Made by a program: the position numbers and the translations under genes
Shown here: positions 1 through 42,396 of the stretch, one piece after another
Numbering within the stretch: the stretch's first letter is position 1
Layout: the number at the start of each line of letters is the position of its first letter
IMG/VR virus record: IMGVR_UViG_2861064056_000003
Reading direction: 5' to 3' (one strand)
Length of the DNA: 42,396 bases
DNA from: a virus
Lineage: Duplodnaviria; Heunggongvirae; Uroviricota; Caudoviricetes
Notes under the pieces: generated by a model
The model's input: only the letters and a program-made list of their open reading frames with translations
Told to the model about the DNA's origin: nothing
Databases searched by the model: none

Positions 1-19295: not shown

Positions 19296-19367
19296 TAAAA
19301 ATCCTCACCGGAACCGGAAATACCCAAAATGAAAAAATACTAAAAACGAGCGAGTTTTTGCGCGTCT

Positions 19368-19404
19368 ACCGACCCTCGGTGTTTTGGATTTCGGAAAGGA
19401 CCCG
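19368..19404. other. Putative cos region (cosN-like palindrome ACCGACCCTCGGT with cosQ-like CGGAAAGGACCCG)
   Basis: CGGAAAGGACCCG matches the recalled lambda sequence next to the right cohesive end; 13-bp palindrome 12 bp away on the Nu1 side. Confidence 0.35.
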
Positions 19405-19648
19405 CGACCAGGGGGCTATCTCCCTTTCAGGACAGGAATTAGGGGCTCGCATCAGGTTCATCAAACTCAACTGTAGCCTCGCGGCGTACTTGTTTGCATA
19501 CATCAGCTTTGTGTATCTGATTATCAGCGTAAGCTTTCACTTTGGCAGCGAGCCATCCTTTTGTGCTGTATCGATAGACTACCGAACAAGTTTTCCATAT
19601 ATGTATATATCTTGAACTTATTGATATCATTACAGAAAAACAACAACC

Positions 19649-19909
19649 ATGAGAACGCAAAAAATGAACAGAGAAAAAATTGAAGCCTTAATGAGCGTAA
19701 TATTAAAAGAAGCTGACCCAAAAAAGTTTCCTGAGAAGTTATCAGAGGACGCCATCGTATCTTTTTATCGTGCGAACTCCTCTTATCTAAATTGTTCAAC
19801 TTTAAGAGAATGGCTAAGCGGCGAAGCAGAGCCTTCAGATGAGATACTTCAGAAGATTATGGTTCAGAACAACTGGCGCGCAACAAAATGGTCAAATCAG
19901 TTACCTTAA
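19649..19909 (+). CDS. Hypothetical small protein (possible moron near cos)
   Basis: 86 aa ORF in AT-rich DNA opposite to the late operon; no clear RBS. Confidence 0.25.
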   Translation: MRTQKMNREKIEALMSVILKEADPKKFPEKLSEDAIVSFYRANSSYLNCSTLREWLSGEAEPSDEILQKIMVQNNWRATKWSNQLP

Positions 19910-19923
19910 TCTGTTGAATGTGT

Positions 19924-19947
19924 GCCGCCTTAAAACAAAAAGGCGGC
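19924..19947. terminator. Hairpin between convergent genes (GCCGCCT-N10-AGGCGGC)
   Basis: 7-bp GC stem between the 3' ends of 19649..19909 (+) and 19969..20163 (-); weak U-tract. Confidence 0.3.
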
Positions 19948-19968
19948 CTCTCGTTAAAGTAAATTACC

Positions 19969-20163
19969 CTATTTTCCACCAAGGCATGAAGCCTCTGCCC
20001 CGGTTGAATCAATACAACCACCGTTCGCAGTAGTAATCTTCGTACCCGGCGCGATCATCACGTGTTTAATACTGCTGCCGTCAGCGCGAGTCGCTTCGGT
20101 GTATGTCGAATGTGTGCAGCCTGCCAGCGTGAAGAACGCGACAGCTAAGAGAAGTTTTTTCAC
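19969..20163 (-). CDS. Small lipoprotein (signal peptide with lipobox LAGC)
   Basis: MKKLLLAVAFFTLAGC start; 64 aa, three Cys; directly after the endolysin-like gene. Confidence 0.5.
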   Translation of the reverse strand: MKKLLLAVAFFTLAGCTHSTYTEATRADGSSIKHVMIAPGTKITTANGGCIDSTGAEASCLGGK

Positions 20164-20170
20164 GTTTTAC

Positions 20171-20650
20171 CTACGCTTCTGAGATAGATTTCTCAGCATT
20201 CACCAATGGAAGTGATTGTGGAACATCCGTTTGACCTGCTGGCCAGCGGTAGCCTGTTACGCGGGAACGAGGAAAAGCTTTGATATTTACTTCATCTGCC
20301 TGGTTGCCCCCCAAAATCATTAAATCCCCGGCGGCATTTTTCCCGACAACAAAGCCGACGTGACCACCGCCAGACCGAGACAGAATAGCAATGCATCCAT
20401 AGGCGGGTTCCTTCAGTTCATTACCCCAATCGAGATAAGAATTCGCAGACTCAAAACGCGTTGAGCGAATACCCGCACGTTCCAGCATTGCCCCGGTGAA
20501 AGCAGCGCACCACGGTGTTTCGTCATCCTTAATGCCGCCGCGTTTGATATCTTTCCAGTACTGCACAATTTCTGCAGCATGTTGCTTCCCTTTCATTTCC
20601 CGAATGCCGAGGTTTTTTCGAGCCTCGATTAGCCATTTAGGATCCGTCAT
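20171..20650 (-). CDS. Putative endolysin, cysteine peptidase type (CHAP/NlpC-P60-like)
   Basis: Candidate catalytic Cys (ETPWCAAF) and His (GGHVGFVVG); located in the lysis cassette. Confidence 0.5.
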   Translation of the reverse strand: MTDPKWLIEARKNLGIREMKGKQHAAEIVQYWKDIKRGGIKDDETPWCAAFTGAMLERAGIRSTRFESANSYLDWGNELKEPAYGCIAILSRSGGGHVGFVVGKNAAGDLMILGGNQADEVNIKAFPRSRVTGYRWPAGQTDVPQSLPLVNAEKSISEA

Positions 20651-20922
20651 TACCTGTCTCCTGTTATTTTTGAAATATTCCCTCGTGCCCGCCAGACAGC
20701 AATACAGATGGTGAGGTTGAGAAAGAACTCTGCGGGATCAACCTGCGTATATTTCCCGTAAAAAATTCGTAGGGCTATCCACGCAGCAGACAGAATCGCG
20801 AGGTAAGCAGTTAGTGAGATGAAAAAACGATAGCGGCCTGTTTTTTGAAAAAACATCAACCGTAGTGCCAACATCAGACAAATAATTGCATTGGCATTGA
20901 TGAGGACAGAGTGCAGGGTCAT
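20650..20922 (-). CDS. Small membrane protein, holin/antiholin-like
   Basis: 90 aa with 2-3 hydrophobic segments, between the holin and endolysin genes. Confidence 0.4.
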   Translation of the reverse strand: MTLHSVLINANAIICLMLALRLMFFQKTGRYRFFISLTAYLAILSAAWIALRIFYGKYTQVDPAEFFLNLTICIAVWRARGNISKITGDR

Positions 20923-21305
20923 TATTTCATCCCCTTATCTGATTTCCATAAACGAGCTTGTGACATGATCCGCAACAGTGATGTAACGCTGATTACTGAT
21001 GCAACCAGTGCACCAATGGCGGGAGAGACTTTTACTGTTACGGGAGGGTTCAGGTGACTCAGCACCGCGTTCAGAATACCGGTAATGATGGCTGACGCTG
21101 TCTCAGCGCAATACACACCGCCAACAAACGAAATGAGTGCGAAAATAACCTGCTTCCAGAATCGATGCTGCCCGGACGACAACACATAGAGAGCTGCGCC
21201 TGCCAGCGCACAGATCATCACTGCAGGTGTTGCCTCAGGAAATAACGCAGCAAACGTCACCCCCGCCGAGCCAGCAGCAACGCCAGCGGTTAGAGGTTCA
21301 GACAT
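20922..21305 (-). CDS. Holin
   Basis: Membrane protein with several TM segments; start taken at internal ATG (MSEPLTAG) with RBS AGGAAA; first gene after the Q-like gene and tR'-like terminator. Confidence 0.5.
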   Translation of the reverse strand: MSEPLTAGVAAGSAGVTFAALFPEATPAVMICALAGAALYVLSSGQHRFWKQVIFALISFVGGVYCAETASAIITGILNAVLSHLNPPVTVKVSPAIGALVASVISVTSLLRIMSQARLWKSDKGMK

Positions 21306-21320
21306 GATTTTTCCTGATTC

Positions 21321-21349
21321 AGAAACGACAAAACCCCGCCGTGGCGAGG
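21321..21349 (-). terminator. tR'-like intrinsic terminator between the Q-like gene and holin
   Basis: Minus strand CCTCGC-CACG-GCGGGG hairpin followed by TTTTGTCGTTTC. Confidence 0.45.
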
Positions 21350-21417
21350 TTCTTAGAAATTTGGCAACATACCAAATTAGCGTCAAATATGGCCTATTTT
21401 GTTCGTTTTTGCAAGCA
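21350..21417 (-). promoter_or_regulatory. Probable late promoter / Q-utilisation region
   Basis: Between the Q-like stop and the terminator; TTGCAA and TATTTG hexamers on the minus strand with 19-bp spacing, so exact elements are uncertain. Confidence 0.3.
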
Positions 21418-22089
21418 TTATACGCAAACGTCGTCTAAATGGTTCTGATAATGATGCAAAGTTGCAAGAAGTGCCACTTCATCAAGTGCTCTCACCGCCT
21501 CTTTCATTCCTACCCAGTGCAGGGAGTATGTTTCGCACCAGGTGGAACGAGAAACCGACAGCATTCCTGCTAGGGTAGATCCGGCCATCTCCTTAAAATC
21601 CTCGCGTTTATTTGCTGCTGCGACCGCCTGCACGGACAACCACACCAACGAAAGCAGGCGCTTAACTACTTTTCTCTGAGTTGACGCGGGGATGTTTCCT
21701 TTATAGCGACTCCAGACAGCCTCACAAATAGCTGTTTGGTGTTTGAATGCCAGGTTACCACCGTAGCAATAACGCAACCACGCTTGCTGACTTGCATCCA
21801 GCGAGTTCACAGAACGCCGCCAGGATGAATCAGCAAATTCAAAATCACTCATCGGCGGCGCGGGGCGACGTCTGCTGAAACTTTCCAGAGCGTAAACTGG
21901 CGTAACCAGAGCATCAACGGTCCGGTCCTCCAGCTGCACACGGTGAATATGTTTGCGTGGGTATGCGTTTTTGTCTGCCGGTGGGTGCTCACACAATGCT
22001 TCCAGTTGCCCCTTAGAACCACCAGACAAATCCCGCAATGCAGCGCGCAGTTTTATGCGGGTATATTCCAATAAATACTCGTTACTCAT
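21418..22089 (-). CDS. Late-gene antitermination protein Q-like
   Basis: 223 aa, Cys-containing, immediately upstream of the late promoter and lysis genes and after the YbcO-like gene. Confidence 0.5.
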   Translation of the reverse strand: MSNEYLLEYTRIKLRAALRDLSGGSKGQLEALCEHPPADKNAYPRKHIHRVQLEDRTVDALVTPVYALESFSRRRPAPPMSDFEFADSSWRRSVNSLDASQQAWLRYCYGGNLAFKHQTAICEAVWSRYKGNIPASTQRKVVKRLLSLVWLSVQAVAAANKREDFKEMAGSTLAGMLSVSRSTWCETYSLHWVGMKEAVRALDEVALLATLHHYQNHLDDVCV

Positions 22090-22382
22090 CAGATAAACTC
22101 CTCATCGCGCCAGATAGCCAGTGTTCTGAAAACTCCCTCAGCGTGCATCAACAACAATGAGTCGTGCTCGTAATCCGTTTTTGTACGTCCGTCGATGGCA
22201 TCGTGACACGCACTGCAGGCGATAGCGCCCTGCATATCGTGAGGTTTGATGGCTGTGCCGCACGTTCCGGCGAGACGATAATGAGCCAGTACGCTGGTTT
22301 CAGGATTGTGATTGCACACACCGGGGATACGCACAGTACAAGCGCGACTGCGTGCAGCTTTTCTCAGGTCGATTTTTTTCAT
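22089..22382 (-). CDS. YbcO-like protein (DUF1364, predicted nuclease of nin regions)
   Basis: RKAAR.R.C.VRIPGVCN.NPETSVLAH.RL.G.CGT..KP.D...AIACSACHD.ID.R matches recalled E. coli YbcO. Confidence 0.65.
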   Translation of the reverse strand: MKKIDLRKAARSRACTVRIPGVCNHNPETSVLAHYRLAGTCGTAIKPHDMQGAIACSACHDAIDGRTKTDYEHDSLLLMHAEGVFRTLAIWRDEEFI

Positions 22383-22975
22383 GATGTGTAATCCAGCAGC
22401 TGCGCGGCGGCATTTTCAGCGGCCTCCTGAGAGGCAAATGTGCGGAACAAAATATAATTCCACAGCACATCTAAAACGGCTGAATACAGTTGACCGAACT
22501 CAAGATCGTCCATCGCTGCAAACGAGATTGAACGAGGTACGCGCATCAAACTGCCGTCTGGCATCTGATGAACGTCATAAAACCCAGCTTCCATAATCGC
22601 CCATGCGCGAAACGCCTCGAACGACTTCACCGCACTGATACTCCCCGCGCGCTTTTCCGACTCATCGAGAAGATACTGATCAGCCAGCTCTGCCATGACA
22701 TCACCGTGTCCACCGTAATACGCCAGTAACTTAACGTAGCCGTGAACCAGTTCGCGCTCCGCAGGAGAAATAGCCCCTCCGGACGGATGCCAGTAATCAA
22801 AGCCCAGGTTGAGAAGTGAGAAAAATTTACGATGAAACGCGGGATTACGCGCCTGTTTGAAATCTGCATACACAACAGCACCTGGTTTGACTCGTTCAGT
22901 CAACCAGCGTTGCGTGTCTGGTGTCGCGGGTATTAGCGAACCGCCGGATACCCTGATAAATGAATGCTGCGCCAT
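22379..22975 (-). CDS. nin-region protein (DUF1367/YbcN-like)
   Basis: 198 aa directly upstream of the YbcO-like gene with overlapping start; family assignment from memory. Confidence 0.4.
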   Translation of the reverse strand: MAQHSFIRVSGGSLIPATPDTQRWLTERVKPGAVVYADFKQARNPAFHRKFFSLLNLGFDYWHPSGGAISPAERELVHGYVKLLAYYGGHGDVMAELADQYLLDESEKRAGSISAVKSFEAFRAWAIMEAGFYDVHQMPDGSLMRVPRSISFAAMDDLEFGQLYSAVLDVLWNYILFRTFASQEAAENAAAQLLDYTS

Positions 22976-23052
22976 GGTTAACTCCAGGTGGCGCGGCAGT
23001 GTTCAGAAAATGGTGCCGGGTGTTCAATCCAGCACCGATATTATACCGTGTT

Positions 23053-23232
23053 TTACGCGTCAGGGGGTGTAATAGTATATCCAGCTATTTCTGCCAACTC
23101 GAGAAACGCCATCAGGCTGGCAATCCGCTCATCATCGGTCAGAACACGCACACCAACGATGTGTCCGTCCTTACGCTTGATAACAGCCCGGCATGTTTCC
23201 GGTAGTTCGCCTATAGATTCTTGAATATTCAT
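23053..23232 (-). CDS. Small protein (59 aa) downstream of a LexA-box promoter
   Basis: ATG at 23232 preceded by a G-rich RBS; track start at 23253 is TTG and sits inside the LexA box. Confidence 0.4.
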   Translation of the reverse strand: MNIQESIGELPETCRAVIKRKDGHIVGVRVLTDDERIASLMAFLELAEIAGYTITPPDA

Positions 23233-23254
23233 GTCTTCCCCCCAATGCCACAAC

Positions 23255-23270
23255 CTGTATATTTATACAG
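23255..23270. promoter_or_regulatory. LexA (SOS) box CTGTATATTTATACAG
   Basis: Fits CTGT-N8-ACAG with AT-rich spacer; 16/20 match to the recalled consensus taCTGTatatatatACAGta. Confidence 0.6.
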
Positions 23271-23289
23271 TATTTTATGGCATTTGTCA
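23262..23289 (-). promoter_or_regulatory. Sigma70-like promoter overlapping the LexA box
   Basis: Minus strand TGACAA -35, 16-bp spacer, TATAAA -10 lying inside the LexA box. Confidence 0.45.
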
Positions 23290-23383
23290 TAACGCCAAAT
23301 ACAATGAGGGAATAATGAACAATTATATTCACGTCGTGAATTTTATTAAACGGTTTTATAGGGGATTAAACCGTTTATGGTCA

Positions 23384-24025
23384 TTATTTATCACTCCTGT
23401 AAATTGGAATTAACCATTTTCTAATCGTCGACGCTGCAGGTGGGTCAGAGTATTTCGCCACAAAAATACCGGATATGTATTGCACGCCACGCGATAATGG
23501 CGCTGTCGGGTTTTCAGTAAAAAAACGATCAGCCAGTTCAATGGCTTCGCTTTTTAATCTGTGCTGTGGTCGTCCTCCGCCCTTTGTTCCCAGGTATCGC
23601 GCCAGTTGTTTGAAACGGTAGGCGATGATTAACGGTCGCATCATCATATTGAAAAAATCGCGGGCATCGTTGTCAGCGCCTTGCGCTATCAACAGTGCAA
23701 AAAACAGATACGGGATTATGTACACTTCAGGAGATATACGAACCCGTTCACAAGTTGGTGGAGCCAACTCAATAAGTAAGTCAGCCAGCGGATTCCCCTT
23801 TTCTCCACGTTTGTAATAGCGATACAGCGGCCCGATATCAAGTTCACTCACGTCGATTTCAGGATGCCCGGCAACGACTGTACGTATCTCTTCTGCCAGA
23901 GCGTCAAATATTGCCCCGGTCCGTTCAAGATAGAGCCTCCGGGTCGAACCGCGATCATCCAACGCCCGTAACATATCTAACCGGCTAACGAAAGTTTCAG
24001 GCCAGTCCTCATAGAAGGTTTTCAT
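23384..24025 (-). CDS. Hypothetical protein (~213 aa), no recognised family
   Basis: ORF track; start taken at MKTFYEDW with a weak GAGGT RBS; divergent from 24269..24502. Confidence 0.45.
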   Translation of the reverse strand: MKTFYEDWPETFVSRLDMLRALDDRGSTRRLYLERTGAIFDALAEEIRTVVAGHPEIDVSELDIGPLYRYYKRGEKGNPLADLLIELAPPTCERVRISPEVYIIPYLFFALLIAQGADNDARDFFNMMMRPLIIAYRFKQLARYLGTKGGGRPQHRLKSEAIELADRFFTENPTAPLSRGVQYISGIFVAKYSDPPAASTIRKWLIPIYRSDK

Positions 24026-24268
24026 AATTACCTCGAATAATAAAAACTGCACTATTTGCACAATTTATTATTCGTTTTCACGCCGCTGAGTTCTATAAAA
24101 AAGAAAAAACCTCCGAGGCAGGGTTTTGTTATGGCTCGTTAAATCATCATCCAACTTTTTAGACTGAACGGTGATACTTGCAAATATTTGAAAATATGGG
24201 CTGGAACCCTATCTTATGATGTGCCTGGTAATTTATATTGTTGGGTCTTTATATCATGAGGAATCACT

Positions 24269-24502
24269 ATGGGTACGTTAGGCAACCAGCCGTGCAGAAG
24301 TCGTTATGAGTTCGATGATTTTAATTTAGCCAATCGAGCTGCGGCTCTTACTAAGTTAGCAAAAGAAACTGGTGTATCGGTGGATACCTTAATCAAACTT
24401 GAAATTGCTATGCAACTGAATCGGCTCAACTCCATCCTTATCGAAAACGGTGACAAGATGGACGAGAATCTGGCAGGTATTGGCGAGATACTGCAGAAGT
24501 GA
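24269..24502 (+). CDS. Small protein with probable helix-turn-helix
   Basis: 77 aa; RBS GAGGAA; LAKETGVSVDTLIKLE resembles an HTH; followed by a hairpin. Confidence 0.4.
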   Translation: MGTLGNQPCRSRYEFDDFNLANRAAALTKLAKETGVSVDTLIKLEIAMQLNRLNSILIENGDKMDENLAGIGEILQK

Positions 24503-24508
24503 GAGTAG

Positions 24509-24524
24509 CCCCTCTTCTGAGGGG
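24509..24524 (+). terminator. Hairpin CCCCTC-TTCT-GAGGGG after the 77-aa gene
   Basis: Perfect 6-bp stem directly 3' of the stop codon; short U-tract. Confidence 0.35.
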
Positions 24525-24801
24525 TTGCACATTTAAAATATTAAGGGCGGTCTTCTTCACGTACACAGTCACCTGGTCGAATCGTTCACGCATACTGAGT
24601 ACAAAAAATCTCAACGATAAGATCAGGTTAGACCTGTATTTTCCAGAAACATATAGACGCCTAAAAAAACACTAAACTCATGATTATCATGTATGTTTTT
24701 ACTGGAAACATTGAACCATCCACAATACAGCGTAAAAAGCAAGCAATTCACAAGATTTTAAAGTGATTTATCTGGAAGACTTTACTACTAACAGTTAATA
24801 T

Positions 24802-24846
24802 CGTACCAGAAGTGCAGAATTTGCACTTTTACAGGAATGTGGTACG
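24802..24846. promoter_or_regulatory. Nested dyad symmetry upstream of the ImmA-like gene
   Basis: Outer CGTACCA...TGGTACG and inner GTGCA-gaatt-TGCAC inverted repeats 55-100 bp upstream of the ATG at 24901. Confidence 0.4.
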
Positions 24847-24900
24847 GAACATGCTGTCTATATTTCAACCAATAATCGTAATGCAGTAACTGGAGGAGCT

Positions 24901-25389
24901 ATGGCTACCAACCCAAGAGAGCACGCCCGGCGAGTGCTGGACACGTTCTGGTGCGGGCGTGGTTTCCCTGTTGATCCAGCGAAAATTGCTCACGACATGG
25001 GATTAGATGTTTTTATTACCGATCTTCCTGGGAAAGTTTCTGGCGCACTGATTAAACAAAAAGATCAAGATCCAGCGATCTTTCTAAACAGTGATGACAA
25101 CAAAGTTCGTCAACGTTTTTCATGTGGGCATGAGTTGGGGCATTACATCGCCCGGCAAGCATCGCATAGCGATGAATATGAGTACGTTGATTTACGTGGC
25201 GAAACCGCAAGCGCCGGAACGCATCCTGATGAAATTTTTGCAAACAAGTTCGCAGCAGAACTTCTGATGCCGGTAGATGAGGTCAGAAAACTGCACGCTG
25301 ACGGTCAACCAAGTTATATAATGGCGCATTATTTTGGCGTATCTGACGATGCGATGACTTATCGTTTAAAGAACTTGAGGTTGGGGTAA
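24901..25389 (+). CDS. ImmA/IrrE-family zinc metallopeptidase (M78-type)
   Basis: RQRFSCGHELGHY signature (HEXXH after RxRF); strong RBS GGAGGAG; 162 aa. Confidence 0.7.
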   Translation: MATNPREHARRVLDTFWCGRGFPVDPAKIAHDMGLDVFITDLPGKVSGALIKQKDQDPAIFLNSDDNKVRQRFSCGHELGHYIARQASHSDEYEYVDLRGETASAGTHPDEIFANKFAAELLMPVDEVRKLHADGQPSYIMAHYFGVSDDAMTYRLKNLRLG

Positions 25390-25398
25390 CGCTTTAAA

Positions 25399-25914
25399 AT
25401 GCCATCGGATGACGATTTTAACAGCCGTTTCAAACAGGAAGTAGCACGCAGACTGAAGGATTCCCTCAACCTACACCGTCAGTTAGCAGAAGAGGTTGAG
25501 CCGGAGGACGATGAAACTCCGGTTCAGTCTCCTGACGAAGCTTCACCTCAGCCAAAGGTTTCGCACGCCCCCAAAAAAACGGCTGTCCGTATTCGCGGAA
25601 TAGCCAGAAAAAGAGCTGCCGAAGCTCGCAAAATGGCTGTAGCTGCGTCTAGCAAAAGAATTCCAACTGCTACACCCTCTCAACAAGTCACCCGTACTGA
25701 GAGTAAAATCTTGACCGAGTTCACATCTGTGAAACAGGTGAATTCACTTGATACCGAGCATGAGCGCAAACAACTCAACAACAAAGATTTTGAAGCAGAA
25801 ATCGCTCTAAAAAAACGATACGGGAAATGGTTCCTGATTATCCTTGCTTTCCAACTTCTGATAATGAATGGTGTATTTATTGCCGACGGCGCAGGTAAGC
25901 TGGAATTTGGGTGA
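25399..25914 (+). CDS. Charged protein with C-terminal TM segment, 3' end interrupted by IS1
   Basis: Start 10 nt after the ImmA-like stop; stop codon supplied by the IS1 end; frame continues in 26686..26780 once IS1 and one TSD copy are removed. Confidence 0.5.
   Translation: MPSDDDFNSRFKQEVARRLKDSLNLHRQLAEEVEPEDDETPVQSPDEASPQPKVSHAPKKTAVRIRGIARKRAAEARKMAVAASSKRIPTATPSQQVTRTESKILTEFTSVKQVNSLDTEHERKQLNNKDFEAEIALKKRYGKWFLIILAFQLLIMNGVFIADGAGKLEFG
25902..25909. repeat. Target-site duplication GGAATTTG, left copy
   Basis: Identical 8-mer immediately flanks both IS1 ends. Confidence 0.75.
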
Positions 25915-25964
25915 TGCTGCCAACTTACTGATTTAGTGTATGATGGTGTTTTTGAGGTGCTCCA

Positions 25965-26240
25965 GTGGCTTCTGTTTCTATCAGCTGTCCCTCCTGTTCA
26001 GCTACTGACGGGGTGGTGCGTAACGGCAAAAGCACCGCCGGACATCAGCGCTATCTCTGCTCTCACTGCCGTAAAACATGGCAACTGCAGTTCACTTACA
26101 CCGCTTCTCAACCCGGTACGCACCAGAAAATCATTGATATGGCCATGAATGGCGTTGGATGCCGGGCAACCGCCCGCATTATGGGCGTTGGCCTCAACAC
26201 GATTTTACGTCACTTAAAAAACTCAGGCCGCAGTCGGTAA
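25965..26240 (+). CDS. insA: IS1 InsA
   Basis: 91 aa [42 protein letters not shown]..., the IS1 InsA sequence. Confidence 0.9.
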
Positions 26241-26662
26241 CCTCGCGCATACAGCCGGGCAGTGATGTGATTGTCTGCGCTGAAATGGACGAACAGTGGG
26301 GCTACGTCGGTGCTAAATCACGTCAGCGCTGGCTGTTTTACGCGTATGACAGGATACGGAGGACGGTTGTGGCGCACGTCTTCGGTGAACGCACTCTGGC
26401 CACACTGGAGCGTCTTCTGAGCCTGCTGTCGGCCTTTGAGGTCGTGGTATGGATGACGGATGGCTGGCCGCTGTATGAATCCCGCCTGAAGGGAAAGCTG
26501 CACGTAATCAGCAAGCGTTACACTCAGCGAATTGAGCGGCATAACCTGAATCTGAGACAACATCTGGCAAGGCTGGGACGGAAGTCACTGTCGTTCTCAA
26601 AATCGGTGGAGCTGCATGACAAGGTCATCGGGCATTATCTGAACATAAAACACTATCAGTAA
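26159..26662 (+). CDS. insB: IS1 InsB (made as InsAB' by frameshift)
   Basis: 167 aa ORF with the IS1 InsB sequence (..[28 protein letters not shown]..). Confidence 0.85.
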
Positions 26663-26677
26663 GTTGGAGTCATTACC

Positions 26678-26685
26678 GGAATTTG
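26678..26685. repeat. Target-site duplication GGAATTTG, right copy
   Basis: Matches 25902..25909. Confidence 0.75.
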
Positions 26686-26708
26686 AGGATTTAACACTAC
26701 AGTTGTAC

Positions 26709-26780
26709 ATGGGCGGTACTTTGACAGAGGTATTCGGCCTCGTGCTGGTCGTGACAAAATACCTTTTTAAACGCAAGTAA
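26709..26780 (+). repeat. Copy 1 of a ~75-bp direct repeat encoding MGGTLTEVFGLVLVVTKYLFKRK
   Basis: ~92% identical to 30132..30203; here in frame with the IS1-interrupted gene 25399.. Confidence 0.6.
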
Positions 26781-27027
26781 CTCTCTCGGTCCAACAGTCT
26801 TTCGAAGGCCCTGATCAAAGGGCCTTGATAAATTAGCAGTGCGTTGAAAACAGATAGTTATTCCCATCAGTTCCAACGTAATACACATCAAAAAAATCAC
26901 CATTCTTTTGCTCTAACGTCAACACCTACCCTTAAAAAAATAATTCTCCAAGAATGAGAAAGTTATTGTGTGTATTAGATAAGATATGAGCTGACACATC
27001 TATGGCGTGGAGCCAAATTTAATATGA

Positions 27028-27059
27028 CAGTCCGCTCTGTGCCATAAGCGGACTGTCAA
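27028..27059 (-). terminator. Hairpin GACAGTCCGC-N12-GCGGACTGTC downstream of the low-GC gene
   Basis: Perfect 10-bp inverted repeat; A/T-rich on the minus-strand 3' side. Confidence 0.4.
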
Positions 27060-27242
27060 TAAACAGATTCACTTGTAAATCTTGAAGCTATACATATTTA
27101 CTTTCAATGATAAATAAAAGAACTATCCAAAAATCACTGAGAGCATATTTTAACTAACCCTCCGCTACTATTAACATAAATTTCACCCAACCATAATTAA
27201 ATTGATACATATAGCAACTTACCTTGATACGAATCATCTGGG

Positions 27243-27941
27243 TTATATTTTTCCATATTTTTTTCCGTCAAATCGAATCATGCCAGGATCAAGAAAATTA
27301 ATTAAATCGATTAACGCGTGCTGTATTCTGATTAGCCTTTCTTTATAAATTCCGATATCTCTTGTCATATTTATCACTTCATTGTTTAAATCTAAAAAAA
27401 ATGGCTCATTGATAAAGCAATTTTCCTTTGTGAAACTGCCGTAACCTATGCAATCAAATCCAGTATCTGTTGATATCAGCATCTTTTCTGCAATAGCTCT
27501 CTGCTCTCCTATGAAAAACATAAAATACTGACCAAAGACGTCTGTTTGGATTAATGAGTTAATATTGTTCTGTAATCTAATAAACTCCCTCATTTTTTTA
27601 TTTTTTTCTAGGCTAAGGTATTGAATGTCTATGCGGGCAGCTTCTGTCCATGCAAAAAACTGGGAAAAAAGAAAAACAGTATTGTTGATAACATAATCTT
27701 GTTGGCGCTTATTCCCATTATGATAAAACTCTTCAATGAACCCCAATTCTAATATATTATAAATACGGCTTTGTAAGTCTGAAGCTGAGCGAATTAACGG
27801 TTCAATATAGTACTGATGTTTTCTCCTTACATCCAGTGATTCATTGAGCTTGTTTATTCTATTCTGATTATAAGTAGATATAGCAATAGAGATTATAGCT
27901 ATTGCACCACTAATAAAGCTTGAAATTAATGCCGTACCCAT
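27243..27941 (-). CDS. Hypothetical membrane-anchored protein (232 aa), low GC, no recognised family
   Basis: N-terminal hydrophobic segment (ALISSFISGAIAIISIAI); RBS AAGGA; AT-rich codon usage unlike the rest of the prophage. Confidence 0.55.
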   Translation of the reverse strand: MGTALISSFISGAIAIISIAISTYNQNRINKLNESLDVRRKHQYYIEPLIRSASDLQSRIYNILELGFIEEFYHNGNKRQQDYVINNTVFLFSQFFAWTEAARIDIQYLSLEKNKKMREFIRLQNNINSLIQTDVFGQYFMFFIGEQRAIAEKMLISTDTGFDCIGYGSFTKENCFINEPFFLDLNNEVINMTRDIGIYKERLIRIQHALIDLINFLDPGMIRFDGKKYGKI

Positions 27942-28504
27942 CTAAAAGTCCTTTGATTCTTGCTTGGTTAACAAAATGACATAATTTTATTTAATGCCAT
28001 AACAACTTAACAATATATCATAATATGATTATTATGGTGTAGCTTGTCGCATCTACGCTCCATTACAAACAGATGTAAGATATAACCTATATGTTTTAGC
28101 CAGCAAATTCGAAAGCATTCAAAGTAGTCTCATCGAACTCTCGAAACCCTATGTCTTCGGGTATAAAATATTTAAATCCATTTGCATAATATCGACTCAT
28201 GTTTATTATATTCTCCCCATTCACCATTAAGATTTGACATTATTTTCAACAATCGGTTATTGCAAGATTGAAATATATTTTTACTTGACACAATATTCCA
28301 TGTAGCCCAGCGATTCGACTTACCCCCAACTATACGGACAATCTAAATTAAATCGATGATTTTTTGATACATTCTCCTCTCTCCATTACTTTATGTTTTT
28401 GTTCCCCAAAAATACCTTGCTCTCTAAAAAATAATTGTTCTTTAAGTTCAAAATCGAGATCTACATGAGCGTTAGATACAAAGCTAATATGTTGAAATGT
28501 CTTT

Positions 28505-28513
28505 CCCCCCCCC
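28505..28513. repeat. C9 homopolymer (G9 on the minus strand) in AT-rich ORF-free DNA
   Basis: Read directly; on the minus strand the tract follows an ATG opening a 55-codon ORF (28348..28515). Confidence 0.8.
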
Positions 28514-29129
28514 ATAACGGCATTGTTATCTAAACTATGTTACACAAATATAATATTACCCTTTCAACGTAATCCAAGAATAAGATTAATGCCATTATAT
28601 ATATCATAAATATGATATTTTGTATATTTTTATCATTTAGCCTTGATTGTACTAGGTGTACTCTCAACGAAGTAGGGAAAGTCTGTTCCTCGCTCACAGC
28701 TGCCCTTCAGTAAGCGAAAAAATGCCTACTCGGTGCCATATACAGCCATTGTTATTAACAGCAGGGAATAATTCAAAACTGAAATTAAATATCTACCTTT
28801 TACAGTAGAAATAGTTCCTCCAGGACACTATCCATTGCCGGGCACAATCACTCGGGGTATAACGATATAAAATATGTTCATGATAGTGCAGGTTCGTATA
28901 TTAAGTTCAGCAGCGAAAACATGCCTTACAGGTTTCCGGTTTTGGGAGCGTCGTTACAGGATCCTGCGCATACCGTTCCCATCTGTTGAATTAAAGGTTT
29001 CACAGCCTTTGCCGATATCACCTTTTACCTTACCTGTGATGCGTTCAGTGCTCAGCGTTGTTTACTGTAGCTCTCGGGACTGATTACAGACCGCGTCTTA
29101 AAAACCAATCCTTACTCTAAAGGGAATTC

Positions 29130-30053
29130 ATGAGATTAAAATACTCAGTACTCTTACTCGCCATTGCCCTTACAGGCTGTGATAACAAAAAAGATGAGAT
29201 CGGTTGTTCTTCGGAAATAACCCAGTCAGCTCTCATGGATTTATTAAAAAAATCTGCTTATGAAGGACTCTCTGAACAGGTCGATAAATACCCTGATGTC
29301 ACTAATCAGACCAAACGAAGCACACTGGACAAGATCAAACTAGCCATCTCTGAGATCTCCACAACATCAAGTGACACGGGCAGCACAATGAAAACTTGTG
29401 AAGGGACCGTGACGATGACTCTATCTGCGAACGAGTACGTCCAGCTTTCAGATGCTTACAGAAAGAATTTTAATCGTAATCTCGATAAGCAAATGGAAAG
29501 CCTGTTTTTGGAGAACAACGCAAACGCCTTTTCAAAACGTATCACCTACACCGTGCAGGCGACCGACGATCAGAAAAACGTTTTTGTAAAAACCTCTACT
29601 GATAATCCGATATCAGTGGGCGCCGCTTTACTGACATCGCTTTCCATTATCACCCCGATCGTTGAGCAGCAGAAAATCCAGCAGGCTAAGGATGCCCAAC
29701 AGAGTCAAATTGAAGCGGAACAACAGGTGCAACTCAGGGCGCAAGAACAGGCTAAGTATGAGGCGGAGAAGCAAATAGAGAGACAGGCACAACTTCAGCC
29801 GCAAAAAGCTGACAACCTTGATCAGTCCCGAATGGCATTTGCGAATGCCGACTCTGATTTGAGTACCGTCTGGAGCAAGTTAACCCCGGCGAAGAAAAAA
29901 GATTTGCTGCCTTCTCAGCGTCAGTGGATCAAAACTAAGGATGCTATGTGCGGTAAAGTTTCAATGCAGGGAACAGATGCTGAAGTCAAGAAAATGGTCG
30001 ACTGCCAGACGCAAATGACCCTTTCAAGAATCGCTTTCCTCAGAAACCAATAA
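29130..30053 (+). CDS. Lipoprotein with C-terminal DUF1311-like domain (LprI-type lysozyme inhibitor family)
   Basis: Lipobox LTGC after a signal peptide; Q-rich coiled region; C-terminal ..W.KL....K..L...Q..WIK..D..C.. pattern; RBS AAGGGA. Confidence 0.6.
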   Translation: MRLKYSVLLLAIALTGCDNKKDEIGCSSEITQSALMDLLKKSAYEGLSEQVDKYPDVTNQTKRSTLDKIKLAISEISTTSSDTGSTMKTCEGTVTMTLSANEYVQLSDAYRKNFNRNLDKQMESLFLENNANAFSKRITYTVQATDDQKNVFVKTSTDNPISVGAALLTSLSIITPIVEQQKIQQAKDAQQSQIEAEQQVQLRAQEQAKYEAEKQIERQAQLQPQKADNLDQSRMAFANADSDLSTVWSKLTPAKKKDLLPSQRQWIKTKDAMCGKVSMQGTDAEVKKMVDCQTQMTLSRIAFLRNQ

Positions 30054-30067
30054 CTGAAGTCTCCTTC

Positions 30068-30101
30068 AAGCTGGCGCCAGGTGTTAACCTGGTGCCAGCT
30101 T
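30068..30101 (+). terminator. Long imperfect hairpin after the lipoprotein gene
   Basis: AAGCTGGCGCCAGG-tgttaa-CCTGGTGCCAGCTT, 14-bp stem with one mismatch; no clear U-tract. Confidence 0.35.
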
Positions 30102-30131
30102 AGTCATCAAGTGCATATGTAACTGTTTTAT

Positions 30132-30203
30132 ATGGGCGGTACTTTGACAGAGGTATTCGGTCTCGTGCTGGTCGTGGTCAAATACCTTTTTAAGCGCAAA
30201 TAG
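30132..30203 (+). repeat. Copy 2 of the ~75-bp direct repeat; free-standing 23-codon ORF MGGTLTEVFGLVLVVVKYLFKRK
   Basis: ~92% identical to 26709..26780; no upstream RBS. Confidence 0.6.
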
Positions 30204-30227
30204 AGTATTTCCGCCCCAAACAACCTG

Positions 30228-31046
30228 TCAAAATGCTGAATTAGCAACGGATATAGCCGACTTTTTCCCCATTACCATCAATTTATCCAGTGTCATACTT
30301 CGCAGATTGTCGCTGTGGATCACCAGATACCCTGCCCGCTCAGCGATCTCTTTGAAAGCGTCAAAGGTCATCAGATGTTCGCCTTTGGCAACATGGCGCA
30401 TCCCGGTCACTTTTCCATTTTTGATAGTGGTGATAAAAGAAAAATCTGGAATGGTTGGGTGATTTTCATCGAGTAGCAGGCAGTGGATGTATTCAATCGC
30501 CTCTAACATTTGCGTCTGTGACAGTTGTTCTATGTGAGAGACGGCGAAGCGTTGATGAATCATGGTGTAGGCATCGGGATACATCATGCCTTTCTTGCCG
30601 ACCAGTATATTAACGGCATCACGCAAGGGAGTACGGTCATCGGTAGTTGTACTCCGCCTCTCTGGACGCTGGCTAAAATAACAATCTTCCAGCTTTTCGA
30701 AAACTTCCCAGGCCTGTTCTGTTTCCAGCATTTTGGCATGGCGAGCTGCGCCGCGTTCTGTCCAGAGAATGAGGGATCGGGTATGTTTAGCAACTGACTG
30801 ACTATCTGTCAGTCTGTTTTTGAAGTCGCGTAATTCATTACCTTCCAGCTTAAAAAAATGCTTTCCTACGACAAATCTGGCGATGTTGCGCTTGAAGTTT
30901 TGCTGGATACCATTTACTTCCGTGCCATACAAACTGGCAAGCAATTCAGTAGTGATGACGGGAAGTTGGTTATGATGTAGCGGAGAAAGGGATTCCGCAG
31001 ATATTTGGACTGTCATCGCAGTGGCCTCACTTAGTGTTTTTTTCAT
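30228..31046 (-). CDS. Putative phage antirepressor (Ant-like, KilA-N/ORF6N-type N-terminus)
   Basis: 272 aa; N-terminal region resembles antirepressor DNA-binding domains (memory-based); start taken at ATG 31046. Confidence 0.45.
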   Translation of the reverse strand: MKKTLSEATAMTVQISAESLSPLHHNQLPVITTELLASLYGTEVNGIQQNFKRNIARFVVGKHFFKLEGNELRDFKNRLTDSQSVAKHTRSLILWTERGAARHAKMLETEQAWEVFEKLEDCYFSQRPERRSTTTDDRTPLRDAVNILVGKKGMMYPDAYTMIHQRFAVSHIEQLSQTQMLEAIEYIHCLLLDENHPTIPDFSFITTIKNGKVTGMRHVAKGEHLMTFDAFKEIAERAGYLVIHSDNLRSMTLDKLMVMGKKSAISVANSAF

Positions 31047-31077
31047 CACCACCAGCGACGCCAATCATCTGGTGGTG
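31047..31077 (-). promoter_or_regulatory. RNA hairpin abutting the ant start codon
   Basis: Perfect 9-bp inverted repeat CACCACCAG-N13-CTGGTGGTG; on the mRNA the 3' arm ends directly at the AUG and covers the SD-like GGUGGUG. Confidence 0.4.
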
Positions 31078-31177
31078 AGCTGTGCAGGGTTGGCGTAACC
31101 GGCTAAGTGAACCCGGCGCTTCCACAGAAGCCCCCACACAGCCCACCATAATGCGAATGTGGCCGTGCCTAACACAT

Positions 31178-31197
31178 AAAAAAACCGCTAACGCGGC
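31178..31197 (-). terminator. Weak terminator between the nin genes and ant
   Basis: Minus strand CCGCGTTAGCGG hairpin followed by TTTTTTT. Confidence 0.3.
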
Positions 31198-31288
31198 TAT
31201 GCGTCACTTAGATATCCGGGACGCCAATCCCGGCAACCGATTTTGCGGCTGCGCGGAAACTATAGCCCCGGACTTTTTCTAAGTCAAT

Positions 31289-31510
31289 TCAATCAACTTC
31301 AAACCTCCGGTGTTCACATTCCATACACTCAACGGGAACATCATCGCGATGCAAGTCCACATATCCGACCCGCTTATACAACTCAATAATGTCCGGTAAC
31401 GTGACCAGATGTTTTTCCGGTTCCAACACCTCAGCCCGGGTTACTTTGTAATCTGAAATATAGAGCACTATCCGCCCGTTCCGTGGTAACTCCAGTTTAT
31501 CGCCAAACAT
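31289..31510 (-). CDS. Hypothetical nin-region protein
   Basis: 73 aa ORF in the minus-strand early operon. Confidence 0.35.
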   Translation of the reverse strand: MFGDKLELPRNGRIVLYISDYKVTRAEVLEPEKHLVTLPDIIELYKRVGYVDLHRDDVPVECMECEHRRFEVD

Positions 31511-31697
31511 GTCCTTTCCCTCCGGGAAACCAATGATATTGACGATATTACACCCACAACGATTCGTTTTACGTCACTCCGCAATCACCATACATCCGTA
31601 CCAATCCGTACATTCCCACCACAAAAACGATATTTGACAGGCACTGGTAATAGATTTTTAACGCGTGCTATTGCCTTGCGACGTATTTTCAATTCAC

Positions 31698-31922
31698 TCA
31701 TACAGCCTCCCTGCTCTCAAACGGACGAATATTGGTTGGTTCTCCACACGGAATAGCCCAACCCAGCCAGGTAAATATTTTCAGGTCACACATCGCGTCA
31801 TACCGTTCGCCAGGATTCACATCCACCATGCTGCAGGCAATTTCATATTGTTCACCATTATCAGTCAGTGCGATCTGGTCATTAATAAACCGGGGCACAA
31901 ATGCAAGAAAAAGTTCTTTCAT
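31698..31922 (-). CDS. Hypothetical nin-region protein
   Basis: 74 aa ORF; start overlaps the upstream gene's stop. Confidence 0.35.
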   Translation of the reverse strand: MKELFLAFVPRFINDQIALTDNGEQYEIACSMVDVNPGERYDAMCDLKIFTWLGWAIPCGEPTNIRPFESREAV

Positions 31923-32230
31923 GAAATTCTCCGCTCAAAATAAACAAACTGATTCACCGCTCCGATCGGCATTTCGAGTTTTTCTGCGATATCCTGGCGA
32001 TTAATACCCGACTGATGTAATTCCCTTGCCAGCTCGATATCTTCCTGGAGGTATTTCACTGACTGGTGATAATTACCCCGCAGATACATACAGATTTTCA
32101 GCTCGCGCGCTTTTGTGCGTACCGCTGCACCGGTTCTGCCAATAAGCTGCCCTATACGTTCAACTGTCATGCTGCCCGCACATTGTTTGATGATTACGAC
32201 TTCCGCACGCACCCACCGTTTGTATTTCAT
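31919..32230 (-). CDS. Hypothetical DNA-binding protein (possible HTH)
   Basis: 103 aa; QSGINRQDIAEKLEMPIGAVNQFV looks like an HTH; coupled to neighbours. Confidence 0.35.
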   Translation of the reverse strand: MKYKRWVRAEVVIIKQCAGSMTVERIGQLIGRTGAAVRTKARELKICMYLRGNYHQSVKYLQEDIELARELHQSGINRQDIAEKLEMPIGAVNQFVYFERRIS

Positions 32231-32463
32231 TGTTCCATCACCCCTCTCCAGTAGTTCAGACGCTCTCTGAAAAATTCCCGGTACGTATCTGGCGTCATTC
32301 CGATTTGCTCAATCACGCTTCCCCTCGGAATACGTTTCTCAAAGAGTTGGCGGATCAGCGCCGCCGCTCGCATGTCGTAGTGCTCTTTAAGCTGGTATTC
32401 CTGGGGCCATTTGGCGCGGTTGTGTGGTAAGCCGGGCGGCAGGTAATCTGATTGCCCGGCCAT
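32227..32463 (-). CDS. Hypothetical nin-region protein
   Basis: 78 aa ORF with 4-bp overlaps to both neighbours. Confidence 0.35.
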   Translation of the reverse strand: MAGQSDYLPPGLPHNRAKWPQEYQLKEHYDMRAAALIRQLFEKRIPRGSVIEQIGMTPDTYREFFRERLNYWRGVMEQ

Positions 32464-32464
32464 A

Positions 32465-32875
32465 TCACGCCCCTTTCTTTGCTATCGGAGTGATGGAACT
32501 CAGCAGCAGGCGGCAGCGACCAGGCGCGCCAATGCGCTGCCCGGTTATCTTGTCGTAAGTTTCATGCGGTGAGGCACACCAGGTTGTCGCTGTTTCGTGG
32601 AGTTTCACTTGCCGCTCACCATTTCTGCGAATCGCGATCCCGGTGTGCGTTTTGCCCTTACGTTTCACTGCTGGCGCTGCGGCTACGGATGCCTGACGGG
32701 CAGGCTTAGCAGGGGTTGAAAAATTGCCTGCTTTAGGTCTTGGCACAAAAACCGCGCGAGTGCGCGCACGTGGCCCGACGTTCATATTCCACAAAATGAC
32801 GTCGAGATAGTTTTTACCGTCGTCTATGTGTCCTTTGTCCGACGGGTACTCTAATTTGCCTGGAGTGGTGGTCAT
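32465..32875 (-). CDS. Hypothetical protein downstream of the helicase
   Basis: 136 aa; ATG preceded by the conserved CCGAGGAAAGACCA motif. Confidence 0.35.
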   Translation of the reverse strand: MTTTPGKLEYPSDKGHIDDGKNYLDVILWNMNVGPRARTRAVFVPRPKAGNFSTPAKPARQASVAAAPAVKRKGKTHTGIAIRRNGERQVKLHETATTWCASPHETYDKITGQRIGAPGRCRLLLSSITPIAKKGA

Positions 32876-32896
32876 TGGTCTTTCCTCGGTTATTTC

Positions 32897-32910
32897 ACGC
32901 TGGTCAGGCG
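32897..32910 (-). repeat. Intercistronic motif CGCCTGACCAGCG, copy A
   Basis: Directly after the helicase stop and before CCGAGGAAAGACCA-ATG; near-identical copies at 35321..35333 and 37326..37338. Confidence 0.6.
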
Positions 32911-32913
32911 TGG

Positions 32914-34356
32914 TTAAAATTCATTTGTGCGAGAATTATCGCTACGGGAATAACGTTTATTTTTTTCTGAGCGGTCGTTGGTAAGGCGATAAACCTCCTC
33001 ATCGCTGATATCAATAACTGAGCCATTTTTCATCAGGGCATAGGCTGTTCCCGATGGTCCTTCGCGGTTCAGACGTAGCAACATTTCCATGAGATTTGGG
33101 TCGGCATTTTCGTTATAAACAGCATCACGATAGAGGCCAATCCAGACATCGCAATCTTGTTCGATCTGCCCGGTATCTTTACTGTCGCTCGGGTTAGGCC
33201 GCTTATCGGCACGTTCTTCAAGCTTTCGGTTGAGTTGCGTCAGCAGGACCACAACACAATCCAGCTCTTTTGCCAGGTTCTTCAAACCGGTTGTGATATC
33301 GCCATACGCAATATCCCTACGCTCTGCCGATTCGGTCTTCATCAGCGTCAAATAGTCAATTGCCACCAGGCCAACCGAGCCACGCATCCGTTTAACTTTT
33401 CGACATTCAGCGACAATATGCGCAAGGGTTACACCTGCCGTGCTGTCAATCATCATGTTGGATTCGGCAATCTCCCCCGCCTTTGCTATTGCGAGACTCA
33501 ATTCAGATTCATCGTTAGGGCCAAGATAAAAAATCTCCGAATTGACCTTTGCTTCCTGCGCAACCATGCGTTCAATGAGACTTCTGTCAGTCATTTCCAG
33601 GCTAAATACCAGCGTCGGCAAACGATGATTCAGAGCAAAATGCACCGCAATTTTATTAAACGCGGCTGTCTTGCCCATTTTTGGCCGGGCACCAATAACG
33701 ACCAATGAACCTCTTAACGCCTGCTTTGGTGCCATTAAGCGATCAAGGCTTTCGATTCCGAGCGTTAGTCCGGCTGCATGTGCTGGATCATTGAAACGGC
33801 GCTCAAGGTCATCTATCCAGTCATCGACGACTTCACTTGCCGGACGCAAACCGCCCTTATGCCCGGTACGGGAATGTTCGGCCACCTGCCCAATCACTTG
33901 CTGAACGGCGGTGATCCTGTCAGTAGCAGTCATATCTGCAGGCTGGATCATAATCTCCAGACAAGAATTCAACTTTTCCACGGCATAACGAAGAATGGCT
34001 TTTTCACGTACAATTTTCGCGTAGTTGACCATTGAGGCCGGAATCGCCGCCTTACTCATTTCAGCCAGGTATGCGAATCCCCCCACGCGCTCATACAGCC
34101 CCTTCGATTCCATCAGTTCGGTCAGTGTTATCAGGTCAGTTGGTTTATCAGCTTGAAATAATCCTTTGATCTCCCGGTAGATAACCTGATGCGCATTGAT
34201 ATAAAACGTTTCCGGTTTCAGTAACGCAAATACCGCATTGGTTCTGTCGTGGTCGGTATTCAGCATCAGACAGCCCAGAACAGCCTGTTCTGCGTCAACG
34301 CTGTACAGTGCAATCGCGTTATTTATCATTTGCGCGTTCTTCCTTGACCGAAACAT
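32914..34356 (-). CDS. Replicative DNA helicase, DnaB family (P22 gene 12-like)
   Basis: AEQAVLGCLML, Walker A GARPKMGKT, LNRKLEERADKRPNPSDSKDTGQIEQD..YRD.VYNEN match recalled E. coli DnaB. Confidence 0.85.
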   Translation of the reverse strand: MFRSRKNAQMINNAIALYSVDAEQAVLGCLMLNTDHDRTNAVFALLKPETFYINAHQVIYREIKGLFQADKPTDLITLTELMESKGLYERVGGFAYLAEMSKAAIPASMVNYAKIVREKAILRYAVEKLNSCLEIMIQPADMTATDRITAVQQVIGQVAEHSRTGHKGGLRPASEVVDDWIDDLERRFNDPAHAAGLTLGIESLDRLMAPKQALRGSLVVIGARPKMGKTAAFNKIAVHFALNHRLPTLVFSLEMTDRSLIERMVAQEAKVNSEIFYLGPNDESELSLAIAKAGEIAESNMMIDSTAGVTLAHIVAECRKVKRMRGSVGLVAIDYLTLMKTESAERRDIAYGDITTGLKNLAKELDCVVVLLTQLNRKLEERADKRPNPSDSKDTGQIEQDCDVWIGLYRDAVYNENADPNLMEMLLRLNREGPSGTAYALMKNGSVIDISDEEVYRLTNDRSEKNKRYSRSDNSRTNEF

Positions 34357-35074
34357 AGCAGCGTTCGGTAATCAGATAATCAAGATTTTTACGCCGCCAG
34401 AATCCTCCCCTGCCATTTGGCCTGTCCTCCAGCATCCAGCGACAATTGCCACCGATAAATTCCAGATAGGCCCGCCAACGGGACTCATTGAAATTGAATT
34501 TTTTCCAGAAAGTGCGAAGGTGTTTTTTTCTGCCGTCAGTGAGGATTTTCACTGGTGGCATCTCTGGCAAAATCTCGTGATAGGTATCGAGTATCACCTG
34601 ATAATTTATTCTCTGGTCGGCAGGTTGTTGGGTGTCGGCGTCAGCCGATTCACCATCAGTAATAATCTCTGTAGTATTCTCTGTAAGAATGTTTGTTGGT
34701 TTTCCACGTACAGGCCTGGTGGTTTTCCCCTCACCTGTATGTGGTTTTTCCGCATCCTTGTATGCGGACGTAAGTAGCTGGCACAACACATCATTATCGA
34801 TTTTGTAGTACAGCCTGGCAGGCAAGCCCTGTTTACGTTCCAGCAAGACGCCGAGACCACGTAGTTTTTTGCGCGCGCCCTCCTGCTCGTATCGTGAAAG
34901 CCCTGTTTCCTCTTCCCACTCATCCTGGGTTTTATATACCCAGCCGTCGTCAGTTGTTCTGTTTGTCCAGTACGTCAACTGCGACAGAAACAATGCGGCA
35001 GTCACGCCCATTTCAAGACGGATAAAACTTCTCTGGAAGGCTATGGGTCTATCAAGTAACGGGAGGATGTTCAT
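34319..35074 (-). CDS. Replication initiation / replisome organiser protein (O-like)
   Basis: 251 aa; N-terminal region resembles phage replisome-organiser domains; overlaps the helicase start. Confidence 0.55.
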   Translation of the reverse strand: MNILPLLDRPIAFQRSFIRLEMGVTAALFLSQLTYWTNRTTDDGWVYKTQDEWEEETGLSRYEQEGARKKLRGLGVLLERKQGLPARLYYKIDNDVLCQLLTSAYKDAEKPHTGEGKTTRPVRGKPTNILTENTTEIITDGESADADTQQPADQRINYQVILDTYHEILPEMPPVKILTDGRKKHLRTFWKKFNFNESRWRAYLEFIGGNCRWMLEDRPNGRGGFWRRKNLDYLITERCYVSVKEERANDK

Positions 35075-35295
35075 ATGCCCAAAGCCTCTGAGAGAACGCG
35101 ACAGCCAGCCTCATAGGCAGCGCCAGAGAGATTTTGCTCACGCAGTTTCGCTTTTTCTTCTTCGTACTTTTCCCATACAGAACGTGCAGCTGCGACGCGG
35201 CCATCGAATATGGGGCGGATCTCTGCAACATGTGCCGGGCGTCCATTCAGGTGCCAGCCGTTACGCCAGGTAATGCGGTCAATATGTCTTAACAT
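35071..35295 (-). CDS. Hypothetical small early protein
   Basis: 74 aa; ATGA-type overlap with the replication gene; preceded by the conserved GAGGAAAGACC motif. Confidence 0.4.
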   Translation of the reverse strand: MLRHIDRITWRNGWHLNGRPAHVAEIRPIFDGRVAAARSVWEKYEEEKAKLREQNLSGAAYEAGCRVLSEALGI

Positions 35296-35320
35296 CGGTC
35301 TTTCCTCGGTATAAGTTAAA

Positions 35321-35333
35321 CGCTGGTCAGGCG
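35321..35333 (-). repeat. Intercistronic motif CGCCTGACCAGCG, copy B
   Basis: Directly after the YdaT-like stop and before CCGAGGAAAGACCG-ATG. Confidence 0.6.
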
Positions 35334-35334
35334 C

Positions 35335-35811
35335 TCATGCATGGTGGTCTTGCGCAGTGCGTATCACTGCTCCTCGCGTCGCTACCAGCGCCGCTATTGC
35401 TTCGTCAATTTCCTGAATAGTTAACTCTGGCGCGAAGTGGAGATGTACAGCGTTAATCGCTTCCACCCCTTCTTTTGCCGCCAGCGTTGCCAGCAAAACG
35501 GGATCGCCCGGCGACTCCAGACGTGCCCGCCGTTCTGCGGGTAGCACGGCTTTCATCACACTGGCCAGCACCTGAGTTTTTCGGCGCGCCGCCGTTGTCT
35601 CGCCACGTAACCAGCGAAAGATTTTCTGCCGATTGTTGTTGATGGCTCTCCAGTCCACGTTGCCGTCCGCGTCCTCAAATTCATGTAGTCTCAACTCATC
35701 ATTGCGTCCCTGACTGAACCAGGCCCGGCAGATTTCAATCGTGACGAGTTCCTGCCCTGCCCTTGCCGCCCAGGTCAAAATCTCTTTTTGTAATTCCTCT
35801 TGGTTTTCCAT
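35335..35811 (-). CDS. YdaT-like early regulatory protein (CII position)
   Basis: 158 aa; NNNRQKIFRWLRGET resembles the recalled YdaT segment NQQNIYHRWLKGET; RBS AGGAGA. Confidence 0.45.
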   Translation of the reverse strand: MENQEELQKEILTWAARAGQELVTIEICRAWFSQGRNDELRLHEFEDADGNVDWRAINNNRQKIFRWLRGETTAARRKTQVLASVMKAVLPAERRARLESPGDPVLLATLAAKEGVEAINAVHLHFAPELTIQEIDEAIAALVATRGAVIRTAQDHHA

Positions 35812-35833
35812 AGCGTCTCCTGTCGCTAAAAAT

Positions 35834-35849
35834 TGATTACGCTTAATCA
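35834..35849. promoter_or_regulatory. Palindrome TGATTA-CGCT-TAATCA between the cro-like and YdaT-like genes
   Basis: Perfect 6-bp inverted repeat in the 58-bp gap. Confidence 0.25.
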
Positions 35850-35869
35850 GATTTGGGGCTCACCAACAG

Positions 35870-36100
35870 TTAAGCTGCTTCCGTTTTAGGCAAGCTGTCA
35901 TCTGGGTTTGGGTAAAGATCCGGTCTAAGATCATGAGGGGTCACGCGCCATTCAAGAGCTTCAGATGTGCGCAAAACCTCTTCACCGGGAACCCGTCCTT
36001 TGAACCAGAGGCTTACCGTTTGTGGTTTTTTCCCTAATCGCCGCCCTAACTCGGATTGACTCATTACGGAAAGAATTTTGTCTTGCAGTTGTTTATCCAT
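35870..36100 (-). CDS. Cro/YdaS-like HTH regulator
   Basis: Start taken at MDKQ with RBS AAGGAG; SQSELGRRLGKKPQTVSLW HTH; divergent from the repressor gene. Confidence 0.65.
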   Translation of the reverse strand: MDKQLQDKILSVMSQSELGRRLGKKPQTVSLWFKGRVPGEEVLRTSEALEWRVTPHDLRPDLYPNPDDSLPKTEAA

Positions 36101-36198
36101 ATGGACTCCTTGTGTCCGCGTCATCATTACAAACAATAACTGTAATTACAAATTATATTTGCAATGCTCCCTACAATTAAACCTTGTATCCTTACGGT
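36101..36198. promoter_or_regulatory. Divergent promoter/operator region (OR-like)
   Basis: 98-bp AT-rich gap with TTACAAA at 36127 and 36146, inverted TTTGCAA at 36158, and dyad TTACA-N9-TGTAA at 36127..36145. Confidence 0.5.
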
Positions 36199-36612
36199 AT
36201 GAACACAAAAACGAAAAACATGGCTTTTGCTAGCCGACTACAACGGATTCTAAAAGACTTAGGCTGGTCTCAATCTGAGTTAGCTCGCCATATTGGGGTT
36301 ACGGCTCAATCAGTTCAGGCATGGTGTAATGGGGTAACTCCAAGAAAAGATAAATTAGACAAGCTAGCAAAAGTGACCGGATACCCTGTTCATTTTTTCT
36401 TCATGAATGAAGGGGAATATTTGGATGAATCCACACTACACCCGGGTAATTACAATCAAGAACTAACCCCGCAAGAACAGGCTCTACTGCAACTATTCAG
36501 AGGACTGCCTGAGAGCGAAAAAAATAAATTAATCAATGAGCTAAAAGAAAAAAGAGAGCACTTCGATCTACTGCTAAAAGAACTACTTGAAGCCAAAAAC
36601 CAGACAAAATAG
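36199..36612 (+). CDS. DicA-like HTH repressor without a peptidase domain
   Basis: XRE-type HTH (QSELARHIGVTAQSVQAW) plus C-terminal LTPQEQALLQLFRGLPESEKNKLINELKEKREHFDLLLKELLEAKNQTK resembling the recalled E. coli DicA C-terminus; no SD before the ATG. Confidence 0.7.
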   Translation: MNTKTKNMAFASRLQRILKDLGWSQSELARHIGVTAQSVQAWCNGVTPRKDKLDKLAKVTGYPVHFFFMNEGEYLDESTLHPGNYNQELTPQEQALLQLFRGLPESEKNKLINELKEKREHFDLLLKELLEAKNQTK

Positions 36613-36730
36613 TTCAGTTCAAATTTCCAGGCCAGCCGCTGCTGGCATGCAACTTTCCCCTAACACAAAAACACCTTTACACAGTGAATATTTTTTTGCC
36701 CCTCACTACAAATTATTTTTTAAAAACACA

Positions 36731-36759
36731 TTGACCATTACAAATACAAATTGTAAAGT
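36731..36759 (+). promoter_or_regulatory. Putative PL-like promoter with operator dyad
   Basis: TTGACC, 17-bp spacer, TAAAGT; the spacer holds dyad TTACAAAT-ACA-AATTGTAA sharing the OR half-site. Confidence 0.35.
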
Positions 36760-37095
36760 CACTTTCATCAACAACGCTTACCCAGCGGCAGTTGTTCAGA
36801 AACACGTTCTGACAGCCGGAAAGACGGCACCAAATTTTGCGCGTCGGCGCCAACACGGTGACAGAGGGAAAGACTTCACCGGCATATGGCACATGTGTCG
36901 AAGCGGTCTGGATGGAAGCGGAGCCTTAACGCGTTGTCTCCATAGCAGGTAGCCGGAATGTGCAAGCCACAGCCAGGTATGAGCGATTGATTCACCATCA
37001 AGGCGATACGGTGTGACCACCAGGGAAGAGTCCTGGCTACAACACGAGAGCGCACTTCATCGACTCAACTTTGAGCTTTGTCGTTAAATTTTGAA

Positions 37096-37181
37096 ATGGC
37101 GGAGTGCGCTCCCGGTTGTGGTGAACAGGTGTTTAACGGGAACTCCCTGCCCGTTACCCGGTTCGATTCCGGGCGCCCATC
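37096..37181 (+). other. tRNA-like element with canonical T-arm, not a confident tRNA
   Basis: CCCGG-TTCGATT-CCGGG T-arm and a preceding AACGGG..CCCGTT stem-loop, but the acceptor stem fails in two of seven pairs and there is no CCA. Confidence 0.15.
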
Positions 37182-37325
37182 ATCAATTTGCTGTGTTTAG
37201 TCTTTGCCCAGTCCGCACGATGGGCCATTTTTTCACACAGCCAGGTTTTATCGCTGTGCCTGAGTCCCCAACAGGAGAGGCCAAACCCGCAGCGTGACAC
37301 CAGGGAAAGACCGGAGGAAGTACCA

Positions 37326-37338
37326 CGCCTGACCAGCG
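37326..37338 (+). repeat. Intercistronic motif CGCCTGACCAGCG, copy C
   Basis: Same 13-mer as 32897..32910 and 35321..35333 in the plus orientation; GCCTGACCAGC recurs at 37349 and 37384. Confidence 0.55.
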
Positions 37339-37622
37339 TTGACCATGAGCCTGACCAGCTCAAAACAGGAAAGACCAGCCCGGGCCTGACCAGCCCTGTA
37401 CGGTCGTAATGGAAACATAACGACGCCGGAAACGTAACCGGCACCCTTTAGATAGCAAAAGACCCGCACAAGGCGGGCCAGTTACCCCGAACGGCGACCA
37501 AACCATTCGGATTTATCACAAGTGACCAAACTTGTGATGAGGAAAGACCAACGACACTGACGCTATGGAAGCTGATCAATATTCGCTGATCGGCTCTGAG
37601 TATACATTACCAAGGAGTCGCT

Positions 37623-37943
37623 ATGGAAGCGCGCACCATCCCAGTAACACTCTTTATTCATTATGCAACTTCAACTTTCAGCCACGAAAAGCTGCTTGTT
37701 GCGACTGTTGATATGTCAAAAAATTTTCCAGACAGGTACATCCTTCTGGAAAGCCGCGAAATTGAAATTACCGTTAACCAGCCCGAGCCAATCGACATCA
37801 TCGGTTTACAGGTCGAGCAACTGCGTGAACAAAAACAGAAAACAGTCGCCGACGCCCAACAGCGTATTGCTGCTATCGATGACAAAATCCAGCAGTTACT
37901 TTGCATCGAATACACGCCAGATACCGATGAGCTCCCCTACTAA
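37623..37943 (+). CDS. Hypothetical early protein
   Basis: 106 aa; strong RBS AAGGAG; first clear gene of the plus-strand operon. Confidence 0.45.
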   Translation: MEARTIPVTLFIHYATSTFSHEKLLVATVDMSKNFPDRYILLESREIEITVNQPEPIDIIGLQVEQLREQKQKTVADAQQRIAAIDDKIQQLLCIEYTPDTDELPY

Positions 37944-37973
37944 AAACCACTGACCTGTAATGAGGAAAGACCA

Positions 37974-40190
37974 ATGACCATTTTTAACGGCTTGTTAGAA
38001 GCGAAAAAAGGCGCGCTCAAAAACGGCGCGATCCCGGCGCTGGCCATCGCCATCGCCGCCCCTAACAAAAAAGTTGCCGAGAACATCATCATCGGCAAAT
38101 TGTGGGAAGCCTACCCTGACCACGGCGACAACTATTTCAAACCTAAAATCTGGGAAGATGCCCCGGGCCAACCGCGCCCAGGCGTCGGTGAGTTTGATGA
38201 GACGTTTGCCACAGAACACAGTTTTGATGGCGAAAAATGGGTAGTTAACACTCCTGTTGATTCAGATTGCAGTTCAGCAGATATCTCACAGGTTAGCGAC
38301 CTGATGAAACTGCCGGCTCGTGAACGATTCGCCGCCGTTCTGCTGTTCAGCCACGACGCCAACGAAGTCGACAGTGAATTGCTTGTGCAGACGCGTGAAT
38401 ACCTGGAGATGCTCGATAACAGTGATACTGACAGTGAGGATGAGGTTGACGCGTTTAACCGCATCGTTCTTGATGCCATGGTGGCGTGTAAGCCCATCGA
38501 GTACATGCATATTGCTGGATTGAATAATCTGGTACATGCAATTTTGGCAAGTTGCGATACCCAGGAACAAAACCCGACCAGTTGGACTATCTCCAAATTT
38601 ATAAAAAAATGGGTAGAGAATCCCGGTAAACGAGATGAAATGCTGCCGGAGGTAAAACCAGAAACAGCATCCGCACGTCCTTACAAACAGACTCACGCCA
38701 CTCTGGATCGTGAAATTGCCTGCGCCCTGTTACCTGTTGCCCCGGAAAAAATCACCCCCAGCATCCTGAAAGCGGCAGACGAAATAATCAGTCAGGACAG
38801 GGAAGATTTTAAACGCTGGTCAATGGCCTTGCGCACAACGGATCAGATCCTTGCCTATGACCGCGCATCAGTATTCGGTGTTATTCAGAGCGCCCCCGCA
38901 AAAGACACGTACCACTTCCCACAATCCCTGCGCAGTCACATCGACAACTGGCTGCAAGCTAACGGGCAGCGTGATGCAAATGCTGTTGAAGAGAAGCCAA
39001 AGGAAGCAGCACCCAAGGATGATGTAAAAGTCACCAACCACGGCGGCGGACGATTCTCAATTGATGGGATGATGTCAGAAACACCCTCAAATCAGGGCGA
39101 AAAAAGCGAAGCTGCAAATGCTGGAGAACGTAGTTTGCAGCAGTTGCGTGAGCAGTTTGTCACGCCTCGCCATGTGTATGACGTACCTGAAAATAACGCC
39201 GTATCACAGAGGGAACCTGCAGCTATTACCCTGGCAGAAGAGACTCCTCCACAAGAACAACTTAGCGAGCAGGTAAAGGATCTGGTGCAGAACGTTGACG
39301 CGCTGGTTGAGCGGATCCATGCCGAAGAGCACAAGCGGCAGAATGCAATCTCAGCTATCGAAACGGAGTTAAAGGACTCAGATGACACGGATAACCTGGC
39401 ATTGTGGAAGAACGTATTCAAAACCGATGAGCGCTTCACCAGTGCTTTCTCTCAGAATGGCGGCGGCACATCCATCAACGGCACTTATATAGCGATGAAA
39501 GCGACTCGCGAATTTGGGCCATTTGGTATTGGCTGGGGGGTAGAGGTGCTGGAGGAGCGCTTTGATAAAGGCGCACCAATAGTTCGCAAAAAACAGGTTG
39601 GTGAAAAAATAGAATGGGATCTGATTCAAGACGGTGTTGGCGGGTACCTATGTGAAATGCACCACACCATGAAAGTGAGAGTCTGGTACATATTGAATGG
39701 GGTACGCGGTGAGTCCGAGGCTTACGGATGCACACCTTATATCTACGACACTAAATACGGACCAACAAGCGACGGCGAAGCACCGAAGAAATCCTGGACG
39801 GATGCTGTTAAGAAAGCGCTATCCCCTCTCGGATTCAGCGCCGATATTTTCATGGGCCTGTACGACAATCCGGAATACCGCCAGAGGAATAAAGCTGAGT
39901 TTGATATCAAGAATGCCAGCGAGAATGCGGAAGATGCTACCCGTCTGCGTAAGGAACTGGATGAGAAGCTTATCAACGTTGCCAATACGCTGGCCGCCGC
40001 GGTAACCGCCAACGAAGTAAACAAGGTATTTGGCCTCATCGCCCGCGAAGTGGATGTACACAGGAAAGCAGCGGAAACCAAAGGCGATAAAGAATATTCA
40101 TCGTATCTGGGATCACGTCTGCGCCGTATCACCGACATTAAAACTGAACGCCTCGCCGCCCTTACCGCTGCACAGGAGCAAACAGCATGA
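37974..40190 (+). CDS. Rad52/Sak-like single-strand annealing protein with ~480-aa N-terminal extension
   Basis: C-terminal half has YIAMKATREFGPFGIGWG and SWTDAVKKALSPLGFSADIFMGLYD, resembling Rad52-family motifs (YIEG...ANE.FG.NGW and TDA.KRAL..FGN..G..LYD); acidic linkers; 738 aa. Confidence 0.5.
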   Translation: MTIFNGLLEAKKGALKNGAIPALAIAIAAPNKKVAENIIIGKLWEAYPDHGDNYFKPKIWEDAPGQPRPGVGEFDETFATEHSFDGEKWVVNTPVDSDCSSADISQVSDLMKLPARERFAAVLLFSHDANEVDSELLVQTREYLEMLDNSDTDSEDEVDAFNRIVLDAMVACKPIEYMHIAGLNNLVHAILASCDTQEQNPTSWTISKFIKKWVENPGKRDEMLPEVKPETASARPYKQTHATLDREIACALLPVAPEKITPSILKAADEIISQDREDFKRWSMALRTTDQILAYDRASVFGVIQSAPAKDTYHFPQSLRSHIDNWLQANGQRDANAVEEKPKEAAPKDDVKVTNHGGGRFSIDGMMSETPSNQGEKSEAANAGERSLQQLREQFVTPRHVYDVPENNAVSQREPAAITLAEETPPQEQLSEQVKDLVQNVDALVERIHAEEHKRQNAISAIETELKDSDDTDNLALWKNVFKTDERFTSAFSQNGGGTSINGTYIAMKATREFGPFGIGWGVEVLEERFDKGAPIVRKKQVGEKIEWDLIQDGVGGYLCEMHHTMKVRVWYILNGVRGESEAYGCTPYIYDTKYGPTSDGEAPKKSWTDAVKKALSPLGFSADIFMGLYDNPEYRQRNKAEFDIKNASENAEDATRLRKELDEKLINVANTLAAAVTANEVNKVFGLIAREVDVHRKAAETKGDKEYSSYLGSRLRRITDIKTERLAALTAAQEQTA

Positions 40191-40756
40191 GCACTGCTAT
40201 CGCTATTGCAAAAGAATATGCCAGTCTGATTGACCTGTTAGAAACCGCCGATGAACTGACGCCAGAGATGATCGCCGACACGCTTGAAGGCATGGAAGGA
40301 GAACTGGGAGACAAACTGGACGCCATGATGGTCATCTGCCGTAATTTACAGGGCAATGCCAATACCTGCGCTGAAGAAATGTCTCGCCTGGCAACCCGTA
40401 AGACGTCCTTTGAAGGCAAGGAAAAAGCAATTCGAAAGCATATGCTCACCTGCCTGCAAGCTGCTGGCCTGGATAAACTGAAAACCGCAAAAAACACATT
40501 TACTGATGCACAGGGGGCTATCCGGGTAATTATCGATAGCAAAGATAAGATCCCGGATGAGTATGAGGGCGTGTCACTTGTTGATGTAGAAACGGTTATT
40601 ACACCAAACAAGCGAGCCATTAAAGAAGTGATTGAATCTGCGGAGGCGGTTGCCGCCGAAATACTGGCGCGTGGAGAAACACCACCAGCCGAGTTATTAA
40701 ACCCGGTACCAGGCGCACATCTGGAACGCGGCGAACGGTCACTGAGGATACGCTAA
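40187..40756 (+). CDS. Gp157-family protein
   Basis: 189 aa; ATGA overlap with the annealing-protein gene; ..DSKDKIPDEYEG.. resembles the Gp157 family pattern. Confidence 0.5.
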   Translation: MSTAIAIAKEYASLIDLLETADELTPEMIADTLEGMEGELGDKLDAMMVICRNLQGNANTCAEEMSRLATRKTSFEGKEKAIRKHMLTCLQAAGLDKLKTAKNTFTDAQGAIRVIIDSKDKIPDEYEGVSLVDVETVITPNKRAIKEVIESAEAVAAEILARGETPPAELLNPVPGAHLERGERSLRIR

Positions 40757-40938
40757 TGCTTAAACTCACATTAAAGCGTGGTGACGCGGTTCACCTGGTA
40801 CTTGCCGATGGTACCAATGGCATTATTGAAGCACGGAGCCGCTGCGAACTTGGGCTACACCTGCCAGAAAACATTAAGGTCACTCGGGAGAAATCGGCAT
40901 TCACCCCACAAGAACTGATTACGCCTAATCAGAAATAA
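40756..40938 (+). CDS. Small protein (60 aa), loosely CsrA-like at the N-terminus
   Basis: TAATG overlap with the upstream gene; MLKLTLKRGDAVHL.. has weak resemblance to CsrA MLILTRRVGETLMI.. Confidence 0.35.
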   Translation: MLKLTLKRGDAVHLVLADGTNGIIEARSRCELGLHLPENIKVTREKSAFTPQELITPNQK

Positions 40939-40987
40939 AAACTCACCATCGCTAGCATTGCGATTCACCAGACACCGGAGGATCACA

Positions 40988-41212
40988 ATGCTGCGATGGC
41001 AACCGGGAGCAACTCTGCTCTCCGCATTTGATATCAAAATTGGTCGACTGTCGGCCAGCGTCAGGAAACAGACTTTGACCGAGTCTGATATTGCCCGTGC
41101 CTGCCAGAAGGCAGATGACGCAATAAGCTACATAATGAGGAAAGACCATGAAAAGCGATCACGACATAATCACCAGAGAAGAAATGGTCGAGCTGACGGG
41201 AAGCCCACTTAA
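40988..41212 (+). CDS. Hypothetical small basic protein
   Basis: ATG at 40988 preceded by RBS GGAGGA; overlaps the next gene by 64 nt. Confidence 0.3.
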   Translation: MLRWQPGATLLSAFDIKIGRLSASVRKQTLTESDIARACQKADDAISYIMRKDHEKRSRHNHQRRNGRADGKPT

Positions 41213-41411
41213 ATCAAAGCAATGTGAGGCTCTTCGCCGGGCTGGAATTTTCTTCATGGAAAGGGCTGACGGACACCCAAAAACAACCTGGGGCCATTTC
41301 ATGAACCCAATAAAATTTCGCAATTTACAGGAGGTGACGACGCGAAAAGATGATGAACCTGATTTTGGAGCAATATTTAATGGCCGGAAAGAGAAAGAAC
41401 CCAGCAGATAA
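41148..41411 (+). CDS. Excisionase-like protein (DUF4224-type, directly upstream of int)
   Basis: 87 aa preceded by AATGAGGAAAGACC; position and size fit small integrase-adjacent directionality factors. Confidence 0.45.
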   Translation: MKSDHDIITREEMVELTGSPLKSKQCEALRRAGIFFMERADGHPKTTWGHFMNPIKFRNLQEVTTRKDDEPDFGAIFNGRKEKEPSR

Positions 41412-42396
41412 CTGGATGCCGCCTCGTGTTTACCAGGGCAAAGCGGCCTACGAATTCAGGAATAAAGATAACAAAGCGATACGCCTGTGCGCATTGGATG
41501 CACCACGATCAGCCGTATGGCTGGCATATGAAAAAGCGGTCGGTGACGAAAAAGAAAGAAATACTTTTCAGGCGCTCACGGAACAATTCATGACCTCCCC
41601 TGATTTTATGGATTTGGCAGTCGAAACCCGGAAAGACTACACAAAATATTCCGGAAAAGTTCTGCCTGTCTTCGGGAAGATCGACCCGGATAAAATCAAA
41701 CCTGAACATATTCGGCGCTATATGGATCAACGCGGTTTATCAAGCCGAACTCAGGCAAACAGGGAAAAAAGCTTTATGTCCCGGGTATTCCGTTGGGGTT
41801 ATGAACGAGGTTATGTTCAGAGGAATCCTTGTCAGGGAGTTAAACAGTTTAAAGAGAAAGCTCGCGAACGTTATATTACGGATGAAGAATATCAGGCCGT
41901 TTATGAAGTGTCTCCTGATGTTGTTCGCGTAGCAATGGAGATTGCCTACTTATGCGTGGCCAGACAGAGTGATGTACTTTCATTGCAGAAAGACCAGCTG
42001 TTCGATTCCGGGATCTACATTCGTCAGGGAAAAACCGGCGTTAAGCAAATCAAAGCCTGGTCGCCTCGTCTGCAGAAAGCGATAGCTCTGGCTCGTTCTC
42101 TGCCATTAAAAACGGGAATCAGTAGCCTGTTTGTGATTCATCAAACTACCGGTGGCAAGTATACCCGTGATGGTTTTAACTCTCGTTGGCGTGATGTCAA
42201 AGCGGCAGCACAGGAAAAATATCCTCATCTGCAAATAGACTTCACATTTCATGATCTGAAAGCAAAAGGTATCTCTGATCTGGAAGGCAGCCTGGAAGAG
42301 AAGCAAGCAATTTCCGGGCATAAGAACCCGCGACAGACAGCAGCATATGACCGGAAAGTTAAAGTAGTGCCCGTAGTTGGTGGCCAGAGAAAATGA
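41380..42396 (+). CDS. int: Tyrosine integrase (lambda Int family)
   Basis: C-terminal HDLKAKG...GHKNPRQTAAYDR matches the catalytic region of recalled lambda Int (HELRS...GHKSDTMASQYRD); start taken at MAGKRKN; track ORF is 41350..42396. Confidence 0.85.
   Translation: MAGKRKNPADNWMPPRVYQGKAAYEFRNKDNKAIRLCALDAPRSAVWLAYEKAVGDEKERNTFQALTEQFMTSPDFMDLAVETRKDYTKYSGKVLPVFGKIDPDKIKPEHIRRYMDQRGLSSRTQANREKSFMSRVFRWGYERGYVQRNPCQGVKQFKEKARERYITDEEYQAVYEVSPDVVRVAMEIAYLCVARQSDVLSLQKDQLFDSGIYIRQGKTGVKQIKAWSPRLQKAIALARSLPLKTGISSLFVIHQTTGGKYTRDGFNSRWRDVKAAAQEKYPHLQIDFTFHDLKAKGISDLEGSLEEKQAISGHKNPRQTAAYDRKVKVVPVVGGQRK

Follow-up and report, generated by a model that had tools for sequence, protein, structure and literature searches.

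We find that the window, by which we mean the whole stretch of 42,396 nucleotides analysed here, very probably carries, at 19403..19296 (minus strand), the cos site of an E. coli prophage with a lambda-like head and a contractile tail. The order is cosQ-cosN-simple cosB-terS; judging from the sequence, we give this reading a probability of roughly 0.85. The site combines a cos of lambda type with a simple cosB that is N15-style in layout but belongs to another sequence class, and as such is an ordinary instance of a well-known kind. We favour the lambda-type reading because of the 13-nt identity at cosQ, the gpA-type large terminase (TerL), the assignment of the small terminase (TerS) to the Nu1 PHROG, the record ends of relatives, the start of homology at cosQ, the dyad pattern and the position of the R3-like element. 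The first five of these points also support packaging of the cos type, which an earlier sequence-only reading of this DNA had proposed. That the virion ends lie at this site is a prediction made by homology only. All relevant genes are on the minus strand, on which the cos region reads, 5' to 3' from 19404 to 19293, CGGGTCCTTTCCGAAATCCAAAACACCGAGGGTCGGTAGACGCGCAAAAACTCGCTCGTTTTTAGTATTTTTTCATTTTGGGTATTTCCGGTTCCGGTGAGGATTTTTAATG.

On the plus strand, positions 19392-19404 read CGGAAAGGACCCG. The reverse complement (19404..19392), CGGGTCCTTTCCG, agrees at 13 of 13 positions with lambda (J02459, 48472-48484), where the sequence lies directly left of the right cohesive end; the lambda record used for the comparison reads ...ACGGGTCCTTTCCGGTGATCCGACAGGTTACG/GGGCGGCGACCT/CGCGGG... 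(slashes here and below mark nicks). Within this lambda-identical stretch lies the cosQ heptamer GGGTCCT, the packaging-termination signal, at 19397..19403 on the minus strand. A 7-bp cosQ is highly conserved among lambda-like phages (PMC4669245). Taken alone the heptamer is not significant, with 3 matches in the window against 2.6 expected. The exact 13-mer is found only once in the whole window and in none of 100 dinucleotide shuffles, so that the cosQ-like motif claimed by the sequence-only reading is borne out; the alignment to lambdoid cos regions that was proposed there as a check likewise returns a cosQ context of 13 nt identical to that of lambda. Two details of that reading have to be corrected. 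Its placement of the motifs upstream of the small terminase gene holds on the minus strand only, where they lie 73-109 nt 5' of the terS ATG, and the gap between its palindrome and the cosQ-like motif measures 11 bp, not 12 bp.

All relatives examined have the cosQ motif in the corresponding position. It also coincides with a sharp mosaic boundary: relatives whose TerS is 84-87% identical are 80-90% identical to the window from cosQ on, but in the 200 nt upstream of cosQ (19404-19603) the same relatives are only about 50% identical, that is, unrelated.

Directly downstream of cos the window encodes a Nu1-type TerS and a gpA-type TerL. The terS gene (18729..19295, minus strand) codes for 188 amino acids of the Nu1 family and matches phrog_57 with E = 3e-39 over residues 1-185. 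This PHROG also takes in lambda Nu1 (1e-76), N15 gp1 and the TerS of Aeromonas phage phiARM81ld, to which the window protein is 46% identical. The relationship to Nu1 rests on phrog_57, since direct BLASTP against lambda Nu1 finds similarity in the C-terminal part only, and that weak (E = 6e-4). Over its first 50 residues TerS aligns to the winged helix-turn-helix (wHTH) region of Nu1, with G26, P28, V29, G32 and G34 invariant. This wHTH assignment comes from the alignment only, as the single-sequence AF2 model of TerS has a pLDDT of 42; searches of TerS against Pfam and against PDB sequences gave no match. The terL gene (16880..18742, minus strand) carries the Pfam domains GpA_ATPase (2.8e-46) and GpA_nuclease (5.9e-64) and matches phrog_15 with 1e-245, which confirms the lambda A-like large terminase that the sequence-only reading had named. 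Its start was taken from the annotation of the identical genes in ON470624 and in the E. coli ST131 strain JJ1887.

For the small terminase the public annotation differs from ours. On the identical JJ1887 prophage RefSeq/PGAP gives only the 3' half of terS, as a 'hypothetical protein' of 102 aa (L040, 20667-20972), and both the N-terminal DNA-binding half of terS and cosB are unannotated in that record. The full open reading frame of 188 aa is supported because phrog_57 covers residues 1-185 and because the phiARM81ld TerS aligns from residue 1.

With sensitive BLASTN the intergenic DNA leads to the Aeromonas phages phiARM81ld, PhAER-1/2/5 and PCAh2. In phiARM81ld and PhAER-1/2/5 the match breaks off at the terminal base, first or last, of the linear record as deposited; in PCAh2, which is a partial genome, the match is internal. 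The phiARM81ld record ends on the right with ...GGGTCCTTTTTTGCACCTTTTTCCCTTGCG and begins on the left with GGGCGTTAGACC/CGCATGAAATCACTCG.... The PhAER-1 record runs in the opposite orientation and has GGGCGTTAGACC as a 12-nt repeat at its two ends, which is the usual signature of filled-in 12-nt cohesive ends. Moreover, GGGTCC is found 30 nt before the record end in the phiARM81ld/PhAER group, as in lambda. At its right end PhAER-5 (L007) carries the 12-nt cohesive-end sequence followed by two extra T (GGGCGTTAGACCTT), a probable library or assembly artefact at a physical end, whereas PhAER-1 ends cleanly. Vibrio phage HY01 was set aside as a source for the cos junction: its record is permuted and starts at the terS ATG, so that it contains no junction. 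Two papers citing phiARM81ld contain no discussion of cos.

A wider set of 19 distinct cos sequences was assembled from an IMG/VR pattern scan and TerS-based searches; a scan of genome contigs added three loci only. These sites share GGGTCCTTTC...ACCG-n-G/GG........CG/CGCAAAAAC, and about 8 bp between the invariant flanks (...ACCGnG/GG and CG/CGCA) vary freely. In this consensus the search pattern accounts in part for the left flank but not for the right one. Beyond CGCAAAAAC the family splits into groups with different cosB and TerS, some of them lambda-like (for example SerU-LTIIb) and some of the window type, and this split matches the modular picture of the lambda-like phages (PMC4669245). 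None of the 27 IMG/VR and 10 metagenome contigs has an end at the predicted nick; L058 ends inside cosQ, which is most likely an assembly end.

From the record starts of relatives, the dyad symmetry and the spacing we predict the cohesive end in cosN to be 5'-GGTCGGTAGACG-3' (19363..19374, minus strand), separated from cosQ by a spacer at 19375..19396 on the same strand. The predicted nicks fall between 19375 and 19374 on the minus strand and between 19362 and 19363 on the plus strand, with an uncertainty of about +/-2 nt, and the axis of the cosN dyad would lie between 19369 and 19368. Homology alone is ambiguous by a few bases, because in the family the distance from the first cosQ base to the predicted nick is 29 nt and not 30 nt as in lambda, N15, Gifsy-1, phiARM81ld and the Vibrio HY01-like IMG/VR contig L063, and because the left flank is AG or GG and not CG. 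We favour the register 19374..19363 because three independent arguments, namely spacing, the N15 precedent and dyad symmetry, agree on it.

As to spacing, the distance from the nick to TATGAAAA is 17 nt at the predicted register in the family members that are lambda-like and of the SerU-LTIIb type, just as in lambda, N15 and Gifsy-1; in the window the register brings the R3-like core to bp 56-64, close to the bp 55-63 contacted by lambda TerS. The N15 precedent is the annotated end ...GTCCG/CGCAGATTCTCGCT, which parallels ...AGACG/CGCAAAAACTCGCT of the window. The symmetry argument starts from the 16-bp cosN of lambda, which has partial two-fold rotational symmetry involving 10 of 16 bp (PMC4669245). 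Averaged over the 19 family sites, the 16-bp dyad score is 4.26 of 8 pairs at offset 29, compared with 0.9-3.2 at ten other offsets; as a positive control, lambda, N15 and phiARM81ld score 5/8 at their true offset, and cosN of the window has four of the eight pairs symmetric at the predicted register. Paired changes keep the symmetry, with C4:G9 in most members and A4:T9 in L031, L036 and L037, and the Enterobacter mori site GGTCTGCAGACG carries a perfect 10-bp palindrome, GTCTGCAGAC, on the predicted axis. The predicted right nick is flanked by CG (19362-19361) and the predicted left nick by AG, of which only the G at -1 is invariant in the family. A CG dinucleotide next to each of the two nicks is highly conserved in lambda-like phages (PMC4669245).

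The interior of the overhang is diverse. When the window (19363-19374) is compared with the aligned positions in L013-L039, L056-L060, L075 and L004, overhang positions 3-9 are the most variable among the 19 sites, next to nearly invariant flanks, and at least 13 different 12-mers occur. The published emphasis is on overhang variation at bp 7-12 only, whereas here positions 3-9 vary most. Near-perfect palindromes occur among the overhangs (GTCTGCAGAC, GTACGCGTAC). Searching the literature for the overhang sequences gave no match.

It is conceivable, though rather unlikely, that the cos site is right and only its register is different. The cut could then be CG/AGGGTCGGTAGA/CG (19376..19365), or the overhang could be 11 nt long and keep the 30-nt cosQ spacing of lambda, which is exact in lambda, N15, Gifsy-1, phiARM81ld and L063. 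The register 19376..19365 agrees with the published CG-flank rule, as 19378-19377 and 19364-19363 give CG-N12-CG (PMC4669245), and places the variable bases mainly at overhang positions 5-12, nearer to the published rule that bp 7-12 vary. The dyad score speaks against it, with a mean of only 2.74/8 at the corresponding offset 27 against 4.26 at offset 29. It would also give L025 a right flank of GG, whereas offset 29 gives CG/GGGCGGGAGCGG/CG for this site, and it would add 2 bp to the distance that separates the nick from TATGAAAA and R3 in lambda, N15 and Gifsy-1, a spacing reported to be critical. In N15, finally, which reads ...TCCG/CGCAG, the first CG lies inside the overhang. Much less credible still is a function of the interrupted palindrome ACCGA-GGG-TCGGT (ACCGACCCTCGGT, 19368..19380) itself, whether as a symmetry element of cosN or as an intrinsic terminator with a T-run on the plus strand. 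The sequence-only reading had called this feature a 13-bp palindrome; in reality it has 5-bp arms (ACCGA/TCGGT, the slash here parting the arms) and a 3-nt spacer. It does overlap the left half of cosN, and a terminator scan of the plus strand (19367-19390) scores TACCGACCCTCGGTG followed by TTTTGGATTT as resembling an intrinsic terminator. Inverted repeats of the 5-3-5 type are, however, found at the chance rate (51 in the window, 41 +/- 6 in shuffles), the arms are lost in SerU-LTIIb and in most members of the cos family, and the centre at 19374 is 5.5 bp off the inferred dyad (19369/19368, the slash marking the axis). We therefore rejected the palindrome as a symmetry element. We rejected it as a terminator as well, since no credible plus-strand gene ends upstream and since terminator-like matches in the region are about as frequent as in shuffles (2 against 1.2 expected). 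We judge the palindrome to be a chance feature.

Two further explanations concern the site as a whole. It could be a relic of a defective prophage which is no longer used for packaging. The almost clonal carriage would fit, as 442 of 5,426 complete E. coli genomes (about 8%), many of them ST131, contain the prophage, with at least 99% identity in 412 of these 442, which is what vertical inheritance gives; the RefSeq annotation of terS as nothing but a truncated hypothetical protein of 102 aa points the same way. We nevertheless regard a relic as improbable. Both terS and terL are intact full-length open reading frames, the lysis, head and contractile-tail gene set of JJ1887 appears complete, and cosQ, the cosN flanks and R3 have all been kept in comparison with relatives in other hosts that are 80-87% identical. 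The other explanation is headful (pac) packaging with a merely coincidental lambda-like string. With a TerL of the gpA family, a TerS of the Nu1 family, a 13-mer absent from all 100 shuffles, a conserved cosQ/cosN/R3 geometry and discrete record ends in relatives, this explanation has hardly any probability left. We thus retain the reading as a lambda-type cos site.

The prophage around the site has, according to the JJ1887 annotation, head genes of lambda-like type and a contractile tail resembling that of P2. The hybrid virion module (L040 20959-39429; about 1-18742 in the window) comprises lambda-type terminase, W, portal, C protease, D, E and FI, and these head genes are followed by genes for a P2-type baseplate (V, W, J, I), sheath and tube. 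Head proteins of a similar lambda-like kind are also encoded by the phiARM81ld/HY01 group of TerS relatives. A BLAST search for near-identical phages found only ON470624. This record (ON470624.1, L001), deposited as 'Escherichia phage vB_EcoM-705R4, complete genome', is a 27-kb prophage segment predicted by PHASTER from a draft genome. We did not accept it as evidence for the virion ends, as its own ends follow from the PHASTER prediction and are unrelated to cos, which is internal near 21,100. Between the lysis cassette (21386..19969) and cos there is a small divergent gene (19649-19909, plus strand) for a protein of 86 aa that belongs to phrog_5191 and has no Pfam match. It is followed by a GC-rich hairpin (gccgcc...ggcggc, 19920-19950), which Q-dependent late transcripts would have to read through to reach terS.

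Between cosN and terS the window is compact, with only 67 bp from cosN to the terS ATG, which is at bp 80 from the predicted left end (191 in lambda, 89 in N15). The stretch begins with the flank CGCAAAAAC, nearly invariant across the cos family, and continues as an A/T-rich spacer (CGCAAAAACTCGCTCGTTTTTAGTATTTTTTCATTTTGGGT, 19322..19362, minus strand) at the position of the I2 segment of lambda (described in PMC4669245). Next comes a candidate TerS binding site, ATTTCCGGTTCCGGTG, at 19306..19321 on the minus strand (bp 54-69), which contains two TTCCGG repeats. This R3-like element, TTCCGGTTCCGG, is the single upstream element of cosB and is conserved in the Aeromonas, Enterobacter and L063 relatives. 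Its core spans bp 56-64. In lambda R3 comprises bp 50-65, of which TerS contacts bp 55-63, and in N15 R3 comprises bp 48-60 (PMC9026076). A complex cosB as in lambda, 21, phi80 and Gifsy-1 (R3-I1-R2-R1) has three R elements and an IHF site upstream of terS; here there is one R-like element, and no WATCAANNNNTTR-type match to the IHF consensus occurs in 19250-19480. The arrangement is that of a simple cosB, with one R element, located where R3 lies (about bp 48-65), a terS start soon after it and an inverted copy in terS. In the simple cosB of N15, the single R3 has a partner within the TerS gene, an inverted rR2 some 200 bp further on (PMC4669245).

The inverted copy in the window, an rR2-like version of the R3 core, reads TTCCGGTTC (19107..19115, plus strand) and lies within terS, where it falls on the E-P-E codons of the variable linker, at 195 bp from the R3-like site. 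The match between the window's own two sites is 9 nt long, a length reached in 30 of 300 shuffles and thus weak alone. The pair becomes convincing only because the arrangement is conserved in relatives. Perfect inverted matches between R3 and terS are found at the same place in phiARM81ld and PhAER-1 (12 nt) and in L063 (13 nt), in each case with none in 300 shuffles, so that the copy occupies the same position within terS in three lineages. Moreover, the intragenic copy co-varies with the R3 flanks of its own lineage, being CATTTCCGGTTC in Aeromonas, GGTTTCCGGTTT in the Vibrio-like L063 and TTCCGGTTC in the window, and it falls in a protein linker that is otherwise variable. HY01 (L011, nt 190-201) and L063 (nt 1365-1377) have an identical intragenic motif, AAACCGGAAACC, which in L063 matches the upstream GGTTTCCGGTTT repeat perfectly in inverted orientation. 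In a comparison with phiARM81ld, identity is 76% in noncoding cosB from nick to ATG and 57% in the terS coding sequence; both this difference and the abrupt onset of similarity at cosQ noted above indicate that the noncoding DNA is constrained.

We suggest the following course of packaging, which draws on the sequence and the literature by analogy with lambda and N15 as regards TerS binding, nicking and the packaging steps. The Nu1-family TerS would bind at the TTCCGG repeats of the R3-like element, some 55-65 bp from the end, and the inverted copy in terS, at a distance of about 200 bp, may assist as an accessory site. Bound TerS could then position two gpA-family TerL subunits on cosN, and nicks staggered by 12 bp would produce 5'-GGTCGGTAGACG-3' overhangs. 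Packaging would start at the cos end and run in the direction of terS and the head genes, in which window coordinates decrease. When the next cos of the concatemer is reached, cosQ (GGGTCCT) and cosN would jointly trigger the terminating cut.

Two aspects appear modestly novel. These are the conserved and co-varying pair of R3 and intragenic copy across phages of Enterobacteriaceae, Aeromonas and Vibrio-like type, and a cohesive-end interior that seems to diversify freely with preserved symmetry. Going further, it is possible, although we hold this with somewhat less than even confidence, that the TTCCGG-repeat R3 and its co-varying inverted copy in terS define a distinct packaging-specificity class of lambda-like terminases which is common to the lambda-headed myoviruses of Enterobacteriaceae, Aeromonas and Vibrio. 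In such a class a TerS dimer might span the roughly 200 bp between two sites without IHF, and the interior of the cohesive end might diversify freely among close relatives while compensatory changes keep the dyad. The site adds a second N15-type simple cosB (R3 plus intragenic inverted copy), unrelated in sequence and conserved in three bacterial families, which is relevant to the question of how lambda-like terminases are anchored in the absence of IHF; cos packaging as currently understood is unaffected. For practical purposes, the predicted ends of the virion chromosome are now placed within about 2 nt for a prophage of about 8% of the complete E. coli genomes. This can be used in prophage annotation, in the design of induction and PhageTerm checks and in the prediction of satellites or cosmids that the terminase could package. 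The truncation of the prophage's small terminase gene in RefSeq is exposed as well.

The site resembles lambda in several respects. The cosQ heptamer and its 13-nt context are identical, the left half of cosN is G-rich and agrees at five of six positions (GGTCGG in the window, GGGCGG in lambda), the right flank is CGC, and the dyad-symmetric positions -1/13, 2/11 and 3/10 are common to both. The R3-like core at bp 56-64 corresponds to the lambda TerS contacts at bp 55-63, and both have a TerL of the gpA family, a TerS of the Nu1 PHROG and the order cos-terS-terL-W-portal. In contrast to lambda, cosB of the window takes up only about 67 bp before the ATG (bp 80 against 191), without the I1 IHF consensus and without upstream R2 and R1, and its R elements are TTCCGG repeats where those of lambda are CGTTTCCtTTCT. 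The predicted overhang GGTCGGTAGACG is identical to GGGCGGCGACCT of lambda at 6 of 12 positions, five of them among the six of the left half, a count that depends on the chosen register; the distance from cosQ to the nick is 29 and not 30 nt, and the left flank is AG and not CG. Unlike lambda, the prophage encodes a P2-like contractile tail.

Outside the Enterobacteriaceae the closest TerS relatives are those of the Aeromonas phages phiARM81ld (KT898133) and PhAER-1/2/5, with 44-47% identity; L063 has 35%. These phages and L063 share with the window GGGTCC, a distance of about 30 nt, a 12-nt end, an A/T-rich spacer, (T)TTCCGG repeats at bp 53-66, an ATG at bp 79-82 and an inverted R copy in the terS linker. 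They differ from it in the overhang, which is GGGCGTTAGACC or GGGGTGTAACCT, in exact CG flanks and in the 30-nt cosQ spacing, and of the cosQ context only GGGTCCTTT is in common. HY01 has a protelomerase, whereas the element in the window is a prophage integrated in the chromosome.

With N15 the window has in common that only one R element lies upstream, at the place of R3, a terS start soon after it (bp 80 in the window, bp 89 in N15), an inverted R copy about 200 bp distal inside terS and a cosQ of the lambda type; the right cosN flanks are very similar (CG/CGCAGATTCTCGCT in N15, CG/CGCAAAAACTCGCT in the window). The N15 overhang matches that of lambda at 10 of 12 positions and the window overhang at 6 of 12. 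The function of R3 and rR2 has been tested genetically in N15; their counterparts in the window are candidates. The R sites themselves are unrelated, GGTTGTTGTTTAAT-like in N15 and TTCCGGTTCCGG in the window, and the recognition-helix region of the window TerS differs from that of both N15 and lambda. Because of these differences in the R sequence and in the recognition-helix region, the window shares the architecture of N15 but not its specificity class.

Follow-up and report, generated by a model that had tools for sequence, protein, structure and literature searches.

A candidate LexA-controlled antirepressor gene of the Rem/FsoA family in an Escherichia coli prophage with a DicA-type repressor

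A 59-aa gene on the minus strand of an Escherichia coli prophage probably codes for a small, acidic Rem/FsoA-family antirepressor, with a promoter that would be shut by host LexA and a product that would trigger prophage induction. LexA binding, induction by DNA damage and physical inactivation of the repressor are proposed by analogy with GfoA and GftA of Gifsy-1 and Gifsy-2, FsoA of Fels-1 and Rem of Qin. This was also the main reading of the first-pass annotation, an SOS-induced small antirepressor acting against a repressor that does not cleave itself, and it is supported by the match to PHROG 340 and Rem, by synteny with Gifsy-2, by the GtgR/DicA type of the repressor and by conservation of the LexA box. 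A literature search returned no experiment on the 59-aa gene or its prophage.

The window, that is, the whole stretch of 42,396 nucleotides analysed here, comes from an E. coli prophage whose head genes are lambda-like and whose tail is contractile; the prophage is integrated beside tRNA-Leu/Cys/Gly, pgsA and uvrC. The ORF previously placed under the box (23232..23053, minus strand) is the same CDS that is annotated in RefSeq as a hypothetical protein, WP_001025459.1. The features of the locus and of the immunity region are collected in Table 1.

Table 1. Positions of the features of the small gene, the region downstream of it and the immunity region in the window
Feature	Position	Strand	Basis and remarks
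Late-gene antiterminator Q	21418..22089	-	annotation
YbcO-family putative nuclease	22089..22382	-	domain annotation
DUF1367 protein, homologue of Gifsy irsA (STM1020)	22379..22975	-	clear homology to STM1020
Hairpin GGUGCUGG-AUUGAACAC-CCGGCACC, then AUUUUCU	23012..23036	-	YUGAACA loop kept; covarying stem
Conserved TATAAT just past the small gene, probable -10 of the DUF1367-YbcO-Q operon promoter	23040..23045	-	alignment; agrees with the Gifsy-1 antQ-operon start (PMC4825925)
59-aa CDS (stop included), candidate small antirepressor of the Rem/FsoA family	23053..23232	-	pI 4.7; predicted helix-strand-strand-helix fold
Shine-Dalgarno-like GGGGGGAAG, 2 nt ahead of the ATG	23235..23243	-	G-run kept in the homologue alignment
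LexA (SOS) box	23253..23272	.	core CTGT-N8-ACAG 23255-23270; 20-mer 17/20 against the consensus; kept in homologous loci
Putative -10 hexamer TATAAA, inside the LexA box, 17 nt from the -35	23262..23267	-	read from sequence
Putative -35 hexamer ATGACA of the LexA-controlled promoter	23285..23290	-	read from sequence; invariant in the homologue alignment while the spacer diverges
Cro-like regulator, first gene of the early-right operon, presumably held off by the repressor	35870..36100	-	annotation transferred by offset
Candidate operators, ATTACAAA..TGTAAT-type palindromes, between the repressor and cro-like genes	36126..36188	.	sequence reading
Prophage repressor of DicA/GtgR type, presumed target	36199..36612	+	RefSeq start 36220; HTH and C-terminal helix, no S24

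In the lysogen a LexA dimer would occupy the box, over the -10 hexamer and the transcription start, so that no 59-aa protein would be made. After DNA damage RecA would become active, LexA would cleave itself and the promoter would fire; the 59-aa protein would then build up and bind the repressor (36199-36612), a DicA/GtgR-like protein that lacks a domain for self-cleavage. Once the repressor had left its operators (at about 36126-36188), expression of the leftward operon and of the cro-ydaT-replication operon would follow, and lytic development would begin. If the gene is indeed the SOS trigger, it would explain how DNA-damaging antibiotics induce the prophage despite a non-cleavable repressor, and it would provide one small target at which induction could be tested or blocked.

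The SOS box and its promoter

The core of the box is CTGTATATTTATACAG at 23255-23270, the sole CTGT-N8-ACAG found by pattern count in the 42.4-kb window, and the 59-aa gene is the only gene of the window with an SOS box upstream. Both the sequence and the coordinates given for it in the first-pass annotation, which had described it as fitting the E. coli SOS consensus, are exact. The 20-mer at 23253-23272, read on the minus strand as TACTGTATAAATATACAGGT, agrees at 17/20 positions with the E. coli SOS consensus TACTGTATATATATACAGTA, a match attained by 0/100 shuffles. The bare core is less discriminating, with 0.32 expected per window and at least one copy in 26/100 shuffles, and this frequency is the one point in favour of a functionless chance palindrome in AT-rich intergenic DNA. 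Against it stand the 17/20 match, the exact overlap with the promoter, the retention of the box within a diverging spacer and its recurrence in independent lineages (see below), and we regard a chance origin as extremely improbable.

The putative promoter is read from the sequence and backed by conservation. Its two hexamers are 17 nt apart and the whole of TATAAA lies within the box, so the earlier description of a box overlapping the -10 of a well-spaced promoter stands, with the caveat that the -10 hexamer ends in A; a promoter scan of the window does not list ATGACA-17-TATAAA because this last base is not the canonical T. The predicted transcription start is near 23255 and is covered by the palindrome. 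The box (23253-23272) is separated by 20 nt from the ATG at 23232 on the minus strand. An alternative, longer start at a TTG codon, giving 66 aa, sits at the predicted start of the transcript and is unlikely to be in use. The palindromes that lie upstream of the LexA promoter are not repeated elsewhere.

The box is found in relatives of the gene. In homologues of 58-76% protein identity, ATGACA and TACTGTATA(A/T)ATATACAG are kept and the intervening spacer is changed. Four other lineages (P0009, P0011, P0014 and P0016), with proteins 36-42% identical to the 59-aa protein over the family alignment, carry CTGT-N8-ACAG 49-147 nt before the start codon in upstream DNA that is non-alignable, and there the box is usually the sole such site in a locus of 3-8 kb. 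Altogether the box is present in 5/8 lineages of the short subfamily, where about 0.003 would be expected per 200 nt (estimated chance about 1e-11), and absent in the remaining 3/8. It is also absent from Rem of the Qin, mEp460 and PPompW phages, where the gene is preceded by a hok/mok cassette and a terminator. With boxes in some lineages and none in three others or in Rem, SOS wiring of the short subfamily is frequent and not universal.

The 59-aa protein and its family

Over residues 1-58 the 59-aa protein matches the PHROG 340 profile at 1.6e-20; for Rem of the Qin prophage the value against this profile is 4.4e-21. The profile of the family of the 59-aa protein, compared with Rem, gave an hhalign probability of 88.6% and an E of 2.7e-6; direct BLASTP between the two proteins gave no match, and profiles were needed for the link. 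The family alignment comprises the 16 matches of an exhaustive search, the word-indexed protein search having returned close relatives only, and is too diverse to serve as a scanning pattern. The core motif common to the family is R-V-V-I..G..V..R.L.DDEHI..L..F.E.A..AG[YF]. By profile comparison the 59-aa protein is thus a significant member of PHROG 340, which is itself a family with its function listed as unknown and is not a Tum family.

Functional evidence comes from other members and from Gifsy. The fsoA gene of Fels-1 was placed by deletion mapping between STM0896 and STM0897 (PMC3121763). A 78-aa ORF of Fels-1 lies in this interval, matches PHROG 340 at 1.1e-26 and aligns by BLASTP with the 59-aa protein at 41% identity over 39 residues (E 3e-8); given where it lies and the family it belongs to, we infer that it is FsoA. 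FsoA and GftA bind GtgR, inactivating it (PMC3121763). Rem, which was found by iterated searches (PSI-BLAST) starting from Gifsy-1 GfoA and Fels-1 FsoA, relieves DicA repression, a DicA-controlled promoter being derepressed 165-fold (PMC10448788).

Other collections were less informative. The 59-aa protein has no Pfam match at E up to 10, in a Pfam set that does not include PF27490 and in which Rem itself is matchless, and the same scan (E up to 10) gave no DinI match. Precomputed contig-index marks give PF27490 (Rem) as "weak"/"faint" for the relatives P0011/P0009. There is no NCBIfam or PADLOC match, and a profile search of PDB sequences with the 59-aa family returned no credible match. The AlphaFold model is a confident small fold of helix, beta-hairpin and helix (pLDDT 88); Foldseek of this model against PDB and BFVD found no structural analogue, so the fold is uninformative on function.

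The protein is acidic (pI 4.7), its maximal 19-residue hydropathy is 1.36 and it has no membrane segment; Rem, the Fels-1 78-aa protein and GftA are likewise acidic and without a membrane segment. These properties bear on an SOS-induced toxin or cell-division inhibitor like TisB, SulA, DicB or Kil, the alternative that had been offered at first and that is now disfavoured in view of the acidic and soluble character of the protein, the lack of a membrane segment and the absence of any match among defence and toxin families. Such a role would suit a small LexA-controlled prophage gene, and overproduction of Rem does cause filamentation (PMC10448788), but the filamentation acts via DicB and DicF, that is, through derepression (PMC10448788). 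No 19-residue stretch is hydrophobic enough for a membrane helix, Pfam, NCBIfam and PADLOC are all without a match, and both the family and the position of the gene are typical of antirepressors. A toxin or division inhibitor is for us very improbable.

The repressor and comparison with known systems

The presumed target shows 33% identity with GtgR across the full length (5e-23) and 32% with DicA. It contains HTH_3 only, with no peptidase S24 and no Ala-Gly or Cys-Gly bond, which bears out its first description as DicA-like and without an autocleavage domain. The 59-aa gene is outside the immunity region, 13 kb from the repressor gene, and repressor operators sought near the small gene and near the promoter of the Q operon were not found there. 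A related prophage, ETEC1738, carries an identical repressor (WP_000853106.1) and a boxed small gene 76% identical to the present one, and has no ImmA-like protease.

On the minus strand the gene order is lambdoid and comprises cro-like, ydaT-like, replication and accessory genes, followed by the 59-aa gene, DUF1367, YbcO, Q and the lysis, terminase, head and tail genes. Gifsy-2, as read here, contains in order a LexA box (TACTGTGTTTATATACAGTG), dinI, gftA (73 aa), the irsA homologue STM1020 (DUF1367), NinG and Q. The order in the window (LexA box, 59-aa gene, DUF1367, YbcO, Q) is the Gifsy-2 module minus dinI; neither an ORF nor a dinI homologue intervenes between box and 59-aa gene, which makes the small gene the first cistron downstream of the box, unlike in Gifsy, where dinI is present.

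[quoted passage not shown] 2011, PMC3121763) comprises four elements: a promoter with an SOS box; a gene outside the immunity region and directly upstream of irsA/DUF1367 and Q, for a small acidic protein of about 60-75 aa; a short repressor of DicA/GtgR type without a cleavage domain; and a CUGAACA-loop hairpin after the antirepressor gene. Besides dinI, the differences are the start codon, ATG in the window gene and GTG or TTG in Gifsy, and the contractile tail and E. coli host of the window phage. GfoR and GtgR are short repressors of the DicA/RacR kind, and the Gifsy antirepressor binds its repressor without altering the repressor level (PMC3121763). At the level of the protein, homology between the 59-aa protein and GftA is not significant in the profile and hhalign comparisons, GftA reaching only E 0.23 against PHROG 340 and hhalign probabilities of 2.5-5.5%; a motif, R.[VI][IL]...G.V..R.L..DD...E....G, is visible both in GftA and in the 59-aa family.

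Rem of Qin (Ragunathan et al. 2023, PMC10448788) and FsoA of Fels-1 share with the window protein the membership of PHROG 340, the core motif, a gene position upstream of the nin/Q region and targets of DicA/GtgR type. Rem differs in its 83 aa with an insertion, in the hok/mok cassette and terminator that precede its gene and in the lack of a LexA box; mitomycin C does not induce the promoter that Rem targets. Judged by family and upstream sequence, the window gene is the SOS-wired version of a Rem-type antirepressor. Two published results are linked in this way, since an intact LexA-wired antirepressor of the Rem/FsoA family would occupy the Gifsy-type position by irsA and Q, and the Qin form is not LexA-wired.

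The comparison with Tum made in the first-pass annotation is apt for the working scheme and not for descent. Tum of phage 186 is a 146-aa protein whose C-terminal half is DinI-like. The window protein, with 59 aa, has no DinI similarity and no Tum-family match and belongs to PHROG 340 instead, and membership of the Tum family was rejected. The closer precedents are therefore Gifsy GfoA and GftA, Fels-1 FsoA and Qin Rem. In the scheme common to Tum of coliphage 186 and AntC of N15, the antirepressor is expressed from a promoter under LexA repression and binds a repressor that is not cleavable (PMC3121763). The mechanism in the window is very probably the published Gifsy paradigm (Lemire 2011), in a gene still annotated as hypothetical; as the general mechanism has been known since 2011, the gain is one of annotation and family definition and not of a new principle.

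The hairpin and the Q operon

The DUF1367 gene follows the small gene in all related loci with DNA past the small gene, and where the DNA reaches further it is followed by a nuclease gene and then by Q in all loci but one. Between the small gene and DUF1367 lies a hairpin with a covarying stem: over nine diverged loci, Gifsy-2 included, 94% of the cells are paired and compensatory changes occur in 5/8 pairs, a result reached by 0/500 shuffles. The loop YUGAACA is invariant across the nine loci. In most of the aligned loci a conserved TATAAT is placed about 3-8 nt upstream of the hairpin. The region 22800-23500 is covered by no Rfam family, and the C4/IsrK sequence of the window, inspected by eye, has no evident complement of the CUGAACA loop.

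As a terminator the hairpin is at best weak (4 U, z = -1.2). An intrinsic terminator after the small gene was considered and rejected, the hairpin being real and the U-run not being conserved in the other loci. The structure at 23012..23036 may serve the Q operon as a 5' leader, or it may weakly terminate the LexA-driven transcript. The start of the Gifsy-1 antQ operon has been mapped 1,600 nt upstream of antQ (PMC4825925), and this distance fits the position of the TATAAT and hairpin in Gifsy-2 as read here. Because of the conserved TATAAT, the hairpin at the 5' end and the matching Gifsy-1 start site, the Q operon probably has its own promoter, as far as can be read from sequence, and the hairpin would mark the 5' end of its transcript; transcription from the LexA promoter could run on into the operon but would not be required to.

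These observations bear on a reading in which the LexA promoter mainly serves DUF1367, YbcO and Q, SOS would directly raise recombination functions and the late antiterminator, and the 59-aa ORF would be a minor leader gene. The small gene and DUF1367 are only 77 nt apart on the same strand, the LexA-regulated operon of Gifsy is reported to include irsA (PMC3121763), and the weakness of the hairpin as a terminator would let transcription pass. The early-right operon and Q are separated by about 6 kb of genes on the opposite strand (24269-30053), which would make a local promoter for Q useful. The small protein is, however, conserved in a family with proven antirepressor members, the TATAAT, 5' hairpin and matching Gifsy-1 start suggest a separate promoter for Q, and the hairpin of the window has AUUUUCU after it. 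We hold it to be quite unlikely that the LexA promoter is mainly a promoter of the Q operon, and the antirepressor reading is retained for the 59-aa gene.

Other routes to derepression

The window contains a second module with a predicted antirepressor. Rfam identifies isrK at 31178-31252 and a C4 antisense RNA at 31068-31153 with its a1b1 targets, directly upstream of an ORF6N gene at 30228-31064. The module (30228-31265) has the layout of P1 immI and of Gifsy-1 isrK-orf45-anrP (PMC4825925), a type that differs from the 59-aa gene in that its control is by antisense RNA or sRNA and not by LexA, and in its product, a 278-aa protein with an ORF6N N-domain. This N-domain is 74% identical to AnrP, the PHROG class of the protein is anti-repressor, and a Rem-like domain (hhalign 95.8%, PHROG 340 at 4.6e-12) forms its C-terminus, at about residues 204-253. 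A third Rem-like copy is a 73-aa ORF at 31289-31510 (3.5e-21). Finally, an ImmA/IrrE protease at 24901-25389 resembles CapP (2.4e-25) and lies 11 kb from the repressor gene.

With two more Rem-like domains and an ImmA/CapP-like protease in the window, the 59-aa protein is not the sole conceivable route of derepression, and its real target could be the repressor of another prophage. It might be a true LexA-controlled antirepressor that acts in trans on other prophages' repressors, as FsoA does, its own prophage being induced by the ORF6N/AnrP-like antirepressor, by the 73-aa paralogue or by the ImmA/CapP-like protease. This division of labour would make use of the two further Rem-like domains (31289-31510 and the C-terminus of the 30228-31064 product, the latter behind the IsrK and C4 RNAs) and of the match of the protease 24901-25389 to CapP at 2.4e-25, and cross-talk among such antirepressors is documented (PMC3121763). 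The two paralogues are, however, located in the early-right operon and would therefore be produced only once repression is lifted; the protease gene lies 11 kb away and is absent where the identical repressor and the boxed small gene are kept; and within the window the 59-aa gene alone carries an SOS box. Action only on other prophages is unlikely in our judgement. The route by way of the ImmA/IrrE/CapP protease is also disfavoured in itself, the protease being neither linked to the repressor gene (11 kb) nor co-inherited with it (absent from the ETEC1738 prophage with its identical repressor).

A wider picture is offered tentatively, as a possibility to which we give less than even weight. 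Three inputs may converge on one DicA-like repressor by means of three copies of one repressor-binding fold: the stand-alone protein gated by LexA, the 73-aa protein as a feed-forward of the early operon, and the ORF6N fusion gated by IsrK and C4. The Rem-like fold would then be an exchangeable specificity module of the large ORF6N/AnrP antirepressors, and the covarying hairpin with its CUGAACA loop would represent a regulatory leader, so far undescribed, that Gifsy-like phages and many other lambdoid phages carry at the start of the DUF1367-nuclease-Q operon.

Distribution

A scan of the genome collection for the locus returned one locus only, and a viral scan with P0009 gave no match. Of 5426 complete E. 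coli genomes, 445 contain the 500 bp around the box, in nearly all cases with an identity of at least 99%, and the gene is annotated there as a hypothetical protein; the best-matching genome records include many human isolates. The same 500-bp region was also identified in one deposited phage record, vB_EcoM-705R4.

Rem-like domains and the ORF6N antirepressor

Several of the features discussed in this part are collected in the table below. Two genes of the early-right operon are considered here. The first is the 73-aa ORF, immediately ahead of isrK; it aligned with the family of the 59-aa protein at 95.8% in hhalign, and its predicted product is a second stand-alone Rem-like protein. The second encodes an ORF6N anti-repressor whose N-domain shares 74% identity with that of Gifsy-1 AnrP. 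The matches to isrK, the C4 antisense RNA and the c4 a1b1 targets are all at the Rfam gathering level. Judging from this arrangement, 30228-31265 comprises a second, putatively RNA-gated antirepressor module in the window, similar to P1 immI and to Gifsy-1 isrK-orf45-anrP.

Features identified in the window
Feature	Position	Strand	Evidence or remark
Second promoter-like site, palindrome and hairpin	23322-23377	-	upstream of the LexA promoter
Non-coding element 5' of the DUF1367 gene	22976-23045	-	conserved across loci
ImmA/IrrE metalloprotease	24901-25389	+	resembles CBASS regulator CapP (2.4e-25)
Protease neighbours	24269-24502 and 25399-25914		
ORF6N anti-repressor gene	30228-31064	-	directly 3' of the isrK/C4/a1b1 RNA matches
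Rem-like domain, C-terminus of the ORF6N anti-repressor	residues about 204-253	- (gene 30228-31064)	PHROG 340 at 4.6e-12; hhalign 95.8%
isrK/C4/a1b1 RNA elements	31068-31265	-	Rfam
73-aa ORF, RefSeq hypothetical protein	31289-31510	-	PHROG 340 at 3.5e-21

AnrP shows a weaker match at the place equivalent to the Rem-like domain of the ORF6N protein (17.6%). The small antirepressors thus seem to correspond to the variable C-terminal module of the large ORF6N antirepressors, present as separate copies. In the exhaustive search, two proteins of 481 aa (P0013) and 680 aa (P0018) each matched the 59-aa protein in 4-5 separate places, which are predicted to be tandem Rem-like repeats.

Probable repressor operators and the ImmA/IrrE protease

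Palindromes of the types ATTACAAA..TTTGTAAT and TACAA-N7-TTGTA were identified between the repressor and cro-like genes (36126-36188) and recur just 3' of the repressor gene (36739-36755); these are probable rightward and leftward operators. No operator-type palindromes were found near the 59-aa gene. The ImmA/IrrE protease gene belongs to an accessory gene block on the opposite strand (24269-30053), with no recognised HTH partner adjoining it, and the related ETEC1738 prophage lacks this protease.

Probable leader of the DUF1367-nuclease-Q operon

Each DUF1367 gene examined follows a conserved non-coding element, which is also present in L003 (11706-11767), L005, L009, L013, L016, L018-L020 and L026-L032 among the compared loci. 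It comprises, in order, TATAAT, a hairpin, a second CUGAACA and, ahead of the Shine-Dalgarno sequence, CUGCYGYGCC. The loop of the hairpin, YUGAACA, is invariant, and its stem covaries: 94% of the stem cells were paired and compensatory pairs amounted to 5/8, a result reached by 0 of 500 shuffles. Rfam holds no family for this element. Its probable role is that of promoter and 5' leader for the DUF1367-nuclease-Q operon.

Upstream regions of the 59-aa gene and of Rem

Upstream of the LexA promoter of the 59-aa gene lies a second, well conserved promoter-like site, TTAATA-16-TATAAT, with the palindrome TTCACGTCGTGAA within its spacer and an AT-rich hairpin (TAAACGGTTT/AAACCGTTTA) on its 5' side. 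This non-coding stretch keeps about 85% identity even where the small protein is 58% identical, with the palindrome disrupted in loci L005 and L008.

Rem proper lacks an SOS box in Qin, mEp460 and the PPompW/Stx2a phages (L002 4652-5130, L021, L022), where a hok/mok cassette and a strong terminator lie upstream of its gene. This arrangement agrees with published work in which mitomycin C did not induce Rem's target promoter.

In one E. coli assembly (L010, 3960-3985) the LexA box has lost 2 bp from its TA run, leaving CTGT-N6-ACAG, a spacing that should abolish LexA binding. Either the assembly is in error here or the deletion points to a prophage that is defective.

Follow-up and report, generated by a model that had tools for sequence, protein, structure and literature searches.

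RosmerTA systems comprise an antitoxin, RmrA, with an ImmA/IrrE (Peptidase_M78) domain and an adjacent, co-oriented and tightly linked gene for the toxin, RmrT, which belongs to a variable family. Canonical representatives are those of Millman et al. (2022), the clpP-dependent module of E. coli E101 (Rousset et al.) and spr1629/spr1630 of S. pneumoniae. These combine an ImmA-domain zinc peptidase antitoxin with a toxin that has no known domain, and behave as mobile two-gene defence or toxin–antitoxin (TA) units; their RmrA proteins are 360–400 aa long with an N-terminal XRE HTH domain and are often encoded downstream of the toxin. Defence by RosmerTA has been reported by three independent studies, and in some strains clpP or clpX is essential because of Rosmer-type toxins. 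The architecture corresponds to NetFlax nodes D25/D5 (Ernits et al., 2023; PMC10440598); according to that paper D25 proteins ‘often’ possess an HTH, which is thus not a defining feature of RosmerTA.

The D25/D5 pair that is closest to the locus described here is carried by the actinophage Kita, a phage of Gordonia, and consists of gp32 (RmrA_D25, YP_009301393.1) and gp33 (RmrT_D5, YP_009301394.1), accessions that were confirmed in the supplement of PMC10440598. Kita RmrT_D5 is toxic, causing fast depolarization and permeabilization of the membrane, and is partly neutralized by RmrA_D25; the pair guards E. coli against Bas54 and Bas59, the only two phages of the BASEL collection for which this was found, and AlphaFold failed to model the toxin–antitoxin complex (Ernits et al., 2023; PMC10440598).

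Peptidases of the same fold are also known as partners of repressors. In ImmA/ImmR of ICEBs1, IrrE/DdrO of Deinococcus and the CapP/CapH regulators of CBASS, which share the M78 fold and the HExxH...E site with the peptidase reported here, the enzyme targets the product of the adjoining gene, an XRE repressor. PD-lambda-2 (Vassallo et al., 2022) is a defence system of E. coli mobile elements with an ImmA/IrrE domain and a TA-like operon; it differs from the present pair in having three genes, which include a HigB-like toxin and a fusion of Xre and peptidase with toxicity of its own, and in lacking a membrane partner.

The peptidase gene and its upstream region

The window, i.e. the whole stretch of 42,396 nt that was analysed, is an E. 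coli prophage containing a two-gene cassette for a small zinc peptidase and a small membrane protein. The peptidase gene (24901–25389, + strand) encodes 162 aa, and the gene for the membrane protein (gene 2) begins at 25399 on the same strand and in the same frame, leaving a gap of 9 nt. Translational coupling of the two genes was part of the original prediction; gene 2 does not overlap the peptidase gene.

The ImmA/IrrE signature first recognized by eye was confirmed by a match to PF06114 (Peptidase_M78, E=7.7e-18), with the motif RQRFSCGHELGH at residues 70–81. Predicted zinc ligands are H77, H81 and E111, and the predicted catalytic residue is E78; these four align with H96, H100, E129 and E97 of CapP, respectively, and were invariant in the clade (alignments of nine and 32 members). 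The protein thus contains the HExxH motif and downstream Glu zinc ligand by which an active M78 zinc metallopeptidase is recognized, and is predicted to be one. The AF2 model (pLDDT 90) had CapP (7t5t) and IrrE/PprI as its best PDB neighbours. Among PADLOC models the best matches were capP (2.4e-25) and, for RmrA, a model with 5.8e-12; no PD-lambda-2 model was among the PADLOC families listed. The NCBIfam model spr1629 scored 25 bits against a cut-off of 335 bits.

The architecture is a minimal one, comprising the catalytic domain and a helical linker subdomain without HTH or GAF. The protein covers positions 3–151 of the 242-position capP profile, and the TM-score normalized to CapP was 0.40. 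CapP and IrrE (PprI) have three domains, of which the C-terminal one is a GAF domain; the peptidase has no GAF domain and therefore lacks the inter-domain ssDNA groove of CapP/PprI. The cysteine switch of CapP is also missing, a Tyr aligning with CapP C113. Compared with canonical RmrA (360–400 aa), the 162-aa protein lacks the N-terminally fused XRE HTH, which is frequent but not universal in RosmerTA. No natural peptidase–toxin fusions were found in 120 close peptidase homologues, which were 110–198 aa long with at most one M78 domain.

No HTH was detected in the ORFs of the window that flank the peptidase gene, and no neighbouring cognate XRE repressor of the ImmA/ImmR, IrrE/DdrO or CapP/CapH type was found. 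A 77-aa ORF upstream of the peptidase (24269–24502) gave no HTH match and had no support in Pfam, NCBIfam or PDB; it was rejected as a hidden cognate HTH, being missing from all other loci of the pair. The HTH repressor gene of the prophage was mapped to approximately 36220–36612, roughly 11 kb from the pair, in agreement with the distance given originally. These results support the view of the peptidase as a stand-alone ImmA-type enzyme without a fused or adjacent cognate HTH.

Two perfect inverted repeats are nested at 24802–24846; the peptidase gene starts 55 nt further downstream. The outer repeat is CGTACCA/TGGTACG (24802–24808/24840–24846) and the inner repeat AAGTGCA/TGCACTT (24810–24816/24822–24828). 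Two nested perfect 7-mers occurred in 0.9 % of shuffles of the 211-nt stretch concerned and, when the real window was divided into 422 overlapping tiles, in eight of these. The repeats were absent upstream of the Leclercia and Buttiauxella orthologues, where the upstream regions are unrelated, and their function is therefore unproven. They are possibly an operator or an RNA hairpin; the repeats themselves are as first described, nested and perfect, but their lack of conservation in these two genera does not favour a regulatory role.

The membrane protein gene and its interruption by IS1

Gene 2 is split by an IS1 element (25910–26677, + strand; insA/insB), which is exactly 768 bp long and ends in the usual inverted repeats. 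The element lies in codon 171 and is flanked by 8-bp target-site duplications GGAATTTG at 25902–25909 and 26678–26685. The insertion is annotated in RefSeq as an IS1 family transposase in E. coli AR_451. The 5′ part of the gene (25399–25909, + strand; codons 1–170) matched phrog_5346 (E=5e-141). Its product starts with a helix, which is followed by a long linker, disordered and charged, by a juxtamembrane helix and by TM1. The 3′ part (26686–26780, + strand; codons 171–201 and the stop), recognized by reconstruction and by conservation, encodes a turn on the periplasmic side and TM2, which is very conserved (LTLQLYMGGTLTEVFGLVLVVTKYLFKRK); it aligns with TVVEVLGLAYIITSDLF of Kita RmrT_D5. When 25910–26685 was deleted in silico, as had been proposed, the gene was restored to a 201-aa ORF ending at 26780 that was 100 % identical to the intact gene of E. 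coli SA186 (WP_001138663.1).

The restored product is a small inner-membrane protein with cytoplasmic N- and C-termini, and its high charge and two C-terminal membrane helices agree with the description from which the analysis started. The AF2 model (pLDDT 62) has helices at residues 4–32 and 119–164 separated by a disordered stretch at 33–118. The two membrane helices form a conserved hairpin, one face of which is polar (Q152, N157, T182 and E185). The protein matched no Pfam family. A search of the PADLOC 2023 library with gene 2 (E≤0.1) returned no RmrT model, the single match being a weak one to JetC; with no RmrT model for the toxin, the module is probably missed by routine defence-system annotation and standard tools. 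A literature search with the RefSeq accessions of the two proteins found nothing.

In the window the truncated product consists of residues 1–170 followed by one Gly, with a stop at 25914. With TM2 removed by the insertion, what is left is the peptidase and a stub with a single helix; the module is dead in this copy. The full-length pair was found in 431 E. coli genomes of 5,426 complete genomes, whereas the IS1 junction occurred in one of the 5,426 (E. coli AR_451); among 56 full-length matches sampled evenly, the sole split copy was the one cut by IS1. These counts do not support the idea that the insertion reflects selection against a toxic effector: the IS1 cut is private to one strain and provides no sign that the toxin has been selected against repeatedly. 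A native copy in E. coli, along with a natural allele that lacks TM2, would be convenient material for studying how, in RosmerTA, a peptidase without a DNA-binding domain holds back a pore-forming membrane protein and which phage signal releases the latter.

Conservation of the pair and its relation to phage Kita

The two genes form a genuine, conserved module. In nine of nine new genome loci with a relative of gene 2, which ranged over Escherichia, Gallibacterium, Thalassotalea, Microbulbifer and Desulfuromonas, the peptidase gene was directly upstream of it, so that wherever gene 2 was looked for it accompanied the peptidase. Of 75 distinct pairs of a peptidase relative and its downstream ORF, 69 had gaps of ≤15 nt or overlaps, the commonest value being −4; likewise 69 of the 75 downstream ORFs were predicted to have one or more TM helices, in most cases two. 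The gene-2 HMM matched 35 of the 75 in the first pass, to which family membership was limited. An iterated set of 46 of the 75 downstream proteins was not accepted as the family, as its later additions probably include drift into other membrane proteins; one protein from a second downstream class reached a probability of about 1 % against the gene-2 profile (hhalign). Peptidase and gene 2 co-diverge (Mantel r=0.86; none of 2000 permutations reached this value).

A Pfam census of the neighbours at related loci, 67 of them upstream and 121 downstream, gave a heterogeneous picture without a third conserved partner; the commonest neighbour family was integrase (five upstream and five downstream). 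The pair was located in small chromosomal islets and in mobile, defence-like surroundings: beside integrases, in Tn7-like cargo, in a P2-like phage and, at loci L005/L006, where the neighbours were named by eye, beside putative TA pairs and an MmeI-type restriction–modification gene. A peptidase acting on the prophage repressor beside an unrelated gene, or two genes never seen together elsewhere, would have contradicted the module as originally conceived; instead HTH_3 was found in two of the 67 upstream neighbours, and the pair was present in settings other than prophages.

The relationship with Kita surfaced through a search with the peptidase, whose best non-E. coli phage matches were Kita-cluster phages, followed by profile comparison; a tblastn search of 50,697 isolated phage genomes with gene 2 found no match. 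Kita RmrA_D25 (gp32, YP_009301393.1) and the peptidase share 43 % identity over 157 aa (E=1e-41). The family profile of gene 2 matched Kita gp33 (RmrT_D5) with a probability of 96.6 % (hhalign, E=6.5e-10) over 79 columns spanning the juxtamembrane helix and both TM helices. In control comparisons with three membrane proteins the probability was 1.0 % for the phage 21 holin, 1.1 % for the second downstream class and 0.15 % for a 232-aa neighbour. Identity between gene 2 and Kita RmrT is about 25 %, over the hairpin only.

The Kita locus resembles the E. coli pair in being phage-borne and in its gene order, with an HTH-less M78 peptidase first and a protein with a C-terminal two-helix hairpin second; the genes are tightly coupled in both, by a 4-nt overlap in Kita and a 9-nt gap here. 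The E. coli toxin is longer (201 versus 119 aa), the enterobacterial form having a conserved N-terminal helix and a variable 85-residue disordered linker, both of which the Kita toxin lacks. The E. coli copy further differs in its carrier, a lambdoid enterobacterial prophage rather than an actinophage, and in the IS1 insertion that breaks its putative toxin gene.

Since both proteins are homologous to the tested Kita pair, the E. coli cassette is interpreted as a RosmerTA-type toxin–antitoxin/anti-phage module of the RmrA_D25/RmrT_D5 subtype, an assignment that we regard as probable. The conditional toxin or abortive-infection module that had been suggested at the outset is accordingly still the best reading, whilst the novelty implied for it has gone, the architecture being already filed under RosmerTA as NetFlax D25/D5 (PMC10440598). 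In this way a tested toxin would be linked to a family of small membrane proteins that have neither a name nor a Pfam entry and number several hundred (722 clusters at 50 % identity).

Several observations run counter to the RosmerTA interpretation. Gene 2 and Kita RmrT are only about 25 % identical over the hairpin, the enterobacterial N-terminal helix and 85-residue linker have no equivalent in the Kita toxin, and the PADLOC search with gene 2 returned no RmrT model. The Kita system itself showed only partial neutralization, its complex could not be modelled, and its defence was narrow, against two phages, which leaves some probability for a role in addiction or prophage stabilization alone.

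Proposed mode of action and alternative explanations

As a RosmerTA module, the cassette would encode a minimal HTH-less ImmA-like zinc peptidase acting as the RmrA antitoxin or as a regulator, and a toxin whose two-helix hairpin, by homology with Kita RmrT, may form pores that depolarize and permeabilize the membrane. In an uninfected lysogen the co-translated peptidase would hold the toxin harmless, perhaps by binding or cutting its cytoplasmic juxtamembrane or tether region, which is the sole cytoplasmic part of the toxin that is conserved family-wide. An infecting phage would upset this control, upon which the toxin would collapse the membrane potential and the infection would abort. Toxicity and defence by the E. 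coli copy, the mechanism of neutralization and the trigger are the parts of this scheme that we infer.

The pair could instead be purely an addiction module: without any part in phage defence, it would stabilize the prophage or the cargo region through post-segregational killing. Its TA-like layout with overlapping genes, its mobility and its frequent location near other putative TA pairs fit such a function, as does the coverage of just two BASEL phages by Kita RosmerTA, and the essentiality of clpP/clpX caused by Rosmer-type toxins in some strains is typical addiction behaviour. Against this stand the three independent reports of defence and the location of the pair among the cargo of phages, of a Tn7-like element and of a P2-like phage, positions that defence genes tend to share; moreover, the two roles are compatible rather than mutually exclusive. 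Addiction as the only function appears unlikely.

A variant of the toxin reading, which we consider unlikely, is that the peptidase serves as a sensor that cuts the disordered tether on a phage cue, freeing an autoinhibitory N-terminal helix and opening the two-helix pore. If true, this would be a protease-gated pore within a two-gene cassette, with the logic of protease-activated gasdermins, and the enterobacterial N-terminal extension that is absent in Kita would be an added gate.

It is very unlikely that the pair is an ImmA/ImmR-type switch, in which the peptidase would cleave the prophage HTH repressor (36220–36612, approximately) in trans with the membrane protein as a passenger or gating sensor. 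That repressor is a short HTH protein of 130 aa in which no S24 autocleavage domain is annotated, and in this it resembles ImmR, DdrO and CapH; XRE repressors are the targets of all characterized stand-alone M78 peptidases (ImmA, IrrE and CapP), and the present peptidase is ImmA-sized with an intact active site. Its constant companion, however, is gene 2 rather than an HTH gene, given the two HTH_3 proteins among 67 upstream neighbours and the heterogeneous downstream neighbours, and in Tn7-like cargo and chromosomal islets the pair has no adjacent prophage repressor. The Kita homologue, moreover, acts as an antitoxin to its membrane partner. An ORF6N-domain protein encoded in the same prophage may provide another route of induction. 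Domains of the ORF6N type are found in phage antirepressors.

A role in timing host lysis, with the membrane protein as a holin or antiholin whose cytoplasmic tail is trimmed by the peptidase, is extremely improbable: the N-in/C-in two-helix topology is like that of class II holins, a Mu-like Desulfuromonas prophage has the pair flanked by a gene named by eye as Mor-like on one side and by a gene for an amidase endolysin on the other, and three downstream proteins gave weak Phage_holin_3_6 matches, but gene 2 has no Pfam holin match and no position in a lysis cassette, the prophage having its own (20171–21386, − strand, with two holin genes) approximately 3.5 kb away on the opposite strand, the family profile reached 1 % probability with the phage 21 holin, endolysin neighbours are rare (one of 121 downstream, Amidase_3, and about two of 67 upstream), and the pair is present outside phages too.

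Within its prophage the RosmerTA-like pair is a moron in an early-region cargo slot, the prophage being a lambdoid one typical of E. coli ST131. Named records with the full-length pair were mostly from pandemic ST131, including JJ1886 and several O25b:H4-ST131 strains. At 30122–30202 (+ strand) lie 81 nt left over from the 3′ end of another toxin gene of this family, with 89 % identity to 26699–26779 and 92 % at the protein level over 25 aa. This remnant is a recombination scar bordering a 3.3-kb variable cargo segment, and was also found alone in other E. coli genomes.

Layout of the locus and the IS1 insertion

The window matched a lambdoid prophage of E. coli. An ImmA/IrrE-type peptidase gene followed by a membrane-protein gene cut by IS1 had been described in the original prediction, and this layout was confirmed. 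The peptidase ORF (24901-25389, + strand; 162 aa) contains RQRFSCGHELGH, and the membrane-protein gene, hereafter gene 2 (25399-25914, + strand), starts 9 nt past the peptidase stop in the same frame and runs into IS1 (25910-26677; 768 bp), which is flanked by the 8-bp duplication GGAATTTG. Deletion of 25910-26685 restored a 201-aa ORF ending at 26780, with 100% identity to the intact WP_001138663.1 of strain SA186. The gene 2 product of the window comprises residues 1-170 plus one Gly and therefore lacks the second membrane helix.

Among 5,426 complete genomes, the full-length pair was present in 431, and the exact arrangement of the window, IS1 included, was confined to strain AR_451 (NZ_CP030337.1). 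This was also the one genome with this IS1 junction in gene 2, and the only split copy when 56 full-length matches were sampled evenly, indicating that the insertion is a recent, private event; in a second genome with an apparent match to the junction, IS1 lay downstream of an intact gene. The insertion most probably inactivates the gene 2 product, given that the missing second membrane helix is its most conserved part. The suggestion that IS1 reflects selection against a toxic effector was unsupported, and the insertion is not evidence for recurrent selection of this kind.

The nested perfect inverted repeats noted before the peptidase start are real (two nested perfect 7-mers arose in 0.9% of shuffles and in eight of 422 tiles of the window), but a regulatory role for them was not borne out, as the sequences upstream of the Leclercia and Buttiauxella orthologues of the operon lack them. 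Further upstream, a 77-aa ORF (phrog_5550, unknown function) stops just 5' of a GC-rich hairpin, GCCCCTC-TTCT-GAGGGGT, at approximately 24508-24525. The ORF and hairpin (24269-24527) look like a separate small transcription unit, and the ORF was not found alongside the pair in other species.

Co-occurrence and genomic contexts of the pair

A search seeded with gene 2 yielded nine loci in other species (Escherichia whittamii, Leclercia, Buttiauxella, Gallibacterium, Thalassotalea, Microbulbifer, a Desulfuromonas MAG and two other MAGs), and in all nine a peptidase homologue (43-99% identity) lay directly upstream. Searching in the other direction, from the peptidase, gave 80 viral contigs which, together with the genome loci, provided 75 distinct downstream ORFs. 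At least one membrane helix was predicted in 69 of these, and two in most; 35 matched the gene 2 HMM in a first pass. The downstream ORF overlapped the peptidase gene or began no more than 15 nt past its stop in 69 of 75 cases, a 4-nt overlap being the commonest spacing. Pairwise distances of peptidase and partner were strongly correlated (Mantel r=0.86, reached in 0 of 2000 permutations). The peptidase and gene 2 form a unit.

The pair was found in lambdoid prophages (early-region cargo slot), in a Rac-like prophage (integrase end), in a Mu-like prophage, at the end of a P2-like genome, as Tn7-like cargo, and in small chromosomal islets where putative TA pairs and an MmeI-type R-M gene lie alongside. 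The pair thus behaves as an autonomous mobile cassette. Neighbours on both sides were heterogeneous, with integrase the commonest (five upstream and five downstream). HTH_3 was found in only two of 67 upstream neighbours. An ImmA/ImmR-like role of the peptidase in prophage induction is unlikely, since the pair is conserved without a repressor nearby and occurs outside prophages too, and since the prophage of the window carries a candidate antirepressor with an ORF6N domain. A role of the pair in lysis timing is likewise improbable, endolysin domains being rare among its neighbours and the prophage having a separate lysis cassette.

A second E. coli variant (6001-6968 in the E. coli contigs L093-L095) encodes a peptidase 75% identical to that of the window and a 155-aa toxin. 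It lies in a Rac-like prophage (RecE, DicB region), with a Peptidase_M90 gene on one side and the prophage integrase on the other, and in some strains another integrase is adjacent. The P2-like phage NC_070905.1 has a peptidase relative near its right end (2489-2974, 37% identity), followed after an unusually long gap of 211 nt by a 159-aa gene of unknown function (3186-3665). Distant peptidase relatives (32-42% identity) on the viral contigs L037-L092 were followed by other small membrane proteins that have two helices and an amphipathic C-terminal tail, such as L060:4462-4878 and L073:4468-4902, the former with no detectable homology to gene 2 (hhalign 1%). This suggests that partners are swapped whilst a common design, a peptidase with a small membrane protein, is retained.

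Relationship to RosmerTA and predicted mode of action

The peptidase matched Pfam Peptidase_M78 (E=7.7e-18), phrog_87 'metallo-protease' and, in PADLOC, capP (2.4e-25) and many RmrA models (best 5.8e-12). Its residues H77, E78, H81 and E111 align to the CapP zinc site (H96, E97, H100 and E129) and were invariant in nine distant and 32 closer clade members. The AlphaFold model was confident (pLDDT 90), with CapP (7t5t), IrrE/PprI and the COG2856-like domain of a Mycobacterium tuberculosis regulator as the best PDB neighbours. It consists of the catalytic domain and a small helical linker subdomain, with neither a GAF domain nor an HTH, and the 120 close homologues listed were all of 110-198 aa with at most a single M78 domain. 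The position of the CapP cysteine-switch residue is occupied by Tyr. Cys75 (25123-25125), two residues N-terminal of HExxH, was invariant in the 32 close clade members and is Ile in the Gallibacterium homologue; CapP and IrrE lack an equivalent. This cysteine might have a redox or metal role.

The gene 2 product matched nothing in Pfam or NCBIfam and nothing meaningful in PADLOC; its sole family is phrog_5346 (unknown function). Its model comprises a helix (residues 4-32), a disordered region (33-118), a long helix (119-164) and a further helix (172-199). In Enterobacterales relatives the central linker ranged from almost nothing to about 100 residues, and the C-terminal 85 residues were highly conserved. 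When 1.84 billion cluster representatives were searched with a profile, 722 relatives were obtained (E≤1e-3), of which the best 150 listed were small proteins, mostly of 100-180 aa. The family core, D..D..LKk.YA..F..IL..QL..MN.VF...G.G.L......L.LY.GGTL.EVFG.VLVIT.YLF, comprises the juxtamembrane helix plus a pair of membrane helices that have a polar face (Q, N, T, E). Both ends of the protein would lie in the cytoplasm, judging by its distribution of charges.

When phage genomes were queried with the peptidase by tblastn, the Kita cluster of Gordonia phages ranked right behind one E. coli phage record. The RosmerTA system of Kita, tested by Ernits et al. (2023; PMC10440598), consists of the Peptidase_M78 protein RmrA_D25 and RmrT_D5, which has a C-terminal transmembrane region; the accessions in that paper are those of Kita gp32 (YP_009301393.1) and gp33 (YP_009301394.1). 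Gp32 was 43% identical to the window peptidase (E=1e-41), likewise lacks an HTH, and its gene comes first, with a 4-nt overlap into that of gp33. Gp33 matched the gene 2 family profile with 96.6% probability (E=6.5e-10) across a region made up of the juxtamembrane helix and the two membrane helices (TVVEVLGLAYIITSDLF of the profile aligned to TLTEVFGLVLVVTKYLF of gp33), compared with about 1% or less for three membrane-protein controls. The window pair therefore belongs to the D25/D5 subtype of RosmerTA. As regards function, the original prediction of a conditional toxin or abortive-infection module was right in essentials, but the kind of system is known and tested and is not a new one.

The RosmerTA toxin has been described as a membrane depolariser in a Tn-seq study (PMC13566846). 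RmrT_D5 of Kita caused immediate growth arrest, abolished macromolecular synthesis, and depolarised and permeabilised the membrane; RmrA_D25 gave only partial relief, and the operon protected E. coli against Bas54 and Bas59 (PMC10440598). By homology, the 201-aa protein would be a pore-forming toxin with the peptidase as its antitoxin or regulator, and the module would be an abortive-infection device given to the lysogen by the prophage. A pure addiction role is less likely and is compatible with this defence reading. Since the subtype has no HTH to cleave, characterised M78 peptidases target the protein encoded alongside, and the juxtamembrane helix is the sole cytoplasmic region conserved across the toxin family, we infer that the peptidase binds or cleaves the toxin directly at this helix. 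Host proteases may also be involved, by analogy with other Rosmer toxins, in whose presence clpP or clpX becomes essential. The opposite polarity, in which the peptidase would activate the toxin, has a low probability because full-length RmrT_D5 is toxic by itself. The E. coli copy is widespread in a lineage of importance, and standard annotation probably overlooks it.

Downstream cargo and a matching CRISPR spacer

An 81-nt direct repeat (30122-30202 versus 26699-26779, 89% identity) brackets a 3.3-kb segment with a 232-aa membrane-protein gene (- strand) and an LprI-family gene (+ strand). The 30122-30202 copy is an orphan: it represents the 3' end of a second toxin gene from the gene 2 family. 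This orphan copy also occurs alone in other E. coli genomes, and the arrangement looks like a recombination scar of cassette exchange. The 232-aa protein (27243-27941; phrog_5606) has an N-terminal membrane helix and weakly matched RTasTM of DRT systems in PADLOC (E=1.8e-5). In strain Z0117EC0036 its gene is replaced by a GIY-YIG nuclease gene, with IS1 beside it, so that the slot 3' of the pair resembles a variable site for cargo or defence.

E. coli 23CRST031 carries a type I-E CRISPR spacer (NZ_AP045800.1, approximately 570363-570394) that matched 26731-26762 (+ strand), in the part of the toxin gene coding for the second membrane helix, at 32 of 32 positions. The next three bases of the window are CTT, which places AAG, the canonical type I-E PAM, directly 5' of the protospacer on the opposite strand. 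Judged from the spacer match and the PAM, a phage carrying the toxin gene has been sampled by CRISPR adaptation.

Follow-up and report, generated by a model that had tools for sequence, protein, structure and literature searches.

Introduction

The closest described system is the insertion sequence IS1. It is known as an element of 768 bp with left and right terminal inverted repeats (IRL and IRR), the overlapping genes insA and insB and an A6C frameshift motif (PMC12428005). Its transposase InsAB' is a protein of 232 aa with zinc-finger, HTH and DDE motifs and is produced by frameshifting (PMC12428005). A weak IS1 promoter, PIS1, overlaps IRL (PMC12428005). The target site duplications of IS1 are typically 8 or 9 bp long (PMC12065110), and an involvement of H-NS in IS1 transposition is cited (PMC12428005, PMC3000339).

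Among 5,426 complete E. coli genomes, 4,970 contain IS1 copies that match the one studied here, and most of the matches have 95-99% identity. Copies are also described in prophages and phages, e.g. phage P1 and SfIV. The copy studied here resembles these in its location in non-essential DNA of a temperate-phage genome and differs from them in isoform (~95% identity), host phage and insertion site. It is the only IS1 in the window, which is the whole stretch of 42,396 nucleotides that was analysed. An earlier note on this DNA had described it as an intact and recent IS1 insertion that removes the 3' end of a prophage gene. We are highly confident that a recent IS1 transposition into codon 171 of a 201-aa prophage accessory gene explains the locus as a whole. 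It is an ordinary, well-understood IS1 event, and the allele is already in public databases.

Boundaries of the IS1 element and target-site duplication

The element, its ends and its immediate flanks are located as follows.

25910..26677, + strand: IS1 element, 768 bp (boundary script and sequence comparison)
25910..25932, + strand: IRL, left terminal inverted repeat of 23 bp, matching IRR at 18/23 positions
26655..26677, - strand: IRR, right terminal inverted repeat of 23 bp (boundary script)
25902..25909, no strand: left copy of the 8-bp target-site duplication, GGAATTTG (a single copy in the empty allele)
26678..26685, no strand: right copy of the 8-bp target-site duplication, GGAATTTG (read from the window sequence)
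25917..25944, + strand: predicted promoter-like site CTGCCA-16-TATGAT, overlapping IRL (consensus scan)

The first bases of the element are GGTGATGCTGCCAACTTACTGAT and its last bases are ATCAGTAAGTTGGAGTCATTACC. A comparison of GGTGATGCTGCCAACTTACTGAT with GGTAATGACTCCAACTTACTGAT, the reverse complement of the right end, shows matches at 18 of the 23 positions. The two ends are imperfect terminal inverted repeats, and this pair is the classical IRL and IRR of IS1. The window contains the IRL 23-mer a single time, and shuffled sequences give an expectation of 0. The predicted CTGCCA-16-TATGAT site coincides in position with PIS1, the weak promoter of IS1. The interval 25902-26685, given by the earlier note, comprises the IS1 together with both duplication copies.

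The identical octamer GGAATTTG adjoins both IS1 ends and is exactly 8 bp long, as claimed before. A match of 8 bp at fixed positions is expected by chance with a probability of ~1.5e-5. A duplication of 9 bp is ruled out, since the repeat is not extendable on either side. The empty allele carries one copy only, and the occupied allele is longer by 776 bp, which is the sum of 768 and 8. A duplication of 8 bp is normal for IS1; it differs from the 9 bp found in three other IS1 insertions examined in the same region.

Coding capacity and family membership

Three features account for the coding capacity of the element.

25965..26240, + strand: insA, 91 aa, GTG start, with zinc ribbon and HTH; repressor and N-terminal part of the transposase (Pfam; protein identical to K-12 InsA)
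26159..26662, + strand: insB' frame, 167 aa, with the DDE catalytic domain (PF03400, DDE_Tnp_IS1, 1.3e-74)
26216..26222, + strand: A6C slippery motif for the programmed -1 frameshift to InsAB', within TTAAAAAAC

Both frames are intact, as the earlier note had stated. The insA product matches Zn_ribbon_InsA (PF03811, 1.3e-21) and HTH_Tnp_IS1 (PF12759, 4.7e-31) in Pfam. The match of insB' to PF03400 spans the whole profile from 1 to 131, and the insB' translation contains AEMDEQW, MTDGW and RIERHN. In the insA frame TTAAAAAAC is found at 26214-26222, and a -1 shift at A6C gives a fused InsAB' frame that is open for 232 aa. Scored against NF033558, the IS1 transposase equivalog of NCBIfam with a cut-off of 100 bits, this fused frame reaches 246 bits. 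The length, the ends, insA, insB', the A6C motif, the 8-bp duplication and the isoform identity given below all agree with membership in IS1. Judged from its sequence, this IS1 copy looks functional, with all sequence requirements for transposition intact, and it is probably still active.

By ISfinder convention, a copy counts as an IS1 isoform from ~95% nucleotide identity with the prototype upwards. The present copy has 95.44% identity to K-12 IS1A over 768 bp, colinear and without gaps, which makes it an isoform close to the border of this definition. With the IS1A/IS1R prototype of E. coli K-12 it shares the length of 768 bp, the 23-bp imperfect inverted repeats, the A6C motif, a 232-aa InsAB' and an identical InsA, whereas 35 nucleotides (95.4% identity) and 10 amino acids of InsB' are different from K-12 IS1A. 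The identity to the IS1 copies of BL21 is 96.5%. The closest copies reside on plasmids of Enterobacterales, including Klebsiella quasipneumoniae pKAM645_3, Pantoea PSNIH1, Citrobacter freundii and others. They are 99.6% identical, with identical InsA and InsB' proteins and 3 differences, which are substitutions at IS positions 55, 127 and 244. These are the best matches in the collections searched, where an exact donor copy was not found. The InsB' allele corresponds to the generic 'IS1 family transposase' of RefSeq (WP_223429336.1 frame).

The interrupted gene

The insertion divides one gene into two parts.

25399..25914, + strand: truncated gene, 170 native codons followed by Gly and TGA from the IS1 end, 171 aa (= WP_249942734.1)
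26685..26780, + strand: orphaned 3' end, 31 codons and stop, coding for the second hydrophobic segment, which is conserved (in the empty allele directly joined to the 5' part)

The truncated ORF ends with ...KLEFG and a stop. Both the GGG and the TGA codon are completed by IS1 bases, so the stop does come from the IS1 terminus, as proposed earlier. When IS1 and one duplication copy are deleted, an uninterrupted ORF of 201 aa is restored. The intact gene is a 606-nt CDS for a hypothetical protein (WP_001138663.1), which belongs to phrog_5346 (function unknown). Searches of the interrupted gene against Pfam, NCBIfam and PADLOC gave no match, and the only assignment is the 'unknown function' of phrog_5346. 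Two hydrophobic stretches are present in the full protein, at residues 144-162 and ~175-193, and the second one is lost. The displaced codons at 26685-26780 encode EDLTLQLYMGGTLTEVFGLVLVVTKYLFKRK. The earlier note put the loss at ~32 codons; the loss of 3' codons is correct and the number is 31.

All full-length relatives that were examined, among them a diverged variant from E. fergusonii, keep the C-terminus, and alleles with 91-98% DNA identity (H85, H86) run on through the natural stop. A natural gene end at this point in relatives would have spoken against an interruption; the full-length relatives continue for 31 more codons. The insertion exchanges the last 31 codons for a Gly-stop, and its effect is local. 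The next gene (27243-27941) is convergent, so that no polarity on downstream genes of the same strand is expected. The truncated protein is probably non-functional.

In the proposed mechanism, an IS1 isoform would have transposed into codon 171 of the phrog_5346 gene, within an AT-rich island of an E. coli prophage that has an integrase. The InsAB' transposase, made by the -1 frameshift at A6C, would cut GGAATTTG with an 8-bp stagger, and the IS ends would be joined there. Gap repair would then double the 8 bp. The gene product thereby loses its last 31 residues with the conserved hydrophobic segment and gains the Gly-stop.

Prophage context and neighbouring genes

The window corresponds to approximately one complete prophage, located between the glyW-cysT-leuZ tRNA cluster and yecA according to the RefSeq annotation of the identical region in E. 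coli NQ3. Its gene content includes an integrase, a replicative helicase, a Q antiterminator, holins, lysis genes, lambda-like head genes and a contractile tail. The prophage is carried by ~440 of the 5,426 complete E. coli genomes. The interrupted gene lies in an accessory island, with the Q/nin region on one side and the replication genes on the other. The GC content of this island is 38.6% (24100-29100, IS excluded) compared with 48.2% for the window. One further gene stands directly upstream.

24901..25389, + strand: ImmA/IrrE (M78) metallopeptidase gene, upstream of the interrupted gene, co-oriented and 9 bp from it (domain search and annotation)

This stand-alone ImmA/IrrE M78 peptidase has CapP as its best PADLOC match (2.4e-25). 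An HTH repressor gene was not recognised adjoining it. Together with the phrog_5346 protein and its two C-terminal hydrophobic segments, it constitutes an uncharacterised two-gene prophage module at 24901-25914 (plus 26685-26780).

On the - strand, the gene at 27243-27941 encodes a hypothetical protein of 232 aa (phrog_5606) with a weak PADLOC match to RTasTM (DRT-associated, 1.8e-5). From this sequence match it may be defence-related, and it belongs to the same accessory island. A relic of 78 bp, 89.7% identical to the 3' end of the interrupted gene (30130-30199 versus 26699-26776), is found directly after an LprI-family gene and encodes YMGGTLTEVFGLVLVVVKYLFKRK followed by a stop. This direct repeat brackets a cassette formed by the 232-aa ORF (27243-27941) and the LprI gene (29130-30053), which suggests a past insertion or exchange of the cassette.

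Further IS1 insertions in the accessory island

In two other public read sets, DRR386353 and DRR389556, IS1 occupies exactly the position described above, but in the opposite orientation. In both, IS1 follows base 25909 with the same left junction and is IRR-first, so that the flank continues into GGTAATGACTCC. Since GGT(G/A)A stands at the start of both IS1 ends, the 171-aa product is the same in either orientation. Inversion in situ as the source of the opposite-orientation junction is rejected on mechanistic grounds. Replicative transposition and homologous recombination between IS copies keep the old flank on its own IS end, and the two orientations therefore represent independent insertions at the same bond. 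Independent events would be expected to leave GGAATTTGAGG next to an end of the IRL type (reverse complement GCAGCATCACC), or else a duplication that is shifted. A look-up of the 38-aa ORF across the right junction returned no record.

In DRR389556 the segment 22422-25909 forms a 3.5-kb contig with IRR ends at both sides. This places a second IS1 junction at 22421/22422, inside a DUF1367 gene. The junction is either a second insertion or the result of an IS1-mediated inversion of 22422-25909; in the case of an inversion, this segment would lie in reversed orientation between two IS1 copies that are inverted relative to each other.

Three further independent IS1 insertions of different isoforms are found in the neighbourhood, two of them within 1 kb. 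An IS1A with a 9-bp duplication is inserted at 26819-26827 in strains S9, R10 and R13, and a 97.5%-identical IS1 with a 9-bp duplication at 26862-26870 in AVS0193. Both lie less than 200 bp downstream of the interrupted gene. The third, in Z0117EC0036, is an IS1A with a 9-bp duplication in a variant version of the island. The AT-rich accessory island thus looks like a regional IS1 hot spot that is nucleotide-precise at one bond. The IHF consensus WATCAANNNNTTR, with at most 1 mismatch, does not occur within 150 bp on either side of the target, and an IHF site as the explanation of the hot spot is not supported. The likeliest cause is that the AT-rich and probably H-NS-bound island favours IS1 targeting. 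A broader reading takes the bond after 25909 as a precise IS1 hot spot with at least two independent hits in opposite orientations, in an island that holds at least 4-5 insertions, four of them within ~1 kb, and allows that truncation of phrog_5346 could be selected. We regard this reading, in its entirety, as unlikely.

Recency of the insertion and alternative explanations

A comparison with related prophages lacking IS1 at this site, suggested by the earlier note, was made by restoring the uninterrupted site (IS1 and one duplication copy removed) and searching with 600 bp of sequence that span it. The empty site is present in ~410 complete E. coli genomes; the rows sampled from these matches had 99.8-100% identity. 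The sequence of the site in E. coli NQ3 is CTGGAATTTGAGG, which contains GGAATTTG once. After subtraction of the 776 bp, the remaining 41,620 bp of the window show neither a mismatch nor a gap against NQ3, and the IS1 insertion is the sole difference across the whole prophage. At the protein level, the truncated product WP_249942734.1 is found in RefSeq on 8 contigs, one of 4.99 Mb, and the intact protein WP_001138663.1 on at least 1,000 contigs. Scans for the exact occupied junction, and for a degenerate form of it that covers both IS1 orientations, found nothing in genome_contigs, metagenome_contigs and viral_contigs, collections that lack the strain. The insertion is very recent and confined to a small clone, as shown by the 0 differences from the IS-free allele and the rarity of the occupied allele. 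The recency claimed in the earlier note is therefore upheld on other grounds than the perfect duplication from which it was argued, which alone tells little about age.

An old insertion, ancestral to the prophage lineage, would require that the IS-free alleles arose by precise excision. A perfect duplication and intact ORFs alone give no date, which leaves room for such an age. This explanation is nevertheless effectively refuted, and we assign it next to no probability: the occupied and empty alleles are free of differences over their shared length, the empty allele outnumbers the occupied one by far in genomes and contigs (~410 and at least 1,000 against 8 contigs), and the 3' end is uninterrupted in the diverged alleles and in the E. 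fergusonii homologue. Precise excision of IS1 is also very rare. It is very improbable, too, that the IS1 is an artefact, whether by mis-assembly at a repeat or by a hop into the DNA while it was cloned or propagated in E. coli in the laboratory. Contamination of cloned DNA with IS1 is a classic problem, and the occupied junction is present in 0 of the 5,426 complete RefSeq E. coli genomes, both of which would fit an artefact. However, the independent read-set assembly of SRR6985737 contains the same IRL-first junction, with k-mers spanning flank and IRL, and its 10.5 kb of upstream sequence match without a mismatch. With the truncated RefSeq product on 8 contigs, including the 4.99 Mb one, this makes the insertion a natural clonal polymorphism and not a cloning or assembly artefact. 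An identity of only 95.4% to K-12 IS1A and 96.5% to the BL21 copies does not fit a laboratory-strain copy, and the clean 8-bp duplication speaks against mis-assembly.

The recurrence at the exact codon could also reflect selection for inactivation of the phrog_5346 membrane protein, for example if it is costly or toxic, instead of neutral targeting of a hot spot. The same phosphodiester bond was hit twice independently and in opposite orientations, both insertions lead to the identical product of 171 aa, and no part of the protein is more conserved than the segment that is lost; these points agree with selection. On the other hand, the insertions of S9/R10/R13 (26819-26827) and AVS0193 (26862-26870) are outside the gene and leave it intact, which points to regional AT-rich targeting. 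Selection for loss should scatter the hits along the gene and not strike one bond twice. In addition, the gene is intact, with 100% conserved sequence, in ~410 of the ~440 prophage carriers. We therefore consider selection quite unlikely and retain a recent IS1 transposition into codon 171 as the explanation of this locus.

Implications

The 171-aa ORF should be annotated as an IS1-disrupted pseudogene of the 201-aa prophage gene, and the IS1 is useful as a marker of the small clonal lineage in which it is found. If the truncation were selected, the module of ImmA/IrrE and phrog_5346 would be costly or conditionally toxic. The recurrent hits provide a small natural data point on the target preference of IS1 in AT-rich, horizontally acquired DNA.

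Follow-up and report, generated by a model that had tools for sequence, protein, structure and literature searches.

A low-GC gene of an Escherichia coli lambdoid prophage encodes a predicted membrane-anchored relative of the transmembrane partner of RT-nitrilase systems and is a candidate anti-phage module

RESULTS AND DISCUSSION

The gene and its expression signals

The window analyzed here (the whole 42,396-nt stretch of DNA) is an E. coli lambdoid prophage. Its accessory region, between the replication module and the Q antiterminator, contains a coding sequence (CDS) with an ATG start for a protein of 232 aa (positions 27243 to 27941, minus strand), flanked by genes for an ImmA/IrrE peptidase pair, an LprI-family lipoprotein and an ORF6N protein. 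The initial annotation had singled out this gene for its low GC content and had not stated its strand; the open reading frame proved exact, and its GC content is 32.0%. In 500-bp windows, the GC fraction stays at 0.318 to 0.324 over positions 27001 to 28500, against a backbone of ~50% and values of 0.45 to 0.57 for most of the window. An IS1 insertion just upstream of the gene truncates the neighbouring gene.

The CDS is present in the open reading frame list, identical DNA is annotated as a CDS in RefSeq, and homologues and a confident AF2 model of the product were obtained. At the local base composition, an open frame of 232 codons would arise by chance with a probability of 1.7e-9 per start, corresponding to ~1.4e-4 expected occurrences in the whole window. 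The ratio dN/dS was 0.12 to 0.25 in comparisons with three orthologues. The gene is real and under purifying selection. Its product is identical to RefSeq protein WP_000536231.1, which is labelled either "hypothetical protein" or "lysogenic protein."

Both expression signals proposed in the initial annotation were found. The RBS AAAGGA (positions 27949 to 27954, minus strand) lies 7 nt 5' of the ATG and is identical to the annotated RBS of the P2-EC58 record described below, in which both the RBS and the ATG are conserved. Downstream, at 185 nt past the stop codon, a terminator scan detected an intrinsic-terminator-like hairpin (positions 27025 to 27058, minus strand) with a 13-bp stem containing 7 GC pairs, which reads from 27058 to 27025 and is followed by the T-rich tail TATTAAATTT. 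Transfer of the promoter annotated in the P2-EC58 record was rejected, as its -10 hexamer TAGAAT reads TAGGGT here, and a promoter scan around the gene returned promoter-like matches at a frequency not above that in shuffled sequence. The region from 26600 to 29200 had no Rfam match at an E value of 1 or below.

Predicted topology, fold and conserved residues

An N-terminal transmembrane (TM) helix followed by a soluble domain of ~200 aa had been proposed for the product, and this reading is borne out by hydropathy and charge in 54 aligned relatives. One segment qualifies as membrane spanning, with a mean hydropathy of 2.37 for the best 19-residue segment versus 1.09 for the next best. It comprises residues ~3 to 23, encoded at positions 27873 to 27935 (minus strand). 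Lysine and arginine are richer on the C-terminal than on the N-terminal flank of the TM helix in 53 of the 54 relatives, and this bias indicates an N-out/C-in orientation in which the soluble domain is predicted to be cytoplasmic and only 2 to 4 residues are predicted to lie outside the membrane. Overall, the protein is predicted to be a single-pass inner-membrane protein with a very short periplasmic N terminus and a conserved, all-helical cytoplasmic domain of ~200 aa. A multi-TM channel or pore effector was considered and rejected on the basis of the single qualifying hydrophobic segment.

Structure prediction, which had been suggested as a check, yielded a confident and helical AF2 model from the 54 relatives (pLDDT 87.6, pTM 0.79). 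In this model, the TM helix runs on into a long helix spanning residues 3 to 65, followed by a helical bundle and one small beta-hairpin. The family alignment contains 23 invariant positions, most of them polar; these include D55, Q57, S58, R59, N62, Q94, W98, E100, R103, the E146-Q147-R148 triplet and D218, among others. Such a density of invariant polar residues is more suggestive of a putative site for specific binding or catalysis than of a simple pore.

Scans of the protein against Pfam and NCBIfam gave no significant match, and to that extent the initial statement that no motif could be placed holds; it does not hold for PADLOC, which revealed homology to the RTasTM protein. A full-length match (E 7e-163) was obtained to PHROG 5606, a family of unknown function. 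A sequence search of the PDB with the family profile returned no match, and no specific structural relative was present in the PDB and viral structure libraries.

Homology to the TM partner of RT-nitrilase systems

The PADLOC model RTasTM, described as DRT, is matched weakly by the window protein itself (E 1.8e-5) and by all 54 aligned relatives (best E 9.8e-11), 42 of which also match a second RTasTM model. For comparison with an experimentally validated defence system, we used the sequence that Table S2A of Rousset et al. 2022 (PMC9122126) gives for the 1TM protein of the E. coli E101 "RT-nitrilase + 1TM" system. Both RTasTM models match this 1TM protein along its entire length (E 5e-164 and 1e-122). 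Alignment with hhalign gave a probability of 95.9% (E 5e-9) for the window family profile against the single E101 sequence and 96.4% (E 1.4e-9, 131 columns) for the profile-profile comparison with 15 E101-type proteins. By BLASTP, the window protein and the E101 1TM protein are 25% identical over 97 residues.

The E101 1TM partner (Rst_RT-nitrilase-Tm in DefenseFinder, RTasTM in PADLOC and cluster 1858, UG5-large, in Mestre et al.) also resembles the window protein in overall design. Its length is 229 aa, versus 232 aa, and a single TM helix at the N terminus is likewise followed by K/R on the C-terminal side. An AF2 model computed for the E101-type protein (pLDDT 84.5) repeats the helix order and beta-hairpin of the window family model from end to end, the two having been compared by order of elements. 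Residues R59, Y83, T88, Q94, W98, R103, E146, Q147, G151, C164 and Y167 are conserved in both groups, and both genes are AT-rich cargo of E. coli temperate phages or satellites. The two proteins differ in that identity is ~21 to 25% and limited to the aligned core, and in that D55, Q57, S58, N62, E100, R148, Q207, D218 and P219, invariant in the window family, fall outside the positions shared with the RT-linked clade. Judged from the profile alignments and predicted architecture, the window family is a distant homologue, built to the same plan, of the 1TM partner of RT-nitrilase (UG5-large/DRT class 3) systems, within the same superfamily and in another clade. By the same sequence-based comparison, the window gene is a stand-alone form of the RT-associated TM component.

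Reports on the contribution of TM partners to RT-nitrilase defence differ between systems. The TM partner is described as necessary for E101 RT-nitrilase defence in the part of Mestre et al. 2022 (PMC9226505) that cites Rousset et al. 2022. A UG5-large system lacking a TM gene is also active (PMC13436386). The Drt1b protein, which like RTasTM is a membrane protein accompanying an RT-nitrilase, adjoins ~18% of drt1 (DRT type 1, UG1) genes and was dispensable in the system studied (PMC13275509). The only role proposed for Drt1b in that paper is that of a Hailong-like channel (PMC13275509). Drt1b is operonic with drt1 and has no significant similarity to the window protein itself; the PADLOC Drt1b model was matched marginally by 1 of the 54 relatives (E 0.005).

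A widespread solitary family and a narrow RT-linked clade

Clustering at 90% identity reduces the E101-type clade to 29 clusters, which are confined to Enterobacterales. Two intact loci were checked, and in both the E101-type gene and the 3' end of an RVT_1 gene (product of ~960 aa) share 4 or 8 bp; at a third E101-type locus (L103), the upstream gene encodes a 341-aa product without an RVT_1 match. The window family is represented by 825 sequences at 50% identity in an exhaustive search, and by 290 homologues in another search. Its hosts include Proteobacteria, Acidobacteriota, Cyanobacteria, Actinomycetota, Bacteroidota, Nitrospirota and MAGs labelled Firmicutes.

An adjacent RT was found at none of the 70 family loci in which the gene was callable. 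The same 70 loci contain no family-wide recurrent partner gene, the sole recurrence being one lineage-specific operon. In that sublineage, the gene is embedded, with overlapping stop and start codons, in an operon encoding a carboxyltransferase, an amidohydrolase and a biotin carboxylase. As the members of the sublineage are 60 to 96% identical to one another, the arrangement is likely to stem from a single event, and the three enzymes were rejected as family-wide partners since they accompany one sublineage only. At the window locus, the neighbours of the gene encode ImmA/IrrE, a TM protein, LprI and ORF6N, with no RT among them, and none is present among the accessory genes of the window.

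In two representatives of the family, the protein is extended at its C terminus. The extension of P0138 has PDB matches to S1 serine proteases of the streptogrisin/chymotrypsin type (best E 9e-6) and includes a GDSGS motif. The extension of P0123 has only marginal PDB matches (E of at least 0.03) and a sub-threshold match to NAL1_N, with GDVGS in the corresponding place. Considered alongside the operonic association with RT-nitrilases, the S1 protease fusions suggest that the conserved domain can be a sensor or adaptor, anchored in the membrane, to which various effectors are coupled.

A mobile cassette probably derived from the P2 Z region

The gene is part of a 1.74-kb cassette (positions 26971 to 28700, minus strand) consisting of a leader, the gene and a 3' region, the extent of which was defined by blastn against the P2-EC58 record (L008), a P2-like prophage (L089) and an island (L099). 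The cassette and the P2-EC58 record have 1,741 bp in common at 86% identity, with the CDS ~95% and the leader ~75 to 80% identical. The P2-EC58 record, GenBank AJ512683, is also the source of the name "lysogenic protein," as it is entitled "Bacteriophage P2-EC58 proviral Z-region, ORF1" (CAD54907). The window protein is 92.9% identical to this ORF1 product by tblastn over residues 23 to 232, and identical copies of the window protein bear the name in RefSeq, which places it in the lysogenic protein family.

In a complete genome with a P2-like prophage, an 86%-identical cassette lies between the genes for tail sheath FI and tail-fibre-assembly protein G. The FI-G position is that of Z/fun, a P2 phage-exclusion gene, and is one of three loci at which P2-like phages carry horizontally acquired genes (PMC3091744); this variable site is known to take up lysogenic-conversion genes. 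The likeness of the cassette to Z/fun considered here is one of position. A third version of the cassette is located in an island that also encodes an AlpA regulator and a DUF4238 protein, where identity to the window is 85% for the protein and 75% for the DNA, including ~570 nt of the leader. The cassette was thus seen in three insertion contexts: the P2-EC58 copy occupies the Z region, while the window copy resides instead in a lambdoid prophage, in the stretch from the replication/nin-like genes to the Q antiterminator.

The 3' end of the cassette (positions 26971 to 27060, minus strand) corresponds to an intergenic element that P2-like prophages have just after gene G. Approximately 290 further E. 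coli genomes match just the last ~85 bp of the cassette, which include the terminator hairpin, and in the two genomes inspected this ~85-bp element abuts gene G whatever the cargo of the Z region. The terminator-like hairpin downstream of the window gene falls within the conserved 1.74-kb unit. Since the cassette carries this scrap of P2 backbone, an origin from a P2-type phage is the most likely one, and the window cassette most likely came from the Z/fun exclusion locus of such a P2-like phage. It documents the transfer of accessory cargo, complete with a P2 backbone scrap, from a P2-type hotspot to a lambdoid prophage. There is no evidence that the cassette is a transposable unit; the arms of the inverted repeats annotated in P2-EC58 match over 12 bp only.

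The leader (positions 27942 to 28700, minus strand; ~760 nt) travels with the gene and has no annotated gene in RefSeq. It contains two small ORFs (sORFs), at 28348 to 28515 and 28096 to 28227. Their peptides are conserved between the window and the island copy and are disrupted in the two P2-type copies. The sORFs are absent upstream of distant relatives, and the peptides had no match among the other sequences of the loci compared. A role for the sORFs as required partners was rejected because they are broken in P2-type cassettes and absent upstream of distant relatives.

Distribution and genomic neighbourhoods

Of 5,426 complete E. coli genomes, 412 (~7.5%) carry the cassette; identity is at least 99% in 408 of these, and many matching genomes among those listed are labelled ST131. 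The E101-type RT-nitrilase was found in 38 of the same 5,426 genomes, and the accessions listed for the two do not overlap.

More distant relatives occupy varied mobile and defence-related settings. In Providencia, a relative is located in a P2-like prophage remnant and adjoins an AAA_15 system. A Lonsdalea relative in a 186/P2-like prophage overlaps the integrase stop codon and stands beside an AAA_15 and DUF4435 (PARIS-like) pair. One relative is cargo of an ICE, and one from Xanthomonadaceae adjoins SIR2 and HerA. Others have as neighbours a type I HsdR, a helicase (AAA_11/12) that includes a REase domain and, in one case, an ORC/CDC6-like ATPase. Further relatives are located in plain chromosomal islets, and many of those in Acidobacteriota, Cyanobacteria and other phyla are surrounded by ordinary chromosomal genes.

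All enterobacterial orthologues have a GC content of 31 to 33%, independent of the host. Retention of ~32% GC in any host, combined with neighbours that differ between close relatives, is typical of mobile accessory genes.

Candidate role in anti-phage defence

The initial annotation had guessed at superinfection exclusion or abortive infection. This guess gains real, though indirect, support from the homology to RTasTM, the position of the cassette at the P2 Z/fun locus and the prophage, ICE and defence neighbourhoods of relatives. The predicted cytoplasmic location of the domain disfavours a periplasm-facing block of genome injection, and the sublineage within the carboxylase operon also counts against the guess, as do the many relatives among ordinary chromosomal genes and the dispensability of the TM partner in some RT systems. 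We consider the gene a candidate anti-phage module that is carried by the prophage, would work autonomously and would act on the cytoplasmic side of the membrane, a reading to which we give about even likelihood. The protein would be expressed in the lysogen, and its membrane-tethered cytoplasmic domain would recognize a cue of infection on the inner side of the membrane. Recognition would then lead either to an early halt of the infection or to killing or arrest of the cell (abortive infection).

Defence annotation tools, also suggested initially as a check, gave a divided answer, with the RTasTM match in PADLOC on one side and, on the other, no defence family in PADLOC, PHROGs, Pfam or NCBIfam that claims the window protein as a system. 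No functional study of the window protein or of any solitary relative was found in a literature search covering the accessions and the names "lysogenic protein," RTasTM and Drt1b, and the Z/fun locus is outside the scope of Rousset et al. 2022. In P4 defence hotspots, genes of unknown function have mostly proved defensive when tested (6 of 8; 2026 survey, PMC13586616), and cargo of P2 and P4 was also found, nearly identical, in other mobile elements (PMC13586616). The survey of P4 hotspots is consistent with a defensive role of the window gene and is not evidence for it.

A broader proposal can be made tentatively. It is possible, if doubtful, that the widespread lysogenic protein family as a whole provides anti-phage defence autonomously, from a single gene, through a cytoplasmic sensor or enzyme domain that is tethered to the membrane and has no earlier description, and that one branch of the family was recruited as a membrane partner by RT-nitrilase systems and some S1 proteases. 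In that case, what is now the TM component of DRT1/UG5 systems would by itself constitute an immune module, to which the RT was added later. If the gene is defensive, it would represent a very compact single-gene defence (~700 bp of coding sequence) distributed over many bacterial phyla. The stand-alone relative could then be studied without an RT and would offer a handle on the role of the membrane partner in RT-nitrilase systems. The presence of such a defence in the ST131 pandemic clone could also affect which therapeutic phages work on it.

The main alternative, which we regard as rather unlikely, is a lysogenic-conversion or membrane-physiology gene unrelated to defence, for example one modulating the envelope or a stress response. 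The defence neighbours would then merely reflect common hotspots for accessory genes. Such a role would fit the many relatives in ordinary chromosomal neighbourhoods and the sublineage inside a carboxylase operon, and the combination of many phyla with high conservation of polar residues is as expected for a housekeeping enzyme. However, the sole relative with experimental data is part of an anti-phage system. Enterobacterial copies are repeatedly cargo of prophages, an ICE and islands and occupy the P2 exclusion locus, and the ~32% GC of all orthologues, with differing neighbours, follows the pattern of a mobile accessory gene.

An autonomous defence module also has to be weighed against dependence on a partner supplied in trans, either an RT-nitrilase (UG1/UG5) or another effector encoded elsewhere in the genome. 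The RT-linked cousins are operonic with their RT, and the same part of Mestre et al. 2022, citing Rousset et al. 2022, reports them as necessary there; the fusions to proteases likewise indicate that the domain can be half of a two-part machine. This dependence nevertheless appears improbable, given that the window accessory genes include no RT, that none of the 70 loci has an adjacent RT or a recurrent partner and that the E101-type RT (the one RT type searched) is found in 38 E. coli genomes against 412 for the cassette, with no listed accession in common. An E101-type RT acting in trans was rejected as too rare in E. coli to explain the gene.

Several known proteins are likewise prophage-borne and membrane-located and would plausibly fit expression in a lysogen, namely, RexB, Imm, SieA/SieB, Sie2009 and HK97 gp15, as well as the TM effectors of CBASS, Hailong and SLATT. 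No similarity in sequence or fold to any of these was found. The channel-type effectors among them (RexB, SLATT, HalA, CBASS TM) have several TM helices, in contrast to the one helix and large conserved cytoplasmic domain of the window protein. A classical superinfection-exclusion protein of the Imm, SieA, Sie2009 or HK97 gp15 type, which blocks genome injection at the envelope, is suggested by the small size of this single-pass inner-membrane prophage protein, its own expression signals and its position at the P2 Z/fun locus. We consider this an unlikely identity, as the prediction leaves only 2 to 4 residues outside the membrane and, in 53 of 54 relatives, puts the conserved domain in the cytoplasm. 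Moreover, searches of PHROGs, PADLOC and Pfam gave no similarity to known exclusion families, and the family also occurs in Gram-positive phyla and in nonphage contexts.

Finally, it is very improbable that the gene is a decaying, nonfunctional orphan of an RT-nitrilase and TM system that lost its RT: the long leader without an annotated gene, with sORFs broken in some copies, could be read as a remnant, but the sORF peptides match nothing else in the loci compared, purifying selection acts on the gene, which is intact in more than 400 genomes, and the solitary family exceeds the RT-linked clade by far in both size and spread (825 representatives versus 29 clusters), so that the solitary form looks ancestral.

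Composition and leader of the cassette

All coding sequences examined, namely the window gene (minus-strand CDS 27243-27941) and its orthologues in P2-EC58 (L008), the P2-like prophage L089, the island version of the cassette (L099), L101, and L002, have a GC content of 31 to 33%. The hosts of these orthologues span E. coli to Providencia, yet the low GC content is constant, and the gene shows no amelioration toward host composition.

The 1.2-kb low-GC stretch upstream of the window gene is unannotated apart from two small minus-strand ORFs of 55 and 43 amino acids (28348-28515 and 28096-28227, respectively). Peptide-level homologues of both occur at equivalent positions in the island locus L099, while in the P2-type cassettes both are disrupted, through a 4-nt deletion and an in-frame stop. 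These ORFs could be small regulators or the remnants of an older gene. Further upstream, a 60-nt patch of the leader (28593-28652) is identical to P2-EC58 at 59 of 60 positions, whereas the flanking leader reaches only ~70 to 80% identity. The patch has no match in Rfam and could be a regulatory element.

P2-like prophage loci

The cargo carried between genes G and FI in the Z-regions of two E. coli P2-like prophages (L105 and L106) differs widely: one encodes an acetyltransferase and a helix-turn-helix (HTH) protein and the other a 269-amino-acid hypothetical protein. Both Z-regions are bounded by the same ~85-bp element, the scrap of P2 backbone found at the 3' end of the cassette. The difference in cargo confirms that the Z-region is a swapping hotspot.

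In a 186/P2-like prophage of Lonsdalea quercina (L097, 3715-7729), the gene order is CI repressor, AAA_15 and DUF4435 genes (PARIS-like), integrase, and family homologue, with a 4-bp overlap between the last of these and the integrase stop codon. This end of the prophage holds a stack of two candidate defence genes.

Family members with C-terminal extensions or in a carboxylase operon

C-terminal extensions were found in two family representatives, P0123 (557 amino acids) and P0138 (622 amino acids). The extension of P0138, which also carries an additional signal-like segment at its N terminus, resembles chymotrypsin/streptogrisin-like S1 serine proteases (best PDB match, E value of 9e-6) and contains a GDSGS motif. 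Matches to the P0123 extension were marginal only, with GDVGS at the position equivalent to the GDSGS of P0138.

One sublineage, whose members are 60 to 96% identical among themselves, sits within an acyl-CoA carboxylase-type operon (L045, L047, L050, L054, L061, L067, and L072) encoding a carboxyltransferase, an amidohydrolase, and a biotin carboxylase. Stop and start codons overlap or abut in most of these seven loci, which derive from Blastocatellia/Acidobacteria and "Heliomicrobium"-labelled metagenome-assembled genomes. Such an operon is an odd location for a putative defence gene.

IS1 insertion and other accessory genes

An IS1 element (~25920-26700; InsA, 25965-26240; InsB, 26159-26662) breaks the upstream neighbour gene in the window. 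The ORF at 25399-25914 encodes 171 amino acids, versus 201 (WP_001138663.1) in genomes lacking this insertion, and the coordinate offset of ~776 bp is consistent with IS1 plus a target duplication.

An ImmA/IrrE (Peptidase_M78) gene and, 10 nt beyond it, a second gene whose product has a hydrophobic C terminus and no Pfam match form a plus-strand pair (24901-25914) that runs counter to the backbone genes of the prophage. This pair may be a separate accessory module. A further large uncharacterised accessory protein of the prophage, the 738-amino-acid hypothetical protein WP_000151806.1 (37974-40190, plus strand), is encoded in the early-left region beside a Gp157-family gene; no Pfam domain was found in it. 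Beside the cassette lies another accessory gene (moron) of the prophage (29130-30053, plus strand), encoding a 307-amino-acid lipoprotein-like protein with a signal sequence ending in LTGC, a Q/E-rich middle region, and a C-terminal LprI (lysozyme-inhibitor) domain.

Follow-up and report, generated by a model that had tools for sequence, protein, structure and literature searches.

A decayed nuclease-like gene and ordinary gene flanks make up most of a conspicuously empty, AT-rich prophage region that carries a polymorphic G/C tract

What is the 1.2-kb stretch at positions 27942–29129 of the viral sequence IMGVR_UViG_2861064056_000003, which reads as AT-rich DNA devoid of genes and carries a run of nine C residues beside an ATG? 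The whole stretch of DNA that was analysed (42,396 nt, hereafter the window) is a lambdoid prophage with genes for a Q antiterminator, a DnaB-type helicase and ImmA/IrrE, and it is present at an identity of at least 99% in 413 of 5,426 complete E. coli genomes, many of them labelled ST131. The GC content of the region is 35.7% (31.9% in its part 27942–28700), as compared with 48.2% for the whole window. The original prediction, made from the sequence alone, held that no ORF of 60 codons or more with a plausible start lies here, and raised the possibility of phase-variable expression or of a regulatory RNA. Annotators indeed leave the region empty, and RefSeq shows 27942–29129 without any annotated feature across hundreds of E. 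coli genomes. However, on the plus strand at 28874–29083 there is one ORF above 60 codons, which starts with ATG and encodes 69 aa; by inspection it has no Shine–Dalgarno (SD) sequence, it has no match in PHROGs, and it has never been annotated. The ORF-free look of the region results from gene decay and from ordinary 5' flanks: the region is mostly a decayed small nuclease-like gene together with the flanks of ordinary genes, and not a special non-coding element.

The 1.2 kb do not form one unit, as they travel in two parts. Positions 27942–28700 co-travel with an intact 232-aa gene for a membrane protein that adjoins them on the minus strand at 27243–27941 (hereafter ORF1), and positions 28729–29129 co-travel with the gene of an LprI-family lipoprotein. 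The first part was found again together with ORF1, at about 81% identity, in P2-EC58 (AJ512683) and in the GDAR2-2 prophage (P2-like, Z/fun hotspot). The second part is present together with the LprI-family gene, and without the ORF1 module, in other prophages (RM10042-type), in which the homology begins at 28729. When phage collections were searched by near and distant DNA searches and by a protein search, P2-EC58 was the sole match.

The first part contains a dead gene. In a sister locus (L009), in which ORF1 has 85% identity, two small called ORFs lie upstream of ORF1 and are protein-level homologs of the minus-strand fragments of the window. Fused, they give 150 aa, and this sequence matches 1,551 proteins of about 150 aa at 58–87% identity with full coverage. 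In a tblastn search against the minus strand of the window, an intact relative (P0121) was aligned over its residues 7–152 (E 1.7e-20). The corresponding relic, at 28096–28515 on the minus strand, is co-oriented with ORF1, lies upstream of it and holds ORF fragments of 55, 39 and 43 aa. The second short ORF that had been pointed out earlier (34 codons, 28096–28200, minus strand) is present as well, being an internal-ATG form of the 43-aa ORF at 28096–28227. The relic bears deletions of 2, 11, 26, 1, 2 and 1 nt, all of them frame-breaking, and stops occur in every frame. Its catalytic residues are lost, as FDL is changed to FNL (D to N) and VECK to VGGK (E of ExK to G).

The intact relatives to which the relic was compared (proteins P0121–P0240, loci L015–L026, with P0121, P0125 and P0129 as representatives) are about 60% identical across Gamma- and Betaproteobacteria. 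They share 44 invariant residues, of which the relic has kept 19 and L009 all 44, and the motif HRFDLGC...VECKSHRWT, in which D60, E71 and K73 are invariant. Sequence searches against Pfam and NCBIfam gave no match, and neither did a search of PDB with a family profile. The AF2 model of an intact relative (pLDDT 86) has an alpha-beta-beta-beta-alpha-beta core (H-E-E-E-H-E order), and the top Foldseek matches of this model were all PD-(D/E)xK proteins, albeit weak ones (best E 8e-3). As both the motif and the core typical of the PD-(D/E)xK superfamily are found, the intact relatives are, judging by the model, members of this superfamily with a predicted nuclease fold. They occur as solo cargo in unrelated contexts, namely in an island with a Cap4 nuclease and UvrD in E. 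coli TA054, in a cassette-like array in Vibrio and in an island in Yersinia; these contexts are defence island-like and cassette array-like. In L009, L010 and L011, which come from three independent assemblies and have 44/44 of the invariant residues, a single 1-nt deletion beside an A-run (at about 3559–3580) splits the gene; the deletion would mark either an inactivation that took place very recently or, possibly, a site of recoding.

All six deletions of the relic are common to P2-EC58, and thus the gene was dead before the cassettes of the window and of P2-EC58 diverged; the P2-type copies carry additional indels beyond the six shared ones. Mismatches between the window and P2-EC58 were distributed evenly over the three codon positions of the relic (29/27/30, p 0.93), which was not the case in the controls, ORF1 in the same comparison (16/6/20, p 0.024) and intact L015 compared with L009 (12/12/26, p 0.02). 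The identity to P2-EC58 was 94.0% in ORF1 (27243–27941, 0 gap columns), 83.6% in the spacer between ORF1 and the relic (27942–28095, 2 gap columns), 78.9% in the relic body (28096–28515, 9 gap columns), and 88.0% in the 5' flank of the relic (28516–28700, 1 gap column). The difference between ORF1 and the relic was highly significant (Fisher p 1e-13). Clearly, the relic has what characterizes a pseudogene: full-length homology to intact genes, frame-disrupting lesions, and the loss of purifying selection.

The living cargo gene of the cassette is ORF1. Its product has a hydrophobic N-terminus, is named a 'lysogenic protein' and matches phrog_5606 (E 7e-163). The gene is annotated in P2-EC58 and GDAR2-2, and 290 homologs were found, in a widespread and uncharacterised family that ranges from Enterobacterales to Acidobacteriota and Cyanobacteria. 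No Pfam domain was found in ORF1, and PADLOC gave a weak match to RTasTM (RT-associated TM protein; E 1.8e-5). This match led us to consider whether a reverse transcriptase had decayed here, which was rejected, since the relic is that of a ~150-aa nuclease-fold gene. With its location in known phage cargo hotspots, ORF1 is a candidate single-gene exclusion or defence protein. It does not need the upstream nuclease-like gene, because none of 80 distant, species-representative loci of the ORF1 family (0/80) has this small gene within 3 kb of ORF1, and because homologs of ORF1 at 59–71% identity have upstream spacers of only 177–350 nt. A conserved two-gene system consisting of the nuclease-like gene and ORF1 was rejected on the same count of 0/80 loci with a partner, and on the occurrence of the intact small genes in unrelated contexts.

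The 5' region of ORF1 (27942–28095, minus strand), which is at the same time the 3' flank of the relic, has AAGGA as an SD-like sequence some 8 nt ahead of the ATG, and one promoter-like site (28013 to 27984; not above chance). A palindrome, ATCATA-A-TATGAT, lies upstream of ORF1 at 28017–28029, and a second AT-rich palindrome that resembles it, ATATCATA-AA-TATGATAT, lies upstream of the relic at 28601–28618. Both palindromes adjoin TTAATGCCAT; they are present with changes in P2-EC58 and are missing from L009 and Yersinia. They could be shared operator/promoter elements, or could have arisen by chance in AT-rich DNA. Downstream of ORF1, a minus-strand hairpin with a perfect 13-bp stem and a T-rich tail (27025–27058) is likely the terminator of ORF1. 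It was the sole strong terminator in the scan, and it lies inside a stretch homologous to the 'left inverted repeat' of P2-EC58.

On the other side of the relic, the DNA at 28516–28700 (minus strand) is the dead gene's own promoter/leader region, as shown by its homology to the DNA that precedes intact members of the family; the conserved blocks are common to L009, Yersinia (L021), E. coli TA054 (L018), and L015. The homology to P2-EC58 ends at about 28700, where the 'right inverted repeat' of P2-EC58 begins and which marks the cassette boundary. The 5' flank is better conserved than the body of the relic (88% versus 79%, Fisher p 0.008), which hints at some remaining constraint. Compatible with this conservation, the retained flank may still promote transcription toward ORF1.

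The junction DNA that connects the ORF1 cassette with the lipoprotein module (28701–28900) had no detectable relatives outside this prophage group. In 4 of 445 matching genomes, the 1,188-nt region is split by IS1, indicating that it is dispensable. The insertion was mapped in one of the four (20AR0479, L108), in which it is located within the junction DNA, at 28796–28805. Together with the IS1 copy of the window itself, at 25910, this means that IS1 struck the accessory block at least twice independently. The remainder (28901–29129, plus strand) is the native 5' flank of the LprI-family gene, with 83% identity to the DNA upstream of its ortholog in ~110-kb Klebsiella IncFIB plasmids; for the gene and the flank together, the identity to the Klebsiella plasmids is 87% over 1170 nt. 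The gene (29130–30053, plus strand) encodes a 307-aa LprI-family (lysozyme-inhibitor-like) lipoprotein (Pfam LprI, E 4e-7; RefSeq; phrog_5094) and is the second cargo gene of the locus. We also considered whether 28701–29129 could be another relic, and rejected this: tblastx and blastn gave no evidence of it in the fetched loci, and only the last ~229 nt are conserved, as a flank.

The ORF1 cassette and the LprI-family gene form a 3.4-kb block of cargo, which is accessory and is edged by an 81-nt direct repeat (89% identity). The left copy (26699–26779, plus strand) is the genuine 3' end of a prophage gene that encodes 201 aa, and the right copy (30122–30202, plus strand) is a relic with the same C-terminal peptide (..YMGGTLTEVFGLVLVV.KYLFKRK, followed by a stop). 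The pair looks like the scar of a recombinational exchange of cargo. In RM10042, a GIY-YIG nuclease module occupies the place that the ORF1 cassette has in the window. The 201-aa gene is broken in the window by IS1 (25910–26677, 768 nt, with a target duplication of about 8–9 bp) and is intact in SK1144; over the 11 kb compared (22000–33000), the window and SK1144 are identical save for this insertion. An ORF6N-domain protein encoded beside the cargo (30228–31064, minus strand) matches the PADLOC candidate family PDC-S05 (E 1e-9).

The homopolymer that drew attention to the region lies within the relic. The C9 tract is located at 28505–28513, as had been claimed, and is the sole C/G run of at least nine in the window; on the minus strand it is a G9 run in codons 2–4 of the relic. 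It directly follows an ATG (ATG GGG GGG GGA AAG) and opens a 55-codon ORF (28348–28515, minus strand), and the remark that this ORF has no clear SD was borne out too, as none precedes its ATG. Taken alone, the run is only mildly unusual, since 10 of 100 dinucleotide shuffles contained a C9 run and 0.12 such runs are expected per window. A run of this type is missing from P2-EC58, GDAR2-2, L009, and intact L015. In P2-EC58 and GDAR2-2, CATCTCCCC replaces C9, and the minus strand reads ATG GGG AGA TGA, with a stop at codon 4. L009 reads ATG GGA AAG and has a good SD, AAGGAG, that the copy in the window is without, and homologs that are intact or nearly so have (ATG GAG TTT ATT CTG) ATG GGA AAG. 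As the outgroups (the P2-type copies and L009) are without the run, the tract is a derived state, acquired by a gene that was dead by then.

The length of the ORF that is opened depends on the tract: it is 54–56 codons with C6, C9 or C12, 17 codons with C8, and 9–10 codons with C7 or C10. The 55-codon frame is thus retained only with C6, C9 or C12, and of the main alleles C8 is out of frame. The 55-aa product of this frame matches phrog_7353 end to end (55 positions, 'unknown function', E 3e-43), which was the sole match of the small ORFs when they were searched against PHROGs, Pfam and PADLOC. Of the intact ~150-aa proteins, the profile of phrog_7353 covers only the N-terminal ~50 residues. 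Apparently, phrog_7353 is the N-terminal stump of this dead gene, built from truncated pseudogene calls.

Slipped-strand variation of the tract had been anticipated, with a comparison of isolates proposed as a check, and the tract length does differ between isolates, from C7 to C10. The indel sits inside the run, and copies that are otherwise identical carry C7, C8, C9 or C10. Among the 408 E. coli genomes with the surrounding 70-mer, 195 have C9, 185 have C8, and 28 have other lengths. The median chromosome size is 5.18 Mb in the carriers of C8 and 5.03 Mb in those of C9 (p 5e-7). Because chromosome size differs by allele, C8 and C9 are heritable and lineage-structured, and result neither from random error nor from a rapid flip-flop. 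The C8/C9 alleles are largely lineage-structured and look clonally inherited, and this polymorphism could serve as a lineage marker. Differences were also seen within series of related isolates: isolate 4/4 has C9, and isolates 4/0 and 4/1-1 have C8; Z135-2 has C9, and C10 was read in Z135-7 and deduced for Z135-1 from its 1189-nt span. Such differences among related isolates could be due to slippage or to long-read error, and the latter, acting on the homopolymer, could also account in place of slippage for C7, for C10 and for the cases in which near-identical isolates differ.

We consider it very probable that the region holds a fossil gene, the homopolymer of which slips neutrally, with ordinary 5' regions around it. 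Its history is probably as follows. In a mobile cargo cassette, a small nuclease-like gene of PD-(D/E)xK type, together with the 5' flank that belongs to it, preceded ORF1; the cassette is found in the Z/fun hotspot of P2-like phages and, in the window, in the accessory locus that a lambdoid prophage carries in ST131-type E. coli. The nuclease-like gene was inactivated before the two copies diverged and has drifted neutrally since, with ORF1 under purifying selection. In the lineage of the window, substitutions in the first codons of the dead gene would have given rise to the G9 run. With no selection on the frame, the run would slip by one or two bases in replication, so that C8 and C9 arise as heritable alleles and C7 and C10 as rare ones. 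The rest of the 1.2 kb comprises the former promoter/leader of the dead gene, the flank 5' of the LprI-family gene, and the junction DNA between the two. The slippage of the tract is real but toggles a fossil; it is without evident consequence, and we infer that it is selectively neutral. If there are residual roles, they might be the driving of ORF1 by the old promoter, or the translation of the 55-aa stump.

The proposed phase-variable expression finds no support in these results, as the ORF behind the tract is what is left of the N-terminal part of a dead gene, the P2-type copies have TGA at codon 4, about half of the carriers have the out-of-frame C8, and the tract is missing from all other copies and from the intact homologs. 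A genuine contingency switch would operate if the G-tract set the translation of the 55-codon ORF as a leader, leading to a functional micro-protein or, where translation shields the transcript from termination by Rho, tuning the read-through from the old upstream promoter into ORF1. The tract stands right beside an ATG and varies in length, about half of the carriers being 'on' (C9) and half 'off' (C8), and related isolates differ in its length (4/4 versus 4/0 and 4/1-1; Z135-2 versus Z135-1 and Z135-7). The upstream flank is conserved above the relic body, the relic and ORF1 are co-oriented, and the terminator scan found no terminator-like site between them. Like contingency loci, the region has a run of at least about 8 in a 5' coding region, the length of which varies between isolates; however, no intact functional gene is switched, and the tract is not kept in related copies. 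Moreover, there is no SD before the ATG, while L009 has AAGGAG; both the tract and the ORF are missing from the P2-type copies of the same cassette; the stump is without coding constraint; and the alleles follow lineages and do not flip rapidly. An SD and a promoter-like site of its own precede ORF1, and most of its homologs have short upstream regions. On balance, a switch of this kind appears improbable.

A related idea is that of an incipient switch recruited from the dead gene. With C9, the stump would be translated, and a long leader starting from the fossil promoter (at ~28.6 kb) would be protected from premature termination, so that more ORF1 would be made, whereas the C8 lineages would express less. 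If this were true, a slip of one base would make a trait encoded by the prophage heritably different among ST131 sublineages. We regard it as highly unlikely. As for the TTGACA-like hexamers that had been pointed out in the region, promoter-like hexamer pairs are present (10) but are not enriched over the 11.8 ± 3.8 expected; the terminator scan, too, gave counts no higher than chance.

It is likewise very doubtful that the differences in tract length are artefacts of assembly or sequencing and that the tract in truth has a single length. Long-read assemblies are known to be prone to homopolymer indels, and C7 and C10 occur in series of near-identical genomes (Esc9 versus Esc11/15/18; the Z135 isolates), but random error would not produce C8 and C9 in near-equal numbers (185 versus 195) and tied to chromosome size. 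Least credible of all is a structured regulatory or effector RNA that would work with ORF1, by analogy with retron or DRT-type ncRNAs: ~750 nt co-travel with ORF1 in two phage types, and ORF1 has its PADLOC match to RTasTM, but homology at the protein level to a family of intact genes accounts for the DNA that co-travels, this DNA has indels and evenly spread substitutions along its whole length, annotation and a Pfam scan of the flanking ORFs revealed no reverse transcriptase gene near the locus, and distant ORF1 homologs are without the region. The regulatory RNA suggested at the outset gains nothing from the RNA searches either. An Rfam search of 26.5–30.5 kb at E ≤ 1 gave no match in 27942–29129 (two chance eukaryotic matches lie outside it), and the folding was no more stable than that of shuffled sequences (MFE z-score −0.15 for the minus strand of 27942–28700, and −0.35 for the plus strand of 28701–29129).

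With the decayed gene and its ordinary flanks as the preferred explanation, the conspicuous 'empty' AT-rich stretch of a widespread ST131 prophage is accounted for, and the outcome is mostly a clean-up. It also implies that the cassette of relic and ORF1 moved, already dead in its nuclease-like part, between P2-like and lambdoid phages. The living neighbours, that is ORF1 (phrog_5606), and the strongly conserved ~150-aa nuclease-fold family that occurs intact elsewhere are more promising targets than the tract.

Compared with known systems, the locus has counterparts at several levels. The intact relatives of the relic resemble XisH-like 2okf and other small PD-(D/E)xK proteins in the D...E-x-K motif (FDLG...VECK) and in the predicted core, whereas the copy in the window is without the catalytic D and E. 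The Z-region cassette of P2-EC58 (AJ512683, 'putative lysogenic protein' with inverted repeats) has the same ORF1 (94% nt identity), ~760 nt of upstream DNA and the six deletions. Its record annotates only ORF1, an RBS and predicted −10/−35 signals, and the relic is not recognised there. It differs from the window by CATCTCCCC in place of C9, by additional lesions, and by its host phage, which is P2-like and not lambdoid.

Poly-G/C contingency switches are known in surface or restriction–modification genes of Neisseria, Haemophilus and Campylobacter. As in these loci, a G/C run of nine stands right after a start codon in the window, and its length sets the frame and differs between isolates. 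In contrast to them, the frame belongs to a stump of 55 codons left from a dead gene, so that no functional output is switched; homologs do not share the tract, and inheritance of the alleles looks clonal.

A further comparison is with the pseudogenes of P2-like prophages. Of these prophages, 98% are reported to carry at least one pseudogene; most of the pseudogenes are small and intergenic, resemble genes without a known function, and are often located in defence loci (bioRxiv 10.64898/2026.02.27.708500). Like those remnants, the relic in the window is a decayed, unannotated fragment between cargo genes in a variable locus of a phage. Pseudogene remnants of this small, intergenic kind have already been reported to be very common in the accessory loci of P2, and the present case is one such, and an ordinary one. 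Unlike them, it was carried, already dead, between the P2-type Z/fun hotspot and a lambdoid prophage, and it gained a length-polymorphic G9 run. The move of a dead relic between phage types, the polymorphic run, and a stump that seeded a PHROG family are modest twists on a common theme.

Follow-up and report, generated by a model that had tools for sequence, protein, structure and literature searches.

The antirepressor of the P22 immI region (sar, Mnt/Arc, ant) is silenced partly by a small antisense RNA at the ribosome-binding site. This RNA, sar, is a true cis-antisense RNA transcribed from the other strand; it lacks a fold of the C4 kind and does not arise by processing of the sense transcript. 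In P1/P7, C4 is known to be matured by RNase P out of a longer precursor (Hartmann 1995, in the summary of PMC5320573). In the annotated P1 immI region, the a2 site is located three nt after C4 and the b2 site lies over the SD of icd, the gene that follows. Translation of icd, which is placed between c4 and ant, is required for ant to be transcribed. In the Salmonella prophage Gifsy-1, IsrK activates translation of the antirepressor AnrP (PMC4825925; Hershko-Shalev et al. 2016), whose expression induces Gifsy-1 (PMC4825925). The authors of that work attributed the activation to IsrK:mRNA pairing and not to the titration of a C4-like repressor, observed processed RNAs of roughly 180 nt and 80 nt, reported a variable orf45 peptide and named the CI RNA of phage P4 as a structural analogue (PMC4825925).

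The window, i.e. the whole stretch of 42,396 nucleotides analysed here, displays a perfect hairpin on its minus strand, upstream of an antirepressor-like gene (ant). This hairpin is interpreted, with a probability of roughly 85%, as the 'a2 stem-loop' of a P1/P7-type immI module in its Gifsy-1 IsrK-C4 variant, placed before an AnrP-like ORF6N gene in an E. coli lambdoid prophage. Among 5426 complete E. coli genomes, 492 carry the locus.

Layout of the ant leader

The coordinates of all features are collected in Table 1. Three Rfam families, isrK (RF01394), c4-a1b1 and C4 (RF01695), are detected above their gathering scores of 50, 46.7 and 45 bits, respectively, on the same strand and directly upstream of the hairpin and ant. 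The isrK match conforms to this family of Hfq-binding RNAs, which is marked by two 5' hairpins and an intrinsic terminator. The C4 match is full-length (1-87). The predicted mature C4 spans 31147..31071 (77 nt), its ends being placed by alignment to the annotated 77-nt C4 of P1. Its terminal stem is composed of 17 standard pairs (UGGUGGGCUGUGUGGGG/CCCUGCACAGCUCACCA). The predicted 5' end displays the GG(U) processing site (G31147 G U), and a tRNA-like A-CCA tail is located at 31073..31070. The leader promoter shares its position and -10 context with the Gifsy-1 isrK promoter, the TSS of the latter being positioned from the A107 numbering in PMC4825925. A promoter scan between the terminator and the ATG detected no promoter proper to ant. 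In the RefSeq annotation of the prophage locus, protein-coding genes only are listed around ant, with no isrK or C4 RNA, and this RNA layer is therefore absent from it.

Table 1. Features of the ant leader and gene, in window coordinates
Feature	Coordinates	Strand	Remarks
Sigma-70-like promoter TTGACT-17-TATAGT of the leader	31259..31287	-	predicted, 10/12 match; predicted +1 = G31252
IsrK-like short RNA/leader	31178..31252	-	Rfam isrK 80.4 bits (CM score), c4-a1b1 52.9 bits
a1 decoy UUGGCGU	31227..31221	-	in hairpin loop of IsrK-like RNA
b1 decoy CUAAGUGA	31211..31204	-	in IsrK-like RNA
Intrinsic terminator of IsrK-like RNA	31198..31178	-	terminator scan
C4 antisense RNA	31068..31153	-	Rfam C4 75.2 bits
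C4 b' loop UUCACUUAG	31111..31103	-	complement of b1/b2
C4 a' ACGCCAA	31096..31090	-	complement of a1/a2
orf40 (upstream ORF)	31027..31149	-	AUG inside C4 5' strand, reading through the hairpin; analogue of Gifsy-1 orf45; in 77/98 loci an equivalent ORF is open until 25 nt or less from the downstream start, or beyond it
a2 stem-loop (H2)	31046..31078	-	5' arm 31078..31069; a2 UUGGCGU 31064..31058 in loop; 3' arm 31055..31046
ATG abutting the 3' arm	31044..31046	-	in frame with ant; probably no start
b2 target CUAAGUGAG	31034..31026	-	9-bp complementarity to C4 b' loop
H3 3' strand GCCACUGCGAUGACAGUC	31008..31025	-	predicted; includes AUG 31016; pairs with a2 + 3' arm 31066..31048
Antirepressor-like gene (ant)	30228..31016	-	262 aa; N-terminal ORF6N; C-terminal phrog_340 match

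As in a P1-type immI region, the a' and b' segments of C4 are complementary to the upstream a1/b1 and to the downstream a2/b2 on the same strand. UUGGCGU occurs twice, as a1 and a2, each forming 7 bp with a'. The b1 sequence is likewise repeated within b2 (31034..31027), and the pairings of b' with b1 and b2 comprise 8-9 bp. The b2 site overlaps the SD (GAGG, 31028..31025) located 8 nt before the ATG at 31016, and the stop codon of orf40 (UGA, 31029..31027) lies inside this same SD. The arrangement is maintained in 105 unique related loci bearing many different b' loops: b2 always complements the C4 loop, and the distance from its end to the downstream ATG is usually about 6-11 nt. The hairpin had been suggested in the preliminary description to be a target for a regulatory RNA or protein. 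This suggestion proved well founded with respect to RNA, because the loop is the a2 site of the C4 antisense RNA encoded 5 nt upstream.

By homology with the described systems, the locus would operate as follows. The promoter would give rise to two products, a terminated IsrK-like RNA carrying a1 and b1, and a read-through transcript comprising C4, the hairpin and ant. RNase P would, as it does in P1, cut C4 from the latter at G31147, the 17-bp stem and the ACCA tail presumably mimicking the acceptor end of a tRNA. The a' segment would then pair with a2 in the hairpin loop and b' with b2 over the SD of the ant start at 31016, thereby blocking translation; repression by free C4 in loci of the IsrK type is a notion carried over from the P1 model. 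The IsrK-like RNA, with its identical a1 and b1, could relieve the repression as in Gifsy-1, and orf40 may serve a coupling role similar to that of orf45. The 3' arm of the hairpin may instead pair with the true translation start. One point weighs against this scheme as far as the stem is concerned: should C4 be cut out the way it is in P1 and Gifsy-1, it would take the 5' arm along, and the role of the stem is, unlike that of the a2 loop sequence, putative. The ant leader is a further C4/IsrK module and belongs to a system already known, the three-helix arrangement considered below being possibly its sole new point.

The preliminary description had also recognized an antirepressor-like gene. 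Its product contains the Pfam ORF6N domain (PF10543, 1e-21), matches phrog_4792 'anti-repressor' over its full length (2.7e-163) and shares 66% identity with the AnrP of Gifsy-1 in the N-terminal 137 aa (E 4e-63); by sequence similarity it is a homologue of the ORF6N/AnrP-type antirepressors. The repressor of the prophage is a 130-aa HTH_3 protein in which a Pfam scan (E<=0.01) returned no Peptidase_S24 match. Control of ant by LexA was considered and rejected, as the sole CTGT-N8-ACAG of the window is located at 23255, about 7.7 kb away. The C-terminal part of Ant (residues 197-238) matches phrog_340, a module that may also be represented by a LexA-controlled 59-aa protein of this prophage. 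A second induction route next to an SOS-controlled small gene was initially regarded as unusual; a precedent exists in Gifsy-1, which possesses the LexA-controlled GfoA (PMC3121763) and the IsrK-controlled AnrP (PMC4825925). The small LexA-box ORF shows no significant similarity to the putative GfoA ORF of Gifsy-1.

The a2 stem-loop and its conservation

The hairpin is present on the minus strand exactly as first described. Its perfect 9-bp stem is formed by CACCACCAG (31077..31069) and CUGGUGGUG (31055..31047), closes a 13-nt loop (AUGAUUGGCGUCG, 31068..31056) and is extended to 10 bp by the pair U31078-A31046. Folding of the local region with RNAfold yields this hairpin, at about -19 kcal/mol for a 46-nt segment. 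When the entire leader is folded, the MFE structure lacks this hairpin and the 17-bp C4 stem prevails. Perfect hairpins of at least 9 bp are not rare in the window (18 raw or about 11 distinct, vs 3.4 +/- 2.5 in dinucleotide shuffles) and the significance of this one therefore stems from its conservation and not from the stem itself. The 5' arm coincides with the 3' end of C4, including the tRNA-like ACCA tail. The hairpin can consequently form solely in the unprocessed transcript, where it competes with the C4 terminal stem, and the two structures are mutually exclusive.

Conservation of the hairpin, with covariation, was observed in more than 100 related C4 loci and in P1. All 71 distinct segments of related loci fold as a hairpin with UUGGCG in the loop. 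When applied to a plain MAFFT alignment, RNAalifold retained the inner 4 bp only, because differences in loop length shift some of the outer stems out of register. Pairs were therefore counted on the window's own structure, and alignment-free tests based on arm swapping were performed in addition. On the plain MAFFT alignment, 79.1% of the cells are paired vs 67.8% in shuffles (0/500, a count which, like the other shuffle and permutation counts given in this work, overstates independence since the compared loci are mutually related). The covariation score amounts to 0.336, vs 0.169 when shuffled and at most 0.146 for slid partners, and changes on both sides are found in 11 of the 13 hairpin pairs. 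In the arm-swap test, the 5' arms reach -16.6 kcal/mol with their own 3' arms vs -12.2 with swapped and -6.3 with shuffled ones.

The overlap between the 5' arm and the C4 terminal stem has a median length of 8 nt and displays triple covariation. UCGCCA, for example, pairs with GGCGGU in one helix and with AGCGGU in the other. The same hairpin is found in P1 (-18.2 kcal/mol). A second a' class was also scanned, and the hairpin is present in its 12 real loci (12/12) once 8 chance matches devoid of C4 are left out of the 20 segments retrieved. A loose-pattern scan of genome contigs was discarded, as the matches listed belong to unrelated bacterial phyla and look like chance.

Possible roles of the hairpin

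An extension of the a2 stem-loop reading, with which it is compatible, is a three-helix switch; it is less likely than not and is proposed tentatively, on purely thermodynamic and comparative grounds. Its segments would be the C4 5' strand (1), the C4 3' strand with the ACCA tail (2), a2 with the 3' arm (3) and the ant initiation region (4). In the OFF conformation, 1:2 and 3:4 would provide a folded, processable C4 and a sequestered ant start. In the ON conformation, 2:3, that is the hairpin itself, would act as the anti-sequestor and free both the ant start and the AUG of orf40. Several results point in this direction. The C4 terminal stem (H1) and the hairpin (H2) share 5-11 nt in 105 of 105 loci, with the triple covariation mentioned above. 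The H3 helix of the window reaches -21.4 kcal/mol (z -2.96, 0/200 shuffles) and covers AUG 31016. When leaders were modelled with C4 left out, a2 or the 3' arm paired with 5 or more of the 10 SD-region nt in 71 of 81 loci (mean z -2.4). The own arm:TIR duplexes average -18.9 vs -15.8 +/- 0.66 for permuted partners (0/5000), and -19.6 vs -16.5 +/- 0.72 (0/20000) in the enteric subset. The long Gifsy-1 transcript is, moreover, translationally silent and adopts two alternative structures (PMC4825925). On the other hand, H3 is weak or different in P1 (z -1.4) and in Gifsy-1 (z -1.5), adjacent segments may have similar composition, and H2 may form rarely, its stability being much lower than that of the 17-bp H1 stem.

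A generalization of this scheme is slightly more doubtful still. According to it, the hairpin would be the middle helix of such a switch in all C4-type immunity modules, and phrog_340 would be delivered by two routes. The 3' end of C4 with its ACCA would pair either with the C4 5' strand, giving a tRNA-like structure, processable by RNase P, from which the repressor RNA is released, or with the arm following a2. If the switch is real, the maturation of a repressor RNA would be coupled to the accessibility of the gene that it represses, and the P1 model in which C4 represses would be reconciled with the Gifsy-1 model in which IsrK activates. A putative repressor-binding module, phrog_340, would then be supplied through both the LexA-controlled 59-aa protein and the RNA-controlled ORF6N fusion. 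If it is not, the locus is one more correctly identified C4/IsrK module. Taken together, the covarying a2 stem-loop, its overlap with the C4 stem and the complementarity between arm and start constitute a testable model of how an antirepressor may be kept silent and yet be inducible without SOS.

It is rather unlikely that the hairpin is a processing signal, setting the 3' cut of C4, for instance through recognition by RNase III or RNase E, or masking ACCA in order to time RNase P. Such a role would agree with the location of the predicted C4 3' end (31071, by analogy with the 77-nt C4 of P1) inside the 5' arm, with the base-pairing of the ACCA tail within the hairpin and with the RNA species of about 180 nt and 80 nt in Gifsy-1, which fit a cut at this place. 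The two-tier stem is, however, short and interrupted for RNase III, and the constant position of a2 in the loop is left unexplained.

Very improbable is the mechanism put forward in the preliminary description, in which the start codon of the gene is embedded in the hairpin and the stem hides both the SD-like GGUGGUG and AUG 31046, providing a built-in translational repression. It is true that the hairpin exists and that an in-frame ATG directly follows its 3' arm. GGUGGUG is nevertheless separated from this ATG by 0-2 nt, hence without functional SD spacing, and does not qualify as the SD of the gene. An ATG at the end of the arm is found in 18 of 102 related loci, in frame and open in just 6. 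The RefSeq CDS begins at ATG 31016, which is part of a GAGG-N8-ATG motif; the N-termini of homologues (MTTQIS...) coincide with this start, and the PHROG profile alignment begins at residue 1 of the corresponding protein. The conserved b2 site of C4 is, moreover, positioned over the SD of 31016 and not over 31046. The functional ant start is thus ATG 31016, 30 nt downstream of ATG 31046, whose use as a start codon is improbable. The stem contains neither the functional SD nor the used start, which lies outside it, and its 5' arm belongs to C4; the hairpin therefore falls outside the class of SD/start-sequestering hairpins.

Least probable of all, an inverted repeat serving as a DNA operator for a dimeric protein, as a terminator or arising as a by-product of orf40 coding would account for the perfect, palindrome-like repeat found in the intergenic leader and inside orf40, but is largely refuted by arms that covary instead of keeping their sequence, by G-U pairs valid on the sense RNA strand only, by a U-tract missing on both strands together with a terminator scan that does not report this hairpin, and by an orf40/orf45 frame and peptide that are not conserved (the ORF of VT2-Sakai ends inside the arm).

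Comparison with described modules

The locus shares with the immI region of P1/P7 the Rfam C4 family, the order of promoter, a1/b1, C4, a2, b2 over the SD and antirepressor, and a 77-nt C4 with a tRNA-like end. In P1, too, a2 occupies a hairpin loop, and the 3' end of C4 supplies the 5' arm of that hairpin. In contrast to P1, icd is absent (best tblastn E with P1 Icd 0.57, not significant): 54 nt lie between the predicted C4 3' end at 31071 and ATG 31016, and b2 lies directly over the ant SD. Ant is unrelated to P1 Ant1, the similarity being not significant, and an intrinsic terminator after a1/b1 yields a separate short RNA of the IsrK type. Finally, P1 is a plasmid prophage whereas the present module resides in a chromosomal lambdoid prophage.

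The isrK-orf45-anrP locus of Gifsy-1 has the same a' class (ACGCCAA/UUGGCGU), the same succession of IsrK, C4 (STnc1160/orf45') and hairpin, an ORF6N antirepressor related over its N-terminal part as described above, and an upstream ORF (orf45, reconstructed) that begins in the C4 5' strand. The two loci differ in their b'/b2 specificity (UUCACUUAG here vs UCGGUGAU in Gifsy-1). Furthermore, orf40 ends 10 nt short of the ant AUG whereas orf45 overlaps the AUG as AUGA, Ant has another C-terminal part with the phrog_340 segment, and the module is inserted between the replication genes and Q instead of directly after Q. The published structure analysis of Gifsy-1 (PMC4825925) covers nt 1-180, an interval which by our own mapping ends just before the hairpin. 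The mutated pairs G28/G31-C162/C159 of the IsrK model (PMC4825925) coincide exactly with the a1:a' pairs in the P1 scheme, and the products of about 180 nt and 80 nt are consistent with cleavage at the C4 ends. Two subjects treated apart in the literature covered, the C4 immunity of P1 and the dual-function sRNA IsrK of Salmonella, are thereby joined.

The phage P4 CI RNA (Rfam clan CL00128), which was not detected here by Rfam, is similarly an antisense RNA that undergoes processing and has copies of its target (seqA/seqC) on either side of it, upstream and downstream, in one transcript. It differs in that it acts by premature transcription termination of replication genes and not by occlusion of an antirepressor SD. 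The proposed switch may also bear a working resemblance to attenuators (1:2/3:4 vs 2:3), as three exclusive helices would share strands and the middle one would act as the anti-sequestor. Its output would, however, be the accessibility of a start codon and the maturation of an sRNA instead of transcription termination.

Leader RNAs, control sites and start codon of ant

The window was scanned against Rfam and three matches above the gathering score were obtained, all on the minus strand and directly upstream of the hairpin that precedes the antirepressor-like gene ant. Their coordinates are listed in the table together with the associated control sites. A promoter scan revealed no further promoter-like site between the isrK terminator and ant. 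The C4 segments a' and b', with their upstream (a1, b1) and downstream (a2, b2) target copies, were putatively assigned by direct analogy with the immI region of phage P1. From the position of a2, the hairpin loop is a2 itself, and b2 overlaps the Shine-Dalgarno (SD) sequence GAGG (31028..31025), located 8 nt before ATG 31016. The terminal stem of C4 comprises 17 bp and ends at A31073, followed by CCA; on alignment to P1, the mature C4 would be the 77-nt segment 31147..31071. The 3' limit of the Rfam C4 match falls within the 5' arm of the hairpin, and the stem end and CCA positions define this arm as the final 4-6 base-paired nucleotides of C4, the ACCA tail and one additional nucleotide. We conclude with high confidence that an AnrP-like antirepressor is controlled here by an immunity module of the C4/IsrK type, and that the hairpin is the a2 stem-loop of this module.

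Features of the ant leader in the window
Feature	Position	Strand	Sequence or remark
Sigma-70-like promoter	31287..31259	-	TTGACT-17-TATAGT, upstream of isrK
c4-a1b1	31265..31213	-	Rfam 52.9 bits
isrK	31252..31178	-	Rfam 80.4 bits
a1	31227..31221	-	UUGGCGU, complement of a'
b1	31211..31204	-	CUAAGUGA(G), complement of b'
Intrinsic terminator	31198..31178	-	at isrK end
C4 antisense RNA	31153..31068	-	Rfam 75.2 bits
orf40 (upstream ORF)	31149..31027	-	equivalent of Gifsy-1 orf45; UGA stop inside ant SD
b'	31111..31103	-	UUCACUUAG, complementary to CUAAGUGA(G)
a'	31096..31090	-	ACGCCAA, complementary to UUGGCGU
Hairpin 5' arm	31077..31069	-	CACCACCAG
Hairpin loop	31068..31056	-	AUGAUUGGCGUCG
a2	31064..31058	-	UUGGCGU, complement of a'
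Hairpin 3' arm	31055..31047	-	CUGGUGGUG
AUG abutting 3' arm	31046..31044	-	directly after arm
b2	31034..31026	-	CUAAGUGA(G), complement of b'

The Ant-family similarity on which the preliminary description made its assignment depend is present: the protein matches Pfam ORF6N (1e-21) and phrog_4792 'anti-repressor' (2.7e-163), and is 66% identical over 137 aa to AnrP of Gifsy-1 (STM2616). No similarity to P1 Ant1 was detected, nor any icd homologue within the window. The start codon had, however, been wrongly placed inside the hairpin, at ATG 31046, with GGUGGUG as SD; the 0-2 nt spacing is too close and four independent lines designate ATG 31016. This is the start of the RefSeq protein (262 aa), where GAGG-N8-ATG is found, the N-termini of homologous antirepressors (MTTQISVETLSP...) match that of the window (MTVQISAESLSP...), and alignment to the full-length PHROG profile begins at residue 1. 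Among 105 unique related loci, b2 usually ends ~6-11 nt before the downstream ATG, and in the window 9 nt upstream of 31016. Of 102 loci, only 18 have an ATG where the 3' arm ends, and in only 6 is that ATG in frame with no stop before the real start. With high confidence, ant therefore starts at 31016, with its SD beneath b2.

Conservation of the a2 stem-loop and competing helices

The perfect 9-bp stem is real as first described: it is obtained by local folding of the minus-strand sequence and can be extended by a tenth pair (U31078-A31046). Perfect stems of at least 9 bp are nevertheless unexceptional for this window (18 raw hits, ~11 distinct hairpins, versus 3.4 +/- 2.5 in dinucleotide shuffles), so that the case for function must rest on other evidence. 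Viral contigs were pattern-scanned for C4 RNAs sharing the a' of the window, which returned 120 loci and 105 unique C4-plus-flank segments. All 71 distinct hairpin segments adopt a two-tier fold whose 6-nt loop is UUGGCG, and the mean arm energy is -16.6 kcal/mol with the own 3' arm versus -12.2 when arms are swapped between loci and -6.3 when shuffled. When 53 sequences, P1 among them, were aligned plainly with MAFFT and scored on the 13 pairs of the window, 79.1% of cells were paired, compared with 67.8% after column shuffling (0/500). Covariation scored 0.336; shuffles gave 0.169 and slid partners no more than 0.146. Both partners vary in 11 of the 13 pairs. The G-U pairs present fit a sense-strand RNA structure rather than a DNA palindrome. 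The same hairpin is found in 12/12 genuine loci of a second specificity class (a' AUGCCAA, a2 UUGGCAU) and, with quite different arms, in P1 (CCUGCCACC...GGGUAGCAGG, -18.2 kcal/mol). Given this covariation and distribution, C4 modules share the a2 stem-loop as a conserved structural element, which the Rfam C4 model does not include; no Rfam family matched the hairpin in the scan of the window. The initial suggestion of a regulatory-RNA target was right, the loop being complementary to a' of C4.

The C4 terminal stem and the a2 hairpin are mutually exclusive. In 105/105 loci, 5-11 nucleotides of the C4 3' strand (median 8) pair in both, and a change at a shared nucleotide is accompanied by changes in both partners, as seen in the triple covariation of UCACCA with GGUGGU/AGUGGU, UCGCCA with GGCGGU/AGCGGU and CUGCCC with GGCGGG/GACGGG. 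The hairpin is absent from whole-leader folds, where the 17-bp C4 stem wins. For Gifsy-1, a supplementary legend (S3) reports ~180-nt and ~80-nt species on northern blots, both from the read-through transcript (PMC4825925); these fit cleavage at the C4 ends. Such cleavage falls inside the 5' arm, so the hairpin would be possible only before processing. Without the C4 part, a third helix is predicted, between the segment made up of a2 and the 3' arm and the translation-initiation region at the true start. In the window this predicted helix joins 31066..31048 with 31025..31008, AUG 31016 included (-21.4 kcal/mol, z -2.96, equalled by 0/200 shuffles), and in 71 of 81 loci a2 or the arm is the predicted partner of at least 5 of the 10 SD-region nucleotides. 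For 18 representatives with unrelated initiation regions, own duplexes have a mean of -18.9 kcal/mol versus -15.8 +/- 0.66 with permuted partners (0/5000); an enteric subset of similar GC gives -19.6 versus -16.5 +/- 0.72 (0/20000). Weaker versions occur in P1 and Gifsy-1. These predicted pairings suggest an attenuator-like arrangement, and the conserved three-helix arrangement may be new. Candidate roles of the stem are to hold a2 in a loop in the manner of a1, to time C4 maturation, or to serve as an anti-sequestor for the start region. GGCGUC, which repeats part of the a2 sequence UUGGCGUC, is present in the SD-AUG spacer of VT2-Sakai (L002 1700..1775) and Gifsy-1 (L248 34065..34133); it could offer a' of C4 another contact, or belong to the alternative helix with a2.

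Prophage setting

The window is a lambdoid prophage of E. coli that is inserted beside a tRNA-Leu gene, and the 1.3-kb region is present in 492/5426 complete genomes. RefSeq annotation around ant contains CDS features only, the RNA elements being absent. Just downstream of an LprI-family lipoprotein gene (29130..30053, plus strand), in the space that separates it from the ant stop, is a long inverted repeat (AAGCUGGCGCCAGG...CCUGGUGCCAGCUU, 30060..30105), possibly a bidirectional terminator between the convergent genes. The ant locus is 100% identical in E. coli SK1144; in the compared region ~22379..24061, SK1144 coordinates place the DUF1367 gene ~780 bp from its position in the window (22379..22975), so an indel separates the two somewhere between ant and the Q region. 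SK1144 carries, between the ant module and Q (L249 25236..25724, SK1144 coordinates), an opposite-strand ImmA/IrrE-family metallopeptidase gene and a neighbouring small gene; the former may be another repressor-inactivation or defence module of the same prophage.

The sole CTGT-N8-ACAG site in the window is a near-consensus LexA box (CTGTATATTTATACAG, 23255..23270, minus strand) just upstream of a 59-aa ORF (MNIQESIGELPETCRAV...; region 23053..23270, minus strand). This ORF matches phrog_340, of unknown function (1.6e-20), as do Ant residues 197-238 (4.2e-12), and the two share 37% identity over 38 aa (E 4e-07). Because both match phrog_340, the prophage may possess two antirepressors sharing a module, one SOS-controlled and one RNA-controlled. 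The putative repressor (36220..36612, plus strand) has only 130 aa, with HTH_3 and other helix-turn-helix matches and no Peptidase_S24 match in the Pfam scan (E<=0.01). It fits the Gifsy-type scheme, in which antirepressors inactivate repressors in place of cleavage (PMC3121763).

Comparison with P1 immI and Gifsy-1

In P1 immI, as annotated, a1 (UUUGACA) and b1 (UGUUAGUG) lie upstream of a 77-nt C4, a2 follows three nucleotides after it, and b2 (GUUAGUGA) covers the SD of icd. The reconstructed Gifsy-1 locus has the same a' class and hairpin as the window, and its orf45 runs from an AUG in the C4 5' strand to an AUGA at anrP. On this reconstruction, the mutations reported in PMC4825925 (G28A/G31A and C162U/C159U) map exactly onto a1:a' base pairs. 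The structural analysis in that work used nt 1-180, and by our coordinate mapping nt 180 falls just before the hairpin. Translational coupling was shown there for orf45-anrP. In 77 of 98 loci, drawn from the related set and Gifsy-1, an ORF from an AUG in the C4 5' strand runs without a stop to at most 25 nt before the downstream start, or beyond it; these loci are related to one another, and GC-rich structured RNA is stop-codon-poor. These ORFs are compatible with coupling of the orf45-anrP type, and their length could reflect either functional coupling or just stop-codon scarcity. The annotation of phage Ayreon treats all of isrK-C4 as a single CDS, named 'immunity region'.

'c4 antisense' has no occurrence in PMC4825925 and a 2025 review gives IsrK and c4 as separate entries; an APSE phage genome paper remarked on the co-occurrence of the two Rfam families. 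By extension from P1 and Gifsy-1, C4 would be processed by RNase P and would block ant translation, and the IsrK-like RNA would counteract C4. The module type itself is a known system, to which the window locus adds a member.

Follow-up and report, generated by a model that had tools for sequence, protein, structure and literature searches.

Among the described systems in which a phage controls its genes with small RNAs, the C4-type antisense RNA of P1/P7, which is grouped with the P4 CI RNA, the N15 CA RNA and isrK in Rfam clan CL00128, is a natural point of comparison for the locus reported here. C4 reportedly acts through a pair of short complementary elements, of which one lies over a ribosome-binding site (RBS), and lytic genes are said to be kept off in this way. 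P22 sar covers the RBS of ant, and lambda OOP base-pairs with cII at its 3′ end. Trans-acting sRNAs of the Hfq type also work by RBS occlusion, and sponges or anti-sRNAs are known for such systems, including the prophage-encoded AgvB and AsxR of EHEC. Among protein regulators, CsrA has targets with an upstream hairpin and a site overlapping the Shine-Dalgarno (SD) sequence, and CsrB is a sponge with many hairpin-presented copies of the site. Finally, STnc6030 of the Salmonella prophage BTP1 is an antisense RNA that uses a short seed region and excludes superinfecting ‘self’ phage (PMC7067206, which also mentions OOP).

In a stretch of viral DNA of 42,396 nucleotides, analysed at its full length and called the window below, we consider it likely that a set of repeated intercistronic units are trans-target sites of a phage-encoded base-pairing sRNA. 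As predicted here, this RNA would resemble C4 in being a phage-encoded small RNA with two short complementary elements, one covering the RBS, and in forming a second immunity layer. Unlike C4, its locus has no sequence or structure match to clan CL00128; it has its own predicted promoter and terminator rather than being processed from a leader; it is predicted to target 4-9 RBSs over both early operons, not one operon; and it repeats a UGGUC motif three times and lies antisense to the PL leader. Like sar and OOP, it would be a short temperate-phage RNA with an intrinsic terminator that lies opposite early or immunity genes and acts by pairing. However, sar and OOP act only on the overlapping transcript, whereas the most conserved part of the sRNA matches a motif at distant, non-overlapping gene starts, so that it would control a regulon in trans. 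The superinfection exclusion exerted by STnc6030 is the role that we propose for the sRNA in a lysogen, but STnc6030 is at least 500 nt long, is antisense to late genes (tailspike, DNA-injection), has a single target region and was experimentally tested, while the sRNA is predicted here from sequence. With Hfq-type sRNAs it shares a single-stranded seed, hairpins, a Rho-independent terminator with a U tail and several mRNAs paired at the SD and AUG, and the counterpart of the sponge in such systems would be the PL leader, which has extra complementary sites. In host Hfq-type regulons, however, sites are short, imperfect and individually evolved, whereas the predicted targets here are the phage's own early genes, which carry an identical 13-nt site that co-evolves with the seed. 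These features suggest a kind of phage antisense-RNA control that differs from the known C4 and sar/OOP systems.

An earlier note on the window had described a unit repeated directly after the stop codons of a helicase gene and a YdaT-like gene. A motif scan of the window bears this out: the 13-mer CGCCTGACCAGCG occurs exactly at 32898-32910 and 35321-35333 (both on the minus strand), starting 3 nt past the helicase stop codon (32914-32916) and 1 nt past the YdaT-like stop codon (35335-35337). A further exact copy, also announced, lies at 37326-37338 on the plus strand, and the variants proposed near 37349 and 37384 are two-mismatch copies at 37348-37360 and 37383-37395 (plus strand). With at most two mismatches, the 13-mer has 6 matches where 0.86 are expected, a number reached in 0/100 shuffles. 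The sequence that was said to follow the unit at both junctions is present, although its CCGAGG begins after 8 and 11 nt and not after the proposed 9-12 nt, a trivial difference. A second motif, the 12-mer GAGGAAAGACCA, is exact at 32876-32887 (minus strand) and at 37539-37550, 37962-37973 and 41137-41148 (plus strand), and has one-mismatch copies at 35296-35307 (minus) and 37366-37377 (plus); at most two mismatches give 11 matches against 2.56 expected (0/100 shuffles reach 11). The last two exact copies are the initiation sequence that the genes starting at 37974 and 41148 had been correctly said to share. Ranked by copy number, the top three 11-mers of the 42-kb window are GCCTGACCAGC, GAGGAAAGACC and AGGAAAGACCA, each present 5 times, and all of these copies fall within 32875-41150, in the early region only. 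The whole-window scan found the motif in none of the late genes, and every copy is oriented with local transcription, as had been claimed.

In the mRNA sense, the 13-mer is an RNA hairpin with a [C/A]UGACCA loop and covarying stems. Target hairpin J1 (32896..32912, minus strand), directly past the helicase stop codon, reads CACGC[CUGACCA]GCGUG, and its stems covary in the family; J2 (35317..35337, minus strand), directly past the YdaT/cII-like stop codon, reads UGAGCGC[CUGACCA]GCGUUUA, with G·U pairs in the mRNA sense. Stems of at least 4 bp surround NTGACCA in 124 unique contexts, compared with 5-15 for control 6-mers, and pair 4 of the junction hairpin, with 18 G·U against 2 A·C, indicates folding in the mRNA sense. 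The commonest loop is CUGACCA, and CUAACCA variants also occur in the family. The spacers from hairpin to RBS are A/U-rich. Some Providencia junctions have the RBS without a hairpin, so the hairpin is not obligatory.

The 12-mer lies within a 13-nt signature RBS, GAGG[A/C]AAGACCA(A), found at the head of each tightly linked early gene block. On the minus strand, GAGGAAAGACCA plus the A of the AUG (32875..32887, start codon at 32875) heads a chain of 136-aa, 78-aa, 103-aa and 74-aa genes whose starts and stops overlap or are 1 nt apart, and GAGGAAAGACC (35297..35307), followed by G and the AUG at 35295, heads an overlapping 74-aa gene, O-like replication gene and DnaB helicase gene. On the plus strand, the signature RBS at 37962..37974 stands before a 738-aa exonuclease gene (start codon at 37974) and heads an overlapping block of exonuclease, Gp157-like and 60-aa genes, while that at 41137..41148 stands before a DUF4224/excisionase-like gene (start codon at 41148) and heads the xis-int block. 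The 37974 gene, previously labelled as that of an annealing protein, matches a PHROG ‘exonuclease’ family. All of these blocks are chains of overlapping or abutting delayed-early genes and are presumably translationally coupled; cro and the YdaT/cII-like gene lack the signature RBS. The remaining exact 12-mer, at 37539-37550, is followed by no properly spaced start codon, and no start or ORF is conserved there in relatives; a leader peptide translated from it was rejected, given that frames and start codons are not conserved. The copies of the motifs in the PL leader differ in kind from those at the junctions, a difference that the earlier note overlooked, together with the hairpin nature of the 13-mer and the likely antisense regulator. 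The copy that it placed at 37536-37550 is the template of the predicted sRNA seed described next.

From sequence alone, we predict an sRNA gene of ~125-145 nt on the minus strand, opposite the PL leader, running from ~37594 to ~37456. Its putative promoter has the −10 box TATACT (37599..37604, minus strand), which reads TATAAT in the ZF40, Serratia and Pectobacterium copies, extended TGATATAAT in some relatives, or TAAAAT, and which is nearly invariant in alignment A3 (T47 A48 T49 A50. T52). The promoter prediction rests on this conserved box at a fixed antisense place, the −35 element being poor in the window type. The predicted RNA has in its 5′ part a hairpin with GAUC in the loop, followed by the seed UUGGUCUUUCCUCAU (reverse complement of 37537-37551, minus strand); across the family, an invariant unpaired 13-nt seed, UUGGUCUU[U/G]CCUC, separates the 5′ hairpin from two stem-loops, SL1 (37516-37537) and SL2 (37487-37510). 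Both stem-loops, on the minus strand, covary and have UUGGUC loops complementary to the GACCA in the target hairpin loops. The RNA would end with GGGGUAA and a terminator stem (37461-37479, minus strand) followed by UUUU.

RNAalifold applied to raw MAFFT alignments mis-paired the seed and the terminator, so the structure was specified by hand, and the terminator stem, which has no single alignment register, was judged by eye. For SL1 and SL2 together, 93.8% of cells are paired, with 18/19 pairs changed on both sides, a result matched by 0/500 shuffles and compared with 40-56% for slid controls. Pairing in the sense orientation is 79.7%, and G·U pairs, with 92 cells when the strand is read antisense and 6 when it is read sense, show that SL1 and SL2 are selected on the antisense strand. 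This strand also folds more stably in 32/34 sequences, an advantage partly expected for any G+U-rich strand. The predicted terminator would work in the antisense orientation only: the U-tract never changes among 36 diverged sequences, which also show covariation in the stems, and on the sense strand this tract becomes a run of A placed before the hairpin. A covariance model matches the window at 37456-37553 (minus strand; 103 bits, E 6.5e-26), finds exactly one copy per locus in 78/97 sources, and places its match on the PR-operon strand in 13/13 genome loci, antisense to PL as far as checked. The locus combines a 3′ Rho-independent terminator, covarying structure on the transcribed strand and an unpaired seed complementary to targets, three of the features by which we judged a candidate sRNA gene.

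The sRNA appears to be previously undescribed, as it matches no Rfam family and a literature search found the motif strings in no relevant paper. At this locus no Rfam family reaches threshold, even with E up to 10, and when 36600-38000 was searched with clan CL00128 (C4/CI/CA/isrK), isrK scored 14 bits, where its gathering threshold is 50. Bona fide isrK and C4 are found by cmscan in the same window at 31068-31265 only, and we rejected this RNA as a trans partner, since the loops are complementary to a/b sites of its own close by and not to GACCA or GGAAAGACC. The svsR RNA of the icd-integrated prophage NC-SV, which maps to the cI 3′ end, is likewise a different RNA.

The seed and the signature RBS, GAGG[A/C]AAGACCAA, are exactly complementary. 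Across 217 unique target sites, conservation takes the form of a sharp-edged block of exactly 13 nt (−5 to +7), which equals the invariant seed. When duplexes with the seed were predicted for 222 ORF starts, the four signature RBSs were the four best: the exonuclease RBS at 37962..37974 (−35.2 kcal/mol, with about 19 pairs running across the AUG in our own reading of the sequences), then those at 32875..32887 (−31.3), 41137..41148 (−26.3) and 35297..35307 (−25.6 kcal/mol). The next start reaches −21.8 and the median is −10.6 kcal/mol. In genomes with U in the variable seed position, the corresponding RBS letter is A at 382 sites and another letter at 5, and in genomes with G it is C at 68 sites, U (which is wobble-compatible) at 6 and A at 0. 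Natural compensatory variants pair UUUCC with GGAAA and UUGCC with GGCAA, and the A to C switch is concerted across all copies within a genome. As few as one or two evolutionary switches may account for this co-variation, which, since the seed is the reverse complement of another sense copy of the motif, could also reflect concerted evolution of all sense copies under another constraint. Neither the sRNA loops nor the target loops vary, so that covariation between them is uninformative and lends no support to loop-loop kissing.

The transcript opposite the predicted sRNA is the PL leader, a region of ~1 kb that the current annotation leaves empty. It starts from a PL-type promoter (36731..36759, plus strand; TTGACC, 17 nt, TAAAGT) flanked by operator-like TTACAA...TTGTAA repeats. 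Two leader hairpins (36815..36878, plus strand), GCCG[GAAAGA]CGGC and GAGG[GAAAGA]CUUC, present GGAAAGAC in the loop; they are complementary to the seed, show compensatory changes relative to phage BUCT708 and are possible decoy sites. An intrinsic terminator of the PL-proximal leader transcript (37211..37235, plus strand) has a stem kept by compensatory changes in relatives. It is followed by an array (37304..37396, plus strand) with GGAAAGACC at 37304 and 37368 and three CUGACCA-loop hairpins closed by C-G, A-U and G-C pairs, at 37325-37339, 37346-37362 and 37382-37396. Besides these 3 GACCA-loop hairpins, the leader has GGAAAGAC as an extra site complementary to the seed at least 4 times, and it is fully complementary to the sRNA. 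ARAGORN found no tRNA or tmRNA in the leader, where an Rfam search gave only a weak tRNA-Sec-like match.

More than 120 viral contigs share this layout, as do prophages of E. coli, Serratia, Pectobacterium (phage ZF40), Symbiopectobacterium and Providencia; the system is complete in ZF40, which is an isolated phage of Pectobacterium. The leader is found in 475/5,426 complete E. coli genomes, largely of clinical strains. All members of the set have the form GGCAAGACC, without GGA, in ZF40, Pectobacterium, S. marcescens, Symbiopectobacterium and Providencia. In a phage named as Stenotrophomonas phage BUCT708, the units occupy the same junctions in the same orientation, and the leader is ~72% identical. 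The earlier note had proposed beforehand that loss of position or orientation in relatives be counted against it; the units keep both in distant relatives, so its proposal of a shared RNA-level element stands on this point. Of the forms that it offered for such an element, regulator binding is supported by the covarying mRNA-sense hairpin and the conserved units, whereas processing, coupling and a linker are not needed by the data.

If a regulator binds these units, it could be a protein rather than an RNA. A phage or host RNA-binding protein of the CsrA/RegA type would recognise GACCA in loops and AAGACC by the SD, the leader array would be its sponge, and the antisense transcript would be irrelevant or act only in cis. 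We consider this unlikely, although the upstream hairpin, the SD-overlapping site and the many-copy leader hairpins resemble CsrA targets and CsrB, GACC is common to both motif types, and the concerted A/C change is equally explicable by a shifted protein specificity. Searches of the early ORFs against Pfam and PHROG gave no family with an RNA-binding annotation, and no arginine-rich, N-like ORF was found. CsrA sites with a CsrB-like sponge were rejected, as the clades with the C variant (GGC) lose the GGA core and Rfam gives no CsrB/RsmZ match. Moreover, the 92 G·U pairs would be A·C mismatches in sense RNA, so the GACCAA-loop leader hairpins are not sense-strand protein sites, and a protein would leave the antisense −10 box and U-tract unexplained.

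We give little credence to the view that the units are inherited cassettes of a strong RBS plus stabiliser, short ‘boundary’ sequences for module exchange with no dedicated trans-acting factor. Different downstream genes do flank the same unit in different phages (for example, there are many N-termini after the helicase junction), the leader itself is modular among relatives, and the family has recombination genes. However, the outer stems vary by compensatory change, which lowers DNA homology and thus points to selection on RNA structure; the sharp-edged 13-nt block coincides with the seed; all copies in a genome switch from A to C together; and copies occur in the untranslated leader without a start codon and are absent from the window's late genes. 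Stem covariation and the concerted motif change argue that a module-boundary linker is not the primary role of the units, and this role is secondary at best.

The hairpins might instead be transcription or processing signals, that is, boxB-like sites for an N-type antiterminator, attenuators, or RNase entry or 3′-stabiliser sites, but this we judge the least probable explanation. The CUAACCA loop variants resemble the CUAACC hexaloop of phage 21 boxB (PMC12550061), which is also a small early-transcript hairpin. This is a resemblance only: the loop here has 7 nt and not 6, is most commonly CUGACCA, is intercistronic and is accompanied by neither an N gene nor a boxA. We found no convincing arginine-rich N-type ORF in the early region, no N family in Pfam or PHROGs for early ORFs, and no boxA-like CGCUCUU(U)A upstream of the hairpins, and on these grounds antitermination of the N/boxB kind was rejected. 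Some relatives have GC-rich stems and then U runs, the spacers are A/U-rich, and the PL leader terminator must be read through, but U runs follow the junction hairpin in some relatives only, and the 3′ flanks of J1 (AAAUAACC) and J2 (ACUUAUACC) have no U-tract and do not look like intrinsic terminators. The sites also follow cII-like and helicase genes and are not near promoters, and signals of this kind would leave the invariant RBS spacer and its complementarity to the sRNA seed unexplained. Two further ideas, pairing of AAGACCA with UGGUCUU near position 986 of 16S rRNA and similarity to the T7 epsilon enhancer, were dropped: this part of the 16S rRNA is itself paired and differs among the host genera, and relatives do not conserve the spacer.

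We return to a base-pairing sRNA, for which translational repression of the early gene blocks by RBS occlusion would be the most likely mode. The seed would pair from the SD to the start codon, so that the RBS is occluded, and translation of each whole block would be repressed. The UUGGUC loops of the sRNA hairpins may kiss the GACCA of the CUGACCA-loop hairpin with 5-6 bp, this docking hairpin being found ~18 nt before the RBS, on the flank where an antiparallel duplex would place the sRNA hairpins. Alternatively, the action of the sRNA could be limited to the PL leader and the 106-aa gene, in cis. More speculatively, a constitutive promoter would allow the sRNA to be made while PL is silent, as a second, RNA-level immunity layer against leaky or superinfecting early transcripts, and after PL is switched on, the sRNA might be neutralised by convergent transcription together with the leader RNA. 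The parts of the leader that would serve as a sponge are the hairpins presenting GGAAAGAC and GACCA and the terminator with its seed-mimicking 5′ flank.

It is possible, though doubtful, that these parts form an RNA-only second immunity circuit of two opposed transcripts, in which a constitutive sRNA silences every delayed-early block through a 13-nt RBS ‘address’, the PL leader is a dedicated sponge or switch, and the A/C address variants sort phages whose repressors make them heteroimmune into groups of RNA-level immunity or exclusion. Such groups would shape which related prophages co-infect or recombine. If the base-pairing sRNA itself is borne out, it could gate the replication, recombination, excision and nin-type blocks at translation through a shared RBS address, which would be a new lever on the lysis-lysogeny decision. 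The phage family is common, and its targets and natural compensatory variants make RNA-level superinfection immunity and the logic of sRNA and sponge directly testable.

The repeated unit described in the earlier note, a conserved 13-mer followed by a common translation-initiation sequence at early-gene junctions, is borne out by copy counts above expectation, restriction to the early region and uniform orientation. The 13-mer CGCCTGACCAGCG has exact copies at 32898-32910 (-), 35321-35333 (-) and 37326-37338 (+), and near-copies at 37348 and 37383 (6 matches, compared with 0.86 expected). The initiation motif, GAGGAAAGACCA, is found exactly at 32876 (-) and at 37539, 37962 and 41137 (+), and with one mismatch at 35296 (-) and 37366 (+) (11 matches, compared with 2.56 expected). 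These motifs are the most repeated 11-mers across the entire 42-kb window, occur only within 32875-41150, and lie in the sense of local transcription in every copy.

The prophage is present in 475 of 5,426 complete E. coli genomes, and in strain SK1144 it adjoins tRNA-Leu, tRNA-Cys and tRNA-Gly genes. On the minus strand, a PR-type operon encodes cro/YdaS-like, YdaT/cII-like, 74-aa, O-like and DnaB proteins, followed by a chain of small genes. The PL side, on the plus strand, consists of a cI-like gene, a PL-type promoter (36731-36759), a non-coding leader of ~850 nt in which RefSeq annotates nothing, and the early-left genes (106-aa, 738-aa ‘exonuclease’, Gp157-like, 60-aa, xis and int). The signature RBS (13-mer GAGGAAAGACCAA) is absent from cro and the YdaT-like gene; in the window every such RBS stands at the head of a chain of genes with overlapping or abutting starts and stops.

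The 13-mer forms an RNA hairpin, NGC[CUGACCA]GCN', whose closing pairs are C-G, A-U and G-C in the three leader copies. Among relatives, the outer stem varies yet stays paired (AGCGC/GCGUU, GCGC/GCGC, ACGC/GCGU and GGGC/GCCC, and further CGGCGC/GCGCCG, GAGC/GCUC, CACGC/GCGUG and GGUGU/GCACC), and NTGACCA is flanked by stems of at least 4 bp in 124 unique contexts, compared with 5-15 for control hexamers. Pairs 1-4 are nearly always formed in 100 unique junction units, and at pair 4 G·U exceeds A·C by 18 to 2, so the hairpin is selected in the mRNA sense. In these junction units the loop lies 15-20 nt (mode 18) upstream of the RBS GG, and AAGACC lies 0-5 nt (mode 1) from the start codon. Conservation over 217 unique target sites is limited to a sharply bounded block of exactly 13 nt, GAGG[A/C]AAGACCAA.

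Stenotrophomonas phage vB_SmeS_BUCT708 (BUCT708; OM816834.1) is syntenic with the window, with a leader identity of ~72%, and has units at both of the same PR junctions, three leader hairpins and an identical RBS before three PL genes. (Its motifs were otherwise found here in Enterobacterales elements only; given this and the synteny with an E. coli prophage, there is reason to doubt its stated host.) Among viral contigs, a scan for the exact pattern matched at least 120, and their layout is stereotyped: two hairpin-plus-RBS units in one operon, 2.4-3 kb apart, and an opposite-strand leader with 1-3 hairpins and 5-8 copies of GGAAAGAC. The 74-aa protein led to ZF40 and to Serratia, Symbiopectobacterium, Pectobacterium and Providencia prophages as further relatives, in which 5-9 early genes per genome have the signature RBS. 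GGCAAGACC replaces GGAAAGACC in essentially all copies in ZF40, Pectobacterium, S. marcescens, Symbiopectobacterium and Providencia; this difference between clades is a concerted change. AAGACC is invariant.

The 3′ part of the leader, read antisense, has one architecture throughout the relatives examined, and we predict there a conserved gene for an sRNA whose anti-RBS seed is single-stranded. The predicted RNA would measure ~125-145 nt, from ~37594 to ~37456 on the minus strand (~5235-5365, plus strand, in ZF40). The antisense strand carries a nearly invariant -10 hexamer (TATACT, TATAAT, TGATATAAT or TAAAAT; a perfect TATAAT in the ZF40, Serratia, Symbiopectobacterium and Pectobacterium copies), a 5′ hairpin whose loop includes GAUC and whose stems covary, the invariant, unpaired seed UUGGUCUU[U/G]CCUC, two hairpins (SL1 and SL2) whose loops are both UUGGUC, and GGGGUAA followed by a terminator, which is a GC-rich hairpin with covarying stems and an invariant U-tract. 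Read in the sense direction, this U-tract is a purposeless A-run ahead of a hairpin; a consensus scan independently called the minus-strand terminator (37479 to 37461, then UUUU). Pairing holds in 93.8% of the SL1 and SL2 cells, with changes on both sides in 18 of the 19 pairs; none of 500 shuffles was as good, and slid controls were 40-56% paired. G·U cells number 92 in the antisense reading and 6 in the sense reading, in which pairing drops from 93.8% to 79.7%, and the strand of selection on these hairpins is clearly the antisense strand. The antisense RNA also has the stabler fold in 32 of 34 diverged sequences, which is weaker evidence because the G+U-rich strand is favoured anyway. A covariance model trained on 33 sequences matches the window at 37456-37553 (-) with 103 bits and, in 78 of 97 sources, detects a single copy at each locus. 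Its match is on the PR-operon strand in all 13 genome loci, a strand explicitly checked to be antisense to the PL genes in locus L133 and ZF40. As a separate observation, the 5′-hairpin loop (~37575-37592 (-); columns 60-64 of the alignment of this locus) contains GATC, a Dam methylation site kept in most relatives a few nucleotides past the presumed start site, a hint that expression may respond to methylation or SeqA.

All 13 nt of the invariant seed are complementary to the 13-nt signature RBS, and this complementarity shows putative seed-matching target sites at the heads of early gene blocks. Among 222 ORF starts in the window, the signature RBSs form the four best predicted duplexes with the sRNA (-35.2, -31.3, -26.3 and -25.6 kcal/mol; next best -21.8, median -10.6). 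For the exonuclease and the 136-aa gene, the duplexes, read by eye, cross the AUG with ~19 pairs and one G·U, which would explain why both genes start AUGACC. Seed and RBS letters also correspond: a U in the seed goes with A in the RBS at 382 sites and with another letter at 5, and a G in the seed goes with C at 68 sites, with U at 6 (keeping a G·U pair) and never with A. The copy at 37536-37550, listed in the earlier note with the initiation sequences, is the template of the seed; neither a start codon nor an ORF is conserved behind it in the relatives compared. Furthermore, the UUGGUC loops of the sRNA are complementary to GACCA in the target hairpin loop, and an antiparallel duplex puts SL1 and SL2 on the CUGACCA-hairpin side of the target. 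This supports loop-loop kissing as the putative first contact, inferred from complementarity only, since both partners are invariant. We think it probable that the units are target sites of a new phage sRNA, whose gene is predicted here.

A protein regulator could bind the units instead. CsrA is excluded by the C-variant clades, which have no GGA, and none of the early ORFs hit a family with an RNA-binding annotation; a protein site would also leave the antisense promoter, the terminator and the G·U bias unexplained. Recombination linkers, the other option raised in the earlier note, would fit genes flanking the units that differ from phage to phage, but covariation of the stems, concerted change of the motif and the lack of start codons at leader copies make this role secondary at most. 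The interpretation in the earlier note is thus supported in part, for the RNA-level regulator-binding site. Antitermination sites of the boxB/N type, which came into view because phage 21 boxB has a CUAACC loop (PMC12550061), fail as an explanation, since neither an N gene nor boxA was found and the positions are wrong.

The leader contains other RNA features. At the 5′ extremity of the PL transcript, a small hairpin (36775-36787 (+); CGC[UUACCCA]GCG, in relatives CGC[ACUAACCAC]GCG) resembles the CUGACCA family; a conserved UCAGAA/UUCUGA hairpin comes next. The leader also includes a non-coding module of ~170 nt that looks structured (36880-37051 (+), reaching ~37090) and is inserted when compared with the minimal leaders found in relatives. 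It shares 70-77% identity with unannotated intergenic stretches in SPN1S, Tyrion, PAT1, Klebsiella SopranoGao, D6 and SJ46, which are unrelated phages (D6 and SJ46 are P1-like). In a 7-sequence alignment the module shows hairpins and a long-range helix, supported by some compensatory changes; no Rfam family matches it, and it may represent a mobile phage ncRNA not described before. A tRNA-like piece (37101-37183 (+)) has a long variable-arm-like hairpin and after it a T-arm, CCCGGUUCGAUUCCGGG, followed by CGCCCA; it is kept in ZF40 (~5470-5500, other strand) and deleted in BUCT708, and ARAGORN was negative, with only 19 bits for the tRNA-Sec model. A conserved intrinsic terminator (37211-37235 (+)), whose stem is preserved via compensatory changes in relatives, lies ~460 nt past PL, compared with ~125-175 nt in minimal leaders. 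Its 5′ flank, UAGUCUUUGCCC, is seed-like and can base-pair with the hairpin at 36867, the second one with GGAAAGAC; this hints at a possible attenuator switch.

In the mechanism that we propose, the sRNA would mask the region from SD to AUG and repress translation of the replication, nin-type, recombination and xis-int blocks. Since its promoter looks constitutive, the sRNA might be made while PL is off, and could then provide a second, RNA-level layer of immunity. PL activity might counteract it by convergent transcription, through the leader, which is fully complementary to the sRNA, and through extra decoy sites in that leader (the proposed plus-strand decoys are two GGAAAGA-presenting hairpins upstream of the terminator at 37211-37235 and an array at 37304-37396). 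Separately, a bona fide isrK/C4-type antisense RNA with a1/b1 target elements (31068-31265 (-); 80, 75 and 53 bits) lies upstream of an ORF6N-domain (antirepressor-type) gene, and the prophage thus has a second, P1-like RNA immunity module; this is the only Rfam match to the C4 clan in the window, with none at the sRNA locus.

Functionally, the predicted sRNA is like the antisense-RNA immunity systems C4 of P1/P7, CI of P4, CA of N15 and sar of P22. It is also like lambda OOP and resembles STnc6030, a prophage antisense RNA that excludes BTP1 (PMC7067206). svsR (PMC12803456) was rejected as the same RNA, being a different one, and the motif strings had no match in the literature searched. What would be new is a regulon spanning both early operons, whose members share an identical RBS address that evolves together with the seed, along with an accessory, presumably kissing, hairpin, a UGGUC motif present threefold in the sRNA, and a leader rich in sites that may act as decoys.

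Follow-up and report, generated by a model that had tools for sequence, protein, structure and literature searches.

We analyzed a 42.4-kb phage genome (the window, meaning the whole stretch of DNA under study) and found that its region 35870-36770 is probably an immunity (lysis-lysogeny) switch of the DicA/GfoR/GtgR type, with dyads bound by the repressor and SOS induction of the Rem/GfoA type. The layout follows the lambdoid OR/OL design: the repressor gene and cro diverge, dyads are repeated in the interval that separates them, and a further copy stands at an early-left promoter on the far side of the repressor gene. Sequences, positions, conservation and family memberships in the switch were established directly. 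The immunity module is a mosaic that joins a DicA-type repressor to cro and cII genes of the Rac/CP-933P type. Its features are as follows.

35335..35811, minus strand: YdaT-family gene, 158 aa, CII analogue, with replication genes after it
35870..36100, minus strand: cro-like gene of the YdaS family, 76 aa, opening the early-right operon
36127..36145: O1, exact dyad TTACAAACAATAACTGTAA, adjoining cro and conserved in five loci
36146..36164: O2, TTACAAATTATATTTGCAA, one mismatch, abutting O1, with a perfect TATAAT on the minus strand inside it
36152..36180, minus strand: putative PR, TTAATT (36180-36175), 17-nt spacer, TATAAT (36157-36152), start near 36145
36171..36189: O3, CTACAATTAAACCTTGTAT, two mismatches, adjoining the repressor gene
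36187..36192, plus strand: putative PRM -10 (TATCCT), 6 nt before the ATG at 36199, weak -35
36199..36612, plus strand: repressor gene, 137 aa, HTH_3, DicA/GfoR type, without S24
36706..36724: CTACAAATTATTTTTTAAA, candidate OL2 or UP element with its centre at -52 of PL
36731..36759, plus strand: PL-like early-left promoter, TTGACC-17-TAAAGT, start near 36766-36767, conserved in relatives
36738..36756: OL1, exact dyad TTACAAATACAAATTGTAA, within the PL spacer and -10

Chromosomal prophages in ~414 E. coli genomes, or roughly 8-9% of the complete E. coli genomes in the collection, match the whole window at 100% identity. As terminase, portal, lysis, Q, replication and integrase genes are all present, the host element is apparently a complete lambdoid E. 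coli prophage. A megablast search with 35300-37700 gave no match in the phage and plasmid collections, and across the genome, phage and plasmid collections searched the element was seen solely as a chromosomal prophage. A word-based protein search found seven relatives, and a scan of genome contigs yielded six loci; because these were few, we drew heteroimmune relatives from tblastn against phages, and from K-12.

RefSeq places the repressor start at 36220 (130 aa), while the upstream ATG at 36199 gives 137 aa. Residues 14-65 match Pfam HTH_3 at 1.7e-12, with no other relevant Pfam match, and the HTH is nearest to the N-terminal domain of the 434 repressor (E 4e-5). A preceding sequence-only reading had called the protein DicA-like and non-cleavable, and both descriptions held as far as sequence analysis reaches. 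DicA is 31% identical over 131 aa, its full length (E 1e-15), and has the C-terminal LLxLFxxLPESE motif in common with the repressor; GtgR/GogR are 33% identical with 98% of the query covered, and RacR shows local HTH similarity only (E 4e-5). An XRE HTH, a small size (about 130-150 aa for the class) and full-length similarity to a founding member place the protein among the short repressors of the DicA/GfoR/GtgR type. The autocleavable lambda CI/LexA class is defined by an S24 Ser-Lys dyad and an Ala-Gly site, and the repressor falls outside it: Pfam and PHROG profile searches found no S24 peptidase domain, and the translation has no AG or CG dipeptide that could serve as an Ala-Gly or Cys-Gly cleavage site. 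The structure model is all-helical, consisting of a five-helix HTH domain, a disordered linker (residues 75-89, modelled with low confidence) and two C-terminal helices, and its Foldseek matches in the PDB were confined to the HTH part.

Such a linker might be the target of proteolysis in trans, as ImmA cuts ImmR in ICEBs1. The window does encode an ImmA/IrrE-type metallopeptidase (24901-25389) with a HELGH motif and matches to Pfam Peptidase_M78 (7.7e-18) and the metallo-protease family phrog_87 (3.9e-30), which on this explanation would inactivate the repressor by cutting residues 75-89. The gene lies 11 kb away, however, in an accessory region beside an IS1 insertion and with no adjoining HTH gene, and we know of no DicA/GfoR family member that is cleaved. 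Gifsy repressors stay uncleaved on induction (PMC3121763), and a LexA-controlled Rem-family candidate exists in the window, leaving cleavage of the linker very improbable.

The 42.4 kb contain two exact copies of the 19-bp dyad TTACA-N9-TGTAA, at 36127-36145 and 36738-36756, in agreement with the earlier proposal of a shared motif at OR-like and OL-like positions. Allowing up to one mismatch adds the site at 36146-36164, and all three matches lie in the immunity region. By sequence, O1-O3 make up a predicted three-site OR. Counted over the whole window the dyads are not significant alone (3 found, 1.37 expected, and a count of 3 reached in 13 of 100 shuffles), and we therefore put the weight on a local-composition simulation, on position and on conservation. 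The count, together with the A/T-richness of the region (34-38% GC), could be taken to mean that the dyads are incidental promoter palindromes or mainly sites of the YdaS-like Cro, with the HTH protein binding elsewhere or not at all; in CP-933P, the footprints of PaaR2 and YdaS overlap, so that Cro-type proteins do share such regions. Yet with the local AT-rich composition, chance predicts just 0.0008 exact dyads for the 119-bp intergenic region and 0.0004 for the 188 bp that follow the repressor gene, with P about 1e-3 or less for each dyad cluster, and TTACAA half-sites number five in 36100-36800 against 0.33 expected.

Conservation argues in the same direction. Salmonella, Serratia and Klebsiella relatives, whose repressors are 65-87% identical, have O1, O2, O3 and OL1 at the same places, even in loci with a 157-aa gene between the repressor gene and PL; O3 has one mismatch in the relatives (TTACAAACAAACCTTGTAT). 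Across genera the dyads are kept while their flanks diverge, and the recognition helix TAQSVQAW is identical in every repressor whose locus keeps the dyad. Four heteroimmune relatives each have their own motif common to the OR and OL positions: TTAGT-N4-ACTAA in Qin, ACAAG-N5-CTTGT in Klebsiella phi5.1, an AACC/GGTT type in Gifsy-2 and an ATCGAT type in SPN3UB. In a lambdoid switch, Cro would be expected to use the same operators, and repressor binding is compatible with that. Given these patterns, we regard dyads without a role for the repressor as the least probable of the explanations considered, and read them as putative repressor operators.

TTGACC (36731-36736) with TAAAGT (36754-36759) is the sole promoter-like match in 35700-37800, and the downstream dyad lies inside it, correctly placed by the sequence-only reading as overlapping a strong promoter-like sequence. 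The equivalent of OL1, CTACAAAT-N3-ATTGTAG, occupies the same promoter position in the Salmonella, Serratia and Klebsiella loci. At the OL2 candidate the left half-site CTACAAAT and an A/T tract are kept in four loci, the right half is degenerate, and 36706-36724 could equally be an UP element. Of the two operator clusters proposed earlier, OR thus has its multiple sites, whereas OL has a single convincing dyad and one degenerate site.

A promoter scan of the intergenic region found nothing at a threshold of >=9/12, and PR and PRM were consequently assigned by eye; the geometry of PR is conserved in relatives. Before the repressor gene, TATCCT-N6-ATG is invariant across five loci: TGTATCCT does not vary and its 6-nt distance to the ATG is fixed, while those 6 nt vary. 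The first ATG (36199) is kept in 5/5 loci and the second (36220) is CTA in Salmonella L002. The repressor ATG had been said to lack a Shine-Dalgarno sequence, and we likewise found none, with duplex energies of -2.3 and +0.1 kcal/mol compared with -6.3 to -9.3 for neighbouring genes. The TATCCT-N6-ATG arrangement and the missing Shine-Dalgarno would fit a leaderless repressor transcript.

From these patterns we infer repressor binding, the promoter positions, activation, the leaderless status of the transcript and the induction route. In the lysogen, the 137-aa HTH repressor would bind as a dimer to the 19-bp dyads (consensus half-site TTACAAAT), that is, to O1-O3 between its gene and cro and to one strong site, OL1, inside the early-left promoter. 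Occupation of O1 and O2 would block PR and keep cro, ydaT and replication off, and occupation of OL1 would block PL and with it the leader RNA, exonuclease, xis and int. The centre of O2 falls at -44 of the putative maintenance start, from where the repressor probably activates its own weak promoter; that of O3 falls at -19, where high repressor concentrations probably turn the promoter off. The 5' end of the repressor mRNA is probably the A of the ATG at 36199, making the message leaderless. O1 and O2 are 19 bp apart centre to centre, compared with 23-24 bp in lambda, and the cooperative geometry may therefore differ.

The gene divergent from the repressor had been described as Cro/YdaS-like, which its profile matches confirm (Pfam YdaS_toxin 7.7e-9; phrog_35 2.7e-24). 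Its product shares 36% identity with Rac YdaS and is not similar to DicC; the gene has an AAGGAG Shine-Dalgarno at 36106-36111. The YdaT-family protein matches Pfam YdaT_toxin at 2e-15 and is 37% identical to Rac YdaT. A CII-like role for YdaT is known from CP-933P (PMC8630535, PMC9986795), where the toxin-antitoxin reading of YdaS/YdaT has been disputed and replaced by Cro/CII roles (PMC8630535). Despite the Pfam family names, we did not adopt a toxin-antitoxin role for the homologues here and preferred Cro/CII (PMC8630535).

Since the repressor would be incapable of self-cleavage, an antirepressor had been predicted, and the window contains a candidate under an apparent LexA box, besides a second module of the immunity type.

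23053..23232, minus strand: 59-aa ORF of the Rem/GfoA family, candidate for a small SOS-induced antirepressor, phrog_340 1.6e-20
23255..23270, minus strand: LexA box CTGTATAAATATACAG, overlapping the -10 of the 59-aa ORF promoter
30228..31510, minus strand: second immunity-type module, with a Rem-like ORF, isrK/a1b1, C4 and Ant
30228-31016, minus strand: Ant antirepressor, phrog_4792 2.7e-163; Pfam ORF6N
31068-31153, minus strand: C4 antisense RNA, Rfam 75.2 bits (gathering 45)
31178-31265, minus strand: isrK / a1b1, Rfam isrK 80.4 bits (gathering 50); c4-a1b1 52.9 (46.7)
31289-31510, minus strand: 73-aa Rem-like ORF, phrog_340 3.5e-21

The 59-aa ORF encodes a small Rem-family protein outside the immunity region, 13 kb away and before the Q region, like rem in Qin. 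K-12 Rem matches the same family, phrog_340, at 4.4e-21; BLASTP gave no alignment between the two proteins and the link is solely through the phrog_340 profile. Through Rem and this family, the ORF also appears related to GfoA. The near-consensus LexA box TACTGTATAAATATACAGGT overlaps the -10 of its promoter. It is the one exact match to CTGT-N8-ACAG in the window; one per 42 kb is not improbable by chance and the count at up to one mismatch is as expected, so that the weight of the box comes from its position and conservation. Exact LexA boxes are found at -37 to -41 of homologues of the ORF (40-44% identical) in three other contigs. Induction would thus most likely run from DNA damage through LexA cleavage to transcription of the 59-aa ORF, whose product would bind the repressor and remove it from DNA.

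The same switch might instead be induced by Ant freed from C4/isrK control or by the 73-aa Rem-like ORF, with the 59-aa ORF having another role. Ant matches anti-repressor PHROGs at 2.7e-163 and, with its C-terminal part, the Rem family phrog_340 (4.2e-12), to which the 73-aa ORF belongs as well. C4 RNA, a1/b1 target repeats and a downstream antirepressor gene are the constituents of immI of the P1/P7 type, and the C4, a1b1 and isrK RNAs directly upstream of Ant all score above their Rfam gathering thresholds. The window scan, however, found no LexA box near the ant operon, which therefore has no direct SOS link, and P22 Ant is not required to induce its own prophage (PMC3121763). The Gifsy inducers are LexA-controlled small proteins, a signature that the 59-aa ORF carries and its homologues conserve. 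We thus consider Ant or the 73-aa ORF unlikely as the principal inducer and favor the 59-aa ORF; Ant, restrained by the C4-type antisense RNA, could provide a further induction route, possibly for cross-talk between phages.

Downstream of PL lies a long leader.

36767..37622, plus strand: untranslated early-left leader, about 850 nt, with a 5' hairpin, GAAAGA-loop hairpins and a KilS-like module
37040-37235, plus strand: KilS-like sRNA module, ending in a terminator and aligning to Rac KilS and RprA

The leader has no annotated gene in RefSeq, is conserved in relatives including its 5' hairpin, and has a fold z-score of -2.4. The KilS-like module resembles the 3' half of RprA. We rejected it as RprA proper (37 bits against an Rfam gathering threshold of 70), as only the 3' part is in common. 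A tRNA gene suggested by a T-arm at 37155-37171 was also rejected: ARAGORN found no tRNA, the tRNA-Sec match reached only 19 bits, and the apparent 5' acceptor pairs better with an upstream arm. The GAAAGA-loop hairpins were not taken as nut/boxB, there being no N-like arginine-rich ORF after PL. At least 101 viral contigs carry the seed-plus-terminator core of the module; what lies upstream varies, but the 5' half of RprA is never part of it. This raises the speculative, rather doubtful idea that OL1/PL also gates a structured leader, that the end of the module is nearly identical to RprA in its processed 3' form, and that lambdoid phages widely deploy an Hfq sRNA mimicking it on induction, as Qin deploys DicF. 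If true, the leader sRNA could compete with or imitate host RprA, and the repeated GGAAAGAC hairpins, partly complementary to the seed, might modulate it.

Several known systems resemble the switch. Lambda has the same geometry, with the repressor gene between a tripartite OR and OL/PL, and its operator centres at roughly -19, -42 and -66 resemble the putative -19, -44 and -63 of the maintenance start here. Lambda CI carries an S24 autocleavage domain, which the present repressor lacks; O1 and O2 abut, and there is one strong OL site. The HTH is closest to that of the 434 repressor (E 4e-5) and the half-site contains a 434-like ACAA, but the 19-bp dyads have ACAA-N7-TTGT spacing in place of the N6 of 434.

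Qin dicA-dicC-dicBp with Rem, in K-12, has a repressor of the same architecture (31% identity along the full length, with the C-terminal LLxLFxxLPESE helix region included), a divergent cro-type gene, three intergenic operator positions, a Rem-family gene upstream of the Q region and an sRNA inside the early-left transcript (DicF in Qin, the KilS-like module here). In dicBp, too, an operator lies between a TTGACC -35 and the -10, followed by CATCAACA... at the transcript start. In Qin, DicA has been shown to bind Oc and to activate dicA, and O1 occupies the position of this proven operator (PMC3441716); DicA represses dicBp, which Rem derepresses 165-fold (PMC10448788). The operators differ (TTACAAAT-N3-ATTTGTAA against TTAGTCATAACTAA/Oc in Qin), as do the cro genes, the YdaS type having no similarity to DicC. 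Qin is cryptic, whereas the present element looks complete, and dicBp is not induced by mitomycin C, whereas a near-consensus LexA box precedes the Rem-like ORF here.

CP-933P PaaR2/YdaS/YdaT of E. coli O157:H7, compared by layout, likewise has a short CI-like repressor divergent from ydaS-ydaT, with Cro and CII in the same Pfam families as ours. There, the paaR2 mRNA is proven to be leaderless, OR has been footprinted and multiple palindromic operators span both promoters (PMC8630535), and PL933P has OL sites and is repressed by the same proteins (PMC8630535). CP-933P differs in its operator consensus, GTTTAGTAA, and in the paaA2-parE2 toxin-antitoxin pair behind the repressor gene, which the window lacks. 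Gifsy-1/-2/-3 (GfoR, GtgR/GogR, GfhR; GfoA, GftA, GfhA) also have small, non-cleavable repressors; the small antirepressors that inactivate them are under LexA control, and their genes are found outside the immunity region (PMC3121763). GTG, the reported start codon of Gifsy gftA, is also that of distant homologues of the 59-aa ORF; the Gifsy dinI-antirepressor-irsA operon is lacking here, the LexA-controlled ORF standing directly before the DUF1367/DUF1364/Q genes.

The design has thus already been demonstrated experimentally in the homologous Qin, CP-933P and Gifsy systems (PMC10448788, PMC3441716, PMC8630535, PMC3121763). As each element has an experimental precedent in one of these, the earlier interpretation, though it stands in every element as far as sequence analysis reaches, is not novel, and it leaves the understanding of such switches as those systems established it. 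What it adds is a testable wiring diagram for this prophage, comprising the operator sequence that defines its immunity type, the likely promoters and the likely route from SOS to antirepressor, which is useful for predicting homo- and heteroimmunity and antibiotic-triggered induction in carrier strains.

The cro-like gene, assigned by Pfam and PHROG profiles, was found to diverge from an HTH_3 repressor gene, the arrangement that the sequence-only reading of a DicA-type immunity region at 35870-36770 had described.

35335-35811, minus strand, YdaT-family gene, following the cro-like ORF and followed by the replication genes
35870-36100, minus strand, cro-like ORF of 76 aa (Pfam YdaS_toxin, 7.7e-9; phrog_35) with an AAGGAG Shine–Dalgarno sequence
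36199 (137 aa) or 36220 (130 aa, start annotated in RefSeq) to 36612, plus strand, HTH_3 repressor gene

The repressor had been called DicA-like, and the alignments agree: it aligns with K-12 DicA from end to end at 31% identity (E 1e-15), sharing the LLxLFxxLPESE...ELL region at the C-terminus, and is 33% identical to GtgR/GogR of Gifsy-2 and Gifsy-1, while the similarity to RacR is local and limited to the HTH. The closest match of the HTH is the N-terminal domain of the 434 repressor. In an AlphaFold model (mean pLDDT 73), the HTH domain has five helices, and a linker modelled with low confidence (residues 75-89) joins it to a pair of C-terminal helices; Foldseek matches of the model were confined to the HTH. 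Profile searches of Pfam and PHROGs gave no S24 peptidase match, and the search for a cryptic S24 domain, which the same reading had taken to be missing, was therefore negative; neither Ala-Gly nor Cys-Gly occurs in the repressor sequence.

In relatives, a conserved 157-aa gene and a terminator lie between the repressor gene and the early-left promoter PL (3427-3900 in the Salmonella locus L002, 3410-3883 in L004 and 3431-3904 in L006); the gene has no match in Pfam or PHROG. In the corresponding stretch of the window, 36613-36705, the gene is missing and just the T-run is retained, which suggests that the repressor gene is followed by the scar of a deletion or by a site of moron insertion.

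We searched the whole window for TTACA-N9-TGTAA with at most one mismatch and found three matches, all in the immunity region, beside a more degenerate fourth copy.

36127-36145, dyad O1, exact
36146-36164, dyad O2, one mismatch
36171-36189, dyad O3, the fourth copy, two mismatches
36738-36756, downstream dyad OL1, exact

The raw count is not significant by itself (3 observed against 1.37 expected; equalled in 13 of 100 shuffles). Under local simulations preserving the A/T-rich dinucleotide content, the expected number of exact dyads was 0.0008 in the intergenic region, where the proposed element is exact (O1), and 0.0004 in the 188 bp behind the repressor gene; TTACAA half-sites were enriched 15-fold within 36100-36800. 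The dyad predicted over a strong promoter-like sequence downstream of the repressor gene is OL1, which covers the spacer and −10 of TTGACC-17-TAAAGT (36731-36759), the sole promoter-like site from a scan of 35700-37800. Of the two operator clusters proposed, the OR-like one is borne out, and the OL-like one comes down to one strong dyad with a degenerate site (36706-36724) that may just as well be a UP element.

Repressors 65-87% identical to that of the window were found in Salmonella, Serratia, Klebsiella and one metagenome, each with the same cro-ydaT-replication neighbours and an unchanged recognition helix, TAQSVQAW. Across all of them O1, O2 and O3 stay in register while nearby bases vary, and a dyad CTACAAAT-N3-ATTGTAG, between the TTGACC −35 and the −10 of the downstream promoter, is kept despite the intervening 157-aa gene that the window lacks. 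Each of four heteroimmune relatives carries its own motif at both the OR and OL positions (Qin, TTAGT-N4-ACTAA type; Klebsiella phage ST16-OXA48phi5.1, ACAAG-N5-CTTGT; Gifsy-2, AACC/GGTT type; SPN3UB, ATCGAT type). At OR and OL, the motif thus co-varies with the immunity type, as would be expected if a single protein reads both.

The repressor ATG had been read as having no Shine–Dalgarno sequence, and pairing with the anti-Shine–Dalgarno was indeed weak, at −2.3 kcal/mol before ATG 36199 and +0.1 before ATG 36220; the 59-aa ORF (a candidate antirepressor), cro, ydaT and the genes of 106 and 738 aa gave −6.3 to −9.3. Of the two possible starts, 36199 is the conserved one: its ATG is found in five of five loci, and the Salmonella locus has CTA in place of the second ATG. 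In every one of the five an invariant TGTATCCT precedes ATG 36199 at a distance of exactly 6 nt, and those 6 nt vary.

36187-36192, plus strand, putative −10 (TATCCT) of the repressor promoter PRM
36180-36152, minus strand, putative cro-side promoter PR (TTAATT-17-TATAAT), the best conserved candidate, with its −10 within O2 and its −35 within O3

With TATCCT as the −10, the repressor transcript would start at the A of ATG 36199 and be leaderless, placing the centres of O3, O2 and O1 at −19, −44 and −63. Lambda OR3, OR2 and OR1 lie close to these positions relative to PRM. The leaderless state of CP-933P paaR2 is proven by 5′ RACE and N-terminal sequencing (PMC8630535), and Oc-bound DicA reportedly activates the weak dicA promoter (PMC3441716).

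The stretch 35300-37700 occurs with 100% identity on the chromosomes of many E. coli strains and was matched in 473 of 5,426 complete genomes (at least 99% identity in 414; none plasmid-borne); collections of phages and plasmids gave no close match. The SA186 copy of the element adjoins tRNA-Leu/Cys/Gly and pgsA, and its gene set includes portal, terminase, lysis, Q, DnaB-type helicase, integrase and excisionase-like genes, so that it looks like a complete lambdoid prophage. An IS1 copy at about 25930-26700 of the window (insA/insB ORFs 25965-26662), disrupting the gene downstream of an M78 peptidase gene, is missing in SA186, and the coordinate offset between the two shifts there by 776 bp.

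Members of this repressor family are known to be non-cleavable and to be inactivated by small antirepressors encoded elsewhere; in the Gifsy phages LexA controls these antirepressors (PMC3121763), and in Qin, the antirepressor Rem derepresses a DicA-controlled promoter 165-fold (PMC10448788). Several candidate inducers lie in the window, one of them with associated regulatory RNAs.

23053-23232, minus strand, 59-aa ORF, phrog_340, predicted LexA control
24901-25389, plus strand, M78 (ImmA/IrrE) Peptidase_M78 gene in an accessory region
30228-31016, minus strand, Ant, 262 aa, its C-terminal part (30228-30470) phrog_340
31068-31265, minus strand, isrK, c4-a1b1 and C4 antisense RNA (Rfam, all above gathering scores)
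31289-31510, minus strand, 73-aa ORF, phrog_340, head of the isrK-C4-ant operon

The sole exact CTGT-N8-ACAG of the window (23255-23270; context TACTGTATAAATATACAGGT), a putative LexA box, overlaps the −10 of a promoter 22 nt upstream of the 59-aa ORF, which has a good Shine–Dalgarno sequence. The ORF matches phrog_340 at 1.6e-20 and K-12 Rem does so at 4.4e-21; pairwise BLASTP between the two was negative. Three homologues on other viral contigs (40-44% identical) are each preceded by an exact LexA box, at −37 to −41. From the box, the family match and the boxes at the homologues, the prophage is most likely induced by an SOS-controlled antirepressor of the Rem/GfoA type. The occurrence of three phrog_340 modules in one prophage, in the 59-aa ORF, the 73-aa ORF and Ant, suggests that this fold is the repressor-binding unit. 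The RNAs sit between the 73-aa ORF and the Ant gene, just upstream of ant, and by this arrangement isrK-C4-ant is a P1/P7-type immI module in a lambdoid prophage and a second, LexA-independent candidate antirepressor route. Induction through the M78 peptidase, for whose gene no adjacent HTH partner was detected, is a remote alternative.

The part of the region most deserving further attention is the leader RNA, about 850 nt behind PL with no annotated gene and conserved in Salmonella and Klebsiella relatives.

36767-36800, plus strand, 5′ hairpin CAUCAACAAC...GUUGUUCAG
36818-36831, 36864-36877, 37020-37036, 37300-37314, 37367-37377, 37540-37550 and about 37958-37968, repeats of the motif GGAAAGAC(C)
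37040-37235, plus strand, KilS-like sRNA region, aligning with Rac KilS (b4833) and the KilS upstream hairpin
37101-37181, plus strand, tRNA-like piece that includes a perfect T-arm, CCCGGUUCGAUUCCGGG, and immediately precedes the RprA-like core
37327-37394, plus strand, GCCTGACCAGC in three exact copies at spacings of 22 and 35 nt

The 5′ hairpin, placed also at about 2936-2975 of locus L010 and in L019 and L018, recurs in Qin dicBp, Gifsy-2 and Klebsiella phage phi5.1, where changes in its stem compensate for one another. Several GGAAAGAC copies are predicted to form hairpins of 4-5 bp with GAAAGA or GAAGAGU loops, again with compensating changes in the stems. The Shine–Dalgarno sequence of the 738-aa gene is one of the copies, and the AGUCUUUGCC seed of the KilS/RprA-like module shows partial complementarity to the motif. 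The repeats could be ribosome-binding-site remnants, protein-binding loops or internal pairing sites.

KilS has been verified by northern blot (Bar et al., PMC8175672). The last 48 nt of the KilS-like region (37188-37235) share about 42/48 identity with the last 47-48 nt of RprA, terminator included, and the 3′ part of RprA is the processed form RprAproc (PMC9262595); we found no mention of this resemblance in the literature. RprA itself was rejected for the region (Rfam RprA 37 bits against a gathering score of 70). The 23-nt core TTGCTGTGTNTAGTCTTNGCCCA occurs in at least 101 IMG/VR contigs with variable terminator loops and upstream contexts, about 25 of them with the same placement upstream of orf106-exonuclease genes; the RprA 5′ half is absent from all 101. 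On other viral contigs, too, the core is preceded by similar hairpins that resemble a T-arm. A tRNA gene at 37101-37181 was rejected, with no ARAGORN call and an Rfam tRNA-Sec score of only 19 bits.

Among known systems, Qin has three operators between dicA and dicC as well as operators at dicBp (PMC10448788), and dicBp shares the TTGACC-operator-(−10)-CATCAACA layout with the PL of the window. In CP-933P the repressor is leaderless, the OR sites have been footprinted, and both PaaR2 and YdaS repress a PL promoter that carries OL sites (PMC8630535). Unlike the known systems, the window has the operator sequence TTACAAAT-N3-ATTTGTAA, pairs a DicA-type repressor with cro and cII of the Rac/CP-933P type (cro/YdaT are 36-37% identical to Rac YdaS/YdaT, and cro has no similarity to DicC) and carries a clear LexA box at its Rem-like gene. 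These are differences at the level of the member and not of kind. The observation made from the sequence is confirmed and its interpretation supported: among lambdoid immunity systems of the DicA/GfoR type, the region is a new but ordinary member.
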